A stretch of 64,000 nucleotides of DNA from Candidatus Latescibacterota bacterium (GTDB taxonomy: Bacteria > Latescibacterota > UBA2968 > UBA8231), in contig CBDETK010000008.1 in the NCBI GenBank assembly GCA_965242865.1, positions 64,001-128,000 on the forward strand. Reading direction: 5' to 3'. The translations under genes and the position numbers were made by a program. This document shows, in pieces, positions 1-64,000 of this stretch (the first letter of the stretch is position 1; every line of letters begins with the position of its first letter). The notes under the pieces are model-generated. The model did not search any database. It was not told where the DNA came from and saw nothing but the letters and a program-made list of their open reading frames with translations.

Positions 1-2
1 TA

Positions 3-422
3 GCGATTCTGCCTTCAGAATCGACAGATCATGAAGGGGATCTGGGCTACCGGACCAATCGGAAACTCAATGCTCGTGAGATGAGTCGGTTGCAGACGTT
101 TCCCGACGGCCTCGAATTCGATTGTGGACGCACGCATGTCCAGGAGTTGCTCGGGAACGCCGTGCCCCCGCTGCTGGCGGAGGTGCTGGCGGAGGTGCTG
201 GCGCGAGAGATCCGGAATCAACTCTTCAATGGTGCCACCGATCCACGCCCTCTCAAACTGATACCCCCAGTGGGGTCACAGACACCGCCTCGGGAAACGG
301 TCGGGCCCGTGCCAGTGCAGTACCGTCAGCTGGTGGTGGAGCATGCCGATCGCCCGGCAACAAGCAAGCGACAGCCGCAAGGCGTTCCTACCCGCCGTCC
401 CGAGCCCGGTGCGGTCGCATGA
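3..422 (+). CDS. C-terminal part of a C5-cytosine DNA methyltransferase (runs off the window start, or a remnant)
   Basis: Frame open from position 3; NRKLNAREMSRLQTFPD and QELLGNAVPPLLA match C5-MTase motifs IX and X. Confidence 0.75.
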   Translation, partial: AILPSESTDHEGDLGYRTNRKLNAREMSRLQTFPDGLEFDCGRTHVQELLGNAVPPLLAEVLAEVLAREIRNQLFNGATDPRPLKLIPPVGSQTPPRETVGPVPVQYRQLVVEHADRPATSKRQPQGVPTRRPEPGAVA

Positions 423-433
423 TCGAAGTCAAT

Positions 434-1648
434 TCATGCTTCTTCGCCGCTCGGGGCCTCCGCCGACCGCTCGGCTTCCCTCAGGTCGTTGAATTCGTGC
501 AACATTTCGGCCAGGTCGCCTGGGATGTATACGCGATCATGGCTGATGTCCGAGGTTTCTTCCACGAGTTCGAGTTGCACGAGGCGATCCAAAGCCCTTC
601 TGACCGTACGCTCAGAGAAATCGGTCTTGGCCACCAGCCATGACACTGGGGCTAGGGGCTTCTCCAGCAGTGCCTCGTGGACCATCTGGGCCGACAGCAC
701 TCCCTCTTCCATGCTCTGGATCTGCTCCCGCGTCCTTGCGACCAGAACGTTGGCACGTGTGATGGCCTTCAAGGCCCATTCCGCCGCGTAGATCGCGGCG
801 TCTGCGAAGAATTCAAGCCACAGTGTCCAGTCACCTGTCTCGCGGACGGAGTTCAGCAGGTGGTAGTAGCGTTGCTGGCGGACACAGATGTAAAGACTCA
901 GGCACAGCAGGGGCTCCCGCAGGACCTTCGCTTCATGGAGGATCAGCGTGATGAGTAAGCGCCCGATCCGGCCGTTCCCGTCCAGAAAGGGATGGATAGT
1001 TTCGAACTGGAGATGAGCGACCGCCGCTTTGACCAGCGCCGAGTCCTCTCGACCCGACTCGGGTTCATCGTGCAAGAACAGTTCCAAGTCACCCATGTGC
1101 TCCAGCACGTGATCGGCCGGCGGCGGGACGAACGCGGCGTCTCCCGGACGCTTGCCGCCGATCCAGACTTGGCTCCGCCTGAAATCGCCTGGAGTCAAGT
1201 GCATGTCACGCTCACCCGAGAGCAGCACCGCGTGCGTCTCCCGCAGCAGGCGCAGGGAGAGCGGAAATCCCTCATCAAGGCGTCGGAGTCCGTGGTCGAA
1301 TGCGCGCACAAGATTCAAGACCACGTCGACTTTGCCCCACGGATTCTTCGCAACGAGGTTTCCCTCAATCTGCACGAGGTCCCGCATCTGGGCGAATAGA
1401 TGCTCGATCCTGGAAGAGAAAACCGCTTCCTTGCGGACGAGCACGAATGCCAGCAAGGACTTGGCCCGAGAGTGTGCCGACGTAGCGCTCAAGCATTCGA
1501 TCGCGTAATCAGCTTCATCGAACTTGTCCACCAGATCTGCTGTCCATTCGATGGGCGGCCGCGGCCGCAGTAGCGGCGGAATAAACGCTTCCACCTTCTC
1601 GCCACCCGTGATGACCGTCTCGTAGTGTCCGTGCTGATCGGCATGCAT
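434..1648 (-). CDS. Fic family protein with C-terminal HTH
   Basis: Intact Fic motif HPFLDGNGRIGR; N-terminal EAVFSSRIE; AGGAGG RBS upstream. Confidence 0.9.
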   Translation of the reverse strand: MHADQHGHYETVITGGEKVEAFIPPLLRPRPPIEWTADLVDKFDEADYAIECLSATSAHSRAKSLLAFVLVRKEAVFSSRIEHLFAQMRDLVQIEGNLVAKNPWGKVDVVLNLVRAFDHGLRRLDEGFPLSLRLLRETHAVLLSGERDMHLTPGDFRRSQVWIGGKRPGDAAFVPPPADHVLEHMGDLELFLHDEPESGREDSALVKAAVAHLQFETIHPFLDGNGRIGRLLITLILHEAKVLREPLLCLSLYICVRQQRYYHLLNSVRETGDWTLWLEFFADAAIYAAEWALKAITRANVLVARTREQIQSMEEGVLSAQMVHEALLEKPLAPVSWLVAKTDFSERTVRRALDRLVQLELVEETSDISHDRVYIPGDLAEMLHEFNDLREAERSAEAPSGEEA

Positions 1649-2229
1649 TGAGTTCCAGCCTCCTTTTTACAAGATCCTTGTCATACGATACCGCGAAGCG
1701 GGTAGCTCGAGCAAGCGGCGTCCATGGAACGCTGCCGAGCGAGGTCCCGTAGACGCCTCTCTGCCTACCCCGGGCCGCCTAGCGGCAACTTCCGCCAATC
1801 ACCGACGGATGGACGGGACGCGTCGGGCTCGAGAGCCGGACCGCCGTCGTTCGCCAAGACCCGGGAAGGCAATTTCAATGCATCGCGGGCGAAGATCTGA
1901 CGGCTCCCACTCGACAGAGCCCGCCGCACGCTTCCACCATGTCGCGCTCAACGTTCGTCACCTCACCCTCCTCCTTCCGTGCCGTGCCCCGAGCAACTCG
2001 AATCCCGGCCGGTGAAGGTTTCTTCAGTCTCGGTACGGTCAACCATCGCGGCGGTTCGCGCGGGACCGGCCCTCCGAGGGCGTTGCATCGCGCCCCAAGC
2101 GCAAGCATCGGCGCGGTTGCAGCGAGTGCCCGCAATCCGTTGCTCGGCAGGCGATCGGGGCCGCAGTTCGACCCCTGTACTCGCATGCGGTGTGGTACGC
2201 TTACTGGCCGAATCCCTAGGAGGATTTTC

Positions 2230-3486
2230 ATGAATCGCGACCGACTCTTCCTTGCCAGTTGCGTGGCGCTCGTCACCACGTCCATGGTGTTCTCCATCCG
2301 CGGCGACGTGCTCGACGCGCTCGGGGTCGACTTCAAGCTGACCAAGGAGCAACTGGGCCAGCTGTTGAGCCCAGCGTTCCTAGGCTTCACCGTGTCGATC
2401 CTGATCGGCGGGTCCTTGGTCGACGTGTTCGGGATGCGACGGCTGCTGACGATCTCGGGATGGTTCTACGTAGCGGCGATTCTCGTGATCGTCCTCGCCC
2501 CGTTTCCCGATGCCCCGATCGAGGCCATCACCGGTAATCCGATCACGATGCTTGTATGGTTCGCGATGCTGACTCTGGGGCTGGCGCAGGGGCTCGTGGA
2601 GGGCGTGATCAACCCGCTGTGCTCGACGCTCTACCCCGAAGACAAGACGCATCGCATGAACGTCCTCCATGCGTGGTGGCCCGGCGGCTTGATCGTCGGC
2701 GGCTTGCTGGCGTTCTTGATCACGATGGTGATGGGGCTCGGCGACGATGTTGTCACCCCCGCGACAGCCACGCTCGGCTGGCGCATCAAGCTGCTGACGA
2801 TCTTGATCGTCGCGGTCGGCTACCTGTACTTGATTCGCGGCCAGGAGTTTCCCAAGACCGAGCGGGTCGCCGCCGGCGTGAGCAACCGGGACATGCTGCG
2901 CGACCTGCTCAGGCCCTCGTTCATCGCCCTGTGGGGTTGCATGTGGCTGACTTCCGCGACGGAACTGGGTCCGGACCAGTGGACGGCGTCCTTGATCACC
3001 AATCTGACCGGCATGCAGGGCATCCTGATTCTGGTCTACACGGCGGGCATCATGTTCGTGCTCCGCTTTTTCGGCGGGCCCTTGGCCCACAAGTTCTCGC
3101 CGTTCGGATTGCTGACGATCTCCGCGGTGCTCGCGGCCGCGGGCCTGTACTCGCTGGGCTCGGTGTCGACGATGATGGGCGCGTTCGCCGCGGCCACGCT
3201 GTTCGGCGTTGGCAAGACCTACTTCTGGCCCTGCATGCTGGGGATTACGTCGGAGCAGTACCCGAAGGGTGGCCCGGTGGCCCTGGCCTTGATGGGCGGC
3301 ACGGGCAATCTCGCGATCGCGTTGGTGCTGCCGTTCATGGGTCGCTGGTACGACAACGACGGCGCGGCCGCCGCCTTCCAGTACGTTTCGGTCATGCCGG
3401 TGGCGCTGGTCGTCTTCTTCGGACTGTTCTTCCTGTACTTCCGCAGCAAGGGCGGCTACAAGCCCGTGGAACTCGCCCAGCAGTAG
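2230..3486 (+). CDS. MFS transporter
   Basis: About 12 hydrophobic segments; GSLVDVFGMRRLL motif-A-like; GGAGG RBS before ATG 2230 (the ORF-track start at 1939 is too long). Confidence 0.88.
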   Translation: MNRDRLFLASCVALVTTSMVFSIRGDVLDALGVDFKLTKEQLGQLLSPAFLGFTVSILIGGSLVDVFGMRRLLTISGWFYVAAILVIVLAPFPDAPIEAITGNPITMLVWFAMLTLGLAQGLVEGVINPLCSTLYPEDKTHRMNVLHAWWPGGLIVGGLLAFLITMVMGLGDDVVTPATATLGWRIKLLTILIVAVGYLYLIRGQEFPKTERVAAGVSNRDMLRDLLRPSFIALWGCMWLTSATELGPDQWTASLITNLTGMQGILILVYTAGIMFVLRFFGGPLAHKFSPFGLLTISAVLAAAGLYSLGSVSTMMGAFAAATLFGVGKTYFWPCMLGITSEQYPKGGPVALALMGGTGNLAIALVLPFMGRWYDNDGAAAAFQYVSVMPVALVVFFGLFFLYFRSKGGYKPVELAQQ

Positions 3487-3499
3487 CGCAGGTCGCTAA

Positions 3500-3982
3500 A
3501 TGAAGAGGCACCCGGCACTGGTTCCGCTTTCGAGGCAGCACCACGACGGGTTGGCGCTCGGGGTGTTCATCGAGAGAGGTCTGCGACAAGGCGCGGATCC
3601 GGGCGAGCCGGAACGCTTGCGCAAGCAGGTGCTGGACGCTTGGGAATTCGAGCTCAAGGGACACTTCGAGGTCGAGGAACGAGTGCTGTTTCCAGCCGTG
3701 CGCGAATCCATCCCGGATCCGCGCGCGGTCGACTTGCTCATTCGCGAGCATCAAGAGATCCGCCAGCTGATCGACTCCCTGCGAACCGCCGATGACGACA
3801 GGCTGCGAGACGCCCTGCTCGCGGTGCGCAGCGTCCTGACCCGCCACATCCGTACCGAGGAACGCGTGCTGTTCGAGGCCGTGCAGGAAAGCTTGGAAGA
3901 GGCCGACCTGCTGGCGCTGGGCCGAAAGATCGACGAAGCCTTGCCGACAGCCTGCCTGCGGATGGGCAGTGCGCAGGTCTGA
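3500..3982 (+). CDS. Hemerythrin (HHE) domain protein
   Basis: LSRQHH, HFEVEERVLFP, EHQEI and HIRTEERVLF motifs; 13 nt after the MFS stop. Confidence 0.85.
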   Translation: MKRHPALVPLSRQHHDGLALGVFIERGLRQGADPGEPERLRKQVLDAWEFELKGHFEVEERVLFPAVRESIPDPRAVDLLIREHQEIRQLIDSLRTADDDRLRDALLAVRSVLTRHIRTEERVLFEAVQESLEEADLLALGRKIDEALPTACLRMGSAQV

Positions 3983-4014
3983 GTCCCGGGAACGTTCCGC
4001 GGAGCGCTGCCGGA

Positions 4015-5052
4015 TCAGGTCCGTTCGAGGCTGCGCTTCAAGTTCGCTTCGATCTGGCGGTTGATGCCGCCGGTCTCGAACTCCACGGCCACCCGGATCG
4101 CGTTCTTGATCGCCTGGCAGCTCGAGCTGCCGTGGCAGATGATCACCCCGCCCCGCACGCCGAGCATCGGCGCGCCGCCGTACTCCTCGTAATCGACCCG
4201 CTTCTTGAACTCCTCGAACGCGCCCTTGGCGAGGCTGTAGCCGATCTGGCGCATGACGGTCGCTTCCAGCGATTCGATCAGCATTTTCTTGATGCTCGCG
4301 ACCAGTCCCTCGCTGACCTTCAGCGCCACGTTGCCGATGAAGCCGTCGCACACGACCACGTCCGCGTTGCCGCTGAACAGGTCCCGCCCCTCGACGTTGC
4401 CCACGAACTGGAACCCCTCTTGCTTCAGCAGCGGCGTGGTCTCCCGCGTGAGTTCGTTGCCCTTCTGCTCTTCCTCTCCGATCGAAAGCAGTCCGATGCG
4501 CGGCTGCTCCAACCCGAACAGGATGCGCGTGTACGCGTCGCCCATCACGGCGAACTGCACCAGCATCGCCGCCGTGCAATCCACGTTCGCCCCGACGTCG
4601 AGCACCAGCGTGCGCCCTCCGGTGCCGGTCGGAAACGTTTGCGCGACCGCCGGACGATAGACGCCCGGGATGCGACCGAGCACCTTCAGGGCGGTGGCCA
4701 TGACCGCGCCCGTGTTGCCCGCCGAGACCAATCCGGCCGCGCGTCCCTGCAGCACCTGCTCGGCTGCCAAGCGAATGGAGCTTTCCTTCTTGGTGCGGAG
4801 GGCCTTGGAGGGGTTGTCGTGCATCGTGACCACGTCGCTGGCGTGGACGATTTCGATCTTGCCGCGCGCCGGGAAGTACTTGGAGAGTTCCTTCCGCAGG
4901 ACATCCTCGCGTCCCACGAGCAGGATCTTGGCACCGAATTCCTCGGCTGCCAGCAGGGATCCCTCGACCTCGGCGACAGGGGCTCCGTCGCTGCCCATGG
5001 CATCGACAGCGACAGTGATCGGTTCCGGCACGGGGTTTCCGGTTCCTAGCAC
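4015..5052 (-). CDS. plsX: Phosphate acyltransferase PlsX (true start may be GTG 5031)
   Basis: [33 protein letters not shown] and ICHGSS motifs; DUF177-rpmF-plsX synteny. Confidence 0.96.
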
Positions 5053-5058
5053 TTTCAG

Positions 5059-5241
5059 CTACTCGGACTCGACCTCGATCACCTGCCGACCCCTGTAGTA
5101 GCCGCACTTCGGGCAGACGCGATGCGGCACCGTGCTCTCGCCGCACTGCGAGCAGAGCGAGTCTGCCGACTCGACGAGGTGGTCGTGCGCGCGTCGCTTG
5201 CCCGTGCGGGATCTGGAATGTCGTCGTTTGGGATTCGGCAT
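5059..5241 (-). CDS. rpmF: 50S ribosomal protein L32
   Basis: MPNPKRRHSRSRTGKRRAH; CxxC...HRVCPKCGYY zinc ribbon. Confidence 0.97.
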   Translation of the reverse strand: MPNPKRRHSRSRTGKRRAHDHLVESADSLCSQCGESTVPHRVCPKCGYYRGRQVIEVESE

Positions 5242-5272
5242 GGTTCGATGCTCCTGATGGTGGTAATCGGGC

Positions 5273-5815
5273 TCAATGCTTGTATTTTAGATGGCGCAAG
5301 CCGTCCCAGCGGGGATCGGCGAACGCGTCGCGGCAGTCGCAGGGCTCGACGTTGCGATCCGCCTTGCAGATCGGGCAGATGCCCTTGCAGTCGGGATCGC
5401 ACAGGTAGCGGGCCGGCAGCCAGAGCAGCAATTGCTCCTGCACCACTTGCGTCAAGCCGATGCCGCCATCCTCGTAGAAACCCACTTCGGTCTGCTCGCG
5501 CGTGATCGCGGTCTCGCCGCTCTGCTCGATGATCTCCATCGGATAGAAGTACAGCTCGAAGCTCTCGTCGAAGTCGCGCCGCAAATCCTTGAGGCAGCGG
5601 TCGCAGGCATGGACGGCGTTCGCTTGCAGCCGCCCTTTGACGCGAATCGTGCGGAGTCCTTGCTTGTCCAGCAGCTCGGCCTTGCCCGCGACCTGCGCGG
5701 GCCCGGCCAGGCCCCACCCGTCGATCAGCTCCAGCAGCCTCGGTTGGATCGCCGTCTCGAAGCGAAACGGCTTGCGCTCCAGTGCTGTCGCGTCGATGAA
5801 AAGCCTCCGATCCAC
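5273..5815 (-). CDS. yceD: DUF177 / YceD family protein
   Basis: CDRCL, LCDPDCKGICPIC and DPRW motifs; upstream of rpmF. Confidence 0.92.
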   Translation of the reverse strand: MDRRLFIDATALERKPFRFETAIQPRLLELIDGWGLAGPAQVAGKAELLDKQGLRTIRVKGRLQANAVHACDRCLKDLRRDFDESFELYFYPMEIIEQSGETAITREQTEVGFYEDGGIGLTQVVQEQLLLWLPARYLCDPDCKGICPICKADRNVEPCDCRDAFADPRWDGLRHLKYKH

Positions 5816-5926
5816 GCCACGACACTCCCAGTCTAGCGACAGCGACCGAGTTCCCGCAAACCGCCGTTCGAGGCAGCGGGCGGGATGCGGTCTCGCGCCC
5901 CCTTCCTACAATGGTTGCTTCGGCCC

Positions 5927-7228
5927 ATGAAAATCAAGGATCTGCGGGTTCACTCCATTGCCATCGCCGACCCGCCGCTACGCAGCTCGTACGGGTTGCA
6001 CGCGCCGTACGCGTTGCGGAACATCGTCGAGGTCGAGAGCGAGGACGGCATCGTCGGGATCGCGGAGACCTACGGCGGCGAGGGTCCGGCCGACGCCTTG
6101 CGCCAGCTCAAGCCCGAAGTGGTCGGCGCCGATGCCTACCGCGTCACCGGCGACCTCTTGGAACTCGCGGACGGCGCGGGCGCGGGAGCCGAGCGCTCCC
6201 ACGTCATGCGCACGCCCGGCGAGAATCCCCTCGATGCCGGGCCGCGCACGTACTCCGCGTTGGAGACCGCCTGCCTGGACCTGATCGGTCGCAGCACCGG
6301 CGTCCCGGCGTGCGACCTGCTCGGCGGCCGCTGCCGGGACGCGGTGCCGTTTTCGGCCTATGCCTTTTACAAGCACGCGGGTGGTGGCGGCGAGGGTGCC
6401 GATGCGCGCGAGGACAAGTACGGCGAGTGCCTGACGCCCGCCTCGATCGTGGCGCAGGTGCGCTCGATGGTCGACGAATACGGGTTCCGGGACATCAAGC
6501 TCAAGGGCGGAGTGCTCGATCCGGACGACGAAATCGAAGCCATCCGCCAGCTGCGGTCGGAGTTCGGATCCGACATGCCCTTGCGCATCGATCCGAATTC
6601 GGCTTGGACGGTCGAGACATCGGTGCGGGTCGGCGAGCGCTTGCGCGAAGAGCTGCGGGGCGGAGGCTATCTCGAGGACCCAGCTGCCGGACTCGACGGC
6701 ATGGCCGCGACCCGCCGCGAGCTGCTGCGACGGGGCATCGACACACCCTTGGCGAGCAACGTGGCCGTGACTTCGTTCGCCCATCTGCCCGAGGCGATCT
6801 CGCGAGATGCCGTGCAGGTCGTCCTGTGCGATCACCACTTCTGGGGCGGCATGCGCCAGGTCCAGCACTTGGGCAAGCTCTGCCAGACATTCGGGCTGGC
6901 GCTCTCGATGCACTCCAACTCGCACCTCGGCGTATCGCTGATGGCCATGGCGCACGTGGCGGCCGCCACCCGGAACCTGACGTACGCCTGCGACACGCAC
7001 TACCCGTGGCAGGCTGCGGACGAAGTGATCGCGGGTGGGCGTTTGGCATTCGAGGGCGGCGCCTTGCGGATTCCCGACCGGGGCGGCCTGGGCGTCGATC
7101 TGGACTACGACCAGCTCGAGCGATTGAAGGCACGCTACGCTGCGATTCCGTACCGGCGGCGCGATGACGAAGCGGAAATGCGCAAGCATATCGACCCGAC
7201 TTGGCGCAGGGTACTGCCGCGGTGGTAG
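5927..7228 (+). CDS. Glucarate dehydratase-like enolase superfamily enzyme
   Basis: KLKGG, RIDPN, YLEDP, DHHFWGG, MHSNSHLG and DTHYPWQ motifs. Confidence 0.85.
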   Translation: MKIKDLRVHSIAIADPPLRSSYGLHAPYALRNIVEVESEDGIVGIAETYGGEGPADALRQLKPEVVGADAYRVTGDLLELADGAGAGAERSHVMRTPGENPLDAGPRTYSALETACLDLIGRSTGVPACDLLGGRCRDAVPFSAYAFYKHAGGGGEGADAREDKYGECLTPASIVAQVRSMVDEYGFRDIKLKGGVLDPDDEIEAIRQLRSEFGSDMPLRIDPNSAWTVETSVRVGERLREELRGGGYLEDPAAGLDGMAATRRELLRRGIDTPLASNVAVTSFAHLPEAISRDAVQVVLCDHHFWGGMRQVQHLGKLCQTFGLALSMHSNSHLGVSLMAMAHVAAATRNLTYACDTHYPWQAADEVIAGGRLAFEGGALRIPDRGGLGVDLDYDQLERLKARYAAIPYRRRDDEAEMRKHIDPTWRRVLPRW

Positions 7229-7306
7229 TATCTGTTGCGTGTTTTCCGTCCGGTCGTGTTGCATACCGGACGGCAAGAGTCTACGATCAATGCACCGGAA
7301 GGAGGG

Positions 7307-7765
7307 ATGGTCATGGCGAGAGCGTGCCGTCTAACAGTCTTGTTTCTTTCTCTGGCCTGCGCGCTGGCGCTCGCGGTGCCCCGGATCGCGTCCGTCAATC
7401 CCGATGCCGTGGCACCGGGCGGCTCGGCGGTCGCCGATGGCTCGGATCTCGGCGCAGGGTCGGTTGCCAAGCTGTACCTCACGGCGTCCGGCAAGGACGT
7501 CGAGCTGACTGTCACCGAGCAGGCCGATGGCAAGATCGCCTTCACCGTGCCCGACGGCACGGACATGAAGCGGTATCGCCTGATGGTTCTCACGGCGGGG
7601 TCGGGAGCTGCTTACATGGAGCAGCCCGTGGCGCTGGAAGTCGTCGACGAGGCGACCGCCAAGGCGCGCGCCGAAGAGGGCGAGGTCGAACTCGAGATCA
7701 TCGAGGCCGAGCCAGCGGAAGAGGAAGAGCCCCAGCAGGGCAAGGGCAAGAAGAAGCGCAACTGA
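7307..7765 (+). CDS. Secreted protein with IPT/TIG-like beta domain and charged tail
   Basis: GGAGG RBS; signal peptide; PRIASVNPDAVAPG start typical of IPT/TIG domains. Confidence 0.65.
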   Translation: MVMARACRLTVLFLSLACALALAVPRIASVNPDAVAPGGSAVADGSDLGAGSVAKLYLTASGKDVELTVTEQADGKIAFTVPDGTDMKRYRLMVLTAGSGAAYMEQPVALEVVDEATAKARAEEGEVELEIIEAEPAEEEEPQQGKGKKKRN

Positions 7766-7767
7766 GC

Positions 7768-7787
7768 GAGACCGCTCAAGCGGTCTC
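7768..7787. terminator. Hairpin between convergent genes (possible bidirectional terminator)
   Basis: GAGACCGC-TCAA-GCGGTCTC perfect 8-bp stem overlapping the queG stop; no long U-tract. Confidence 0.5.
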
Positions 7788-8912
7788 TGCGTTGCGGGCC
7801 GCGCCGGCGCTGCCGGTGCGCGGCGGGGATGCCCCCAACTGTTGCAACGCCCAGCGGGCGTGTTCGCGGACGACGGCGTCCGGATATTCCGCGAGTCGCG
7901 CGAGCGCCTCGCGAAACGCGGGGTTGCCGCTGTTGCCCATGGCCACGGCGACGTTGCGCAGGAACCCCGCGTAGCGGCTTCTCTCGACCGGCGTGCCCCC
8001 GAACCGGCGGTCGAACTCTTCTTCGGAAAGGCCCGCCAATTCGGCTAGATCCGGTCGCTCGTTGATCGCTTGGTAGGCAGGTTCCGCGGTCACGGCCGCC
8101 CGGCGATGGTTGTTCCACGGGCAGACGTCCTGGCAGATGTCGCATCCGAAGACATGGTGGCCGACCCCCTCGCGATGCCCTTCGGGGATGGAGCCGCGCA
8201 ACTCCACGGTCCAGTAGGCGATGCACAGCCGCGAGTCCAGCGCGTGGGACGGCCCGCTCGCGCTGTCGAGTTCGACGAACGCATCGGTCGGGCAGGCGTC
8301 GATGCATCTCCGGCACGTGCCGCACCGGAAGGCCGCCTCCTCGTCCCGCGCGAATTCCACCGAGGTGAGGATCTCGCCGAGGAAGAACCAAGACCCCGTC
8401 CGTTCCTCGATCAGGCACGAGTTCTTGCCGATCCAGCCCAGCCCGGCCCTGCGGGCGTAGGCGCGCTCCAGCAACGGCGAGGTGTCCACGCAGACCTTGT
8501 TCTTCACACCGGGTCCGAAGCGCATCTGGATCCAGTCCGCGAGCGCGCGCAAGCGGGCCTTAATCGTGTCGTGGTAATCGGCGCCCCAGGCGTAGCGCGA
8601 GATCCAACCCCGGCGGTCGGACGCGAATTCCGTGGAGTACGGCGCCGAGGCGTTGTAGACCGACCCGACGCAGACCACGGAGCGAGCCGACGGCAGCAAG
8701 GCGCGCGGGTCGGAGCGCAGCTCTCCGCGGCGTCCGGCCAGATAGCCCATGTCGCCGTGGTACCCGCGCTCCAGCCACTCGGCGTAGAACAGGGATTCGA
8801 GTGTCGGCTCCGGGGATGCCACGCCCGCCAGTTCGAATCCGAGTTCGCGGGCGCGAGCCTTGAGCGGGGCGCTGTCCTGCACGGTGCCGTCCGTGGAGCG
8901 GCGCGGCCGCAT
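7776..8912 (-). CDS. queG: tRNA epoxyqueuosine(34) reductase QueG (start 8912 or GTG 8882)
   Basis: ISRYAWGADYH, CVDTSPLLER, GLGWIGKN, CGTCRRCIDACPT and FGCDICQDVCPWN motifs. Confidence 0.95.
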   Translation of the reverse strand: MRPRRSTDGTVQDSAPLKARARELGFELAGVASPEPTLESLFYAEWLERGYHGDMGYLAGRRGELRSDPRALLPSARSVVCVGSVYNASAPYSTEFASDRRGWISRYAWGADYHDTIKARLRALADWIQMRFGPGVKNKVCVDTSPLLERAYARRAGLGWIGKNSCLIEERTGSWFFLGEILTSVEFARDEEAAFRCGTCRRCIDACPTDAFVELDSASGPSHALDSRLCIAYWTVELRGSIPEGHREGVGHHVFGCDICQDVCPWNNHRRAAVTAEPAYQAINERPDLAELAGLSEEEFDRRFGGTPVERSRYAGFLRNVAVAMGNSGNPAFREALARLAEYPDAVVREHARWALQQLGASPPRTGSAGAARNAETA

Positions 8913-9140
8913 CCCGCTCCCGAGTGACGCGAAACAGCCGTTCAGCCCCTCTATGCTGCCATAGAACCGCGAATTTCTGCGATTCGCCGATATTCCGTTG
9001 CGCGGCCGGGCGGCGAGGTCATATTCTTGCGTATGGCTGGCAGGAGTGCCTCCACGCGGGTGCGGATGCCGGCCGATCGCGATCGGGAGCCCCCTCGGGA
9101 GCGCGCTCGGCGCGAGTGGAATCTCGAGGAGGGAACACGC

Positions 9141-11243
<2,103 letters not shown>

Positions 11244-11264
11244 GCCGCCGGCATGGAATCAGCC

Positions 11265-11302
11265 CAGCCTCTGACTCGCGAATTCACGCGGGTCAGGGGC
11301 TG
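11265..11302 (+). terminator. Stem-loop after the tes-like gene
   Basis: CAGCCTCTGACTCGCG ... CGCGGGTCAGGGGCTG imperfect long inverted repeat. Confidence 0.55.
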
Positions 11303-11340
11303 AGCGAAGTTGTGCGAACCAGAACGGCAATCGCCCGCGG

Positions 11341-11718
11341 GTGACGGGAAGGTTCTCTATCGGTGTTCAACACGACATCGGAGAGTCTGACCGCCACGGG
11401 CGCGGGCGGATCGCCTTGCGCATTGCTACGCAATCGGCTTCAAGCCTCACAGAACAGCTCTTCCAGCCGCTGTTGGACCAGATCGATCCGTTGCGACTTG
11501 CCGTGGACACTCGATCCATGCGCATGGCCGCGGAATACGGTATGCGGCTGGCGAAGCGCAGCGAGAACCTGAAGCATGACGGACTTGCTGAACTAATCTC
11601 GGACTACCCAGCACACGAGCCTGAGATCAATCGCGAGGCAGCAGCCGAAAAGCTCTGCTCAAGCGTCAAGGGACCGAGTGGAACCGCACTTGCACTGTTG
11701 GAAGGTCTGAGTCCCTAG
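11341..11718 (+). pseudogene. Fragment resembling the C-terminus of an SDH_sah/ClpP-class serine protease
   Basis: QIDPLRL...MAAEYGMRL...LISDYPAH..INREAA pattern; catalytic N-terminus missing. Confidence 0.45.
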
Positions 11719-12251
11719 TTGGAGATTCCGCAGGTCGCACCGTTGGTGCAGGTGTTCTCGATTGGTATAGTACGCAACGGGGAGAGGAGTCATGAGAAAG
11801 GGAAAATCCATCCAGCAGGTTCAAATCGAGAAGATGCTCGAGACCAAGAAGCTCATCGATCACCGCTACCAAGCGATCAGACGGTCAGACCGGTACATTC
11901 GGCCGAGCCGTCCAGACACGAGACAGACGAAATCAACTGACGATATGTTTCGCAGCTAGCAAGGCCGTGCCTGGCCATTTGCCTTGCGCGAGCTGGAGTG
12001 GCGGCTGGCGCAACGAGTGTTCTGGTTGCGAGCGGTGTGTCTGCTCGTGTCACCACGAAGTCCCTTCAAAGCGACCTGCCGTGCAGAGGCTTGACGAATG
12101 GATCGGCGTGGAAGGGGGGACGAACGGCTAGCGGTGCAGTTCCGGCATCTCGAATTGCGGGGAACAGACCGGTCCGCCAAGCGAACCGTTGCTAGGCGAT
12201 GCAGTATGGCGGAACGCCCATGACATCTCAGGTGGTCAGGTTCGAGTCCTC

Positions 12252-12755
12252 TTAATCGGGAGCCGGAGCCTTCCAGCGCGACAACGATGGCTGTACCGTC
12301 CTGCACGATTCCAGAGTCAGGTCCCTCCGCAAATGACTGGGACCGCCCGTGGGCTCTCCCTTGCCGGCAGCAACTGCCAAGCACAGGTCACTGTTGGCTA
12401 ACTTGATCCGGCCGTCGGCCTCGACCACGAAGCGTTGCGATCCTGAAGCACCGCAGGGCGCGAGCGAGACGCTCGCTCCGGCACGTGCGGACGATGCCTC
12501 GGCGCAACGGTCGTACGCCTTCATGTAAAGCTGGCCAGCCTCCGGGTGGTTAGGCGTGAACAGCTCGTCCGCGGCACCCGGCTTGCAGGTGTGCGCCATC
12601 AATGGCGCGTCGAGGTTCACCCGATTACGGAACCCTGGAACATCGACGCAGTAGAACTGGGGCTCGTCCAGAGGATCGATCAACTGGATCAGCCCCTCGG
12701 CACCCACTAACGGAAGTGCCCCCGCAACGGCGATCAATACAGCGGCTCTGCGCAT
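12252..12755 (-). CDS. Secreted ricin-B (beta-trefoil) lectin-like protein
   Basis: Signal peptide; YCVDV, RCAEA, SQRF, LCLAV and SRW repeats with Cys pairs. Confidence 0.75.
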   Translation of the reverse strand: MRRAAVLIAVAGALPLVGAEGLIQLIDPLDEPQFYCVDVPGFRNRVNLDAPLMAHTCKPGAADELFTPNHPEAGQLYMKAYDRCAEASSARAGASVSLAPCGASGSQRFVVEADGRIKLANSDLCLAVAAGKGEPTGGPSHLRRDLTLESCRTVQPSLSRWKAPAPD

Positions 12756-12883
12756 GCTGGCCATTGTAATGGCACCGCCCAGTGGTGCCTCGGCTCCGGC
12801 GGGACCGAAACCAGTGCCGTGGGGGCGCGGCCTCGGATGGTTCGTAGCCCTGCCTTGAGTCGCTCCGGTGGTATCATTCCGGC

Positions 12884-14083
12884 GTGCGCCAGCAACTGAT
12901 CTATCTCCTCCTTGTCGGCGGTCTTTGCGCGGGCGCATTCGCAGCCTCCGCTCCGGTCGAATTTCAAACGCACGTCATCGAAGCCGAGATGCCCGGCGGA
13001 TACGCCGTACTCGTCGCCGACTTGAATGACGACGGCCGCCCTGACGTGCTCGGGATGACGTCCCGCATCAAGGAACTCCCTTGGTACGAGAATCCGTCCT
13101 GGCAACGGCATGTCTTGCAGAAGGACCTCAACGGATTAGTCAACATGGCTGCTCACGACATCGACGGCGATGGCATTCCGGAACTCGCTATCGAGAACGA
13201 ATTCAGCATGGTCGCCGCCAAGAGCCGGGGCCTCGTGTGGTTGCTCGAGCATCAAGGAGACCCGCGGGAACCATGGAAGTCCGTGCCTGTCGACGAACTG
13301 ACGACCTCCCACCACGTGGCGTGGGCCGATGTCGATGGGAATGGCGACAAGGAGCTCATCAATGCCCCGCTCATCGGGTCCGAGGCGCTAGCGCCGAAGT
13401 ACGAGGACAACGTTCCGCTGGTGTACTACCACGTGCCCCCGGAACGTCGCGGACCTTGGAAGCGGTTGCTGATTGATGACACGCTCAGAGGTGTCCTGCA
13501 CCGCGTGCGGGTTGTCCAGTGGGATGCCGATCCCCGCGAAGAACTGCTGACCGCTGGATTCGACGGCATCACGTTGCACGATCCCACCGGGACGGGAACC
13601 GAAATCCGGTGGCAGAACACGCTGCTGTCCCCAGGCCGCGCGCCGGAACCGAAGACCGCCGGAGCGAGCGATGTGGCGATGGGGAACCTAAACGGAACGA
13701 GGATGTTGACTTCGGTCGAGCCATGGCACGGCAACGAGGTCGTGGTCTATACGGAAGCCGCTGATGGCCGCTGGCAGCGCAAGGTCATCTACGACCGCTT
13801 GACGGAGGGCCACGAAGTCTGCGTCGGAGACTTCAACGGCGACGGCCGCGACGACATCGTCGCCGGAGACCGTGCGCGGGGCGAAATCGCGGGTTCGCAT
13901 GTGTTCTTCGCGCAAGACGACGCTGGTTCGGAGTGGCTCCACCAAGACCTCGATCCGATGGGCATGTCGGCTTCCGGCTGCGCGGTAGCGGATCTGAATG
14001 GCGACGGACGATTGGATGTCGTTCAGATCGGCGGCGCGACGAAGAACATCAAGTGGTACGAGAACCTAGGGACCGAGCGCTGA
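12884..14083 (+). CDS. Secreted FG-GAP/VCBS repeat beta-propeller protein
   Basis: Signal peptide; repeated D-x-[ND]-x-D-G Ca-binding motifs. Confidence 0.88.
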   Translation: MRQQLIYLLLVGGLCAGAFAASAPVEFQTHVIEAEMPGGYAVLVADLNDDGRPDVLGMTSRIKELPWYENPSWQRHVLQKDLNGLVNMAAHDIDGDGIPELAIENEFSMVAAKSRGLVWLLEHQGDPREPWKSVPVDELTTSHHVAWADVDGNGDKELINAPLIGSEALAPKYEDNVPLVYYHVPPERRGPWKRLLIDDTLRGVLHRVRVVQWDADPREELLTAGFDGITLHDPTGTGTEIRWQNTLLSPGRAPEPKTAGASDVAMGNLNGTRMLTSVEPWHGNEVVVYTEAADGRWQRKVIYDRLTEGHEVCVGDFNGDGRDDIVAGDRARGEIAGSHVFFAQDDAGSEWLHQDLDPMGMSASGCAVADLNGDGRLDVVQIGGATKNIKWYENLGTER

Positions 14084-14346
14084 CAACGCTCTCCACGTAG
14101 CACCGAGGATCGATTCTTCTCCGCCCCTGCCAGCTGCCCGTGCTCGTACTTCGAGCCACGGCGGTAGCTGTCGGGTCTTGCCCAGGTATCGGGTTCCCGT
14201 GACCCGCTCAGTTCAGCCCGTTGCACTTGGACTGCCACGACACCGCCACAGTCGACCGCATGATGTCGAGCCACCGCCCTTGAGGGTGTTGTCATTGAAC
14301 GGGCTGTGTGGTATCGTGGGAACTCAAGAGCGAAGTGGCGGATACT

Positions 14347-15531
14347 ATGGTACAACCTGAGCTGACGGTGACGGAGCGGACTGCAAGGGCCGGTGTGGAT
14401 GCCCTGAGGGTTCGGAGTTTATCTGTCGATGGGTATCGAGGATTCCATGCATTACGTATCGGCGACCTAGGTCGCGTAAACTTAATCACAGGCCGAAATA
14501 ACACGGGCAAGACATCCCTTCTTGAGGCGATTCGAATTCTTGTCCACCGAGCCTCACCCCGCGTGATTCATGAAGTCGTCAGCTATAGGGAAGGAATTGA
14601 ACTCGATGACAAGCAAGCACCATACTCAACAGGTCAGCCGCCATTAGTTGCGAAACTATTCAATGGATACCCGTTCCGTATTTCCAATCAGACTCTCGAT
14701 CAGGTCATTGTTTCTATCAAAACAGAGGGCACTCTTATTCCTTCGACTATAACGATGCAACTAGCCAATGTTGTACCCAGTGAATGCAATCAGAAATCAA
14801 CCGTGATCGAAGGGCAGTATCGCGATGGTGACATCGTCTTGGTGGTGGGAATCGACCACGAGCGGAAGGAACACCTTCTAAATTGGCCGTCAAGCAGTTG
14901 TGGCCGAGATCAGGGCGAGAATTCGTTACAGTTTTCCTGTCAGGAAACGTTTGGTCCAGTCTGCCATTGTGTTGGTGTCGATGTGTACGGGGCGCAAGAC
15001 TTTTCCCGTTTAGGCAAGCTATGGGACAGTATCGTGCTATCGAAGGACCAAGACCTTGTAATTCAATGCCTTAACATTATCGAACCGAAGATTACCGGAG
15101 TTTCAATGATCAGTGATGGCCACAACTCGGATCATCGGAGGCCGTTCGTTCGGATGTCTGACTCCGAGAGTCCAGTTACGCTCCGCTCAATGGGCATTGG
15201 AATTAGTCGATTATTTGAAATCATTGTATCTCTAGTTAACGCCCGTAGCGGATTCTTGTTGATCGAAGAACTCGATAGAGGACTTCACTATGGTGTTCAT
15301 TTCGAAGTCTGGAAAATGATCTTGAGGCTGGCTCGCGAGCTTGATGCTCAAGTTTTTGCGACTTCCCACAGCGGGGATGCGGTCAAGGCATTTTGTCGTG
15401 CCAACGCCGAGGATACCTTTCACCATGGTGCTCTGATAAAGCTCGAGCGGATCCGCGGAGAGATTGTATCCACAGTCTTCTTCGGAGACGAGTTGGACAT
15501 CATCGCTCGTCACCAAATCGAGGTACGATAA
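14347..15531 (+). CDS. ABC-type AAA_15/AAA_21 ATPase (defence/TA associated), lower GC
   Basis: Walker A GRNNTGKT; signature-like SMGIG; Walker B LLIEELDRGLH; H-loop ATSHS. Confidence 0.85.
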   Translation: MVQPELTVTERTARAGVDALRVRSLSVDGYRGFHALRIGDLGRVNLITGRNNTGKTSLLEAIRILVHRASPRVIHEVVSYREGIELDDKQAPYSTGQPPLVAKLFNGYPFRISNQTLDQVIVSIKTEGTLIPSTITMQLANVVPSECNQKSTVIEGQYRDGDIVLVVGIDHERKEHLLNWPSSSCGRDQGENSLQFSCQETFGPVCHCVGVDVYGAQDFSRLGKLWDSIVLSKDQDLVIQCLNIIEPKITGVSMISDGHNSDHRRPFVRMSDSESPVTLRSMGIGISRLFEIIVSLVNARSGFLLIEELDRGLHYGVHFEVWKMILRLARELDAQVFATSHSGDAVKAFCRANAEDTFHHGALIKLERIRGEIVSTVFFGDELDIIARHQIEVR

Positions 15532-15877
15532 CGCGAAGCGGGCCTTACATGGTCGACACACAGTCGCTCGGTGTCGATGCTGGCCATGAAAAACCCGACA
15601 TAGGCTTGCGAGAAGAACGGAAATGTGACGCGAAGAGCGGACTGCCGGGGCCGTCTGAATCCAAGCCCACGTTCAAACTGACGTAGAGACGCAGCTAGCG
15701 AATCCGGGCAATCGTTGGTCAGGAGTTGTTGGCGGAAGCGTCGGCGTGGATCCGCATGCGCGGTCATGCGATTCCAGTTGCACCTAGAAGAGGCGACCTT
15801 ACGCGCACCGCTCAGACTTGCTGTGCATTTGCGCCTGATGCGACCCTCGTTGCGTCACCTATCCGTCCTCACATGGA

Positions 15878-18721
15878 TCAATGCACGCCGATTCGAGTGG
15901 GCTTGCCGCCATGGACGGATGGTTCGGCGCACCATTGATTTCGCAGCAGGTCAAGCCCTTCCGCCAAGTCGGGGTCGAACTGCAGCAGACTCGCTCTCCC
16001 GAAGAACAGGGCGCTATCGAGTGCCTTGCGTGTCGCGTCACGGTACGCCTCGTTCGCGGGCTGGAACACCCTGTCCTTGAACTCCTCGAATATCGTGCGA
16101 CAGCGATCCGTTTGGTCTCCGGTCAATGTGCGAGGGTCGAGCACGGGCAGTTCGGGGAGTTTGGTAATGGTGATCCGCGCCCGTCCCTGCTGCTGCCTTG
16201 TCCCTTGCCACCAGAAAAGGATCAGTCCCAATGTCGAATTGGACCAGAGCAGAAGGGGAATCTCGTATCGCTGTTCGTGCGGAATCACGTTCGGCCATGC
16301 AGTTCCGCCTAGGCACTTCTCCGGTGTCAGGCACATGGCGAGGCTCTGGGAGTTCAGCCGGAAGTCCAGGTTTGAGTGCAGGCGAGAGGCCGCTTGATGC
16401 CAACGCTCGGCCGCTCGCGCCTCGTCCCCCGCCCGGGGCTCTCCGCAACGGTCGGGCTGCACTACGAAGCTTCGCTGGTGATCGGCAGAGTGCCTCCAGA
16501 GTATTGGGTACGTCGGTACCTCGCCGGACCGGGTGAGACGCACGACGAACGGGCCTTGCGGCGGACCGGTCTTGTGTCGGTCCGTGGGGCCGCCACTGAT
16601 GTCCCTATGCACGAGACCCCGCTTCGCGACAGCGCCTAGCGTGACGATGGGCAGATCAATTCCCCGCGACTGCCGCGGTAGGCACAGGTTCCCCGAAGCG
16701 AGGTTGCGAGCGGCCTCGATGACGCTATTGGAGCGGATGCCTGCAGCCCCCGCGTCGCGAATGTCGCCGGTCACGACGCGTCGCCTCGCTGATCTCGCTT
16801 CCAAGGCGGCGGCGAGGAGCGTCGCGGGCCGTGCAGCGAGGTTGGAGAACATCGTGCGAGGGGAACCGCTCTTCCGCTTGGTGGCTACGACAAGGCACTC
16901 CGCCATGCCCGTGTCCGCCGAGAATGCGCTCGCCGTTGCTCCCGTCGCAGCGATTGATGTGACGTGAATCTCTCCGTAGGATCCGGCAAGCGTTTCGCGC
17001 GCCCCCTTCCACGCCTCGCCGCGGACGAACGCGAACGGGAGCACCGCGGCGAGCACGCCGCCGTCCCGCAGCTTGCGATGCGCCAAGTCCAAGAAATTCG
17101 AGGCGAGACCGGCATGGCCGCTGCCAAACCCCCCGCCAGCTTGCTTGAGCTTGCGTTGCATCGCGGCTTGCTCGTCGTGCGAGGTATTGAAGCCCGCGAA
17201 TGACGGCACCGGTATGTCGGCATGGTGGGCTTCGTGGTTCGTGGGCCGCGTGAACGGGGGATTCATGATGACCAAGTCGCAGGATTCGTCCTTGATCGTG
17301 ACGGAGTGCTCGCGTCGGCTGTCCGCTGCCCGGCCGCCGAGCGACTCGCCCGTGGCGAACAGTGAGAAGGAATGATCGGAATCGAGGAAATCCAAGGCAC
17401 CGATGTGCGTCCGGCCACCGCTGATGCCGTAGGGCACCGTGTGAATCTGCGATTCGCCGTAGACGAGCGAGGGGTGGGTGCTGGAGAGCATCGAGCAGGT
17501 CAAGTGTGTCGCGGCGGGCATGATGTCCAGACCGACCAAGACGCGCTCCATCATGGCCTTGTGCAAGAGCTTGTCATCGCCGCCCGCCCGGCGGTATCGC
17601 CGGTAGATGGCCCGCTGGGTGGCGGAGAGCAAGGCCCCCGTGCCGCACGCGAAATCCGCGACGCGCAGGTTTTCGACAGCGGCTTGGTCTGTCCAGTCCA
17701 CGCCTAGCCGGTTGATCGCCAGTTCCGCGAGCAGGCACGCGGACGGCGGCAAAGTGTAGAAGGTGGCGAGGAACTTCCGATCCGCGATCAGAGTCTGGAA
17801 CATCCGTCCCGTCAAGTCGTGGTAGCTGGTCGCTCCGAGCTTCGTCAGTTCGGGGATAGCCGCCGTGAATAGTTCCATGACCCACCACACGAGCTTGGTG
17901 GGCATTCGTTCCACTACCTCGCAAGCGATGCCGAAGATCGGGTAGTAGTTCACATCGAGGATTCGTCTCCAAGCCCGCAGCAGGAAAGATTTGTTTACCA
18001 CCGGTTCATGTATGGGAAGGGGCGGAATCCCCGGCTGGCCTTCGATCGCCGCGTGAAAGACGCAGGCCGAGACGCAGATCGCAGCGGCCATGCGTTCGGT
18101 CTGCTTGCCGGGTGCTTGATGCAACGTCTGCGCGATTTCTTCCAGAATGCGGTCGGTGGCTCGCTCGGCCAACCGATCCGACGATTGACTCACCACCCGT
18201 TCGAGAACCTCTGTCCCGAGCGCGAGCTGCCGTTCCGAGAGCGACAGGTACTCGATGGCGTCGGCGAGGTCGTCCACACCCCCCTCCAGCCATTCCCGAC
18301 CGGTCGGCCACCGCCTGCCGATTCCGCCGGAATCCAAGTAATAGGTGGCATAGCGGAACGGCGCATCCTCGATGGCTTCGAGATCACCTGTCCTCAGGCT
18401 CTCGGGCAAGACGACGGCCAAGACGCCTTCGATCCCGGATCCGCCCTGTTTCAAAATCGTTCCCAACCGAGCGGTCGCGTCTTTCTCGACGCTCGGGGCA
18501 GGGGCGAACTCCGTCTCCACGATCACCGCCTGCCGGTTTGGCGCGGCGACGAGAATGTCCGGCCTCATGCCCGCCCCGCTGCCCATGCCCGGCGTGGCTT
18601 GTTGAATCACTCGGGTGCGCTCGGCGTGAACGGTCTTGGCGTTCCAGTCGGGATTCCGCTTGCACAGCGCGCGAGCCAACTCGCCGTTCGCCTGCGTTTC
18701 CGTGTTCCACGGTTCATTCAT
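15878..18721 (-). CDS. Type IIG-like fused restriction endonuclease / N6-adenine methyltransferase
   Basis: N-terminal RPDILV...VETE (PD-D/ExK-like); motif I DFACGTG; motif IV NPPF. Confidence 0.85.
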   Translation of the reverse strand: MNEPWNTETQANGELARALCKRNPDWNAKTVHAERTRVIQQATPGMGSGAGMRPDILVAAPNRQAVIVETEFAPAPSVEKDATARLGTILKQGGSGIEGVLAVVLPESLRTGDLEAIEDAPFRYATYYLDSGGIGRRWPTGREWLEGGVDDLADAIEYLSLSERQLALGTEVLERVVSQSSDRLAERATDRILEEIAQTLHQAPGKQTERMAAAICVSACVFHAAIEGQPGIPPLPIHEPVVNKSFLLRAWRRILDVNYYPIFGIACEVVERMPTKLVWWVMELFTAAIPELTKLGATSYHDLTGRMFQTLIADRKFLATFYTLPPSACLLAELAINRLGVDWTDQAAVENLRVADFACGTGALLSATQRAIYRRYRRAGGDDKLLHKAMMERVLVGLDIMPAATHLTCSMLSSTHPSLVYGESQIHTVPYGISGGRTHIGALDFLDSDHSFSLFATGESLGGRAADSRREHSVTIKDESCDLVIMNPPFTRPTNHEAHHADIPVPSFAGFNTSHDEQAAMQRKLKQAGGGFGSGHAGLASNFLDLAHRKLRDGGVLAAVLPFAFVRGEAWKGARETLAGSYGEIHVTSIAATGATASAFSADTGMAECLVVATKRKSGSPRTMFSNLAARPATLLAAALEARSARRRVVTGDIRDAGAAGIRSNSVIEAARNLASGNLCLPRQSRGIDLPIVTLGAVAKRGLVHRDISGGPTDRHKTGPPQGPFVVRLTRSGEVPTYPILWRHSADHQRSFVVQPDRCGEPRAGDEARAAERWHQAASRLHSNLDFRLNSQSLAMCLTPEKCLGGTAWPNVIPHEQRYEIPLLLWSNSTLGLILFWWQGTRQQQGRARITITKLPELPVLDPRTLTGDQTDRCRTIFEEFKDRVFQPANEAYRDATRKALDSALFFGRASLLQFDPDLAEGLDLLRNQWCAEPSVHGGKPTRIGVH

Positions 18722-19242
18722 GTCGTGAATGCTCTCGTGCGCGTTGCCGCGCTGGCTGCCGCACGACTCCCTGCGCTGGCTGCCGAATGCATTTCCCAGA
18801 ACTGCTTCAGTCCAGTTGCTGCCGGGTGGATGGCGATTCTTCTTGCTCGCAAGCCAGCTTGCTCAACTCGATGGACATTTGGCTGCGGGCAGTTCATTTC
18901 GGATGCCATCGTAGGGCGATTGACACTGCGGCCGCTCTGCCAGCTCGCTGCTGGAGATTGAGATTCTGAAATCCACCTGCAGTCCACATACCTAGGTTGC
19001 GCCAATTCGATGATTGCGAACGTCCTATACGATTCCAGAGACTCCCGGCCGTCGCAAGGCACCCATTCCAGATCCATACTCGTCCCGTCGGTTCCCGTCG
19101 CTTCCCCCAACAACTTCATTGTCTCACAAGCCGCCGGCCGTGCGCTAGCAGCCGTTGCGCCGACAGGGACAATTCGACGTGACGCGGTCCTACCCACGAC
19201 TGCTATGTTGAAGACGCGCCAGGGTCTGGAGAGACCGGTCAG

Positions 19243-19791
19243 ATGACATTGTTCAGTGGATCAAATCGGCATCCCGAGAGACGGCCAGAGACCGAGGCCA
19301 GTCGGATTCTGGAGCGTTTCTGGAATCGGCGATGCATCCCCGTCGATCCATTCACGATCGCTCGACGGATGGGTCTTGAGGTCAAGCGCGGACCGCTCCC
19401 GCAAGACGTTTCCGGAGTCCTCCGCAAGATCCCCGGAGATGTAGCGGTTATCGTTCTTGAGGCTACGGACTCGTTGAACAGGAAGCGATTCACGTGTGTG
19501 CATGAGCTAGGCCACTATATACTCCGAGCGGGCGATGCAGACTACATTAATGTCGAGGGTTACGTGGAACTTCGGGGCACAGCCTCAACGCCGGGCGAGA
19601 TCTCGGATGAGGTCTTCGCCAATCAGTTCGCGGCATTCTTGCTGATGCCTCGCGAAGAGGTCGTGCGGCGCTTCAGGAGTGACAGGCAGGTGTATATGCT
19701 TGCTCCGCATTTTGGTGTTTCCGATGAGGCAATGCGCTATCACCTAGAGAACCTCAGGATGAAATCAGACAAAGTCCGGCGCGGGCAGTAG
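19243..19791 (+). CDS. ImmA/IrrE family metallo-endopeptidase
   Basis: RKRFTCVHELGH, ANQFAAFLLMP and FGVS motifs. Confidence 0.9.
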   Translation: MTLFSGSNRHPERRPETEASRILERFWNRRCIPVDPFTIARRMGLEVKRGPLPQDVSGVLRKIPGDVAVIVLEATDSLNRKRFTCVHELGHYILRAGDADYINVEGYVELRGTASTPGEISDEVFANQFAAFLLMPREEVVRRFRSDRQVYMLAPHFGVSDEAMRYHLENLRMKSDKVRRGQ

Positions 19792-20026
19792 AGATCAGTT
19801 TGATTGAGCTTGGCTGATCGTACGGTACGTGTTTACCGAGAGGAATATTCGGTAGAACGGCATCATCGGCTGCTTGGAAACTCAACCTGACCACGGCGCG
19901 CTAGAGGTCCACCTCGCTTCTGCAAGAGGTGTGCTGGCGAAAGGACCTCGGCAGTCAAATCCGCGGATCTAGGTCCCGCCGAGATGGGATCCCCACCCCG
20001 CAGGTCCAGCGCGGACCAAGCTTGGA

Positions 20027-21334
20027 TCAGGCGTGAGCGAGCCGCTCGAGGACCGAGCCGGAGCGGACGATAGTGTGCTCGCGTCCCGGCCCGGTCGAGA
20101 CGCCCCCGATCTCCACCTCGATGCGGTCTTCCAAGAACGTTAGGTAGTCCCGCGCGACCTGCGGGAGATCGTCGTATGCCTCGATGCCCGATGTCGAACT
20201 CCGCCAGCCAGGAAGTTCCTCGTAGACCGGTTCCACCGCTGCGTAATCCTCGGCGATCGCCGGCATCCAGTCCAGCGTCGCGCCCTTGTAGCGATATCCC
20301 GTGCAAACCGGGATCCTGTCCAAGTAGTCCAGTACGTCCAGCTTGGTGAGGAACAGCGTTGAAAGGTGATTGATCGAGTGGGCGTACCGCAGCAGCGGGA
20401 TGTCGAACCACCCGCAGCGCCTCGGGCGTCCGGTCACCGTGCCGTATTCCTTGCCGACTTCCCGCAGCTTGTCCGCTTCGGGTCCGAACAGTTCCGTCAC
20501 GAACGGCCCTTCCCCCACGCGCGTCGCGTAAGCCTTCGCCACGCCCGCGATCTCGTGCAGCAGTCGCGGCGAGACCCCGGATCCCGTGCAGAGCCCTCCC
20601 GCTGTCGCATTCGACGACGTGACGTATGGGTAGGTGCCGAAGTCAATGTCCAGCATCGTGGCTTGGGCACCCTCGAACAGCAGTCGCTTGCCCTGCTTCG
20701 TGGCGTCGTTGAGGTACTTGCCGGTGTCCGTCACGAACGGGCGCAAGCGGTCGGCGAAGTCTTGGTAGCGCTTCAGAGCGGCATCGACATCCCAAGGTTC
20801 TCCGATACCCGAGGCGTCCGCTAGCACACCCTTCTCCGTCGCGAGTGCGCGGAATCGGTCGGCGAATAGATCCATCGACAGCAGCTCGGCAACGCGAATC
20901 CCGCGTCTGCCGACCTTGTCTTCGTAGCAAGGGCCGATCCCGCGCGAAGTGGTGCCAATCTTGCGCTTGCCCGGCGTGGCCTCCGTCGACCGTTCCATCA
21001 CCGGGTGGTACGGCGAGACCACATGCGCTCTGTTGCTGATGATCAGGTTGCGCTCGACCTCGACTCCAAGGTCACGCAGAGTCTCGATTTCATTGAGGAG
21101 GGCCTCCGGATCGATCACAACCCCGTTTCCGACAACCGCCACCTTGCCGGGGCGGAGGATGCCGCTAGGCACTAGGGAGAGCTTGTATACCTGATCGCCA
21201 ACTTGAACGGTGTGGCCAGCGTTGTTGCCGCCTTGGCAGCGCACGACGATGTCGAAGTGCTCCGCGACCAGATCGATCAGCTTGCCCTTGCCCTCATCCC
21301 CCCACTGCAGACCCAAGACGGCAAGGTTAGGCAT
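20027..21334 (-). CDS. purA: Adenylosuccinate synthetase
   Basis: QWGDEGKGK, GGNNAGHT, GIGPCYEDK and TGRPRRCGWFD motifs. Confidence 0.98.
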   Translation of the reverse strand: MPNLAVLGLQWGDEGKGKLIDLVAEHFDIVVRCQGGNNAGHTVQVGDQVYKLSLVPSGILRPGKVAVVGNGVVIDPEALLNEIETLRDLGVEVERNLIISNRAHVVSPYHPVMERSTEATPGKRKIGTTSRGIGPCYEDKVGRRGIRVAELLSMDLFADRFRALATEKGVLADASGIGEPWDVDAALKRYQDFADRLRPFVTDTGKYLNDATKQGKRLLFEGAQATMLDIDFGTYPYVTSSNATAGGLCTGSGVSPRLLHEIAGVAKAYATRVGEGPFVTELFGPEADKLREVGKEYGTVTGRPRRCGWFDIPLLRYAHSINHLSTLFLTKLDVLDYLDRIPVCTGYRYKGATLDWMPAIAEDYAAVEPVYEELPGWRSSTSGIEAYDDLPQVARDYLTFLEDRIEVEIGGVSTGPGREHTIVRSGSVLERLAHA

Positions 21335-21459
21335 AGCTGTTCCTGTGGAATCCCGCCAAGTGCGGGGAAAGGGGACACCGGGCTCGCCTGCGATAGGGGC
21401 GTTAGGCCGCGGCTCTCCTCTTATTCTAGCCCCTCCAGAGGGAAACGGATCGTCGACGC

Positions 21460-23055
21460 TTAGCCGTCCTGCAGGGAGGGCGGGCCTTCGCGCCAGGCGT
21501 TCCAGAGTCGTTCGAGTCCTGCTACGCGCTCCGGCTGGGACCCGGCGAGATCGTTCAGTTCCGTCCCGTCGGCCTCCAAGTCATAGAGTTCCCATGGTTC
21601 GTCCCGGACAGCGACCAATTTCCACCGCCCCTGCCGAATCGCTCTGCCGCGGCTCCACTGCCAGTACAGTTCGCTCGGCGGCTCTCGCGAGCCGCCTTTG
21701 AGTACCGGCAGCAAACTGCGGCCATCCATGGGATGCACGGGCGAGCCATTGAATTCTGTCGGTTGCGCGACGCCAGCCGCTTCCAAGAACGTTGGCATCA
21801 AGTCGATCACGTGCGCCAATTGGTCGGTGATGCCTCCGGTATCGCCAATCACGTCCGGCCAGCGTGCGATCAGCGGGACGTTGATGCCGCCTTCGTGGTC
21901 ATGCTGCTTGTAGAGGCGGAAGGGCGTGTTGGACGCGTTCGCCCATCCGTATCCGTAGCTCTGGTAGGTGTCCTCGGGGCCCGGCATGACCTCCGGCACG
22001 TTGCCCGGCACGACCGGCCTCCCGTCCCGCGTTTGCTCCGGCAGGTACGGACCCTCGCGATCCGTCGTGTATTCGACATGGCAGCCGCCGTTGTCGACTT
22101 GGAAGACCACCAGCGTGTTGTCCGCTTCACCCGAGGCCTCGAGGAGGTCGAGCAGCTTGCCGATCCCGCGATCCATGCTCGTGACCTGCGCGGAATAGAC
22201 CTCCATCCGGCGTTGCTGCCACGCCTGGTGCGGCTCGTCCGACCAAGCGGGCACGCGCGGATTGCGCGGCGAGAGATCCCAAGCGGGGTTGACCATCCCG
22301 AGTTCCTTGGTCCGAGCGTGGCGCTCGAGGCGCAGGTCGTCCCAGCCCTTGGCGTAGCGGCCTTCGTAGTGCGCGACATCCTCCGGGAAGGCATGCAGCG
22401 GCCAGTGGGCCGCGGTATACGCGACATAGAGGAAGAACGGCCGATCTTGACTCAGTCCGTCTCGCATGAAGTCCAGGGCGTAGTCGGTGATCGCGTCGGT
22501 GTAGTAGAAGTCCGGATCCATGAAGAGATGCTCGGCCGGATCGTTGTCCAGCATCAGCGAAGCCGGCGTCCAGAAGCTCCCGGCACCCAGCATGGTTCCG
22601 AAGAACCGGTCAAATCCGCGCTCGCAGGGAAGGCTCTCGCGCCGCTCGTCGTTCGCAAGATGCCACTTGCCGCTCATGTAGGTCGCGTAGCCCGCGTCGC
22701 CGAGGGCCTCGGCGGCCGTGACCACGGATGGCGAGATGGCGCTCTCGTCCGTCAGCGCCTTGGTCGTGTAGCAGCCGCTCAGCAGAGATGCCCGGGTGGG
22801 CACGCACATGTTGTTGGTGTAGTAGCGCGTGAACCGCAGGCCTTGCGCCGCCAAGCGGTCCAGATGCGGTGTCTCGATCTCGCCGCCGTAGCACCCGAGG
22901 TCGGAATAGCCCATGTCGTCCGACATGATCATCACGATGTTGGGCCGCTTGGGCTCAGCTGGCGCGTCCGGACGCGAGCAACGAACCGCCGCCAATGGCG
23001 CAGCGAGCGCGCCGAGTTGCACGAACCGGCGCCGGTTGATGACGGAGAGATCCAT
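21460..23055 (-). CDS. Arylsulfatase, Tat-exported
   Basis: NRRRF Tat motif; DDMGYSD; formylglycine motif CVPTR; GKWHL. Confidence 0.93.
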   Translation of the reverse strand: MDLSVINRRRFVQLGALAAPLAAVRCSRPDAPAEPKRPNIVMIMSDDMGYSDLGCYGGEIETPHLDRLAAQGLRFTRYYTNNMCVPTRASLLSGCYTTKALTDESAISPSVVTAAEALGDAGYATYMSGKWHLANDERRESLPCERGFDRFFGTMLGAGSFWTPASLMLDNDPAEHLFMDPDFYYTDAITDYALDFMRDGLSQDRPFFLYVAYTAAHWPLHAFPEDVAHYEGRYAKGWDDLRLERHARTKELGMVNPAWDLSPRNPRVPAWSDEPHQAWQQRRMEVYSAQVTSMDRGIGKLLDLLEASGEADNTLVVFQVDNGGCHVEYTTDREGPYLPEQTRDGRPVVPGNVPEVMPGPEDTYQSYGYGWANASNTPFRLYKQHDHEGGINVPLIARWPDVIGDTGGITDQLAHVIDLMPTFLEAAGVAQPTEFNGSPVHPMDGRSLLPVLKGGSREPPSELYWQWSRGRAIRQGRWKLVAVRDEPWELYDLEADGTELNDLAGSQPERVAGLERLWNAWREGPPSLQDG

Positions 23056-23120
23056 TACGGAAACATCGTACCCCTACACCCGCCGGACCACATGATCGCA
23101 AGCGACTGTCTCACTGCCGC

Positions 23121-23156
23121 TCCGACTAACTCGGAGTATCATCCGAATTAGTCGGA
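23121..23156 (+). promoter_or_regulatory. Two tandem TCCGA-N5-TCGGA palindromes flanking a TATCAT -10 box
   Basis: TCCGACTAACTCGGA-GTATCA-TCCGAATTAGTCGGA upstream of ATG 23183. Confidence 0.55.
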
Positions 23157-23182
23157 CCATTTCGGAATTCGATTCGATTCGG

Positions 23183-24346
23183 ATGCACTACGAGCGAACC
23201 CTACGCTTGGATCTTCCGCGAGGCCAGTCGGCTTTCCTCTGGGGGCCTCGCAAGGTAGGCAAGTCAACGCTGTTGCGCGAGCGATTCCCGGACTCCGCTC
23301 GCTTCGACCTGCTGGACACGCGCCTGATGCTGGAGCTGACGCGTTCCCCATGGGCGCTTTCGGAACGGGTGCGCGCCTTGGAGCCGGGCGTTCGCGCCAG
23401 ACACATCGTTATCGATGAAGTGCAAAAGGTACCGACCGTTCTGGACGAGATCCACCGGTTGATCGAGGACGACGGCCTGAGCTTCGTGCTTTGCGGCTCC
23501 AGTGCCAGGAAGCTGAAGCGCACGGGCTCGAACCTGCTCGGCGGGCGCGCATGGCGCTTCGCCCTCCAGCCGCTAGCTTGGCTGGAGGTGCCGGCGTTCG
23601 ACATCCTGCAGGCCGTGAACCGCGGACTGGTCCCGCAACACTATGACAGTGCGCAGCACCGTCGCGCTCTCGCGGGATATGTGGAGGATTACTTGAAGGA
23701 GGAGGTGTTCGCCGAAGGGCTGACGAGGAACGTGGCCGCGTTCGCCCGGTTCTTCGAGACGCTCTCGTTCTGCCACGGCGAATTGGTCAATTACAGCGAC
23801 ATTGCCCGCGACTGCGGCGTGGATTCCAAGACCGTCCGCGAGTATTTCCAGATTCTCGTCGACACGCTACTCGGAGTCTTCGTGGAGCCGTTCAGCCGCC
23901 GTCGCTCGCGCGCGGTCATCACCCGTGCCCCGAAGTTCTACTTGTTCGATGTCGGGGTCGCGGGCCACCTCGCCGGACGGCGGATCGAGCGTCCGTCCGG
24001 CGCGGAGTTTGGGCGCGCCTTCGAGCACTTCCTGCTGATGGAACTGCTCGCCTATCGCGCTTATCGCGAGCGCGATTTCCCGGTGCGCTTCTGGCGCACC
24101 AAGTCGGGACTGGAATGCGATTTCGTGCTGGGCGCGGACGGTGCCACGGTGATTGCAGCGAAGGGTGGCGGACGAGTCCGGCCGTCGGAACTTGCGGGAA
24201 TCCGCGCTTTTGTCGACGAGCATGAGCCCCGTCACGCCGTGGTGGTGTGCAACGAGAGCGACGCTAGACGGACGCCGGACGGAGTCTGGATATTGCCGTG
24301 GCGTCAGTTCCTCGAACGGCTCTGGGCGGACGAGTTCTTCGATTGA
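23183..24346 (+). CDS. AAA_14 ATPase with DUF4143 domain
   Basis: GPRKVGKST, IDEVQK, CGSS, LLGGRA, PKFYLFDVG and FWRTKSGLECDFV motifs. Confidence 0.9.
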   Translation: MHYERTLRLDLPRGQSAFLWGPRKVGKSTLLRERFPDSARFDLLDTRLMLELTRSPWALSERVRALEPGVRARHIVIDEVQKVPTVLDEIHRLIEDDGLSFVLCGSSARKLKRTGSNLLGGRAWRFALQPLAWLEVPAFDILQAVNRGLVPQHYDSAQHRRALAGYVEDYLKEEVFAEGLTRNVAAFARFFETLSFCHGELVNYSDIARDCGVDSKTVREYFQILVDTLLGVFVEPFSRRRSRAVITRAPKFYLFDVGVAGHLAGRRIERPSGAEFGRAFEHFLLMELLAYRAYRERDFPVRFWRTKSGLECDFVLGADGATVIAAKGGGRVRPSELAGIRAFVDEHEPRHAVVVCNESDARRTPDGVWILPWRQFLERLWADEFFD

Positions 24347-24579
24347 CCGACCAGGCTCGGGTATCCGGTCACCAAGCTGCCGAACCATGCGCCGGTGCCG
24401 TTGCGCCCCCGGTGCCGGTGATCGCTTTCCGCTTGATCTTCAACGGTCGTTGCAAAGTTCCGCTCCGAATCCTGCGGTGCTGTCTCGCCGACTCAGGTCG
24501 ATGTGCGCTGCAACCCCAACCAAGCGGGAAGACGGGAGCGGAAGGTGACGCTCCCGTCAAATCGTGCCGCGCCCGAGCC

Positions 24580-27500
24580 CTACGGTGCGGGATTGTAGTC
24601 GGCTCCGAACGAGCCGTAGATCTTGCCGGCGCCGTTGTTCCCGCCGGTGGCGCTCATCCAGTGCCCCGTACCGTATTGAGCACCGGTGCCGATGATCGCC
24701 CATGTCCCCATCACGGCCAACGGGCCGTCGGGGCCTTGGCCCACGAACATGCCGCTGATTTCCGCGGAAAGATCGATATCCGATTTCGCGACGTTCAAGT
24801 AGCCTCTTGCGGGGCCGCTGAAGAAATCGTCGAAACTGGCCTCCGGAGTCCGCGGGGCGGACCAAACGACGTGAGACTTTTGGTTGCGGGGACCGGAGCC
24901 GTCCGGATCCGTAGCGAATATGCTCCCTGTCGAGAAGCCTCCGACAGCATTCTCCAAGGTGGTTCCGTCCTCAAACTCCAAGACCACCCTGCCGTTGCCC
25001 GAAGTCGGCCTTTCGTACGTCGCGGACACGAGTTCCAACTTGTGTCCCAACCGTCCGTCCGCGTCAGTCCACTCGGAGTTGGCCAGACTGTTCAACTGCG
25101 CGAGGCCCGCGGCGTCCATGGAAACCGAGGATCCGGGGTCCGGCGGATCGCTGGTGTCGAAGAGATTGATGAAATCCTGCCGAGCAACCCCCGGCAGGTT
25201 GTCGGCCGCGTTAATCGCTCGGCCGTCGCTCGGGCGGTTCCCGCCGCTGTGGTGAACGCGCAACCTCCCCGCGCTTAGTTCTAGCGTGTTGATGTTCCAG
25301 AGGGTGTCGTCCCGGTACCCCTTCAACTCGCCAGGGAGGTCCGCGTACGTGATCTCGACGTCAATGTCGGTCTCCTCGAAGCCGATCTTGCCGCTCGCGT
25401 CGGCCCCGATGTCAGCCCAGAACGTCAGCGTCTCGACATCGAACGTGCCGGGCCTGGACCGCGTGAAGGTATTGTCCGCGGCCCGGTAGTTGATCAAGCC
25501 GTGCTGCAGCAAGCCGAAGCCCCCTCCGGATTCCCGGGCGGTCAGGTCGCTGATGTCGACGCGGAGGTCGCCCGCGACGGTCGCGGCGTCCCATTGCACC
25601 CGTGCCGTGACATCGCCTTCATAGAAGACGGTGTGCTGCATGGCCACCGTTCTCCCCTCGTAAGTCGCCAGCACGCCGGCGGGGTATCTCGACGAGCTGA
25701 TCGAGTCGTAATCCGACTGGGCCAGCGGGCTGTAAGCGAACGGCTCGCCGAACTCCTCGATCCTGTGGTAGCCGCTGTAGCTCCCATTCCGCCAGGACGA
25801 CAGCCGGTGGGCCGCGTACTGGCTCGTGTGGATCTGCCAGGCTCCCAAGCGGGTATGGTCCGTGGTATCGGTCAGAAACAGGATTCGCGTCGGCGACTTG
25901 TTCCACATGATATCGACCGAAGGATCGACGCCGCTGCCGCTGTCGAACCCGCTATCCGCCTTGCCGTAGAAGATCCCGCCCTCCGCGAAAGCGTCCGCGA
26001 AAGCGTCCCGGTTCTCCAGTGCTGCCAGCACGTCTTCGACCCGGGTGATGACCTCGCGGTCCCTGGCCAGGCCCGCGCTAGTCACCGGGTAATCGCTGTG
26101 AGCCGTCCACGCGGTCGCCGCGTCTCCCTCGAGTGGCGTCGTCTCGGCCGGGTCCAGCACGCCGCTATCCCGGCTCGCGTCCCTGCCCCGCGTGATGAAG
26201 TCCTTGCCTCTGTTGTCCGGGCCCAGCAGATGGCCTCGGATCCAGTTCTGCATCTCGTCGAAGATTCGCTGTCGCTGGTCGTTGGCGAAGCGGGTGTCGT
26301 CGGCGCTCGCTTCCGCGCCGTCCAGGCTGACCACTCTCCGCAACTGGCCGAGCAGCTTGGTGAGCTCTTCCCGGACGACTTGGACATGCGTCGGCGACTT
26401 GAACTCGGCCGATGCGGCGACCCGCACACGAGAATCTCTGGATTGCGGCTCGTACCCGTCCGTGAACAGCCGCTCGCGATCCAGCGTGAACTTGTAGAAA
26501 TTGCGAGGTTCGTTCTTGAAGTCGTAAAACTCGTAGCTGCGGTCGTCTCCGAGGTTCCCCAAGCGCAAGTAGCTCGCGACGACGAGGTTGTTGTTCTCGG
26601 TGCTGATCGTAGTCCGCGACTCGGTGATCGCCACTCCCGGCTCTCCTCCCGGATATTCGATCGGCTCTAGATCCGATGCCGGGCGCAACCCGCCGTTTCC
26701 CGACCGTCTCGACAGTACCACCCGTCTGGAGACGCTCGCGGCCGTCGCAAAGTCGGGTTCTGGCGGCGCGGTCGTCGACATCAACGTGCCGTCGTCGCGG
26801 GCCGCGCCGAAAACAGCTGCCGCTACTTCCAAGGGATTCTGGGACGCGCTGCCTGCCGCTACCGTGCTCCGGAAGGCGGTCACGGCGGCACTCGCCGCCG
26901 CAACGGTGTATCCCGCTCTCCGCAGCGCCGCTTGGAACTGGCTCACGGCCGCCTCGACCGCAGCTTCGTCCGCCGGGTCCAGCGCGGCCTGCTCGCCCAG
27001 CCCGGCCGCCGACAGCGCCAGCCGGAATTGGTCCTCCTCCAAAGGCTCGCCTAGGATGCCCCGGGCCCGGGCCGTGCTGAACGCGTTCGCAGCCGTTCGC
27101 GATATGTCCTGATCCGGAGTGCCTGCCAGCACAGTCTGTCGGAAGGAAAGCGCTACCGTGCGCGCCGCGGCCGGGCCGTAACCGGCCGCCAGCAAAGCTG
27201 CTTGGAATCGATTCACCACCGCCTCCACGGCGTCGGTGTCCGCCGGGTCCAACGCACTGCCCTCGCCCAGTCCGGCTGCCTCCAGCGCCGTACCGAACAG
27301 GGAGCGCTCGCGGGCCGCCTGCCGGTCCGACGGAATCGGGGCGCGCATCGCCCCGAAGCCGCCCGCCAGGAGCGTGGACCCGCGACTGTCCGCGATCTTC
27401 CAGGCCCCAAGCACCTGCGCGCCGACATCGACCTCGCGGCCCAGCAGTCGACCGCTGAAATCGCCCTCGACGCCCGTCTCCAGTTCCGGTGCGCCGCCCG

Positions 27501-29547
27501 GCAGCGAGTAGTAGGACAGCCGTACCGCGCCCTCGCGCTCCGCCCAACTGCCGTTGCGCCGCAGGTTCGCTTCCGGCAGCGTGATCGCCTCGACCGCCCC
27601 GCCGAAGCCGTACGTCCAAGCCGCGCCGGTGTCCGTCCGCGCTAGATTCAGCACCACGCCGTCCACTCGTTGCGGCCCGAATCGCACCTGCACGTCCATG
27701 TCGCCCGCGTACAAGACGCCCTTGCTGTCTGCCGCGTAGGTCCCGCCGGTGTAGTAGGCGTTGCCTTGCACTTGGACATGGTTAGCCCTTCGCACGGGCT
27801 CCACGGTCGACCACGCGAACCCTTGCGCCCGCCGTCCGCTCGACAGTTCCTTGGTCGCGTCAGCCCTCTCCACGTAGCTCGCCGCGCCGTAACGCACGTC
27901 TCCAATCACGCTCAGGGCGGCTTCTGCTGTCCACTCTTCCGCGTCGAAGGCCTTGGCCGCGTTCGCCGCGCTGAGCGTATTGAACCCTCCGATGAAGTCG
28001 CTGCCGCCCTGCTCGGTCGCCGCCGCCAGGCTCTCCGCGCTCGAGAACGCTTCCACTACCCGGTCGAACGAGTCCAGCAGCCGATTCCGGTTGTATTCGC
28101 GCTCCAACTCCAAGTCGTCATCGCCGAAGAACGCCCTCAGATGCCTCTCCGCGCTCGCCCAGTGACGGTCGAGCAGGCTCCTGAAGGTGGCCTGACTGTC
28201 CGCGAAGGTCCCGGCCCGCTCCGTCTCCACGAGCCGCTCCATCTGGCCGCGGATCTTGGTCAGCTCGGTCAGCGTGCTCGCTGCCAGACGCGGTCCCGCC
28301 GCGGTAGCCTGCCCGCTGCCCAGCAGGTCGCCCATGGCGAACTCCGCCTGCACAACCTCCAGCGTCACGCCCGTCTCGTCGATTGCGGTCTTGCGGTCGT
28401 CCGTGCTCAGCATCGGCAATTCGTTGGCGCCCGCAGCGTCCTCCTTCATGGCCGTGCCCTCAGCCATCGGCAGGTCGTAGCGCATGCCCGAGAACATGCC
28501 CTCGGCGTCCATTGCCACGCGATACAGCGCGCCGTACAAGGAGATGTTGCCGCTGCCGTCGGCCGGCAGCGTGACGCCGGTCGCGCCTGCTACCGAGTAG
28601 CCCCCGCTGTCCTCGTCGCGCGTCACCTGCAGATCCGTGCCCGCGACCTGCAGAGCCTCCGGCGCGTACTCGGCCGTCCAGACGCCGTCGGCCAGAGTCA
28701 GCGTGTAGGCGTTGGTGTCGCCCGCTTGGTTCTCCGCCTCGACGGTGCCGCCCGACGCCACGGTCCGCTCGCCCATCTGCCACGAGCCGTCCTCGGATCG
28801 CGACACCGTCGCCGAGCCGCCTTCGGCGCCCAGCGCCAGCGTCTGCACAGTGGCCCTGTAGGTGCCCACCCAGCCACCGCGCTCGGTGCGCTCCAGCGCG
28901 TACTCGTTGCCGTTCGCGGTGACGATCGCCCCCGCCATCACGGTCATGCCGTCCGCGTCCTGGAAGGTGTCGTCCTCTTGTCGATACAGCGTCAGCGTGC
29001 CGCCCAGCTGGCCTAGCGCTGCCGTCACGGCCTCCGGCACGTACACGGCCATGGGCACGCCATCCTCTCCCAGCTCAACGCCGTAAGTGTTGCCGTTCTC
29101 GGTGGTGTAACGTGTTTCGGCGGTGATGGTCGTGCCGTCGGGGAGCGCGTAGGAGCCGTCCTCTTGGCGGGTGATGATGACCAATTCGCCTCTGGTCCCC
29201 AGCGGAACGGTCACTTCAACCGGGTTGTAGGTCGCCGCCCACGTACCGTCCTCGCTCATGCTGAGGGTGTAGCTGTTGCCGTTCGAGCTGGTCGTCATGG
29301 TCTCGCCGGATATGACCGGTGCGCCGTCCAGCGTGTAGCCGCCGGATTCGGTGGGCATCAAGGTCACCGACTCGTCGCTGGAGCCGAGTGCGACCTCCAC
29401 GGCGTGTGAGTGGGACCGTGCCGGGGGACCGGTTACAGCGCCTTGCTCGTCAACCCCGAGCGCTGCCGGACAAAGTGCCAGCACGATGCATGGTGCGAGA
29501 AGGGATCGCCCCCCCCCATTTCTGTGCCCGAGTCGAAAGATCGTCAT
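24580..29547 (-). CDS. Giant secreted/surface protein with beta-repeats and two TbpB-like barrel modules
   Basis: 1655-aa ORF; signal peptide; four ~60-aa repeats; two G.F.G...G.W...G.FGA barrel ends. Confidence 0.75.
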   Translation of the reverse strand: MTIFRLGHRNGGGRSLLAPCIVLALCPAALGVDEQGAVTGPPARSHSHAVEVALGSSDESVTLMPTESGGYTLDGAPVISGETMTTSSNGNSYTLSMSEDGTWAATYNPVEVTVPLGTRGELVIITRQEDGSYALPDGTTITAETRYTTENGNTYGVELGEDGVPMAVYVPEAVTAALGQLGGTLTLYRQEDDTFQDADGMTVMAGAIVTANGNEYALERTERGGWVGTYRATVQTLALGAEGGSATVSRSEDGSWQMGERTVASGGTVEAENQAGDTNAYTLTLADGVWTAEYAPEALQVAGTDLQVTRDEDSGGYSVAGATGVTLPADGSGNISLYGALYRVAMDAEGMFSGMRYDLPMAEGTAMKEDAAGANELPMLSTDDRKTAIDETGVTLEVVQAEFAMGDLLGSGQATAAGPRLAASTLTELTKIRGQMERLVETERAGTFADSQATFRSLLDRHWASAERHLRAFFGDDDLELEREYNRNRLLDSFDRVVEAFSSAESLAAATEQGGSDFIGGFNTLSAANAAKAFDAEEWTAEAALSVIGDVRYGAASYVERADATKELSSGRRAQGFAWSTVEPVRRANHVQVQGNAYYTGGTYAADSKGVLYAGDMDVQVRFGPQRVDGVVLNLARTDTGAAWTYGFGGAVEAITLPEANLRRNGSWAEREGAVRLSYYSLPGGAPELETGVEGDFSGRLLGREVDVGAQVLGAWKIADSRGSTLLAGGFGAMRAPIPSDRQAARERSLFGTALEAAGLGEGSALDPADTDAVEAVVNRFQAALLAAGYGPAAARTVALSFRQTVLAGTPDQDISRTAANAFSTARARGILGEPLEEDQFRLALSAAGLGEQAALDPADEAAVEAAVSQFQAALRRAGYTVAAASAAVTAFRSTVAAGSASQNPLEVAAAVFGAARDDGTLMSTTAPPEPDFATAASVSRRVVLSRRSGNGGLRPASDLEPIEYPGGEPGVAITESRTTISTENNNLVVASYLRLGNLGDDRSYEFYDFKNEPRNFYKFTLDRERLFTDGYEPQSRDSRVRVAASAEFKSPTHVQVVREELTKLLGQLRRVVSLDGAEASADDTRFANDQRQRIFDEMQNWIRGHLLGPDNRGKDFITRGRDASRDSGVLDPAETTPLEGDAATAWTAHSDYPVTSAGLARDREVITRVEDVLAALENRDAFADAFAEGGIFYGKADSGFDSGSGVDPSVDIMWNKSPTRILFLTDTTDHTRLGAWQIHTSQYAAHRLSSWRNGSYSGYHRIEEFGEPFAYSPLAQSDYDSISSSRYPAGVLATYEGRTVAMQHTVFYEGDVTARVQWDAATVAGDLRVDISDLTARESGGGFGLLQHGLINYRAADNTFTRSRPGTFDVETLTFWADIGADASGKIGFEETDIDVEITYADLPGELKGYRDDTLWNINTLELSAGRLRVHHSGGNRPSDGRAINAADNLPGVARQDFINLFDTSDPPDPGSSVSMDAAGLAQLNSLANSEWTDADGRLGHKLELVSATYERPTSGNGRVVLEFEDGTTLENAVGGFSTGSIFATDPDGSGPRNQKSHVVWSAPRTPEASFDDFFSGPARGYLNVAKSDIDLSAEISGMFVGQGPDGPLAVMGTWAIIGTGAQYGTGHWMSATGGNNGAGKIYGSFGADYNPAP
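26782..27297 (-). repeat. Tandem 270-nt (90-aa) Ala-rich helical repeat inside the giant ORF
   Basis: FGTALEAAGLGEGSALDPAD...FQAALLAAGY versus FRLALSAAGLGEQAALDPAD...FQAALRRAGY. Confidence 0.85.
29509..29517 (-). repeat. G9 homopolymer in the 5' coding region (Gly-Gly-Gly)
   Basis: C9 on the + strand; codons 11-13 of the giant ORF. Confidence 0.9.
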
Positions 29548-29594
29548 TGCTGAACCTACACAAGCCCTGTTTCAGTCATCACCAGAAACTGCTC

Positions 29595-29606
29595 GGGGGG
29601 GGGGGG
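29595..29606. repeat. G12/C12 homopolymer about 50 nt upstream of the giant ORF
   Basis: Twelve consecutive G on the + strand. Confidence 0.9.
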
Positions 29607-30230
29607 TGAAGACTGACACTTTCCCCGACCTTCTCCCGATCGCGCCTGCGCTCCTCGCGAAAGCCCGACTCTTGATATTGTAGACTGATCGTGCGGAGCA
29701 TTGTCAACTCTACTGCATCCGGGCGGTACAGGGGATGGCAATCCGAATATCAAAACTTTGTAAAGAATCTGATCAAGAGTGAAATCTGCCCATCGCTCGC
29801 CAGTCCGCCGATGCGGAAAATCGAATGTCTGGACAATCGGCTTGGAGGAACCGCAGGGGCGAGACTTCGCAACTAGAAGCTAGACCTACTTCTATTCGGG
29901 ACGAACGATCCGGCGAGACAGCTTGTGGTATACGGGGTGTCTTGGCCGTAGCGCGCACCGGGGATTTGATCGCCGAGACAATGAGAAAGCCATGCACGAC
30001 GCGTCAAGGCCGCAAGAAGCCTAGCCAATGACGAAGGGGACGAACCACGTTTGACCGTCGGTCCGGAGTGATTCGTCGGAGTGCGCGGGGGCGGGCAATG
30101 CCTCGTGTTTTCAATCGTCGACGCGGCGGGACTCAGACGAGTTAACCCGCAGGGCCCGGTTGGTTCGATGACGCGACGGAATATCGCAGTTGCACGAATT
30201 GCGCCGCAGAGCACGTGCCCTCCCGATGCC

Positions 30231-31721
30231 TCACAGTTCGGCGAGTTCCGGATTCTCGGCGGCCCATTCCAAGAAGTCCTCGACGGTATAGAACGTCTCG
30301 TGCCTGTACAGCCGGCCCCGGTCCTCGACCGGCACTGTCCAGTCGTGGTCCCACGAGTCTCCCGTGCGCTCCATCCAGTCCGCAATCTTTCCTTCGAGCT
30401 CGGCTTGGATTGCCGCCGCCTCGGGCTTGTCAACCAGGTTGTTTAGTTCGTAGGGATCCGCATCGAGGTCATAGAGAACCCAAGGAGCCTCCCTCGTGCG
30501 GGCGTACATGTAACGCTTGGTTCGGACCCCGCGCCAACCCGCGTCGACGCCTCCCGAGATGTACGGCCCGAGGATCTGGAAGTAAGCGGATTCCGGCCCG
30601 CTCTCGGACTCGCCGAGAATGACCGCCGACAGATCGCTGCCCTGCATCGCCGGATCGGGGTCCAAGCCGCATAGCGAAAGGAGGGTAGGGGCCATGTCGA
30701 CATGCGAGAACAGCTCGTCCGTCACGCGACCGCCCGGAGCCCGCGGGTGCCGCACGATGCCCGGCACATTGATCGATTCCTCCCAAGGCTTGCGCTTCAG
30801 GCGCGCTCCCTGCGAACCGAGCATGTCTCCGTGGTCCGAGGAAACGACCACGATCGTGTTCTCCCGCAAGCCCAGAGCGTCCAGTTCGGCCATGAGCCGG
30901 CCGACTTCGACGTCAAGCGCCGTGATCATGGCGTAGTAGGCCGTGATTTCCTTGCGGCCCGGTATCCTGCGATTCGGATTCGACTCCGGATCGGGAGTCG
31001 ATTCCTCGCCCTTGTAATTGGGGCGGAGCGTGATCGCTTCCGGGTCGTACATCGCCATGTAGTCCTCCGGCGCGATGTAGGGGTTGTGGGGCGGACCCAT
31101 CTGAACGGTCAGGAAGAACGGACGCTTGTCTTCGCGGGTCTGCTGCAGGAACTCGATGCCCAGATCCGCCCAGACCTCGGCCTCGAACCGCTTGATCGGG
31201 ATGGGCTCCGGATCGTCGCGGAAGTATTGCGTGTCGAAATGCCGGTGGCTGACTTCGTTGGCTGCCCAGAACTCGAAGCCTTGGCGGCGCGGTCCGGGCG
31301 GGATCCAGCCTGGCTGGCGCGGCCCGCCGTCCAGGTGCCACTTGCCGATAAAGCCCGTCCTGTAGCCGGCCTCAGCGAAAAGCTCGGCAACGCTCGTTTC
31401 GGACTCGCGCAAGCGGAGGTCGTTGGCGACCATGCCGTTGGCATGGGCGTACTTGCCGGTGAGGATGATCGCTCGCGCCGGGCAGCACACCGGTGTGTTG
31501 GCGAGATGATTGCGGAACAAGAGCCCTTCGGAGGCCAGCTTGTCCAGGTGGGGTGACTTGACGTCGGGGTTGCCCATGCACCCCATCGCGTGAGCCCGCA
31601 TCTGATCGGGGAACAGGAACAGGACGTTGAGCGGTGCGTCCGGTCCTTTGGAACCGGATCCGCAGGCGAGGGTTCCCAGCAGGGCTCCGCCCGAGGCCAT
31701 GAAGTCACGTCGCGTCAGCAT
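30231..31721 (-). CDS. Sulfatase, Tat lipoprotein
   Basis: TRRDF Tat motif; LAC lipobox; CCPAR; GKWHLDG; SDHGDMLG. Confidence 0.93.
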   Translation of the reverse strand: MLTRRDFMASGGALLGTLACGSGSKGPDAPLNVLFLFPDQMRAHAMGCMGNPDVKSPHLDKLASEGLLFRNHLANTPVCCPARAIILTGKYAHANGMVANDLRLRESETSVAELFAEAGYRTGFIGKWHLDGGPRQPGWIPPGPRRQGFEFWAANEVSHRHFDTQYFRDDPEPIPIKRFEAEVWADLGIEFLQQTREDKRPFFLTVQMGPPHNPYIAPEDYMAMYDPEAITLRPNYKGEESTPDPESNPNRRIPGRKEITAYYAMITALDVEVGRLMAELDALGLRENTIVVVSSDHGDMLGSQGARLKRKPWEESINVPGIVRHPRAPGGRVTDELFSHVDMAPTLLSLCGLDPDPAMQGSDLSAVILGESESGPESAYFQILGPYISGGVDAGWRGVRTKRYMYARTREAPWVLYDLDADPYELNNLVDKPEAAAIQAELEGKIADWMERTGDSWDHDWTVPVEDRGRLYRHETFYTVEDFLEWAAENPELAEL

Positions 31722-31811
31722 GCGGTAAAGATTCTAGCGCGGCAAGGCGGTTGGCACACTCGCGAGCATCGCTCGCAGACCCGTCGCACGTCACACTCGC
31801 TGCATTGATCC

Positions 31812-32024
31812 TCAACGCTTCCGGTACTTCGCAAGCAGTGCCTCCCGTCCGCGCTGCGCCTCTTCGAGACTGCGGTATTTGAAGACCCCCTTAGGGAGGG
31901 ATCGCGGTGCCATCTCGCGCAGGGTCTGGTTGTGGCGGATGAAGTGCTCGAAGCAGTCCGTCCGCCGGCGGGGGACCGGCACGGCATTCATCTCCTCGAG
32001 CGACCGAAATCGCTGCACGCCCAT
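31812..32024 (-). CDS. Small protein abutting the nucleotidyltransferase (putative TA partner)
   Basis: ATG directly follows the NTase stop; duplicated motif VQRFRSLEE / VFKYRSLEE. Confidence 0.7.
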   Translation of the reverse strand: MGVQRFRSLEEMNAVPVPRRRTDCFEHFIRHNQTLREMAPRSLPKGVFKYRSLEEAQRGREALLAKYRKR

Positions 32025-32501
32025 CTAACTGTCCTCCTCGAGATCGAAGTGAGCCCGCAGTGCCGCAGCATCTTGGCGATCAATCGGTCTCATGGTCCCT
32101 CTCTTGAGCCGGTGTAGAGCGGCCGGAGTGGCTACTCGGATTCGAACTCCCCGATACTCCATGGTTTCCGCATCGACCGACTCGAACGTCGCCTTCTCGC
32201 TAATTCCGGCGATGAGGTCCAAGCAGAGTTTCTCGCTTGGAGGATAGTATCTGACCACGGGATAGAACCCCATCAGGTCGTCGGCTCGGATTTCTTCAAT
32301 GCTCGGATCGTCTTGATACGCCGACCGGAGGGCCGCGGCGATTCGTTGGATGTTCTCGCGACTTGCTTTGACCAGTAAGTCCACATCTTCGGTTCCCCGA
32401 ATGATCCCATGCATACCCAACGCGGCAGCTCCTACCAAGGTGTACTCGACACCAGCCTGGTCCAAGGCTCTGAAAACACGTATCAACTCTTCGCGATCCA
32501 C
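32025..32501 (-). CDS. Nucleotidyltransferase (DUF6036/AbiEii-like); start GTG 32501 preferred
   Basis: LVGAAALGMHG..RGTEDVDLL; C-terminal LK....R.ID..D. Confidence 0.8.
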   Translation of the reverse strand: MDREELIRVFRALDQAGVEYTLVGAAALGMHGIIRGTEDVDLLVKASRENIQRIAAALRSAYQDDPSIEEIRADDLMGFYPVVRYYPPSEKLCLDLIAGISEKATFESVDAETMEYRGVRIRVATPAALHRLKRGTMRPIDRQDAAALRAHFDLEEDS

Positions 32502-32927
32502 CGTGCCAAGGGTAGCAAGGGAGGAGCTAACTGAGTCCTTGAATCGGGTCATCCGCCTGCGTCGGCCGCTCTTGGGCGAGCGAACCCGAGGTCGATGCGA
32601 ATGCGGGAGCGGCGATCGTGCGTATCCGGCGATTCAGTGCCCTCGAGCGGGAAATCCGCTGCGCTCCGACCGCGAGCGCCCGAGGTGCTCAAGAAGCGCG
32701 ACCCCGCAACGCACCGCGGGCGCGACGCTGCTTGCGGCACTGAGACGAATCGCAGTAAGTGCAACAAGATAGCAGATAATTAGCGACACGCGGTGACTCC
32801 GGACGCGACGGAGCGGCCACGCGGCCAGATCGCAAATACATGAAACAGCTTCGTGCGCTGTGCGCGCATTGTCGGCAACGCGCGCTCGCGCACCACCTAG
32901 GCCGGAGAGCTATGCATCAAGTTGAAC

Positions 32928-32956
32928 TTGAGACGATGTTGCAGAAAGGCTACAAT
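32928..32956 (+). promoter_or_regulatory. Sigma70-type promoter TTGAGA-N17-TACAAT, 6 nt before ATG 32963
   Basis: Near-consensus hexamers, 17-nt spacer, no RBS before the ATG. Confidence 0.65.
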
Positions 32957-32962
32957 CGGGGC

Positions 32963-34108
32963 ATGCAGACCTTCCGCAAGGTTCTCTTTTGGCTGCACCT
33001 CATTTGCGGCGTGGCGGTCGGCTTGGTCGTCTTCGTGATGTCGGCCACGGGCGTCGTCCTGACCTACGAGAAGCAGATGGAGCGGTGGGCCGACGGTTTC
33101 GAGGTGGGCGAGGAATGTGGCGAGGGTGCCCGGCTGGGGCCGGAGGCGTTGCTCGCGGCCACGCGAGCGTCCACCGGGAGAGTGCCGACCGCGATACTCG
33201 TCCGTTCCGACCCGTCGCAGCCTGTGCGCGTCTCGTTCGGGCGCCAGTCGAACGAGGTCCATCCCTGCACCGGAGAATCGATGGGGGAGGGCGCGCCGCA
33301 AGTGCATGGCTTTTTCCATCAGATGATCCTCTGGCACCGCTGGCTGGGCCAGGAAGGCGACGGGCGCAGCGTAGGCAAAGCGATTACCGGAGCCTGCAAT
33401 CTGGCATTCCTGTTCATCATCCTGTCGGGTTCGTACCTGTGGTGGCCGAAGCAATGGACGTGGAAGCAATTGCGCGGGATCGTGCTGTTCCGGGGCGGAC
33501 TGAAGGGCAAGGCGCGCGACTTCAACTGGCATAACGTGTTCGGGCTTTGGTGCGCCGTGCCGCTCTTCATCGTGGCTGGCACGGCCGTGTTCTTCTCATA
33601 CTCGTGGAGTTCCGATCTGCTCTATGCCGTTACCGGCGAGGAGCGGTCAGCTTCAAGCGGACGGGGCCGAGGGGGCGGGGCGGCAAGCCCCGGGCAGGAG
33701 AGTGAAGAGCCTCCCGGTTTCACGGGACTCGACGCGCTCTGGAAAACGGCAGTTGCCATCGAGCCCGATTGGAGATTGATCACGATGCGCATTCCGGAAC
33801 GTCCGCAGGCCCCGGTCTCGTTCACGCTCGACCGCGGGAACGGCTTCCGACCGGATCTCCGCACCACCGTGGTGCTCGACCGCAGCACCGGCAAGGTCGT
33901 GCGCCAGGTGGAATACGCTGACAATCCAAAGGCGGCCAACGCCCGGTCTTGGATCCGCTGGCTGCACACCGGGGAAGCGGGCGGCCTCGCCGGGCAAACC
34001 TTGGCCGGGATCGTCTCGCTGGCCGCTTGCTTTCTGGTGTACACGGGCTGGATGCTGAGCTGGCGTCGCTTTCAGGCTTGGCGGACTAGGAATCGCGGAT
34101 CCCCGTGA
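32963..34108 (+). CDS. PepSY-associated TM helix protein (PiuB-like)
   Basis: FWLHL..G, SATG, WHRWL, SGSYLWWP, WHNVFG and WLHTGE His-containing TM motifs. Confidence 0.9.
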   Translation: MQTFRKVLFWLHLICGVAVGLVVFVMSATGVVLTYEKQMERWADGFEVGEECGEGARLGPEALLAATRASTGRVPTAILVRSDPSQPVRVSFGRQSNEVHPCTGESMGEGAPQVHGFFHQMILWHRWLGQEGDGRSVGKAITGACNLAFLFIILSGSYLWWPKQWTWKQLRGIVLFRGGLKGKARDFNWHNVFGLWCAVPLFIVAGTAVFFSYSWSSDLLYAVTGEERSASSGRGRGGGAASPGQESEEPPGFTGLDALWKTAVAIEPDWRLITMRIPERPQAPVSFTLDRGNGFRPDLRTTVVLDRSTGKVVRQVEYADNPKAANARSWIRWLHTGEAGGLAGQTLAGIVSLAACFLVYTGWMLSWRRFQAWRTRNRGSP

Positions 34109-34269
34109 CCCGCTCAATCGGTTACGTATCTTGGCTCCAGTGCTAGGCGCAACGGCAGTCGAGCCGAGCCGACCACGGGAACCCCACAGATCCGCTCGAT
34201 TCGCAAACTTAGCGATCTGACTGTGTCCGGCACGTCGGATCGAGATTCGATGCGTGGGAACATGGAGCA

Positions 34270-34677
34270 ATGCATACCAGCACCGGATGGACGAACGAAT
34301 CGAACGACCTGACTTCCCCATACTTGAAACGCATCGAATGGCTCAGGAATGATGGGCTCTGCTACGACATCACGTTAAACGAGTCGTCCGTGCGGGACTT
34401 TCTTTCGTTCATCGATGCCGCGTCATACTCGCTCAGAGCATCTCTAGTGCTCCACGACAATGGCAACATCCGGGCGCTGTGGAAGCTGAGCGACGAAGAT
34501 CGAATCGGCGTTCAATTCCGAGGCGACGGGAATGCCTCGTTCGTGATCTTCAAGCGTCCTGCTGCGGGAGTCGCTACTTCACGAACCTACGGGTTGGATT
34601 CGCTGGACGGAGTTCGCGCCCGGATTCAAGCATGCGGATTCGAGCCTGAGTTGAGCGGACGGTCGACCGATCCCTAG
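34270..34677 (+). CDS. Hypothetical protein
   Basis: 135-aa ORF with GGAG RBS, globular composition and lower GC. Confidence 0.55.
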   Translation: MHTSTGWTNESNDLTSPYLKRIEWLRNDGLCYDITLNESSVRDFLSFIDAASYSLRASLVLHDNGNIRALWKLSDEDRIGVQFRGDGNASFVIFKRPAAGVATSRTYGLDSLDGVRARIQACGFEPELSGRSTDP

Positions 34678-34724
34678 CGACTTGTCCCCGGCAAGCACGC
34701 GCAGTCGTAGGCTTACTATGAGGC

Positions 34725-37136
34725 GTGCATCCTAATTCACCCTATAGGCGTGATCGACGCTGCCTGTTCGCATGGCGGTTTCGTGCGCTTGCAGCGTTGC
34801 TTGCCGCGTCCTCCGGCGGTATCGCTACGGGTCAAGACACGGTCGGAACCGCATCAGTTCGCGGAGTCGTGCAACGGCATGACGGCACTCCTGGCGCGGG
34901 CTTGCGAGTTTGTATCGCGGATACGAATCAATGCGCCGTCAGCGACGGGGAGGGGCGGTTCGGCACTCTTGACGCCCGCCCGGGGACCCGTCGGCTCGAA
35001 GTCCAACTGGAGCTGGGCGTCGTCCTGGCAACTCGCGAAGTCGAGACTCGCGCCGGCCTCACCAGCGAGGTGCAACTCGTGCTGCCGGAAGTTGGAGCGG
35101 TGGAGACTTCGATCACCGTGAATGCCTCCGCGGTGACCACGCCCGACGAGGTCGTCACCTCCGGCGTGCGCATCCGAAACCGGGAAATCGCGAAGGTGGC
35201 GGACGGGATGCAAGATGTCTCGCGGTACGTGGCGACCCTACCCGGCGTCATGACGGGCTCGGCGGACTTCCGCAACGACATCATCGTTCGCGGTGGGAGC
35301 CCGTTGGAGAACTTGTTCATTGTCGACAACATCGAGATTCCGAACATCAATAGCTTCGCGAACCTAGCCTCCGCCGGGGGCACGTTCAGCCTGTTGGACG
35401 TGCAGTTGATCGAGGACGTGACGTTCTTGACGGGAGGGTATCCGGCACCGTACGTCAACCGGCTCTCGAGCGTCATGCAGGTCACCCAGCGCGAGGGCAG
35501 CCGGGAGAAGTTCCGGGGACGCGCCACGCTGGCGTACGCCGGGGCCGGGGGAGTGCTGGAGGGTCCATGGGGCGGAGGGAACGGTTCGTGGATCGTGTCC
35601 GGCCGCCGGAGTTTCTTGGACCTGTTCGGCAACAATCTCGGCACGGGCGGCGTGCCGGTCTATTACTCGTTCACCGGCAAGGCCGTGCGGGACTTCGGCT
35701 CTCTGGATCGGGTTTGGATCACCAGCATCACCGGCCTGGACACCGTCCGACTCGGTCCGTCCGACGATCTAGATCCCGCCGACGAGTTGAACACCGTCGA
35801 TATCCGCTACAGCGGATTTCGCAACGCGACGGGATTCAATTGGCAGCACATCTTCGGCTCGCGGGGCGTAGGCCTGCTGGGTCTGACCCATTCTCGGGCG
35901 AGGGTCGATTCGACAGTCAAGGACCTTGTTCGGAACGGCCCGTTCGCGCCCGGCGCGGACATCGAGCAACGGCTCGCGGCCGGAGCGGTCGCCTTCCGGC
36001 AGGACGCGACGGAAGACGAAACGACGCTGAAGTACGACTTGACGCTGCATGGGAACCGCTTCGGCGAGTTCCGCCTCGGCGCCACGCAGAAGCGCTTCGT
36101 GAACAACTACATCACGCTCTCGCCGCTGGGCTACGACGGTCCCTACACGCGGGTTCCTGACATCAACCCGATCAACTTGCGGGAGCGCATCACGGCCGCG
36201 CAGTCCGGGGCGTACCTGCAGGGCACGCACTCCTTGGCTCCGCGGGTCCGCCTGACTCTCGGGGGGCGCTTCGATCGCTACGCGCATTTTGGGAAAGCGC
36301 ATACGCGCTTCAGTCCGCGGGCCGCCCTCCGGGTGGGTCTCGGGGGCAACCTTTCATGGAACACGAGCTGGGGCCTGTACCACCAATTGCCCTTGTATCT
36401 CTTCATGAGCGCGTTCGAGTCGAATCGGGCGCTGCGGCCGGCGCGGTCGGAACATTGGGTTACCGGAATCAGCTGGATCCCGCGGCCCAGCCTGCGAGTG
36501 ACTGTCGAGGGATACGCGAAGAACTACAAGGACTACCCGGCTTCGACCCAGTTCCCGCAGCTCTCCTTCGCCAACGTGGGCGACACCTTCAATGTCCGCG
36601 ACATCCTGTATCCGATGTCGAGCGTCGGCAGGGGGAGATCCCGCGGGGTCGAATTCTTCGTCGAGAAGAAATCGGAACAGAACTGGTTCGGGCAACTGAA
36701 CTTCGCTTACTCGCGGACCTATCATGCCGGGCGCGATCACGTGTTTCGTCCTGGCGCGTTCGACCGTCCCTTCGCCTTCAACGCGGTTGGCGGCCGCCGA
36801 CTCGCCGCCAACTGGGAACTCGCCATGCGCACCTCTTACCTGACCGGCAGGCCGTACACGCCGTTCCACGGGGAGTTGTCGCGGGCGCAGCAACGAGGCA
36901 TCTTCGATCTAGACCGAGTGAACGCGTTACGGCTTCCGGCCTTCTTCACGCTCGACCTGCGTGTCGACCGCATCTTCCGCGTCGGCGACCAGACAGCGGT
37001 GGTTTACGCGGGCCTGCAGAACGTGACCGGCCGCCAGAATCGGACGAGCCCATCCTGGAATCGCTTGACGAACGAGGCCGGGGCGAGTGACGCTTTCGGT
37101 CGCCTTCTGATCATGGGCATGGAATGGGCCTTCTGA
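34725..37136 (+). CDS. TonB-dependent receptor
   Basis: Plug motifs LPGV, VRGGSPLEN, IDNIEIP and GGYPAPY; beta-barrel; terminal Phe (MEWAF). Confidence 0.92.
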   Translation: MHPNSPYRRDRRCLFAWRFRALAALLAASSGGIATGQDTVGTASVRGVVQRHDGTPGAGLRVCIADTNQCAVSDGEGRFGTLDARPGTRRLEVQLELGVVLATREVETRAGLTSEVQLVLPEVGAVETSITVNASAVTTPDEVVTSGVRIRNREIAKVADGMQDVSRYVATLPGVMTGSADFRNDIIVRGGSPLENLFIVDNIEIPNINSFANLASAGGTFSLLDVQLIEDVTFLTGGYPAPYVNRLSSVMQVTQREGSREKFRGRATLAYAGAGGVLEGPWGGGNGSWIVSGRRSFLDLFGNNLGTGGVPVYYSFTGKAVRDFGSLDRVWITSITGLDTVRLGPSDDLDPADELNTVDIRYSGFRNATGFNWQHIFGSRGVGLLGLTHSRARVDSTVKDLVRNGPFAPGADIEQRLAAGAVAFRQDATEDETTLKYDLTLHGNRFGEFRLGATQKRFVNNYITLSPLGYDGPYTRVPDINPINLRERITAAQSGAYLQGTHSLAPRVRLTLGGRFDRYAHFGKAHTRFSPRAALRVGLGGNLSWNTSWGLYHQLPLYLFMSAFESNRALRPARSEHWVTGISWIPRPSLRVTVEGYAKNYKDYPASTQFPQLSFANVGDTFNVRDILYPMSSVGRGRSRGVEFFVEKKSEQNWFGQLNFAYSRTYHAGRDHVFRPGAFDRPFAFNAVGGRRLAANWELAMRTSYLTGRPYTPFHGELSRAQQRGIFDLDRVNALRLPAFFTLDLRVDRIFRVGDQTAVVYAGLQNVTGRQNRTSPSWNRLTNEAGASDAFGRLLIMGMEWAF

Positions 37137-37312
37137 GGGGTGCGGTCGTCGCGAGCAGGGTAGTCGTCGCCGGGAACTGGCGGATGGGTGACGCGCTGTC
37201 AATTTCGGCCCGGTCCGGCTCGAACGCATGACGCAGTTCGAGCAATGTGAATCCGGCCGGCACTTCCCGGGATTCGTAGCCGACGAGTGTTCTAACCTTG
37301 GGGTAGATCGAA

Positions 37313-38461
37313 GTGTTCCGCTGGGCCGGAACGAAGAGGACGGTGTCGGTGCATCCGGGCCCGTTCTTGCCAGGTGCAGGAGGGCTGCCGCCCTGTTTGG
37401 CCGGAAGGGAGCGAGAGCAAACCGAGATAGATGATTTTCTTGAAGCTATTCGCTCCGGGGTGCCGCCGCCATCGATGCTGATCCTTTACGGGCCACGCGG
37501 GAAAGGCAAGACCACGCTGCTGAACTGGACCAGTCGACAGGCTCTTGATCAAGGTATTCGATCTCTCCGATTAGAGGCCTCCGAGATCCTAACGGAGGAC
37601 ACGCCGGCCAAGCCTCAATTGCCGGATACTTGGTTGACTAAGATTTTCCAAGGCGTTTCTCGGCGCGGCTCAGGGGTTCGCTTGCGGAGGCCAGAAGCCA
37701 GCAACGTGACAAAGGCATTGGCTCGCCTTGCGAAGAAGAGTCCGACGGTCATTCTCATTGACGAAGCTAACACTCTGGAAACGACCTTGGGTGCGCAACT
37801 GCTGCAAGCGGCTCAGACACTGGCTGGGGACGGCAAGCCATTCCTATTGGTACTCGCAGGTACTCCCGACTTGCCGAGCCGTCTGCGGAAGATGCGCGTG
37901 ACTCTCTGGGATAGAAGCGCGATCTTCCCGCTGCAAAGGCTCGATGACCGTGCCTCGTCCGATGCCATTCAGATCCCATTCGAGAGGGCCGGTTACGGTA
38001 TCGCTCCTGCAGCACTGGAGAGCATAGTCAGAGACAGCCGCGGATACCCTTACTTTCTGCAACTCTGGGGAAGGGCCCTATGGAGCCAAGTGCGCCACTC
38101 CGTCGGGCCGAGCAGGATGGAAGAGGTGAATCGAGTCCGCCCGCGAGTCGAAGAAACGAGAAACCGATTCTACTTGGAGCGGTATCAAGAGTTGAAGGAC
38201 AGGGGACTGGTCGCCTCGGCCGTTGCCTTAGCCCAAGCGTACGAGGGTAGCGACAGCATGGATGACTACAGGGTCGACCAGGTGCTGAAGCGCGCTCTTG
38301 AGGCGGATGGCCAGATGACCGGGTCGTCGGAGTTGATGCAGGTCCGCCCAGAGCTGCACGACCTCGGCTACATCTGGTCCCCGGGCGGAGCGAGGAAGAG
38401 CCTCTATATCACCGGGATTCCAAGTCTGATGTCGTTCGTCGCAGATGGCGCCCACCACTAG
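37313..38461 (+). CDS. AAA_16/STAND-like ATPase (start uncertain)
   Basis: PFLPGAGGLPPCLAGRE, GPRGKGKT, LIDEA and GYPYFLQLWG motifs. Confidence 0.85.
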   Translation: MFRWAGTKRTVSVHPGPFLPGAGGLPPCLAGREREQTEIDDFLEAIRSGVPPPSMLILYGPRGKGKTTLLNWTSRQALDQGIRSLRLEASEILTEDTPAKPQLPDTWLTKIFQGVSRRGSGVRLRRPEASNVTKALARLAKKSPTVILIDEANTLETTLGAQLLQAAQTLAGDGKPFLLVLAGTPDLPSRLRKMRVTLWDRSAIFPLQRLDDRASSDAIQIPFERAGYGIAPAALESIVRDSRGYPYFLQLWGRALWSQVRHSVGPSRMEEVNRVRPRVEETRNRFYLERYQELKDRGLVASAVALAQAYEGSDSMDDYRVDQVLKRALEADGQMTGSSELMQVRPELHDLGYIWSPGGARKSLYITGIPSLMSFVADGAHH

Positions 38462-38717
38462 CCGACTGCTATCCGGAACTTGACATCGAAGGCATCGCCC
38501 TCGGGATGACCGCAGTGCTTGAAGCACGTTTGGCCGCTGGCACGTCACACCGACGGGTGCAGCTACCGGCACGGATCGCGCGACGAATGAATCGACTCGG
38601 TGGTGGTGCGCATGACGAGCTTAGGCCCTTCAATGTTCGGACGTTCACACTAGGGCAGTCTCGCGGTCGAATGGCAGGACTGGACAGAACGGATCCGTTT
38701 GTGGCATTACTGAGGGA

Positions 38718-39737
38718 GTGACTGACGAACCGATCCCGTTGCGTGAGGTGCGCGTGCGCGTGGTGCGGCCCGACGAGGAGCCGCGCTTCAACGCGCTGCT
38801 GCGGGAGCACCACTACCTCGGCTTCCGGAAGTTCTGCGGGCGCCGCTTGCGGCACGTCGCGGTGCTCGGCGAACGCTGGCTGGCACTCCTCGGCTGGCAC
38901 GCCGCGGCATTGCACTGCGCGGCGCGCGAACGCTGGATCGGCTGGCACACCTTGCAGCGCCGCCAGCGTCTGTTCCTGATCGTCAACAATTCGCGCTTCC
39001 TCTTGCTGCCGGACGCCGCGGGCACTCCGCACCTCGCCTCGCGCGTGCTCGGCCTGAGCTTGCGCCGGCTACCCGGCGACTGGCTCGCCCGGCACGGCCA
39101 CGCGATTCTCCTCGCAGAGACTTTCGTGGATCCCCAGCGCTTCGCCGGAACCTGCTATCGCGCTGCAAACTGGCTGGAGATCGGGCGCACGCTCGGCTAT
39201 GGCCGCACGCGCAGCGGACCGCTCGGCTACGTCGCGCACGGCCAACCCAAGCGCGTATTCGTGTATCCCTTGCGGCGAGATGCCCGGCACCAGCTGGCCG
39301 CGCCCGTGCCCCGGCCCGAGTGGCTCCCGTGGAGGCCCCGCATCCTGCTCACCACCGCGCAAATGCTCTCGCTGCGCGACTTCGTGCGGTCCCAGCCCGA
39401 CTCGCGCGGGCGCCGCGGCCTGCGCTACCCGTGGCCCGCGCTGCTGACGATCGTGCTGGCCGCCCGCGTGGCGGGCGCGACCACTCTGACGGAGATGTCG
39501 CGCTTCGGACGCGCCTTGGAGCAGTCCGTGCTGCAGGATCTCGGAATTCCCCGGCGAACGCAGACCGGGCGCTATCACGCCCCGGGCATCAGCACCTTGC
39601 ACTACGCGCTCAAGGGGATCGACGTGGAGACCCTTGAAGACCTGCTGGCCGAGTGGACCCGCATCCAGGCTCCCGACGAAGAGCCGCTGGCCATCGATGG
39701 CACGTCCCTGCGCGGCTCCGACGAACATGACCTCTAA
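38718..39737 (+). mobile_element. Truncated DUF4338 (DruA-like)-ISAs1 family transposase fusion
   Basis: HHYLG, IVNNSRFLLLP, ETFVD and YRAANW (DUF4338); PDSRGRRGLRYP and AIDGTSLRGS (ISAs1), then an early stop. Confidence 0.8.
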
Positions 39738-40794
39738 GGAGACCGGTGCGTGCATGCCCAGTCCCCTAGCAGCAGCTCTCGGCGGTCTGCATCCTGTCCG
39801 GCCTAGTGACCTGCCAGCACGGTTCAATGAGACCATGCACTGACCAGCCTGTCGGCGGCACTGGCCTCCCCGGGGTTACCTGCGTCACCGGTTACGGCTA
39901 TACCCGACAGCTGAGAATTGTGTGCATCACGTGCGCGATACGGTGCGACGGGAAGTCGCACGCGGGTTTGTGCAAGCGGTTAGTCCCGCAGGTCTTGGCG
40001 GCGTTCGCCAACCCCCCTATTTCGGTGCTGCGCCTGCTGGGCAAGCAACCCTTGGCGAGGGGCATGTACAACTCCCGTCTGCGCCCGAACTGTGTCGTGG
40101 GGGTCCGGTTCGCGGTGCGTCCGGCCGCGCAAATCCGTCGCTGTGCTTGGCCGTGCCCCGACCGGAGCGGCTCTTCCCCTCGCGATGCAAGGCGCACGGG
40201 TCTCTCAACATGCCCAGCAGACACCGGTCGGACTCGCCCTTCAATTCGCGTAGGTGCTTGCGTAGCCAAACGATTCTTGGCTTCGTCTAAACTATCTGGG
40301 ATGGATGCAGAGGCGTCGATCCGCCACTAGTAGGATCAGTCCCTGCGAGAGACCAACTGAACCCACACGTTCGGTTCTCTCCGAGCGTCACTGGCGGAGG
40401 ATACTCTCATTGAGGAGCACGATGGATCGTACGACCACCCGTAGGTTGCCGGTCTCGATGCTGCCTAGCTTGCACTGGACTCATCTCCCGAGTCATCTAC
40501 TGAAGTGGGGCAGGGGTAACGCCGGAAGGACAATTTCGTGGCGGTCCGGCTCAGCAATGTCGCCCACCGATGTGAGGGGTGTGCTATTCTGCTGTGGGTG
40601 TACGAATCCAATGACCACGCTAGGCCTAGGGCCCGGCGGAGATTCGCTGTTCTTGGCTCGCGGTAGCGTAACCTCGGGCCTTGACCGGGCTCTACCGCCG
40701 AGTGCGCCAAGGGCATGCTGCACCTCGGTCACCGTCTTTGCCCTCACGTCTCAAAACGGCGTTGCAGCGCAGTTCTCTTGGAAGGAGTCCTGCC

Positions 40795-41937
40795 ATGCCT
40801 AAAGGTTCCTTCTTGCAACTTCGTTTGGCAGGAGATCGTTTCTCTGACCATTCGGTACCGTTCGACACCTTGCTTGGAATCGCTCAGTTCAAAGCCCTGG
40901 TTGTAGAAGCATCGAGGCTCGAGTATCTCTAGCATCAGAAACACCGCAAACGGATCCCCCGTGGTTTTTCACAATCCATCGAGTTGAAACTCACTTCGAT
41001 AGAGGCAGGGAGTGCCCAAGTGGGAATTGGTCTGGAACTATCGGGCACTCAATCGTTGATTGCCAATCAAGAGAGCTATTTCGCTCGGGGTCGTGATAGT
41101 TTGATTAGGACGATTCAAAAGGCAGGTAATGGGGAGAAATTGGAAGGCGTGAAAGTGTCTAGAAAGATGTCCAACGGTTTCGATTCGATTGCAGAGATTC
41201 TAGAAGATGGCGAGGAACTTCACGTAATTCGTCCAAGTGGGACCGCCAATGAACACGAAAGGGCAGTGTTCACAAAGGAAATCGCCGCTAGACTACGAAA
41301 TACGAGTGCTAACGATGATGCAGTTTCAGCGGATATTGAAACTTGTGGATATATCTCGGAGTTCAATCAAGAAAACAACACGTTTCGATTGCGATTGCAT
41401 GACGGCACGAAATTCAATCCATCTATCTCTGCAGAACTTCTAGAAACTGCGCTTGATGTATTCAATGGATATCGAAGAGGTCTGCAAGCTCATTTCCGGG
41501 GTACTAGCCTAAAGAATTCAGCTGGTCGTATTGTTGATGTCAATAAGATAACGCATTTACACATCATGGACGACCCACTGAACATAAGCCATCAACTGGA
41601 CGACATCCGAAAACTGAGCAACGGATGGCTTGATGGCGAAGGAGCAGCTCCTTCACGCGATGGAATCAATTGGATTGAATCGAAGTTGCACAGGTATATT
41701 CCCAGCGATTTCCCACCAATCTATTTGTATCCAACTGAGACCGGAGGAATTCTAATTGAATGGTCAATTGAGTCGAATGAAGCCAGTATCGAAGTCGACC
41801 TAGAATCACGCATTGGCATTTGGCATGAATTGAATGTGCAGTCAGGTGAAGATGATGAGCGAGAGTTCAATCTTGATCAAGCCGCGAATTGGCAATGGGT
41901 AATCGATCATGTGGACGGCTTGAGGCCAGTCACATGA
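40795..41937 (+). pseudogene. Hypothetical multidomain protein interrupted by an in-frame TAG (40930-40932)
   Basis: GGAAGGAG RBS; ...LEYL*HQKHRKRIPRGF... continues in frame into ORF 40984-41937; low GC. Confidence 0.75.
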
Positions 41938-42293
41938 AACACAATTCACTCCTGCATCGTCAGATTCATCCGAACTGGATTGCCGAGTGCCAGATCTCTT
42001 CACAAGCATTCTTGCCTACAACTCAACACCGGGGTTGCCTCTCGGTGTATGATGGTGAAGGGATCACTGCTGGCGATGCGTACAAACACTACACAAGTCA
42101 TGGTTACGCCTCGGTAGGGGTGCTATCGGTGACAGTTGACGAATGTAAGCAGCTTGATCTGTTCGTTCGAAACGATCCGTTGGAGTTCTCAGGACACCAC
42201 GCAGTAATCGACTTTGAGCCGATCAAAGGATCCCGGGCAAGAAGGCGGGTTGCGAAGCAACTCAGGGACATTGCGGCGGACCGAGGCTGTTAG
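41934..42293 (+). CDS. Small putative ADP-ribosyltransferase-fold protein; last codon and stop lie within an IS end
   Basis: ATGA overlap with the upstream gene; LLHRQ...SSQAF...LSVY...HHAVID pattern. Confidence 0.6.
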   Translation: MKHNSLLHRQIHPNWIAECQISSQAFLPTTQHRGCLSVYDGEGITAGDAYKHYTSHGYASVGVLSVTVDECKQLDLFVRNDPLEFSGHHAVIDFEPIKGSRARRRVAKQLRDIAADRGC

Positions 42294-42749
42294 CGCAATC
42301 TTTAAACGTCCGGTTCCTGCAATCCTTAAGTGTCCGCTTTTTCGAAGTAGCGGAGTAGCATGCCGGACCCCGTGCCACAAGGGCTGGGGCCAAGCCCACC
42401 GGCTGCAAGCAGCCGGTGGGCAGCGTTACGGCGAGCGCGCCGAGGTGCCTGGCAGGGCCGGGTACGCGTTGAGCGGCCGCGACCTGCTGTTGAATGTCTG
42501 TATGTCTTGTAGAACACTGGCTGGTTCGGCCGCAGCCAGCTTGAAGGCCGCTCCTGCAGAAAGGACTACGGGGGTGCCTCTGTCCTCCGCGCCGCGAGGC
42601 TTCCCTTGGGCCTGACGCGGCCCCGATGGAAGAAGCGGCCGCAGCGGTAGGGACAGCCCGGAGCCCGCCCGGCGAACCGGACATTTAAGGTTTGCCAAAA
42701 AGCGGACATTTAAGGATTGCTCCGCCCCGTTCCGCTGGCTGGCTTGACA
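42288..42749. mobile_element. Non-autonomous IS remnant (ISNCY/IS1202-like ends), 462 bp
   Basis: TGT...ACA termini; two GCAATCCTTAAATGTCCG-like sites at each end in inverted orientation; no transposase. Confidence 0.7.
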
Positions 42750-42772
42750 GCGCATGCTCTGCGTCCTAGACT
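42744..42772 (+). promoter_or_regulatory. Hybrid promoter TTGACA-N17-TAGACT
   Basis: -35 is the last 6 nt of the IS end; -10 lies in flanking DNA; GTG start 8 nt downstream. Confidence 0.6.
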
Positions 42773-42780
42773 CTGAGACC

Positions 42781-43242
42781 GTGAGCGACAGCACCGAGAC
42801 GGTTGATCACGAAAACGACGCCCCCCTCACATCCATCCAGGTGGAGCGGGAGTTCGCGGCGCAGCCCCGCGCGGTCTTCGATGCTTGGGTAGTGTCGGAA
42901 ACGGCCAGCCGCTGGCTCTTCAGCACGGAGACGAGCGTCATGACCTGCGAGATGGATCCGCGCCCGGGCGGCGCTTACAGGATCGAGCGGAGGGAGGGAG
43001 ACGAGTCGTACGTCGCCCTGGGCGAGTACCGGGAAGTCAATCCGCCCCACCGCCTCGTATTCACGTTCGGCATGCCGCAGTTCGCGCCGGGCTTCGCTAC
43101 GGTCACCGTCGAAGTCGAGCCTGCGGGCGCGGGAACCCGCATGCGACTGTCCCAAGACAGCGTGCCTCCTGAGCACAAAGACGCTATCCGAGAGGGCTGG
43201 TCAGCCATGTTCGACCTGCTCGAGCGCGCGCTCGCCGAGTGA
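42781..43242 (+). CDS. SRPBCC/AHSA1 domain protein
   Basis: VFDAW, DPRPGGAY, GEYREVNPPHRLVFT and EGWSAMFDLL motifs. Confidence 0.9.
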   Translation: MSDSTETVDHENDAPLTSIQVEREFAAQPRAVFDAWVVSETASRWLFSTETSVMTCEMDPRPGGAYRIERREGDESYVALGEYREVNPPHRLVFTFGMPQFAPGFATVTVEVEPAGAGTRMRLSQDSVPPEHKDAIREGWSAMFDLLERALAE

Positions 43243-43301
43243 CCCGCGGCGAAGGCGCCCAAGGCAGCTGGGCCGGAGCTGCGCTCCCGGGTTACGAACG
43301 G

Positions 43302-43378
43302 TGGTAGGCGCGCCAAGACTCGAACTTGGAACCCTCTGCTCCGAAGGCAGATGCTCTATCCAATTGAGCTACGCGCCC
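43302..43378 (-). tRNA. tRNA-Arg, anticodon UCG
   Basis: Full 77-nt cloverleaf GGGCGCG...TCTGC-CTTCGGA-GCAGA...TTCGAGT...CGCGCCT-A-CCA. Confidence 0.95.
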
Positions 43379-43543
43379 TCCCTCGTACCGTTCTCATGAT
43401 ACGCCGCTCCGAGCGGGCCGCTCGCTTCGAGTCAAGCGTCCACAACGGATTTCGGCGACGAATTGGCGGATTGCAGCGCGACGAGTCTGCCGCCCCTCGA
43501 ATCGACAGTGCTCTCCATCGGTTGAGAGCTTCCGGTCCAAGCC

Positions 43544-45322
43544 CTACGGCGCTGTTCCCTGGCCCTCTTCCAGCAGCACTTGCCGATTGACCTTGAACGG
43601 ACCGAAGCTCTCGACCAGTCCGCTGGGCCAGCGGGCTTCCACACGGCGGATTTCTTCCGCGCTCCCCACTCCGAAATGCAGCCGCATGTCGTTGTGCGAC
43701 ATGTAGCTGCCGCCGCTGCGCACCTCGTCCGCTTGGCGCATATCTCCGGACTCGACCACGACCCGCGCCCCAATGCCGTTGCGGTTCGACTGCGTCCCCT
43801 GCACGGCGATGCGGATCCAGTTCCCGCCCGCGCCTTCGTTTCGCAGCAGGTTCGGGCGGCCATCCAGATTGTTCACGACCACTTCCACGGATCCGTCATT
43901 GTCCAGGTCGCCGAATGCCGCGCCCCGCGCCGCTGTCCTTTCGACGATACCCGGGCCCGCCTGCGCGGACATATCGATGAACGCTCCGTTGCGAATGTTC
44001 CAATACACCAATCGCGGCTGCCGGTACCGGCTGGCCGACTCCAGCGTGTCGATCGTGGGGTATACGTGACCGTTGACGATGAACACGTCCTTCCAGCCGT
44101 CGCGATCCATGTCGATGAAGCCGACGCCCCAGCCCACGGAATTGGTGTCGACCCCGAGCCCCGCGCGGTAAGAGACCTCCGTGAAGAATCCCCGGCCCTC
44201 GTTGCGGTATAGCGAGGGCACGTCGTCGGAGAAGTTCGTCTTGACGATATCCACGCGACCGTCATGGTTGAAATCCGCCGCTGCCACGCCCATGCCCGCC
44301 TGCTCCTTGCCGTTCTCGTTCAGCGCCGTGCCCGACAGCAAGCCCACATCCTCGAACGTCCCGTCGCGCTGGTTGTGGAAGAGCATGCTGGGCGTCGAGT
44401 CGGCCGCGATATAGATGTCCGTCCAGCCGTCATCGTCGAAGTCCAGCGTGAGCACGCCCAAGGCGTAGCGGTCGGTAGCGTGCGCAATACCGCTAGGCAC
44501 CGAGACATCCTCGAAGCGTCCCTCTCCCGTGTTGCGCCAGAGACGGCTAGTCTCGGGCGGCAAGCCGCGGGGTCCGCACAGAACCGCGAGGCCCTTGAAT
44601 CGGCAGAAGTTGCTCTCGCCGGGAGTCGGGGTCGTGTCCAGATCGAGAGCGACGTAATGCGCGACGACCATGTCCAGCCAGCCGTCGCGGTCGTAATCGA
44701 GAAACGCGCAGCCGGTTCCCCAACGCTGTCCGGCCGTCGGAAGCCCCGTCGCTTCCGTGACGTCGGCGAACCGACGTCCCTCGAGGTTGCGGTACAGCCG
44801 GTGCGGGCCGTATTGAGTGACCAGCAGGTCGTCGAAGCCATCGTTGTCGTAATCGCCGACGCAGACGCCCTGTCCCCAGCCGCTTCGGTCTAGTCCGACA
44901 GTCTCGGTGACATCCTCGAAGCGCAGGTCGCCTAAATTGCGGAACAAGCGGCTGGTGGGCACTGCCTGCGTCTCGTCCGCGTCCCAGCGCCGCCCGTTGA
45001 CGAAGAACACGTCTGCGAGACCGTCCCGGTCGTAATCGAAGATGGCCGCGCCGCCGCCCGTCGTCTCGAGGATGTAGCGCTTCTCCATCGGATCCCCGAG
45101 CACGTGGCGAAAGTCCAAGCCGGCCTCCGCGGCGACATCCTCGAAGTGAATTCGGGGCGGAGGCAGATCCGTTTTCGCGAGCGGAGAGCCCCGTGCGGTG
45201 CGTCCGGCTACGGCTACCCCTTGGGCCGTCAGGGCGACTGGCAGCGCCAAGCTCATGGCGGCGAGCACGGCCACTTGGCTGGGGAGCGACACGCCGACCA
45301 TTGCGCGTGGGCATTCTCGCAT
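43544..45322 (-). CDS. CRTAC1 family protein (FG-GAP repeats + ASPIC/UnbV); start uncertain
   Basis: DYDRDG/DYDNDG repeats; C-terminal SNRNGIGARV...SGGSYMSHNDMRLHFG...WPSG. Confidence 0.9.
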   Translation of the reverse strand: MRECPRAMVGVSLPSQVAVLAAMSLALPVALTAQGVAVAGRTARGSPLAKTDLPPPRIHFEDVAAEAGLDFRHVLGDPMEKRYILETTGGGAAIFDYDRDGLADVFFVNGRRWDADETQAVPTSRLFRNLGDLRFEDVTETVGLDRSGWGQGVCVGDYDNDGFDDLLVTQYGPHRLYRNLEGRRFADVTEATGLPTAGQRWGTGCAFLDYDRDGWLDMVVAHYVALDLDTTPTPGESNFCRFKGLAVLCGPRGLPPETSRLWRNTGEGRFEDVSVPSGIAHATDRYALGVLTLDFDDDGWTDIYIAADSTPSMLFHNQRDGTFEDVGLLSGTALNENGKEQAGMGVAAADFNHDGRVDIVKTNFSDDVPSLYRNEGRGFFTEVSYRAGLGVDTNSVGWGVGFIDMDRDGWKDVFIVNGHVYPTIDTLESASRYRQPRLVYWNIRNGAFIDMSAQAGPGIVERTAARGAAFGDLDNDGSVEVVVNNLDGRPNLLRNEGAGGNWIRIAVQGTQSNRNGIGARVVVESGDMRQADEVRSGGSYMSHNDMRLHFGVGSAEEIRRVEARWPSGLVESFGPFKVNRQVLLEEGQGTAP

Positions 45323-45418
45323 AGCCGCTCCAGTTCGTACGAGGCCAGCCCGCATCGCGAGTGGCGACCTACCTTGGCGGCATTGCACTTGTGGCGGCGG
45401 GCGGATAGCCTATGGGCC

Positions 45419-47044
45419 ATGCGGGGCGGTCCATGCATTGCGCTCGCTTGGGCGATCTGCGCTGTCGCGACCATGCCAGCGCTGTCCGCCGAAGCGGACG
45501 CCTGCGGGCAGTGCCATCCGCAGGAGGTTGCCGGATACCTCGAGACTGGCATGGGCCGCTCCATCGCACGTCACGCCGAGCAACCGCCCGGCGCGTTCGA
45601 GCATGCGGTCTCGGGATCCTCCTTCGATGTCGCGCGCTCGGACGCCGGCATGATCCAGCGGATCGAGCGCGACGGTCTCACCGCCGCCTATCCGGTCGAG
45701 TACGTGATCGGCTCCGGGAACGCAGCATTCGGGTACCTGATCCGGGTCGACCAAGCGGTTTACCAATCTCCGATCGCCTACTACGCCAAGCGGTCTCGCT
45801 GGGGCATGGCTCCCGGGTACGAGGAGCATCCGGCACCCGACTTTGATCGGCCCGTCCTGCCCGAATGCCTCTGGTGCCATGTCGATCAGCCGCAAGCCGT
45901 GCCGCTGAGCCAGAACAGCTACGCGGGAGCGGACCTCGGGCTAGAGCCGATTTCTTGTGCGCGCTGCCACGGCGACGGTGCTGCCCACCTTGCCAAGCCG
46001 TCCGCCGAAACCATTGTCAATCCCGCCAAGCTGCAGCCGGTCGAACGTGACAGCGTGTGCGAGCAGTGCCACCTCAGCGGCGAGCTCAGGGTGCTCAATA
46101 CCGGCAAGACCTTCGGTGACTTCCGGCCCGGCATGCGTCTGGAGGATGTCTTCTCGGTCTATGTCGGCGATTTCGGCGACAACTCCCCGGGGCGGTTCAA
46201 GGTTGTCAGCCACGTGGAGCAGCTGCAGCTCAGCGCCTGCTACCGCCAATCGAACGGTTCCATGTGGTGCGGGACCTGCCACAACCCTCACGAGAAACCG
46301 ACGGAGCCTGTGTCTTACTACAGATCCCGATGCCTGGATTGCCACGAGGGGACGCTGCCCGCCGGACATGTCGAGCCCGCCGCCGATTGCGTCTCCTGCC
46401 ATATGGCTCGCCGTGCATCGCACGACAGCGGCCATAGCGCGTTCACGGACCACCTCATCGCCGCGCGGCCGAGCGCCGGGGAGGATCCCCAGCGACCAGC
46501 GCAACGCATCCGAGCGTGGCGGGAATCAAGAGACGCGGAACTCGCCCAGCGGAATCTCGGGATGGCCTATATCGATCTCGGTCGTCGGCGAGAGCGGACG
46601 GAACTCTTGGACGAGGGAGCTTCCCTGCTGGCCCGGCTCGCGCAAGCCGGATCCTTGGACTCCGCCGGGCTAGCGGAGCTGGGCGGGGTGCTGATCGCGA
46701 AGGAAGCGCCGCCGGAAGCGGGCTTCAAGCCGCTCGCCGTGCAATTGCTGCGCGATGCGTTGGAACTGGCACCCGCGCATCCCGCGCGCCACCGCGCACT
46801 CGCGGCGGCGCTCTGGGATACGGGTGACCGCGAGCAGTCGATTGAACTTCTCGAGCGGGCGATCCGGCTCGATCCGCAAGTCAAGGCGGCGTATCAGGTG
46901 CTCGCTCGCATCTACCGGGAGTCCGGCGAACCCGATGCCGCCGCCGCGATCTGGAACCGGTACCTCGATCTGGTTCCGCAGAGTCTCGCGGCCCGGCGCG
47001 AGCGACGGACCCTGCAGCGGCCCCTTTCGCTCGACGGCTTGTAG
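45419..47044 (+). CDS. Heptaheme cytochrome c fused to TPR domain
   Basis: Signal peptide; seven CxxCH motifs (CGQCH, CLWCH, CARCH, CEQCH, CGTCH, CLDCH, CVSCH); C-terminal TPRs. Confidence 0.88.
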   Translation: MRGGPCIALAWAICAVATMPALSAEADACGQCHPQEVAGYLETGMGRSIARHAEQPPGAFEHAVSGSSFDVARSDAGMIQRIERDGLTAAYPVEYVIGSGNAAFGYLIRVDQAVYQSPIAYYAKRSRWGMAPGYEEHPAPDFDRPVLPECLWCHVDQPQAVPLSQNSYAGADLGLEPISCARCHGDGAAHLAKPSAETIVNPAKLQPVERDSVCEQCHLSGELRVLNTGKTFGDFRPGMRLEDVFSVYVGDFGDNSPGRFKVVSHVEQLQLSACYRQSNGSMWCGTCHNPHEKPTEPVSYYRSRCLDCHEGTLPAGHVEPAADCVSCHMARRASHDSGHSAFTDHLIAARPSAGEDPQRPAQRIRAWRESRDAELAQRNLGMAYIDLGRRRERTELLDEGASLLARLAQAGSLDSAGLAELGGVLIAKEAPPEAGFKPLAVQLLRDALELAPAHPARHRALAAALWDTGDREQSIELLERAIRLDPQVKAAYQVLARIYRESGEPDAAAAIWNRYLDLVPQSLAARRERRTLQRPLSLDGL

Positions 47045-47194
47045 GGCGTCCGACCGCGCGTCGAGTCGCAGGTTTTGGTGCCATACCGGCGATTGCCGCC
47101 CGTATGGCGCCGAATTCGCGTCCACGGCGTACCTGCCGCTTGCGAGACGTGATACAGTACCCGTGCCATCACGGCCCATGAAGGAGGTCAGAGA

Positions 47195-50100
47195 ATGCGT
47201 CCATTCCGGAACTTGGTAACTGTCGCGACACTGGTCCTGTCGCTGGCCATCGCGCCAGCTGCATTCGGGCAGGCCGTGAGCGGCACGATCACGGGCGTGG
47301 TCACGGACCCGACGGACGCCGCGATCGCGGGAGCGGGTGTCACGATCACCAACGTCGGCACGGGGATCGAGACGAGCCGCGAGACGGACGAGTCGGGCCG
47401 CTACATCAACACGAACCTGCCGCCAGGCACGTACATCGTGGCCGTCGAGGCGGCGGGCTTCCAGCGCTACGTCCAAGAGAACGTGGTGCTCCGCGTCGAC
47501 CAGACGGTGCGCGTGGACCCCGTGCTCGAGCTGGGCGCGGTGACGGAGCAAGTCGTCGTCAACGCCGCGCCACCGATGCTCAAGAGCGAGAAGACGGACG
47601 TCGGATCGTATATCCCCGAGAACCAGCTGCAGGCCGTGCCCACCTTCGGGAACAACCTCAGCAAGCTCTACAACACGGTTCCCGGCGTCATCCAGAACTT
47701 CTTCCAGATCGGCATCGGCGAGAACCCTTCGGAATTCAACGGCACCTTGGTCAACGGGCAGTTCTTCGGCAACAGCGAGTACGAGGTCGACGGCATTACC
47801 AACACGGCTTACGGCTTCAGCGGCTTCCAGATCATCGTGCCCAACAAGGACTCCGTGTCGGAACTGAAGATCACGACCGCTTCGTTTGACCCCGAGTTCG
47901 GCTCCTCGGCGGGCATGGTGGCGCAGTACGTGACCAAGTCCGGTACCAACGAGTTGCACGGCTCGGCCTTCTGGTTCAACCGCAACGATTCCACGTTCGC
48001 GGCGGATCCTTTCACCGAGAAAGTCGCGGGCACCGGCCCCAATGGCACGGGGACCGGGCCGGCGCCATTCAAGTGGAACCAGTTCGGCGGCAGCGTCGGC
48101 GGTCCGATCGCGAGGAACCGGGTCTTCTGGTTCACGGATTATCAAGGCGTGGAGGCTTCGCAGGGAGCCCAGCTGACCGCGACCGTGCCGAACGACGCGT
48201 TCCGCGAGGGCGACTTCAGCGCGTGGCCGGGTAATCCCGTCTTCGACCCCGCCAGCGGCGTGACCGGCGGCGGGACGGGGCGCAGCCAGTTCACCAACAA
48301 CCGGATCCCCGCCTCGCGCGTCAATCCAGTCGCGACCAACCTCTTGGCACTCCTCCCGCGCGCGAATCTGAATCAGGACACCCAGCAGAACTTCAACGCC
48401 GGCGACAGCGTGACCAACTCGTCGAAGCAGTGGGATGTCCGCGTCGATTCGTCGGTGGGCAATTCGGGCATGGCCTTCGCCCGGTACACGCTGGCGCAGG
48501 TGTTCCTCGACAATCCGCCGCTATTCGGCGCGGCGGCTGGCGGTCCGGCGGTCGGCGGCCTGAGTCCGCAGACGGGCGACTTCCGCATGCAGCACCTGTC
48601 GACCAACTACACCCACACGTTCTCGCCGACATTCCTGACCGAGGTGCGGGCCGGATTCTCCCGGTTCCGCCTGGACGGATACCAGTACGACGCGGGCCTG
48701 TCCACGAATACCGATGTCGGCATCCCGAACATCAACACCGACGACAGGCTGACGCAAGGGCTGGCGGGAATCGATGTTTCCGGCCCGGTCGGAGGCTGGT
48801 CGATGGGCATCCTCAGCGGCGTCGGCATCCCGCGCTTGGATCGCACCACGACGCCCCAGTTCGTGAGCAACTCGACCCTGATCAAGGGCAGCCATCAATT
48901 CCGGTTCGGCGCGGACATCCGATACACGTCGTTCGACTTCATCGCCGCCAACTTCAGCTCGCGCGGCAACTTCCGATTCGGGAATCGCTTGACCGGCAGC
49001 CAGGAACTCGAGGAGCAGTCGATCCCGAGCGGACTGGGCATGGCTTCGTTCCTGATGGGTCTCCCGGACAACTTCAATCGCGTCGTTTTCGAGGACTACA
49101 CGAAGGAGCGCGGGTGGCGCACCTCGCTGTACTGGCAGGACACGTGGCGGATCAACGCGCGGCTGACCTTCAATTTCGGGCTGCGGTACGACTTCGTCGG
49201 ACCCGTACACCCGGCGGATGCCGGCGGGATCGCGAACTTCGATCCGAACACCGGTGACATCCTGCTGGCCGGACTGGGGGACATCGACATGCGTGCCGGC
49301 GTCCGCCCGGACTGGAACAACATCGCGCCGCGCGGCGGACTGGCTTACAAGCTGACCGACAAGACCGTGATCCGCACGGGATTCGGGCGCAGCTACTTCG
49401 CCTCCAACTACGGCGGGCTGTTCTACGCGATGACGAACCTGTATCCCATCACGGCCCAGCAAGAGGAGCAGGCTCGCAACAACTACGTGCCGGTCTTCCC
49501 GATCGAGCAGGGCCCGCCGCCGTCGCCGCCGCTGCAACTGCCCGACTCGGGCAGGCTCAAGGCGCCCGAGGGGGTCTTGCTCCGGTATCGTCCGGAGGAC
49601 AACGCCACCGAGTACATCGACTCGTGGAACTTCTTCCTCGAAAACCAATTCGCCCAGGACTGGAAGGTGTCGATCGGCTACGTGGGCAGCGTCGGGCGGA
49701 AACTGTGGTGGAACCACAACATGAACGCCGCTCCCGCCAGCACCGATCCGGACATCGCCTCGCGACGGCCGCTCTTCCAGTCCATCGGGTACGGCTCGCG
49801 CGTCAGCAACGGCTGCAATTGCGCGAGCTCGCACTACTCGGCGCTGCAGTTCGTCATCGAGAAGCGCTACTCGAAGGGCTACTCGATCAACTCCTCGTTC
49901 ACGTGGGCGAAGGCGCTGGACGGGCAGCTCGGCGGCTTCGGCTGGGGCGATCAGGGAGCGAACCCTCACGATCGCAAGGGCGGCTACGGCATTTCGCCGT
50001 ACAACCGCGCCGTGGTCTGGGTGCTGTCGCACAACTGGGAACTGCCGTTCGGCAAGGGCCGCCGGTTCGCTAGCAGCGCGAGCACGGCGCTAGACGCCAT

Positions 50101-50566
50101 CATCGGCGGCTGGCAGTTCAACGGGGTGACGACCCTCGAAACGGGTTTCGCGTTCTCGCCGACCGGCACGAACACGACCCACAACGGGGAATTCGGGAAC
50201 CGGCCGGATCGCATCGGCGACGGGAGCCTGGACAACCCGACACGGCAGCGATGGTTCGATGTGGGCGCGTTCACGAGCGGGCAGTACGGGATCTGGGGCA
50301 ATGCGGGGCGAGGCATCCTGCGCGGTCCGCCCTTGGTGGGCACGGACTGGTCGTTCTGGAAGGAGTTCCGGTTCAAGGAGGACTACCGCCTGCAGGTGCG
50401 GTGGGAGAACTTCAACATGATCAACTACACCAACCTCGGTCCGCCGGTCAGCAACATCACCGCGCCCAACGCGGGCTCGATCAACGGACTGGCAGGCTCG
50501 ACCAGCGTGAACCCGGTCACCGTGCCGATGCGCCGGATGCAATTCGGGCTCCGGTTCGTGTTCTAG
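47195..50566 (+). CDS. TonB-dependent receptor, Oar-like, with carboxypeptidase-regulatory-like N-domain
   Basis: AAGGAGG RBS; GTITGVVTDP; TKSGTNELHGS; NQFGGSVGGPI; terminal MQFGLRFVF. Confidence 0.95.
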   Translation: MRPFRNLVTVATLVLSLAIAPAAFGQAVSGTITGVVTDPTDAAIAGAGVTITNVGTGIETSRETDESGRYINTNLPPGTYIVAVEAAGFQRYVQENVVLRVDQTVRVDPVLELGAVTEQVVVNAAPPMLKSEKTDVGSYIPENQLQAVPTFGNNLSKLYNTVPGVIQNFFQIGIGENPSEFNGTLVNGQFFGNSEYEVDGITNTAYGFSGFQIIVPNKDSVSELKITTASFDPEFGSSAGMVAQYVTKSGTNELHGSAFWFNRNDSTFAADPFTEKVAGTGPNGTGTGPAPFKWNQFGGSVGGPIARNRVFWFTDYQGVEASQGAQLTATVPNDAFREGDFSAWPGNPVFDPASGVTGGGTGRSQFTNNRIPASRVNPVATNLLALLPRANLNQDTQQNFNAGDSVTNSSKQWDVRVDSSVGNSGMAFARYTLAQVFLDNPPLFGAAAGGPAVGGLSPQTGDFRMQHLSTNYTHTFSPTFLTEVRAGFSRFRLDGYQYDAGLSTNTDVGIPNINTDDRLTQGLAGIDVSGPVGGWSMGILSGVGIPRLDRTTTPQFVSNSTLIKGSHQFRFGADIRYTSFDFIAANFSSRGNFRFGNRLTGSQELEEQSIPSGLGMASFLMGLPDNFNRVVFEDYTKERGWRTSLYWQDTWRINARLTFNFGLRYDFVGPVHPADAGGIANFDPNTGDILLAGLGDIDMRAGVRPDWNNIAPRGGLAYKLTDKTVIRTGFGRSYFASNYGGLFYAMTNLYPITAQQEEQARNNYVPVFPIEQGPPPSPPLQLPDSGRLKAPEGVLLRYRPEDNATEYIDSWNFFLENQFAQDWKVSIGYVGSVGRKLWWNHNMNAAPASTDPDIASRRPLFQSIGYGSRVSNGCNCASSHYSALQFVIEKRYSKGYSINSSFTWAKALDGQLGGFGWGDQGANPHDRKGGYGISPYNRAVVWVLSHNWELPFGKGRRFASSASTALDAIIGGWQFNGVTTLETGFAFSPTGTNTTHNGEFGNRPDRIGDGSLDNPTRQRWFDVGAFTSGQYGIWGNAGRGILRGPPLVGTDWSFWKEFRFKEDYRLQVRWENFNMINYTNLGPPVSNITAPNAGSINGLAGSTSVNPVTVPMRRMQFGLRFVF

Positions 50567-50604
50567 GCGAAGCCCTTGCGGGCGCTGTCCGCAGGGGCTT
50601 CGCG
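50567..50604 (+). terminator. Stem-loop immediately after the receptor stop
   Basis: GCGAAGCCCTTGCG ... CGCAGGGGCTTCGC inverted repeat. Confidence 0.65.
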
Positions 50605-50946
50605 GATCTTCGCCCGGGCGGCGATTGTCGCTGCCCGGCTTCTCAGTGCCCGAGGCTGGTTCCGCAAGCGAGTTGGTGCGGATTGCGGTGATAGTCGGGG
50701 ATTAGCGGATTCCTCGCCAGTGCCTCCGGCTTCCGGCTACACGCTCACCGTCGGAGCAGGTCCTGACCCCGGTGGCAGGGCGGTTACTCGCACACACCGA
50801 AAGACAGGACCAGCGCAACGCATCTCAGCGCATCTTCAAGTCCACCTCGAAAGACTCGTTCTCGTGATGTCCACCCCTATCATCGTCTTGAGTTGACAGC
50901 TCTTGCCTGCGTGTTTTATTCTATAGCAAGAGTGGGCGAGGGAAGT

Positions 50947-51441
50947 GTGCCGGTTCCATATGACTCCAAGGCTGTGGCAAACTATTTCTTGAGTCAAGAG
51001 CACTTGACTCAGATGAAGTTGCACAAGTTGATCTACTACGCACATGGTTGGCACCTAGCCCTTAGAGACGAGCCGCTGATGGACGAGTTCGTCGAGGCTT
51101 CGACGTACGGCCCCTTGATACCGACAGTATTCCATGAGTTCAAGGATGTCGGAACGTCACCTATTTCTAGGCTCGCGACGGACTTTGATCCGCTCACGGG
51201 TCGCTGGGATCGAATTCCTGCGATCGATGCGGACGATCAAGCGACAGAGAGGCTGCTGGATCGTGTGTGGGCGGTATATAGAGTCTATTCGCTTGGTCAA
51301 TTGATCCGCATGACGCACGAACCGGGCACTCCTTGGTCGGAAACCCGCTCAGAGAATCGTGGCATCAAGAATGCCAACATTCCGAACGAGTTGATTCAAT
51401 GCTTTTTCGTCGATAAAATGAACGGAAAGGATCAGGAATAG
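50947..51441 (+). CDS. Panacea (DUF4065/SocA/GepA-like) antitoxin domain protein
   Basis: AVANYF, MKLHKLIYYAHGWHL, YGP and TH...TPW motifs; lower GC. Confidence 0.88.
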   Translation: MPVPYDSKAVANYFLSQEHLTQMKLHKLIYYAHGWHLALRDEPLMDEFVEASTYGPLIPTVFHEFKDVGTSPISRLATDFDPLTGRWDRIPAIDADDQATERLLDRVWAVYRVYSLGQLIRMTHEPGTPWSETRSENRGIKNANIPNELIQCFFVDKMNGKDQE

Positions 51442-51753
51442 TCATAAGAGATCGAGCTAGGGCAAATACGCGAGCGCGAAGATGTGCGAGATGATCTGCC
51501 GGAAGAGCAGCACAGTATTCGAATGACCAGCTAGTGTGCGGCAAGTGTGGGCTCCATGCCCATTCGCGAGCCGGAGCTGACCCTTCACGAGCCCTCGACA
51601 GAGTGCTATGCCGTGTGCGATGACGCCCCGGTGGCAGCCCCCGGGGCGATCAGCCGACGACCGAATTTCCCTAGCGACGGTCTGACCGGTCGGCCGGGTC
51701 GAATGCCCTTGCGCGATAATTGCCACGGGCCAAGACGGCTTTCGGCTGGACCG

Positions 51754-52947
51754 ATGCGGCGAACACTCAGCGCGGCGACATGCGCCTTGGCACTTTCGTC
51801 CATCCACGCCCAGTCCCCACCGGCACCTCCGTCCGATTCCGTTCAAGCGCGCTTCCAGAGCGCCCAGCAAGCACTCTCCGAGCATCGCTACGCCGAAGCC
51901 GAGACGGCTTTCGAGGAGCTGGTCGCAGCCGCCCCGAACCTTTCCGGGGCCCATGCCAATCTCGGCGTAGCCCGATACCTGCAGGGCCACTACGAAGAGG
52001 CGTCCAACGCTTTCCGCCGGGCACTCGAAATCAGTCCGTCGATGCCTAGCGTCGAACTGTACATGGGGCTGAGCCAAGCCAGGGCGGGACGAAGGGAGGA
52101 AGCCTTCCCCGCGCTGGCCCAGGGCTTTTGGAATGCGAGCGACGACGACTGGCGCCTTCAGGCGGGAATGATCCTCGCCGAGTTGCATGCCGCTCGCCAC
52201 GAAGACGAAAAGGTCCTCGATGTCGTCCGGGCCCTGAAGAAAGCCTTTCCCGGCAATCCCGATGTCCTGTACGCGGCCTATCGCCTGCACTCCGACATGG
52301 GTGCGCGGACGCTCGCTGACTTGGTCCGCGAGGCGCCCGGATCCGCGCGTTTGCACCAAGTTACGGCGGAATTGCTGGTTAGCGAGGGAGACTACCCGCG
52401 CGCGGTGCGGCAGTACCGCGAAGCGCTCAAGGTCGCGCCGCAATTGGGCGGATTGCATCGGGCTCTCGCGGTAGCCATCATGAACAGCAATCCAGATGAG
52501 GACGGCATCCGCGAAGCAGAGCAGGCACTCGAGCGCGAACTCGCTCTGAATCCGCGCGATGTCGAATCACTGTTCCAGTTGGGAGAGATCGCGTGGCGAC
52601 GCGGCGACGAGGAGTCGGCCTTGCGACGCTACGAAGAGGTGCTCGAAGTGCAACCCACGTTCGTGGAGGGGCTGGTCGGGCTGGCCAAGGCGCTGATCGC
52701 TCGAGGCGAGTTCGGCCGTGCCGCCGAGCGTTTGGAATCCGCCGTCGGAATCGACTCCGAGCATGAAGTCGCCCGTTACCGCCTCGCACAAGCGTACCGA
52801 CAGCTCGGCCGGCCAGAGGAAGCGGCCAAGGAGCTAGAGGAATTCCGGCGTATTCGCAGCGCTTCCGAGGCATTGAGCGCGATCTACCGCCAAGTCCAGC
52901 GCAGCACGGCCCCGAGCGACGACAGCGCTGCGGCGAGTTCTCAATGA
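51754..52947 (+). CDS. Secreted TPR protein
   Basis: Signal peptide MRRTLSAATCALALS; multiple TPR repeats. Confidence 0.88.
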   Translation: MRRTLSAATCALALSSIHAQSPPAPPSDSVQARFQSAQQALSEHRYAEAETAFEELVAAAPNLSGAHANLGVARYLQGHYEEASNAFRRALEISPSMPSVELYMGLSQARAGRREEAFPALAQGFWNASDDDWRLQAGMILAELHAARHEDEKVLDVVRALKKAFPGNPDVLYAAYRLHSDMGARTLADLVREAPGSARLHQVTAELLVSEGDYPRAVRQYREALKVAPQLGGLHRALAVAIMNSNPDEDGIREAEQALERELALNPRDVESLFQLGEIAWRRGDEESALRRYEEVLEVQPTFVEGLVGLAKALIARGEFGRAAERLESAVGIDSEHEVARYRLAQAYRQLGRPEEAAKELEEFRRIRSASEALSAIYRQVQRSTAPSDDSAAASSQ

Positions 52948-55900
52948 GCGCTGCCCGTCTCCGAAGGTTACCTGCACGTCCTGTCGGCAAGAAGTCAATG
53001 GCAAGACACTCGAGACGGCTCGACCGACACACGATCCGCCGGGCCGCAATCCTGTTGGTTTGCGCACTTCTCGGCTTGCTCGCTGTCGCTGAGGAGTCGC
53101 CGGATCCATCCTTCCACCTGCCCGGCGAATGGGGCGGTCCCGCTGGAGGCGATTTGGCCCGCATGGTGGATCCGTCCAACGACTCGTACGCCACCGAAGT
53201 CTACGCCGAAGAAATCGCTGCGGAACTGCATGCTCTCGCTGATCAGCTGCTCGTAGATCCGACCGACGGCGAGGCCGTCCGTAGTTTGCTGGATCCGGTC
53301 TTTCGGGGCGCTCCGCTTGAAGGGCCTGACGAATCGAAGCGACAGGGAGGACTCGCAGTGTTCGAAAGCTCCCCGACCAAGGAGACGATTCTGAACGCGG
53401 ATCAGTTCGCGGCCGCTTTCTCCGGGTTAGTTGGCCGCCACGGCCAACTCGAGAGTGCCGAGTTCCACGTCACCGGTCTGGCGGAGCGTACCGCGCGAGG
53501 GGAAACCGAAGTTGAATCGGTCGTCCATTACGCGTTGTTCGGTCCGACCGGCGATGGCAATGGATCCGTCCAGCAGACGGGCGAGTGGATCTTGACTTGG
53601 ACTCGTCGCGCATCGGGTTGGAGCGTGCGGACATGGCAGACGAGCAAGCACAGCCGCGTCGAGGCTGTCCGTCCGCTCTTCACCGACGTGACCGAGCAGT
53701 CTCTGGGATCCAACGAATCCTACTGGAAGCAGCTGACCTTGGGCGTCGATCATTGGCGGGCCGCCCTTGATGGCGCGATCGGCATCGATGTCTACGGACA
53801 CCACGGCGTCAGCCTCGGGGACATTGATGGCGATGGAGATGACGACCTCTACGTAAGCCAGCCGTCCGGCCTCCCGAATCGGCTCTATCGCAACAATGGC
53901 GGATTGGTCTTCACCGACATCACCCGAGCATCGAGCGCGGGGGTGCTGGACAGCACTTCCATGGCCCTGTTCGCCGACATTGACAATGACGGCGATCAGG
54001 ATCTGACGCTGATCACCGCGCGAGCCCCGATCCTCCTACGCAACGACGGCACGGGTTCGTTACAGCACGATCGGGACGCGTTCAGCTTCTCGGTCTCGCC
54101 GCGTGGTCAGCTCACGTCGGCCGCAATGGCCGACTACGACCGCGACGGCGATCTCGACTTGTACGTCTGCTCCTATCGATTCCACGCCGGGGCCGGGGAT
54201 CACCGTCCGCCCCAGCCGTATCACGACGCCAACAACGGGCCCCCGAACTTCTTCCTCCGCAACCGAGGGGACGGCACATTCGAGGAGGTCACCGCGGCGA
54301 GCGGCCTCAATGCGAACAACACGCGCTTCAGCTTCGCCGCCGCTTGGGCCGACTACGACGCTGACGGCTGGCCCGACCTTTACGTCGCGAACGACTTCGG
54401 TCGCAACAACCTCTACCGCAATCGCGGCGATGGCACGTTCTCCGATGTTGCGGAACTCGCAGGCGTGGAAGATGTCGCCGCGGGCATGAGCGTCGCGTGG
54501 CTGGACCACGATTTGGACGGCAACCGAGACCTGTATGTCGGAAACATGTGGTCGTCAGCAGGCCTCCGCATCAGCGACAAGGCAGAATTCCGGGCGGGTT
54601 CCGCCACGGAAGCACTGGCCCTCTACCGGCGTCACGCGAAAGGGAACTCTCTGTTCCGGGGCCTTGGCGAGGGACGCTTCGACGAGATTTCCTCGACGGC
54701 TGGGGTGGAGCGCGGGCGCTGGGCTTGGAGCAGCGACGCTGTCGATCTCGACAATGACGGCTACGAGGAACTCTATGTCGCCAACGGGTACGTCACGAAC
54801 GCCAGCGACCGAGATCTTTGAAGTTTCTTCTGGCGGCAAGTTGTGTCGCGCTCGCCCGCCGACGAGCGGTCGGCATCGGACTACGAATCCGCGTGGAGAT
54901 CGATTACCGCACTCATCGAAGCCGGGGAATCGTGGAGCGGGAACGAGCGGAACCTCTGCTACCTCAACAACCGTGACGGCACGTTTGCGGAAATCTCGGC
55001 GGTGGCCGGTCTCGACTTTCCTGACGATGGGCGTGCGTTCGCTGCAGGGGATCTGGACGGTGACGGCGATCTCGATTTGGTGCTGAAGTCGCGCAACGCA
55101 CCCGGCATCCGCATCGTGCGCAACGACTGGTCCGCGGGCAATTCGATTCGCATCAGGGTGCGCGGCGGACCGGAGCGGCGTTCCGCGGCAGGTGCGGTCG
55201 CTACGGTTCAAACCGACGGTCGCCGTATGGAGAAAACTCCGCGCATCGGTTCGGGGTTCCTGTCGCAGCACTCTCAGGAACTGCACTTCGGACTCGGATC
55301 GGCGGATGACGTCGAAGAACTGCGTGTGAGTTGGCCTTCCGGGACAGAGCGAGTCTGGAGGAACTTGGCTGCGAATCGACGCTACTCGGTAGCCGAGGAT
55401 TCGGATCGCATCGCTTCGATGGCATTCGAGACGACACCGCGAGATACCGGATCGAATGACGCGAACCGGCCGCTGCCGCCCGAACTGGCCTCGGGAACCT
55501 GGCTCGTCGAACCCCTCGCGGCACCGGATTGGGAACTCAAGGATCTCGATGGCCTCGCACGTAGCCTCTCGGATTTCCGGGGCGCTCCGCTCGCCGTGAA
55601 TGTCTGGGCCACTTGGTGCCCGCCCTGCCGCGGCGAATTGCGGGACTTCCAGCGCAACTTGGGGGAGTTCGAGCAGGCTGGAGTGCAATTGGTCGCGGTC
55701 TCGGTTGACGAACCGGGCACTGCCACTGAGGTGGCCGCATTCGCCCGGGAGGAGCGATTGGGATTCCCAGTGCTGCTTGCGGATCGCGATTTCGTCACTG
55801 CCTACAACGTCCTGAAGCGCAACATGTTCAACCTCCGGTCCGATTTGCAGATTCCCACTACCTTCCTGCTGAACCGGGAAGGATTCATCGAACGCATCTA

Positions 55901-56771
55901 TCAGGGCCGCATCGAACCGGAGCGCCTCTTACGCGACATGGAATTCCTGGATGAGCCTGCGGCAACCCGACTTGCCCGAGCCCTTCCGTTCGAAGGGCGC
56001 TTTCTCGGACCCGCGCCGATTCGAAACTACACCGCATTGGGGACGGAGCTGCTAGAAGGCGGTTTGTCTGGAGCAGCCCTGCCGTACTTCGAGGCCGCGG
56101 CCGAAAGAGTTCCGAACGACGCCATCCTTCAATTCAACCTCGGCACGGCTCTGGCCGCGCGGGGTTCGCTGGCTGCGGCGCAGTTCGCTTTCGACCGGGC
56201 CGTGCGATTGAATCCTGCCTACAGCGAGGCACGCAACAGCCTTGGAGTCGTTCTGGATCGCCTCGGGAACCAGGAAGCGGCCATCGATCAGTTTCGAGCA
56301 GCGGTCGAGGCCAGTCCATCGTACGAGAAGGCGATCGGCAACCTATCGACCGCCTATGCACGCTCCGGAAAATTGGATCTCGCCATCGCAATGCTGGAAG
56401 CGGCCATAGCCAGTGATCCGAGTGCGGTCAGATTGCTCAACCGCCTCGGTCGGCTACACGCCCGAAAAGGAGCTCTCGACGCCGCCCGGAACCGGTTCGA
56501 CCAAGCGTTGAAGACGGCACCGACGGATCCCGACACGCTCAATAATCTCGCGCTCCTCGCAGCCCAACGTGGGGAATTCGGCGAAGCGATGGCTCGGCTC
56601 CACGACCTCGTCGGTGCGCGACCCGACTTCGAACCCGCCTACCTCTCGCTCGCGCAGGTGCAGGCCGCGACGAACGATCCAGAGGGGGCCCGAGCGACGC
56701 TGGAAGCGCTTCTCGCGCGGCATCCGGGAAACGTGGAAGGGCGGAAGATGTTGGACGGGCTGGAGAACTAG
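52944..56771 (+). CDS. FG-GAP / ASPIC-UnbV / TlpA-like redoxin / TPR protein with in-frame UGA at 54819-54821 (putative selenoprotein; otherwise two ORFs, 52944-54821 and 54843-56771)
   Basis: Both ORFs share one frame: ...SDRDL-UGA-SFFWRQVVSRSP...; the propeller continues across the stop; WATWCPPC; C-terminal TPRs; ATGA overlap with the upstream gene. Confidence 0.7.
54831..54861 (+). promoter_or_regulatory. Candidate bacterial SECIS element
   Basis: Hand-folded: UGGCGG/CCGCCG lower stem after a 9-nt spacer from UGA, weak upper stem, apical UGU with G at +24. Confidence 0.45.
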
Positions 56772-56853
56772 TCCGAGGGCGAGCAGCGGGTGATCCTTCC
56801 ATTCCGATAGCTGTCTAGGTCAGAATGGAAACCGGGCGAAACGCCTCCCGACA

Positions 56854-58146
56854 GTGCGCGTCAAGCAGCCGCTCAAATTTTCCTCCGGCGATCCGACGGG
56901 AGTTGGCTCGAGATCGCGATTCGTCAAGCTCGTTGCCGCGTCAGTGCAGAGGCTTTGCGCTGGATGCACGGCACTTGTCGCGTGCTGGGCCTTATCCGGA
57001 GACCTCCTTGGTCAATCGGGAGCGAGCAGCCAGCTCGAATCCATCTATCGCGAAGCGGAGACCGCCTTTCGCGAGCAGCGACTGGACGTCGCAGCGGACG
57101 GTTATCGCGAGCTGGCCGAACTCAGTCCGGAAACCGCGGAAGTCCACGCGAAGCTCGGCTTGATCGAATACCTCCGCGGCCGATTCGGCGAGGCGGTACC
57201 CGCCCTCCGCGCGGCCCTGCAGCTGAAACCCGGCTTGCCGAACGTGAACACGCTGCTGTCGATCTCGCTCGCGGAACTCGGGCAGTTCGCCGAGGCCTTG
57301 CCCGGATTGGAGAAGGGCTTTGAAGATCCGGCAGACAGTGACTTGCACCGATTGATCGGACTGGAGTTGCAGCGCAGCTACTCCGCCCTCGGTCGCCAGC
57401 ACGAAGCCAGCCGCACCATGGGAAAGCTGAGCGAACTGTATCCGGACGACCCTGAAATCCTTTACCACACCGGTCGCTTCTTCGCGGATCTGGCGGCGTC
57501 TTCGATGCGGCGCCTGCTAGATGTCGCACCGGATTCCGTCTGGGGTCATCAAGCGGCCGCCGAGGCTTTGGACAGCCAAGGCAATTACGACTTGGCGGTG
57601 GTCGAGTATCGCAAGGTACTTGCGGAGCAACCGGGTCGGCCGGGAGTGCATTACAGCATCGCGCGGGCGATCCAGCGGAGCGGCGGCAAGGCTGGATCCG
57701 AGGCCGATGCGATCGCCGAGTTCCGCGACGAGCTGCGGATCGACCCGTCCAACGCGCTGGCCGCGTACGAACTCGGAGAAATTTACCGCAAGAGCGGACG
57801 ATTGGACGACGCCCTTGATCTGTTTCGGCAGGCTGTTCGCCACCGGCCTGACTTCGGTCTCGGCCGGATCGGTCTCGGTCGGGTGCTGCGGGAACTTGAA
57901 GACCTGAGCGAGGCGCGGACACACTTGGAAGCCGCGACGCGCTTGGCACCGGACAACGAAGTCGCGCGCTATCAGCTAGCGTCGGTCTACCGCGGGCTTG
58001 GCGACCTCGACAGCGCACGGCGCGAGATGGAGGCCTTTCAACGGCTGCAGGCTCGCCAACCGGGTGACTCGGAGGCAGGTCGGCTACCGTTCCAACGCGA
58101 GGATTCCACGCTCCAGCGCCTTGACCCAACCGAGCAGGGCCAGTAG
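56854..58146 (+). CDS. Secreted TPR protein, apparent paralogue of 51754-52947 (start uncertain)
   Basis: TPR repeats; shared motifs (PDDPEILY versus PGNPDVLY; EVARYQLA versus EVARYRLA). Confidence 0.85.
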   Translation: MRVKQPLKFSSGDPTGVGSRSRFVKLVAASVQRLCAGCTALVACWALSGDLLGQSGASSQLESIYREAETAFREQRLDVAADGYRELAELSPETAEVHAKLGLIEYLRGRFGEAVPALRAALQLKPGLPNVNTLLSISLAELGQFAEALPGLEKGFEDPADSDLHRLIGLELQRSYSALGRQHEASRTMGKLSELYPDDPEILYHTGRFFADLAASSMRRLLDVAPDSVWGHQAAAEALDSQGNYDLAVVEYRKVLAEQPGRPGVHYSIARAIQRSGGKAGSEADAIAEFRDELRIDPSNALAAYELGEIYRKSGRLDDALDLFRQAVRHRPDFGLGRIGLGRVLRELEDLSEARTHLEAATRLAPDNEVARYQLASVYRGLGDLDSARREMEAFQRLQARQPGDSEAGRLPFQREDSTLQRLDPTEQGQ

Positions 58147-58365
58147 CGGGATAGACCGCCGCCTGAAGCTGGAGTTGGCCGCAGGCGCCCCGAGGCAAGT
58201 CCCCAGGCATTCTTGGTCACCGTGTTGGCTCCTGTATGCGGGCACTTGCCGTTGCGCGACCAATTCGTTTCGGCCACCCCAAACGCCCGACTCCGACCCG
58301 ACCGCCGCGATGTCCACAAGCTGATCGTCTCGGCTGGAAGGGCTGCTCGATACGGTGGCAGGGCG

Positions 58366-58788
58366 TCAATGGGCCGTGCCGCTGCAGCTGACCATCCAGT
58401 GAATACCGAACCGGTCCCGGCACATCCCGAAGTAGTCGCCCCAGAACGCATCTTGCTGGGGCATCATGACCTCGCCGCCTACGCGGAGCTTGGCGAAGAT
58501 TTCGTCGCACTGTTCTCGGCTGTCTCCGTTGAACGAGACAGCGAAGCCTGATTTGGATTCGGCCGCTGCGGCAGTACCACTCGGCTGGTCACTGCCCATC
58601 AGGAGCGTCGAGCCCACGGGCAGCGCGATGTGCAGCACGCGCTCCATGTCGGCTTCCGCGACCTCCATGTGCTCGGAGCCCATCGAGAACGGCACGTTGG
58701 AGGAAAACTCGCCCCCGAAGACGCCCTTGTAGAAGTCAAACGCCTCTTGGCAGTTTCCATCGAAGAATAGGTAGGTTGACAGAGACAT
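58366..58788 (-). CDS. VOC family / PhnB-like protein
   Basis: YLFFDGNCQEAFDFY, LMGSD and FWGDYFGMCRDRFGIHW motifs; AAGGAGG RBS. Confidence 0.92.
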   Translation of the reverse strand: MSLSTYLFFDGNCQEAFDFYKGVFGGEFSSNVPFSMGSEHMEVAEADMERVLHIALPVGSTLLMGSDQPSGTAAAAESKSGFAVSFNGDSREQCDEIFAKLRVGGEVMMPQQDAFWGDYFGMCRDRFGIHWMVSCSGTAH

Positions 58789-59162
58789 CGACTCCTCCTT
58801 GATGCGGCCCCAAGCGCGCGGCCGAACTTGCAGTATAGCCGTCTCGCGCGGGTTGACAGGCGAAGCAGCGGTCCGCGCCGTCAGCAACGTTACAGCTCTT
58901 ACCCCAGAACGCCGAGTCGGCTGGTGCTCCCGCAGTTGCCCGCCTCGAATAATCCACCGCCAACGCGGTGACGCTCCCTCAAGGCCGACCAGCTTGGTCT
59001 CGCATCTGGGTAACCCGTTCCGACCACCGCTAGCGTCAATTTCAGCGGGCGGGCAACAAGGACCGTAATCGCTGACACTGGCGGCCATTGAAGCGCATGT
59101 GGGGGTAGCTCGCCCTTCGACCGGAACTTGGTAGGTGGAAACTCGTAAGATAAGAGTTAGGC

Positions 59163-59903
59163 GTGGCGCGACAGACCGACATCAAGGCTGACCTTACGCT
59201 TGAACTGAGTGGTTCCGGAATCACGCTGTCCGCGTTCCGTAGAGGAGTCAACGCCTTCGTTGGCCTGCTAGAGGTGCTGACGGGTTCCGTGTGTGTCGCA
59301 GTTCCGTCCGTGGATTGGCAGATACAGGTCAGGGCCGGGAGCAATCTGATCGGCGCGTCGGCAGCGAAGAACTCGGATCAGTCCAAGGTTCGTAGTGTCC
59401 TTGAGCTGGCAGGAGGCTGTTTCCGTCCGTCTAGCACGGGACGTGCCGGTGAGGTGACGTTTCCCGAAGGCGCGAAGAAACACGTGCGCGAACTGGCCAA
59501 GCTGTCTATCGAGACTGACGCAAGTGTCGGATTCTGGGTTGGCCAGGAACGTCACGAAGTCGAGCCGCGACTGGCGAAGTCGATGCAATCGGCGCCGGCT
59601 CGTGCAACGACGCTCCCCGGTGCGGTCGAGGGCCACATTTCAGCGTTGTATAACCGCGACAGCATCTATTTCGAGCTTCGCGAGTCCGTTGGAGAGCACT
59701 CAATCAAGTGCGTCGTCAAGGACGACCTGATCGAGATCTGCAAGGATCTCTGGCGCAAGCGAGTCACGGTCCATGGAATCGTACAATACGACCGAGACGG
59801 GCTTCCTTCCAAGGTAGATGTCCGAGATATCGTACCTTTTCCCCCAGACACAGAACTTCCATCCTATTTGGATGTTCGCGGTATATTGAGGAAGTATGAA
59901 TGA
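59163..59903 (+). CDS. Hypothetical protein with probable C-terminal OB-fold
   Basis: 246-aa ORF; GAVEGHI...IKC...KRVTVHGIVQY pattern. Confidence 0.65.
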   Translation: MARQTDIKADLTLELSGSGITLSAFRRGVNAFVGLLEVLTGSVCVAVPSVDWQIQVRAGSNLIGASAAKNSDQSKVRSVLELAGGCFRPSSTGRAGEVTFPEGAKKHVRELAKLSIETDASVGFWVGQERHEVEPRLAKSMQSAPARATTLPGAVEGHISALYNRDSIYFELRESVGEHSIKCVVKDDLIEICKDLWRKRVTVHGIVQYDRDGLPSKVDVRDIVPFPPDTELPSYLDVRGILRKYE

Positions 59904-60192
59904 CGTCTAGCGTCTAATACTGTGCTAGTAGAATATAGTCGGATAAACTCACGCGAATGATGCTGTGTACGCGTTCAGCACTCGGGATTCGGAGGTGTCC
60001 AGCCGAACATTCCTGTCTTCAAAGCCATGAACTTGAGACGTCATGACTCGCTAAGTCGAGTAGCTTAGGCAGACTGATATACATCTATCACTTATGAAAT
60101 TTTCTCAAGTCTTATATCTTGCCTGCAAGAGTTGCTAGACTCGATACTATTCGCCAAACTCTCGGACGAGCAAGCTCGTGAGAATCACAGCT

Positions 60193-61941
60193 CTATTCTT
60201 CATTAGATTCCTGCTCACGTGTAGAATCGGTTCTGAGAGAATCACCAATGATTTCTCTAACTCGATTAAGGATAAGATCGGCTCTTTGCTCGCAAAACTC
60301 ATGAAACTTTCCGAGCGAAAACAGTTCTGCCCATTCAGCATCACATGGATTTCCAGGTATCATACAATCCCTAGTCCTCGCCGACAAACCACCGAGGGTA
60401 GATTGTTGTCTAGCTCGATCTGCCAATCGACGAAGATAATTCGCGGGATAGTCTTCGCCAAGGCGCTGGTTTGTAGTGCCTAGGATTGGCACACGATTGC
60501 AAATGCTGTCCAACTTCTGTCGAGGTAGCCCATCATTCTTGGACGCGTTCTTTGGGAAAATATGGTGATCATGAAGGACGGATTCTGAATCAATGTTTTT
60601 TCCGGTGATGAGATCTTGACGGATAGTCGTTGCGAAGACATTCAAGAGTGCTCTATACCTCACATCTGATGGCCTAAGTCTAAGCAAATCATCGCGATTT
60701 AACCGAACCTCCGAAACATCCAAGGGTTCATTGTTTTCGGCATATCTTCGTAACGCACTAAAATGTTGGCCAATCCTGTAATTTGATGCCTGTGAAGCAC
60801 CTGCCTGCATAACCTTGCTGAAGTACCAACGTCTCACGAAGTCGTTATCGTCCCACAGATCTTCGGTTACATCATCTAATATTAGGCTCCGAATCGCAGC
60901 TAGTGCGACTAGAATATTGTGGTTCGGAAGCGTCTTAGGTCGGGCGCCAAATGCCTGTACCCACTTGTACGTTGCTGCTAGGGCCTGAGTCGATTTTTCC
61001 CACTCTCGATCTATTTCCTCGGGTGCTAGAGTCAACAGATTTCCACGCGTTGGATCCGTGTATCTCATTGATCGTGCTGCAGTTACAAGAAACAACACTT
61101 GGAGCACACTCTCTCCATCAACCTCAAAATGCTTGAGAATTTCATGCTCGCTCAGTGCTTCTTCCCACCAAGCACGTAGATCGGGTTTCGGGAAGAATCG
61201 CGCTACCGCAAGGTCGAAAGTAGTTAATCGAGTTCCCGTACTATTGATGGTCTCAAAAACACGGCATATCGATTCAATACCGCTCTTTCGTTCGAGAGTC
61301 ACAACGGGTACATGGTAGTTCCGAATGGTCTCAAATACGCCCTTGATGTACGCGGCGGATTCACGCCGTTTCTGTCTGCTATACTGTGGATCCGAAAAAT
61401 CACCGGAATCTTCAATATATGCAGTGACAAACACATCTGTTCTCTTTTGGTCGAGGATTATATCGGCACGTAACAACCTACCCTTGTCAAGGGTCTGTTC
61501 CGGCGTCGTCTTTCTATATCGCGTCTTGATCCAAGAAGTCTCTTCTCTGGCGTGAGCTTCAAGCAGATTCTTCAGGTCAAAATAATAGACTCTTCTAGGG
61601 TGTGCATTCAAGAATACACGTGCAATTGAAGTTGTTCTCTGCTGCCCATCAAGGATATAGGACTCGCCATCAACCTGCCCACCAGCGTCACCAAGCACGA
61701 CGTCTTCTGGCGGAAATCCTGCCTTAATTTCGGCCTCGATACTGCGAGATCGTAGCGGCAGAGTTGGCTCGCGATCAAGCAACAGCAATGACCCGATCGG
61801 ATAGTCTCGTGAGATCGAATCGATCAGCAGCGCAACTTGAGAATTGCTCCAGATGAACTTTCTCTGGAACTGTGGGATCGTCAAGGTCCCATCTTTCGCC
61901 CTTCTGAGCAAATCACCCAGTTTGTAGTTTGTTGTTTGCAT
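60193..61941 (-). CDS. GmrSD-like protein (DUF262 + HNH/DUF1524-like), low GC
   Basis: IPQFQRKFIW, LDGQQR and FETINSTG motifs; C-terminal HHIFP...N...N. Confidence 0.88.
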   Translation of the reverse strand: MQTTNYKLGDLLRRAKDGTLTIPQFQRKFIWSNSQVALLIDSISRDYPIGSLLLLDREPTLPLRSRSIEAEIKAGFPPEDVVLGDAGGQVDGESYILDGQQRTTSIARVFLNAHPRRVYYFDLKNLLEAHAREETSWIKTRYRKTTPEQTLDKGRLLRADIILDQKRTDVFVTAYIEDSGDFSDPQYSRQKRRESAAYIKGVFETIRNYHVPVVTLERKSGIESICRVFETINSTGTRLTTFDLAVARFFPKPDLRAWWEEALSEHEILKHFEVDGESVLQVLFLVTAARSMRYTDPTRGNLLTLAPEEIDREWEKSTQALAATYKWVQAFGARPKTLPNHNILVALAAIRSLILDDVTEDLWDDNDFVRRWYFSKVMQAGASQASNYRIGQHFSALRRYAENNEPLDVSEVRLNRDDLLRLRPSDVRYRALLNVFATTIRQDLITGKNIDSESVLHDHHIFPKNASKNDGLPRQKLDSICNRVPILGTTNQRLGEDYPANYLRRLADRARQQSTLGGLSARTRDCMIPGNPCDAEWAELFSLGKFHEFCEQRADLILNRVREIIGDSLRTDSTREQESNEE

Positions 61942-63311
61942 TTTTCCTGTGTGATCCAAACTGATGATTCTGTGTTAGTCGATGACAACTTGCGCGAGCT
62001 GAAGAATGATCCCGGGCTAGCTTGCTCGAAGCACGGTCGGTCCGCTTGGCGAGTGGGAGCGAACGGTTCGTACGGCTCTGCTCCAGGACTGCCTCACCCC
62101 GGTCTTCTCTGCAATCCTACAGGCGGCCCAGAGACCACTTGCCGACCCACTCGCCGCATGCGATCGCGTGGGGCTCACAGGTGTCAGCGGAGCATCGCGG
62201 ACAACGAACCGGTCGGGCACAGTGCGATCCACTCTGAACCCAGTATAACAGGTAAGTCGACCTAGCTGCTAGTCACAGGATAGTATCCGTCAGTCAATGG
62301 TATCGCCTAGCTCGGATCCACTTCCAGTTTGCTTGGAATCTCCCCGCCGCGAGGAGATCTGCGACATGGCATCCACTCCAGCGAACGCAGCCGAAGGCCT
62401 CGGACATGCTTCTCGGCAGGGGCACCGTGGCGGTACGCGAATCGCAGAGGCCCCCTTGGTTGAGCATACCGCGCTGAACCGCCCCTGAACCGTTCCCGGG
62501 GAGAAATGAGCGTACGGGTTGGATGTTGGGCTTGATCTTGACGATTGCTTGAATGGTCTGCGGCATCAGGCAGGCCAGGCGACATGACGCCGACGGTCGA
62601 TCGCGGCGGTCGCTTCGCGAAGAGACTAGGTGAAATAAGGCCTTTGGAGTGACCTGGACACTCTCCGGAGAGTCGTAGCCGGCCAGCGACCGTGATAGTG
62701 ATTTCGGCCGCACAGCGGACGGACCCTAATCCAGCGAGGAGCGCAGTGGCGGACTCCCGCGCTAGTTGCGCGAGCCTTTGTCGAAGGGGCTGTTTCGTGG
62801 CGGACAGCTAGCTGGGATCACGATTTGCGTTGGCAAGACGTAGCGTTCGGCGGGAGCGCACTCGCGCACGGTCCGGATCTTGGTGCTTCCAACCCGCGCA
62901 AGCAGTCCGATCTGCTCCAACGAAACGATCCGATCGAGACTGATCAAGAGTTCCGACAGTTTCTTGCTCTCGGGCTCAAGAGCTGGAAATCCCAAACATT
63001 CTTAACTGGCCAGAGGTCATGTTGTCTGAAGCAGGGTACGCGCCGAGCGAAGGTCGACGAGCTTCGGAGACTGGCTGAATGCCGCGTGACCGGAGTGATT
63101 GAATCCTCGCTCCGCGTGCTCTCGATCTCGACCTCGCCGCCAGACTCGCCTGCCCCTATCGTAGATATTGGGATATGGGCGATACGACGCGTCCGCAGTT
63201 CGCGACTGTCGGCAGCACGGGGTTGCTCGAGAAGGGACCTCAGTGCTGTCGCGGTATGCATGCAGCACGGGTCGTTCGCCGATTCGACGAAAGGACGGAA
63301 AGGGGACAACG

Positions 63312-64000
63312 ATGAAACCCACAATCGCCTGCCAGGCGTTAGTCGCGTTGGCTGTCGTTGCGACCGCCTCGGTCGCGCAGGCGCAGGCAGTCAACATGAG
63401 CACCGCGATTCAAGGCGGGATACCGAGCGGTTCCCAGTCTCCAGCCGCGGGGCGCATGCTGGACCTAACGGACCTGCAGCAGCTGGCCATGGAACACAAC
63501 CCCACGCTGCCGCAGGCCCGGCTCCATGTCGAAGCGGAGCGCTCCCGCGCCAAGCAGGCCGGGCTGTGGCTCAATCCCACCGTAGGAGTCATTTCCGAGC
63601 CCTTGCCCTTCGCGCTGATCGAAGGGGAATTCACCGGGTTCACACTCGAGCAGACGGTCGTCACTGGAGGCAAGCTCGGTCTGAGCAGACAGAAGTATCA
63701 CACCCGCGCCGACACGGCCCAACACTTGCTGGAAATGCAGCAGATGCGGGTGCGTACGGACGTGCGCACCAAGTACTACGAACTGCTGGCCAAGGCCATG
63801 GCGCTGGAAGCCCGCAAGGCGTTGCTTCGCAATGCGGAGGACCACCGTGCGACGGTCACGGAATTGGTCAACCTCGGCCAAGCCGACCCGGGCGACCTGA
63901 GCGAGTCGACCGCCCGTCTGGAACTCGCCAGGCTGGATTACCAAATGACCTTGAATCACTACCGGGCGACATCGGAAGAACTGGGAGCCACGATCGGCGT
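63312..64000 (+). CDS. TolC/CzcC-like outer-membrane efflux protein, partial (runs off the window end)
   Basis: AGGGG RBS; signal peptide; AMEHNPTL, QAGLWLNP, GGKL and DVRTKYYELL motifs; absent from the ORF track because it has no stop. Confidence 0.85.
   Translation, partial: MKPTIACQALVALAVVATASVAQAQAVNMSTAIQGGIPSGSQSPAAGRMLDLTDLQQLAMEHNPTLPQARLHVEAERSRAKQAGLWLNPTVGVISEPLPFALIEGEFTGFTLEQTVVTGGKLGLSRQKYHTRADTAQHLLEMQQMRVRTDVRTKYYELLAKAMALEARKALLRNAEDHRATVTELVNLGQADPGDLSESTARLELARLDYQMTLNHYRATSEELGATIG

Follow-up and report, generated by a model that had tools for sequence, protein, structure and literature searches.

The question raised by this locus is whether a TGA codon in the middle of a long propeller gene ends a protein or is translated. 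The window (the whole stretch of DNA analysed, 64,000 nucleotides in length) contains two open reading frames on its forward strand, at 52944-54821 and 54843-56771, which share one frame; the final codon of the first is the TGA at 54819-54821 and the second begins seven sense codons past it, an arrangement reported in the earlier note on this DNA and borne out by the ORF list and the translation. Read through, the junction peptide is ...DRDL-U-SFFWRQVV..., and the gene (52944-56771, + strand, translated with TGA as U) encodes 1275 residues. Judged by the comparisons below, the TGA is very probably a selenocysteine (Sec) codon, for residue 626, decoded by means of a hairpin in the mRNA, so that the product would be one exported CRTAC1-like protein. 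What is new is the selenoprotein family; the recoding is of the ordinary kind.

The read-through protein comprises, in order, an N-terminal signal anchor, an FG-GAP propeller, an UnbV/ASPIC domain, a ResA/TlpA-like domain with a CPPC motif, and TPRs, and the same architecture occurs in sense-codon relatives of 1258-1289 amino acids. Export is predicted from a hydrophobic segment, A34-A49 (53043-53090, + strand, located by eye in the translation), which follows an Arg-rich N-terminus and is probably a signal peptide or signal anchor. The Pfam E-values are 2.5e-46 for FG-GAP_3, 4.5e-18 for UnbV_ASPIC (PF07593; residues 748-814, 55185-55385, + strand) and 8.8e-26 for AhpC-TSA, which together with Redoxin marks the thioredoxin-fold domain (residues 859-984, 55518-55895, + strand; CPPC at residues 892-895, nucleotides 55617-55628); TPR families match residues from about 1029 to 1270 (56028-56753, + strand). 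The ASPIC, AhpC-TSA/redoxin and TPR domains all lie 3' of the TGA, in agreement with the earlier statement that the upstream part lacks ASPIC. A gene for another TPR protein (51547-52947, + strand, from the ORF list and Pfam) precedes the propeller gene and overlaps its start codon by 4 nucleotides, so the two are possibly co-transcribed.

FG-GAP_3 repeats followed by a UnbV_ASPIC domain are shared with the CRTAC1/ASPIC-UnbV family, and Foldseek, which also supports the ASPIC assignment, aligns the protein with murine CRTAC1 (PDB 9etn_A; E 1.1e-30, TMt 0.72), although at only 19% identity. What sets the window protein apart from CRTAC1 is an insert of two helices, with the proposed Sec in it, and the fusion to TPRs and a ResA/TlpA domain. 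The thioredoxin-fold domain matches ResA structures with TMt 0.85-0.89 and 31-33% identity (2f9s_A: 0.89 and 32%), with which it shares the fold and a W-C-x-P-C motif, and the TlpA structures 4txo and 1jfu are also among the Foldseek matches; fusion to a propeller distinguishes it from both. It scores 73.6 bits with the NCBIfam model for ResA, whose cut-off is 170, and 55.4 bits with that for TlpA, whose cut-off is 230; by sequence it is a domain that resembles ResA/TlpA and lies outside the named NCBIfam equivalogs. No NCBIfam selenoprotein model matches the propeller.

The TGA begins an insert in the propeller (residues 626-659, 54819-54920, + strand). The paralogue at 43544-45388 has an alignment gap across this stretch, as the earlier note had proposed in placing the UGA in an inserted loop. 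In an AlphaFold2 model of residues 230-1010 (pLDDT 92.7, pTM 0.92) the insert is modelled as two helices (segment positions 397-407 and 416-430) flanked by propeller strands (380-385 and 442-446), and in this confident model the first helix opens with the Sec position.

The same codon recurs in other genomes. The best match carries one TGA in 24/24 genomes of the same genus, as do 53 of the 71 matches in a 168-genome set from the assembly's phylum. All 35 aligned loci have the TGA in a single column, and four more bring the checked loci of this phylum to 39; in Acidobacteriota, Planctomycetota and Verrucomicrobiota, 17/80 loci have it in the same column. The possibility, raised earlier, that the UGA is unique to this assembly is contradicted by these 39 and 17 checked loci from four phyla. 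The surrounding motif, D-x-U-S-F-F-W-R (also given as D-x-U-S-x-F-W-R), is conserved on both flanks of the TGA in proteins otherwise only 30-50% identical.

A hairpin stands directly after the TGA, at 54833-54849 (+ strand), as the earlier note had it: a 6-bp stem (54833-54838 with 54844-54849) encloses the loop AGUUG (54839-54843). The G-U of this loop, at 54840-54841, is counted at +22/+23 with the U of UGA as +1, and the position given before, +24/+25, was off by two. Taken as a single sequence the region folds no more stably than its shuffles (z 0.25; 119/200 shuffles fold as well), so that folding energy alone is uninformative, and the weight of the hairpin comes from comparison with other genes. 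Across the family it has 6-8 bp and a G-U loop and starts 10-11 nucleotides downstream of the TGA. Paired cells make up 99.2% of alignment A1, 97.5% of A2 and 92.2% of A4 (31 TGA forms), against 12-73% over the three, and 30-71% for A4, in a control with slid partners. The pair +18/+28 occurs as five pair types (CG 16, GU 7, GC 3, UA 3, AU 1), with a covariation score that 0/500 shuffles reached; of folding with covariation, named earlier as a check, the covariation was found and the single-sequence stability was not. Subfamilies with other sequences have a hairpin of their own at a similar distance. Pairs are retained at 75/91 in TGA forms and at 25/49 in sense and Cys forms, and no hairpin was found in 17 Cys paralogues from the genus. 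Comparison shows a putative recoding element that is conserved, with some covariation, and has decayed in the sense-codon forms.

A search of region 54300-55300 gave no Rfam match at E <= 1, and the nearest known counterpart is found in E. coli fdhF, where, in the excerpted text of PMC8659212, the upper stem-loop spans 15-31 and contains G23/U24. On that partial account the two are alike in having an in-frame UGA, a hairpin in the coding region directly 3' of it, an upper stem about 11 nucleotides after the UGA and an apical G-U (+22/+23 here). The putative SelB-type element described here differs in its 6-8 continuous pairs, its loop of 4-5 nucleotides and the missing bulged U17 of the fdhF type, the stem (+15..+20 with +26..+31) being continuous; the proteins differ as well, fdhF encoding a cytoplasmic molybdoenzyme and the window gene a propeller predicted to be exported.

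The earlier note also expected UGA only where Sec genes exist, and this agrees with what was found: SelA is present in 5/5 tested genomes of other phyla with TGA forms and in 48/49 TGA-bearing genomes of the assembly's phylum, the exception being 80% complete. It is also present in 4/5 tested genomes with sense forms akin to the clade mates of the window gene. In the assembly itself tRNA-Sec, SelA, SelB and a TGA-containing SelD are all encoded, on a single contig, C13, and the window lies on another, C8. It should be noted that C8 looks foreign to the assembly, because its tetranucleotide distance (0.0176) exceeds the maximum among 150-kb chunks of C13 itself (0.0112), because it carries its own purA, 48% identical to that of C13, and because 30 genomes of the genus yielded no match at E <= 1e-50 to an outer-membrane barrel encoded near the window gene; C13 may belong to another organism. 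The best identity to the C8 purA is 58% among 401 sampled Acidobacteriota genomes. The assembly thus has the Sec machinery that the earlier note looked for, and this machinery speaks for C13, not for the organism of the window.

In relatives that have a sense codon at the site, the residue varies widely: 36 representatives have Ser (9), Glu (6), Asn (5), Ala (4), Cys (3), Gln (2), Asp (2), Arg (2) and one each of Met, Leu and Ile. Cys is thus confined among these to P0138, P0082 and P0104; it also occupies the site in 17/17 paralogues of the genus and in L073, a locus from the other phyla. Sense codons, none of them for Cys, also occupy the site in the nine clade mates nearest to the window gene (A, E, N, N, S, Q, S, G, A). 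The earlier expectation that homologues would show Cys at this position therefore stands in part: Cys forms exist, but many relatives have Ser, Glu, Asn or Ala.

The site residue also goes with a second feature. Among forms with a thioredoxin-fold domain, the CxxC motif is intact in all 27 rows with Sec or Cys at the site (25/25 U rows and 2/2 Cys rows) as against 6/18 other rows; it is lost in 8/9 of the nearest sense-codon clade mates, and the window gene keeps its CPPC. Four TGA forms that lack the thioredoxin-fold domain have the sequence U-x-C. Corrected for the tree, the link amounts to about 3 independent co-losses, 0 changes in the opposite direction and 4 without change (p = 0.25). 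The earlier proposal of a CPPC domain at the service of the Sec residue draws support from the counts of intact CxxC.

The rival that survives best, though it is improbable, is read-through that does not involve selenium, whether a near-cognate tRNA for Trp, Cys or Arg reads the codon and the hairpin is a generic stimulator, or the TGA is a selenium-independent attenuator that limits the full-length product. The many residues tolerated in sense forms suggest that the chemistry of the site may not be essential, and the energy of the hairpin is unremarkable, both of which suit such a mechanism. However, Trp is found in 0/36 and Arg in 2/36 of the sense representatives, the TGA forms track SelA in the genomes counted above, and a partner thiol is kept in the TGA forms, be it CxxC or U-x-C. 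The spacing of the hairpin and its G-U loop also fit a SelB-type element, as far as the excerpted description of fdhF goes.

There is still less to be said for a recent nonsense mutation or a sequencing error, by which the window gene would be a fresh pseudogene among sense-codon relatives. The nine sense-codon clade mates and the location of the assembly's Sec genes on C13, while C8 looks like another organism, would be in keeping with it. Against it, the TGA was found in contigs from three further studies: one, from run X5, has 0 differences and keeps the TGA; another, from run X6, has 6, all listed, none of them at the TGA. The X7 contig is more distant, with 40 differences; third codon positions account for 26 of the 33 that are listed, and 24 of the 33 leave the amino acid unchanged. 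The synonymous ones number 14/19 upstream of the TGA and 10/14 downstream, where 11/14 listed differences are at third positions and no indels are listed. Comparison of these contigs shows that purifying selection acts on both halves of the gene, in one frame. A search for RNA sets that contain the stretch found none. The window hairpin is kept, with 6 bp and its G-U loop, as against 3-5 of 7 pairs in the sense relatives; the CPPC is kept where 8/9 clade mates have lost CxxC; and TGA forms are spread over all the main branches of the tree.

Equally slight is the prospect that the TGA is a true stop, leaving a propeller cut short at 625 residues and a remainder of 642 residues translated from GTG 54843 or by re-initiation. 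There is an in-frame GTG seven codons past the TGA, and an ORF translated on its own could likewise show the third-position bias seen downstream. However, inspection of the sequence revealed no purine-rich ribosome-binding site upstream of this GTG, in line with the earlier remark that the downstream part has no clear one. No peptide of the family is more conserved than the S-F-F-W-R-Q-V stretch between TGA and GTG, which runs on unbroken in the sense forms; the GTG codes for the second Val of a conserved V-V and falls inside the hairpin, in whose loop the first Val, where it is coded GTG, also sits. A stop here would, moreover, split one propeller domain that is modelled as a single confident fold. 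A different genetic code is ruled out, since TGA is the stop codon of the upstream neighbour and TAG that of other genes in the window.

We therefore return to the reading of the TGA as a Sec codon. The earlier note had named as contrary findings a genome without Sec machinery, homologues with neither Cys nor UGA at the site and a UGA peculiar to this assembly; all have been examined, and none overturned this reading. Its proposal of a selenoprotein of about 1275 amino acids, predicted to be exported, is supported by the TGA column, the hairpin and the Cys forms. On this reading the UGA would be decoded by SelB and tRNA-Sec, aided by the mRNA hairpin at 54833-54849, and the Sec, with which an insert helix begins at its N terminus, would be a redox centre. 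The ResA/TlpA-like domain fused to the propeller might resolve its oxidised form through the CPPC, as the neighbouring Cys of U-x-C might in relatives without a thioredoxin-fold domain. Such a relay between Sec and CxxC has a little under an even chance of being correct. Somewhat more tentative is the wider proposal of a new extracytoplasmic class of selenoenzyme, in which a Sec in a propeller insert would be recycled within the molecule by a CxxC domain or a vicinal Cys.

Full-text literature yielded nothing relevant that joins selenoproteins with FG-GAP, ASPIC or CRTAC1, and literature on the structure of CRTAC1 added nothing of use. Neither deep-Sep and BSepDB nor a 2026 review of the prokaryotic selenoproteome names the family in its main text. 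The passages covered from the main text of Kim et al. 2016 (PMC4807772) mention neither ASPIC nor FG-GAP and contain no analysis of the site, the hairpin or the CxxC link.

Gene callers cut this gene in two, at 625 and 642 residues, and can be expected to do likewise in dozens of genomes from at least four phyla. The whole would be a selenoprotein, exported as far as can be predicted, with its Sec beside a thioredoxin fold and not inside it, an arrangement that suggests a redox function for the large family of bacterial CRTAC1-like proteins. That Cys is seldom found at the site in sense-codon relatives is an unusual picture for selenoproteins. If the proposed class of selenoenzyme is real, the rarity of Cys as a replacement and the decay of CxxC that accompanies loss of Sec would mean a chemistry beyond the reach of sulfur, and the class would offer the first functional handle on the bacterial CRTAC1-like proteins.

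The reading that we consider by far the most likely is that the TGA at 54819-54821 is decoded as selenocysteine (Sec, residue 626) by the ordinary SelB/SECIS route, giving one exported protein from the two forward-strand ORFs that it separates. The upstream ORF (52944-54821) terminates at this TGA and the downstream ORF (54843-56771) begins after seven further sense codons, in the same frame, as the earlier note had described; read-through translation gives a product of 1275 residues, the length that the note had estimated. The arginine-rich N-terminus and the hydrophobic stretch that follows it (A34-A49) form, as judged by eye, a putative signal peptide or anchor. Next come FG-GAP repeats, a UnbV_ASPIC domain (residues 748-814), an AhpC-TSA/redoxin domain (859-984), which does retain the CPPC motif attributed to it (892-895), and tetratricopeptide repeats (TPRs) to the C-terminal end; the last propeller blades and all later domains lie beyond the TGA. 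The insert-less FG-GAP/ASPIC paralogue at 43544-45388 (-) has an alignment gap across the TGA-bearing stretch, which agrees with the proposal that the UGA lies in an inserted loop. Head to head with this paralogue, and overlapping it at the 5' end, stands an ORF of 646 residues (45104-47044, +) whose product has TPRs and cytochrome c7/c3-like haem-binding regions. Elsewhere in the window, a SocA/Panacea antitoxin domain (5e-15) is encoded by an ORF (50893-51441, +) that lies between an outer-membrane barrel gene and a TPR gene, and a 1065-residue ORF (7776-10973, -) shows matches to DUF1730 and Fer4_16, domains of epoxyqueuosine reductase QueG, in its C-terminal third, with no Pfam match at E <= 1e-8 in its initial ~750 residues.

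The earlier note had regarded a TGA unique to this assembly as a sign against Sec, but it is widely shared. When 267 residues around the site were used as the query in a six-frame search of the whole phylum (168 genomes), a match at E <= 1e-22 was obtained in 51 genomes, and the best match in each of the 24 same-genus genomes (36-44% identity) contained exactly one TGA. Amongst the 71 phylum matches, 53 have one TGA, 17 have no stop and one has TAA. A single alignment column holds the TGA in 35 of 35 aligned phylum loci, within the motif D-[TLS]-U-S-[LFS]-F-W-[RL] (U being the TGA), and four more loci (L052 and L150-L152) agree with it. At locus L149 (G151:C9:38056-38829), TAA is present in the matched frame and the TGA-plus-hairpin motif stands in a different frame from the upstream part; this is probably a frameshift or a pseudogene. 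A wider scan, of one genome per species across all prokaryotes, returned 80 loci, 17 of which have TGA at the column; these are from Verrucomicrobiota, Planctomycetota and Acidobacteriota, and 10 of them share the motif of the window gene, D-L-U-S-F-[FY]-W-R, at 44-51% identity.

Homologues that never have Cys or UGA at the site were also to have told against Sec. Cys does occur: all 17 no-stop matches, from the genus, have TGC there, within A-Q-D-Y-C-T-T-F-W. They represent a Cys paralogue of the insert-bearing propeller, found on the assembly's 5.6-Mb contig C13 (L051, G000:C13:2925448-2927712; motif A-Q-D-Y-C-T-T-F-W-T-H-D-I-Y) and in 16 genus genomes (L133-L148), which is ~730 aa long and has a signal peptide, without either the hairpin or the thioredoxin domain. 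Among 1.84 billion representatives searched with a profile, 36 proteins matched it over its whole length, their site residues being S (9), E (6), N (5), A (4), C (3), Q (2), D (2), R (2), M (1), L (1) and I (1). Five Acidobacteriota relatives, the closest to the window gene (45-53% identity), carry at the site G, A, S, S and E respectively; SelA is encoded in four of the five genomes. Cys counterparts therefore exist in each subfamily, yet they are a minority of the sense forms, which is unusual for a selenoprotein. In a quick IQ-TREE tree of 45 members, calculated from propeller columns only, every major branch has TGA forms, the sense forms are nested amongst them, and the site must have switched at least eight times between U/C and another residue; the clade of 10 to which the window gene belongs is well supported and has no other TGA form. 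This pattern fits an old Sec that has repeatedly been lost, a direction of change that we infer because the tree is unrooted.

A SECIS-like hairpin had been proposed after the TGA, with an apical G-U at +24/+25. The hairpin is present (stem 54833-54838 with 54844-54849, +, loop AGUUG), and its conserved G-U is at +22/+23, with the first base of UGA numbered +1. On its own, the 72-nt segment that follows the TGA folds no more stably than shuffled sequence does (z 0.25). Both the window's subfamily and the largest of the others have a 5-nt loop closed by seven pairs (+14 to +20 with +26 to +32); across 31 TGA forms 92.2% of cells are paired, a share that falls to 30-71% if the 3' partner is shifted by 1-3 columns. 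In these forms the pair +18/+28 is CG in 16, GU in 7, GC in 3, UA in 3, AU in 1 and other in 1, and the covariation score was reached by 0 of 500 shuffles, a count that is not a probability because the sequences are related. Both-sided changes are confined to this pair; the remaining stem pairs are mostly invariant, even at four-fold degenerate third positions inside the stem. In a third subfamily the stem is 8 bp long and the loop is GGUC (97.5% paired, no covariation), and a fourth, of U-x-C forms with Cys two residues after Sec (L070, L079 and L150-L152), has its own 6-bp stem, moved ~4 nt downstream. As a control, the pairs are formed in 25 of 49 cases in seven sense-codon or Cys relatives, as against 75 of 91 in 13 other-phylum TGA forms; no such hairpin was seen in the 17 Cys paralogues examined, and Rfam gave no match to the element. 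According to a review (PMC8659212), the upper stem-loop of E. coli fdhF spans 15-31, lies 11 nt from the UGA and has U17, G23 and U24; relative to that description, the element here is one nt closer to the UGA and lacks the bulged U. Other contigs of four public metagenome runs (X1, X5, X6 and X7) match only the 34-nt TGA-plus-hairpin stretch at 54816-54849, with three differences (e.g. X7 record 29), and one contig each in X1, X5 and X6 joins 54421 to 54816; all these are probably paralogues or homologues with the same element.

The assembly encodes tRNA-Sec (70 bits; ARAGORN call SeC, anticodon tca), SelA, a SelB wing domain and SelD, the last of which itself looks Sec-containing because its gene (L014, G000:C13:4179924-4180847, -) has one in-frame TGA. 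All four are on C13, and the window is on the 154-kb contig C8. The tetranucleotide distance of C8 to the C13 mean is 0.0176, C13's own 150-kb chunks having a mean of 0.0049 and a maximum of 0.0112. C8 carries a full-length purA (window 20027-21334, -) with 48% identity to the C13 copy and 46-50% to genus copies; a search of 30 genus genomes at E <= 1e-50 gave no match to the neighbouring outer-membrane barrel gene, and a phylum search found no orthologue of the window gene above 44% identity. These observations suggest that C8 is not part of C13's organism, and it is thus probably a replicon of foreign origin or a contig binned in error. The best identity for its purA in a sample of 401 Acidobacteriota genomes is 58%. 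The Sec genes on C13 may therefore belong to another organism than the window gene. The expectation that Sec genes accompany the UGA has indirect support from SelA, present in all five tested other-phylum genomes holding TGA forms and in 48 of 49 TGA-bearing phylum genomes (the exception is 80% complete). Beside these figures, and beside the conserved hairpin, read-through of the TGA independently of selenium is very unlikely.

Public runs from four studies (X1, X5, X6 and X7) include contigs across the site, X1 possibly being the window's source. Sequencing error, which the earlier note had listed as an alternative, finds no support in them: the X5 contig is identical to the window across 54300-54912, and the X6 contig has six differences, all listed, with none at the TGA. 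The X7 contig has 40 differences in 1001 nt, and the 33 that are listed include no indels and all fall outside 54705-54871. Runs X6 and X7 bear the label of sponge metagenomes. Of the 33 listed X7 differences, 26 fall at third codon positions of the read-through frame (binomial probability of at least this many, 1e-7); synonymous changes account for 24, with 14 of the 19 before the TGA and 10 of the 14 after it. The third-position bias and the synonymous changes on both sides therefore indicate that both halves of the gene are under purifying selection in one frame. A fresh pseudogene, with the TGA as a recent lesion, is hardly credible beside such selection, and a true stop with two separate products is just as improbable; no Shine-Dalgarno-like run was found upstream of GTG 54843, in keeping with the remark that the downstream ORF lacks a clear ribosome-binding site.

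We return to decoding as Sec and to the redox features that go with it. An intact thioredoxin-fold CxxC is seen in all 25 TGA rows and both Cys rows of the 45-row alignment, but in 6 of the 18 where the site has another residue. After correction for kinship, seven independent pairs differ at the site, the CxxC changing in the same way in about three, oppositely in none and not at all in four (p 0.25); the link between site residue and CxxC is no more than suggestive. TGA forms without a thioredoxin domain (L070, L079, L150 in genome G026 and L151 in G030) have U-x-C, and L152 (G158), where the contig ends, has U-S-C too; the motif of this short subfamily is D-G-U-x-C-[LIV]-W. In the genus subfamily that lacks the domain, a single Cys is conserved, 87 residues downstream. 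An AlphaFold2 model of residues 230-1010, made from the same alignment (pLDDT 92.7, pTM 0.92), predicts a helix at segment 397-407 with Sec as its first residue and a second helix at 416-430, both as an insert between two propeller strands. According to Foldseek, the propeller and ASPIC part resembles murine CRTAC1 (9etn; E 1.1e-30, TMt 0.72) and the C-terminal domain resembles ResA (TMt 0.85-0.89, identity 31-33%), TlpA being a further match to the latter.

The recoding mechanism itself is textbook; the family is absent from the main texts of selenoprotein catalogues that were searched, and the main text of Kim et al. 2016 (PMC4807772) makes no mention of it either. A nucleophilic Sec at the helix N-terminus would react with an oxidant or substrate on the propeller, and the fused CPPC domain would then regenerate it. 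ResA and TlpA draw electrons from a membrane reductase and, by analogy, the CPPC domain would take its electrons from such a reductase.
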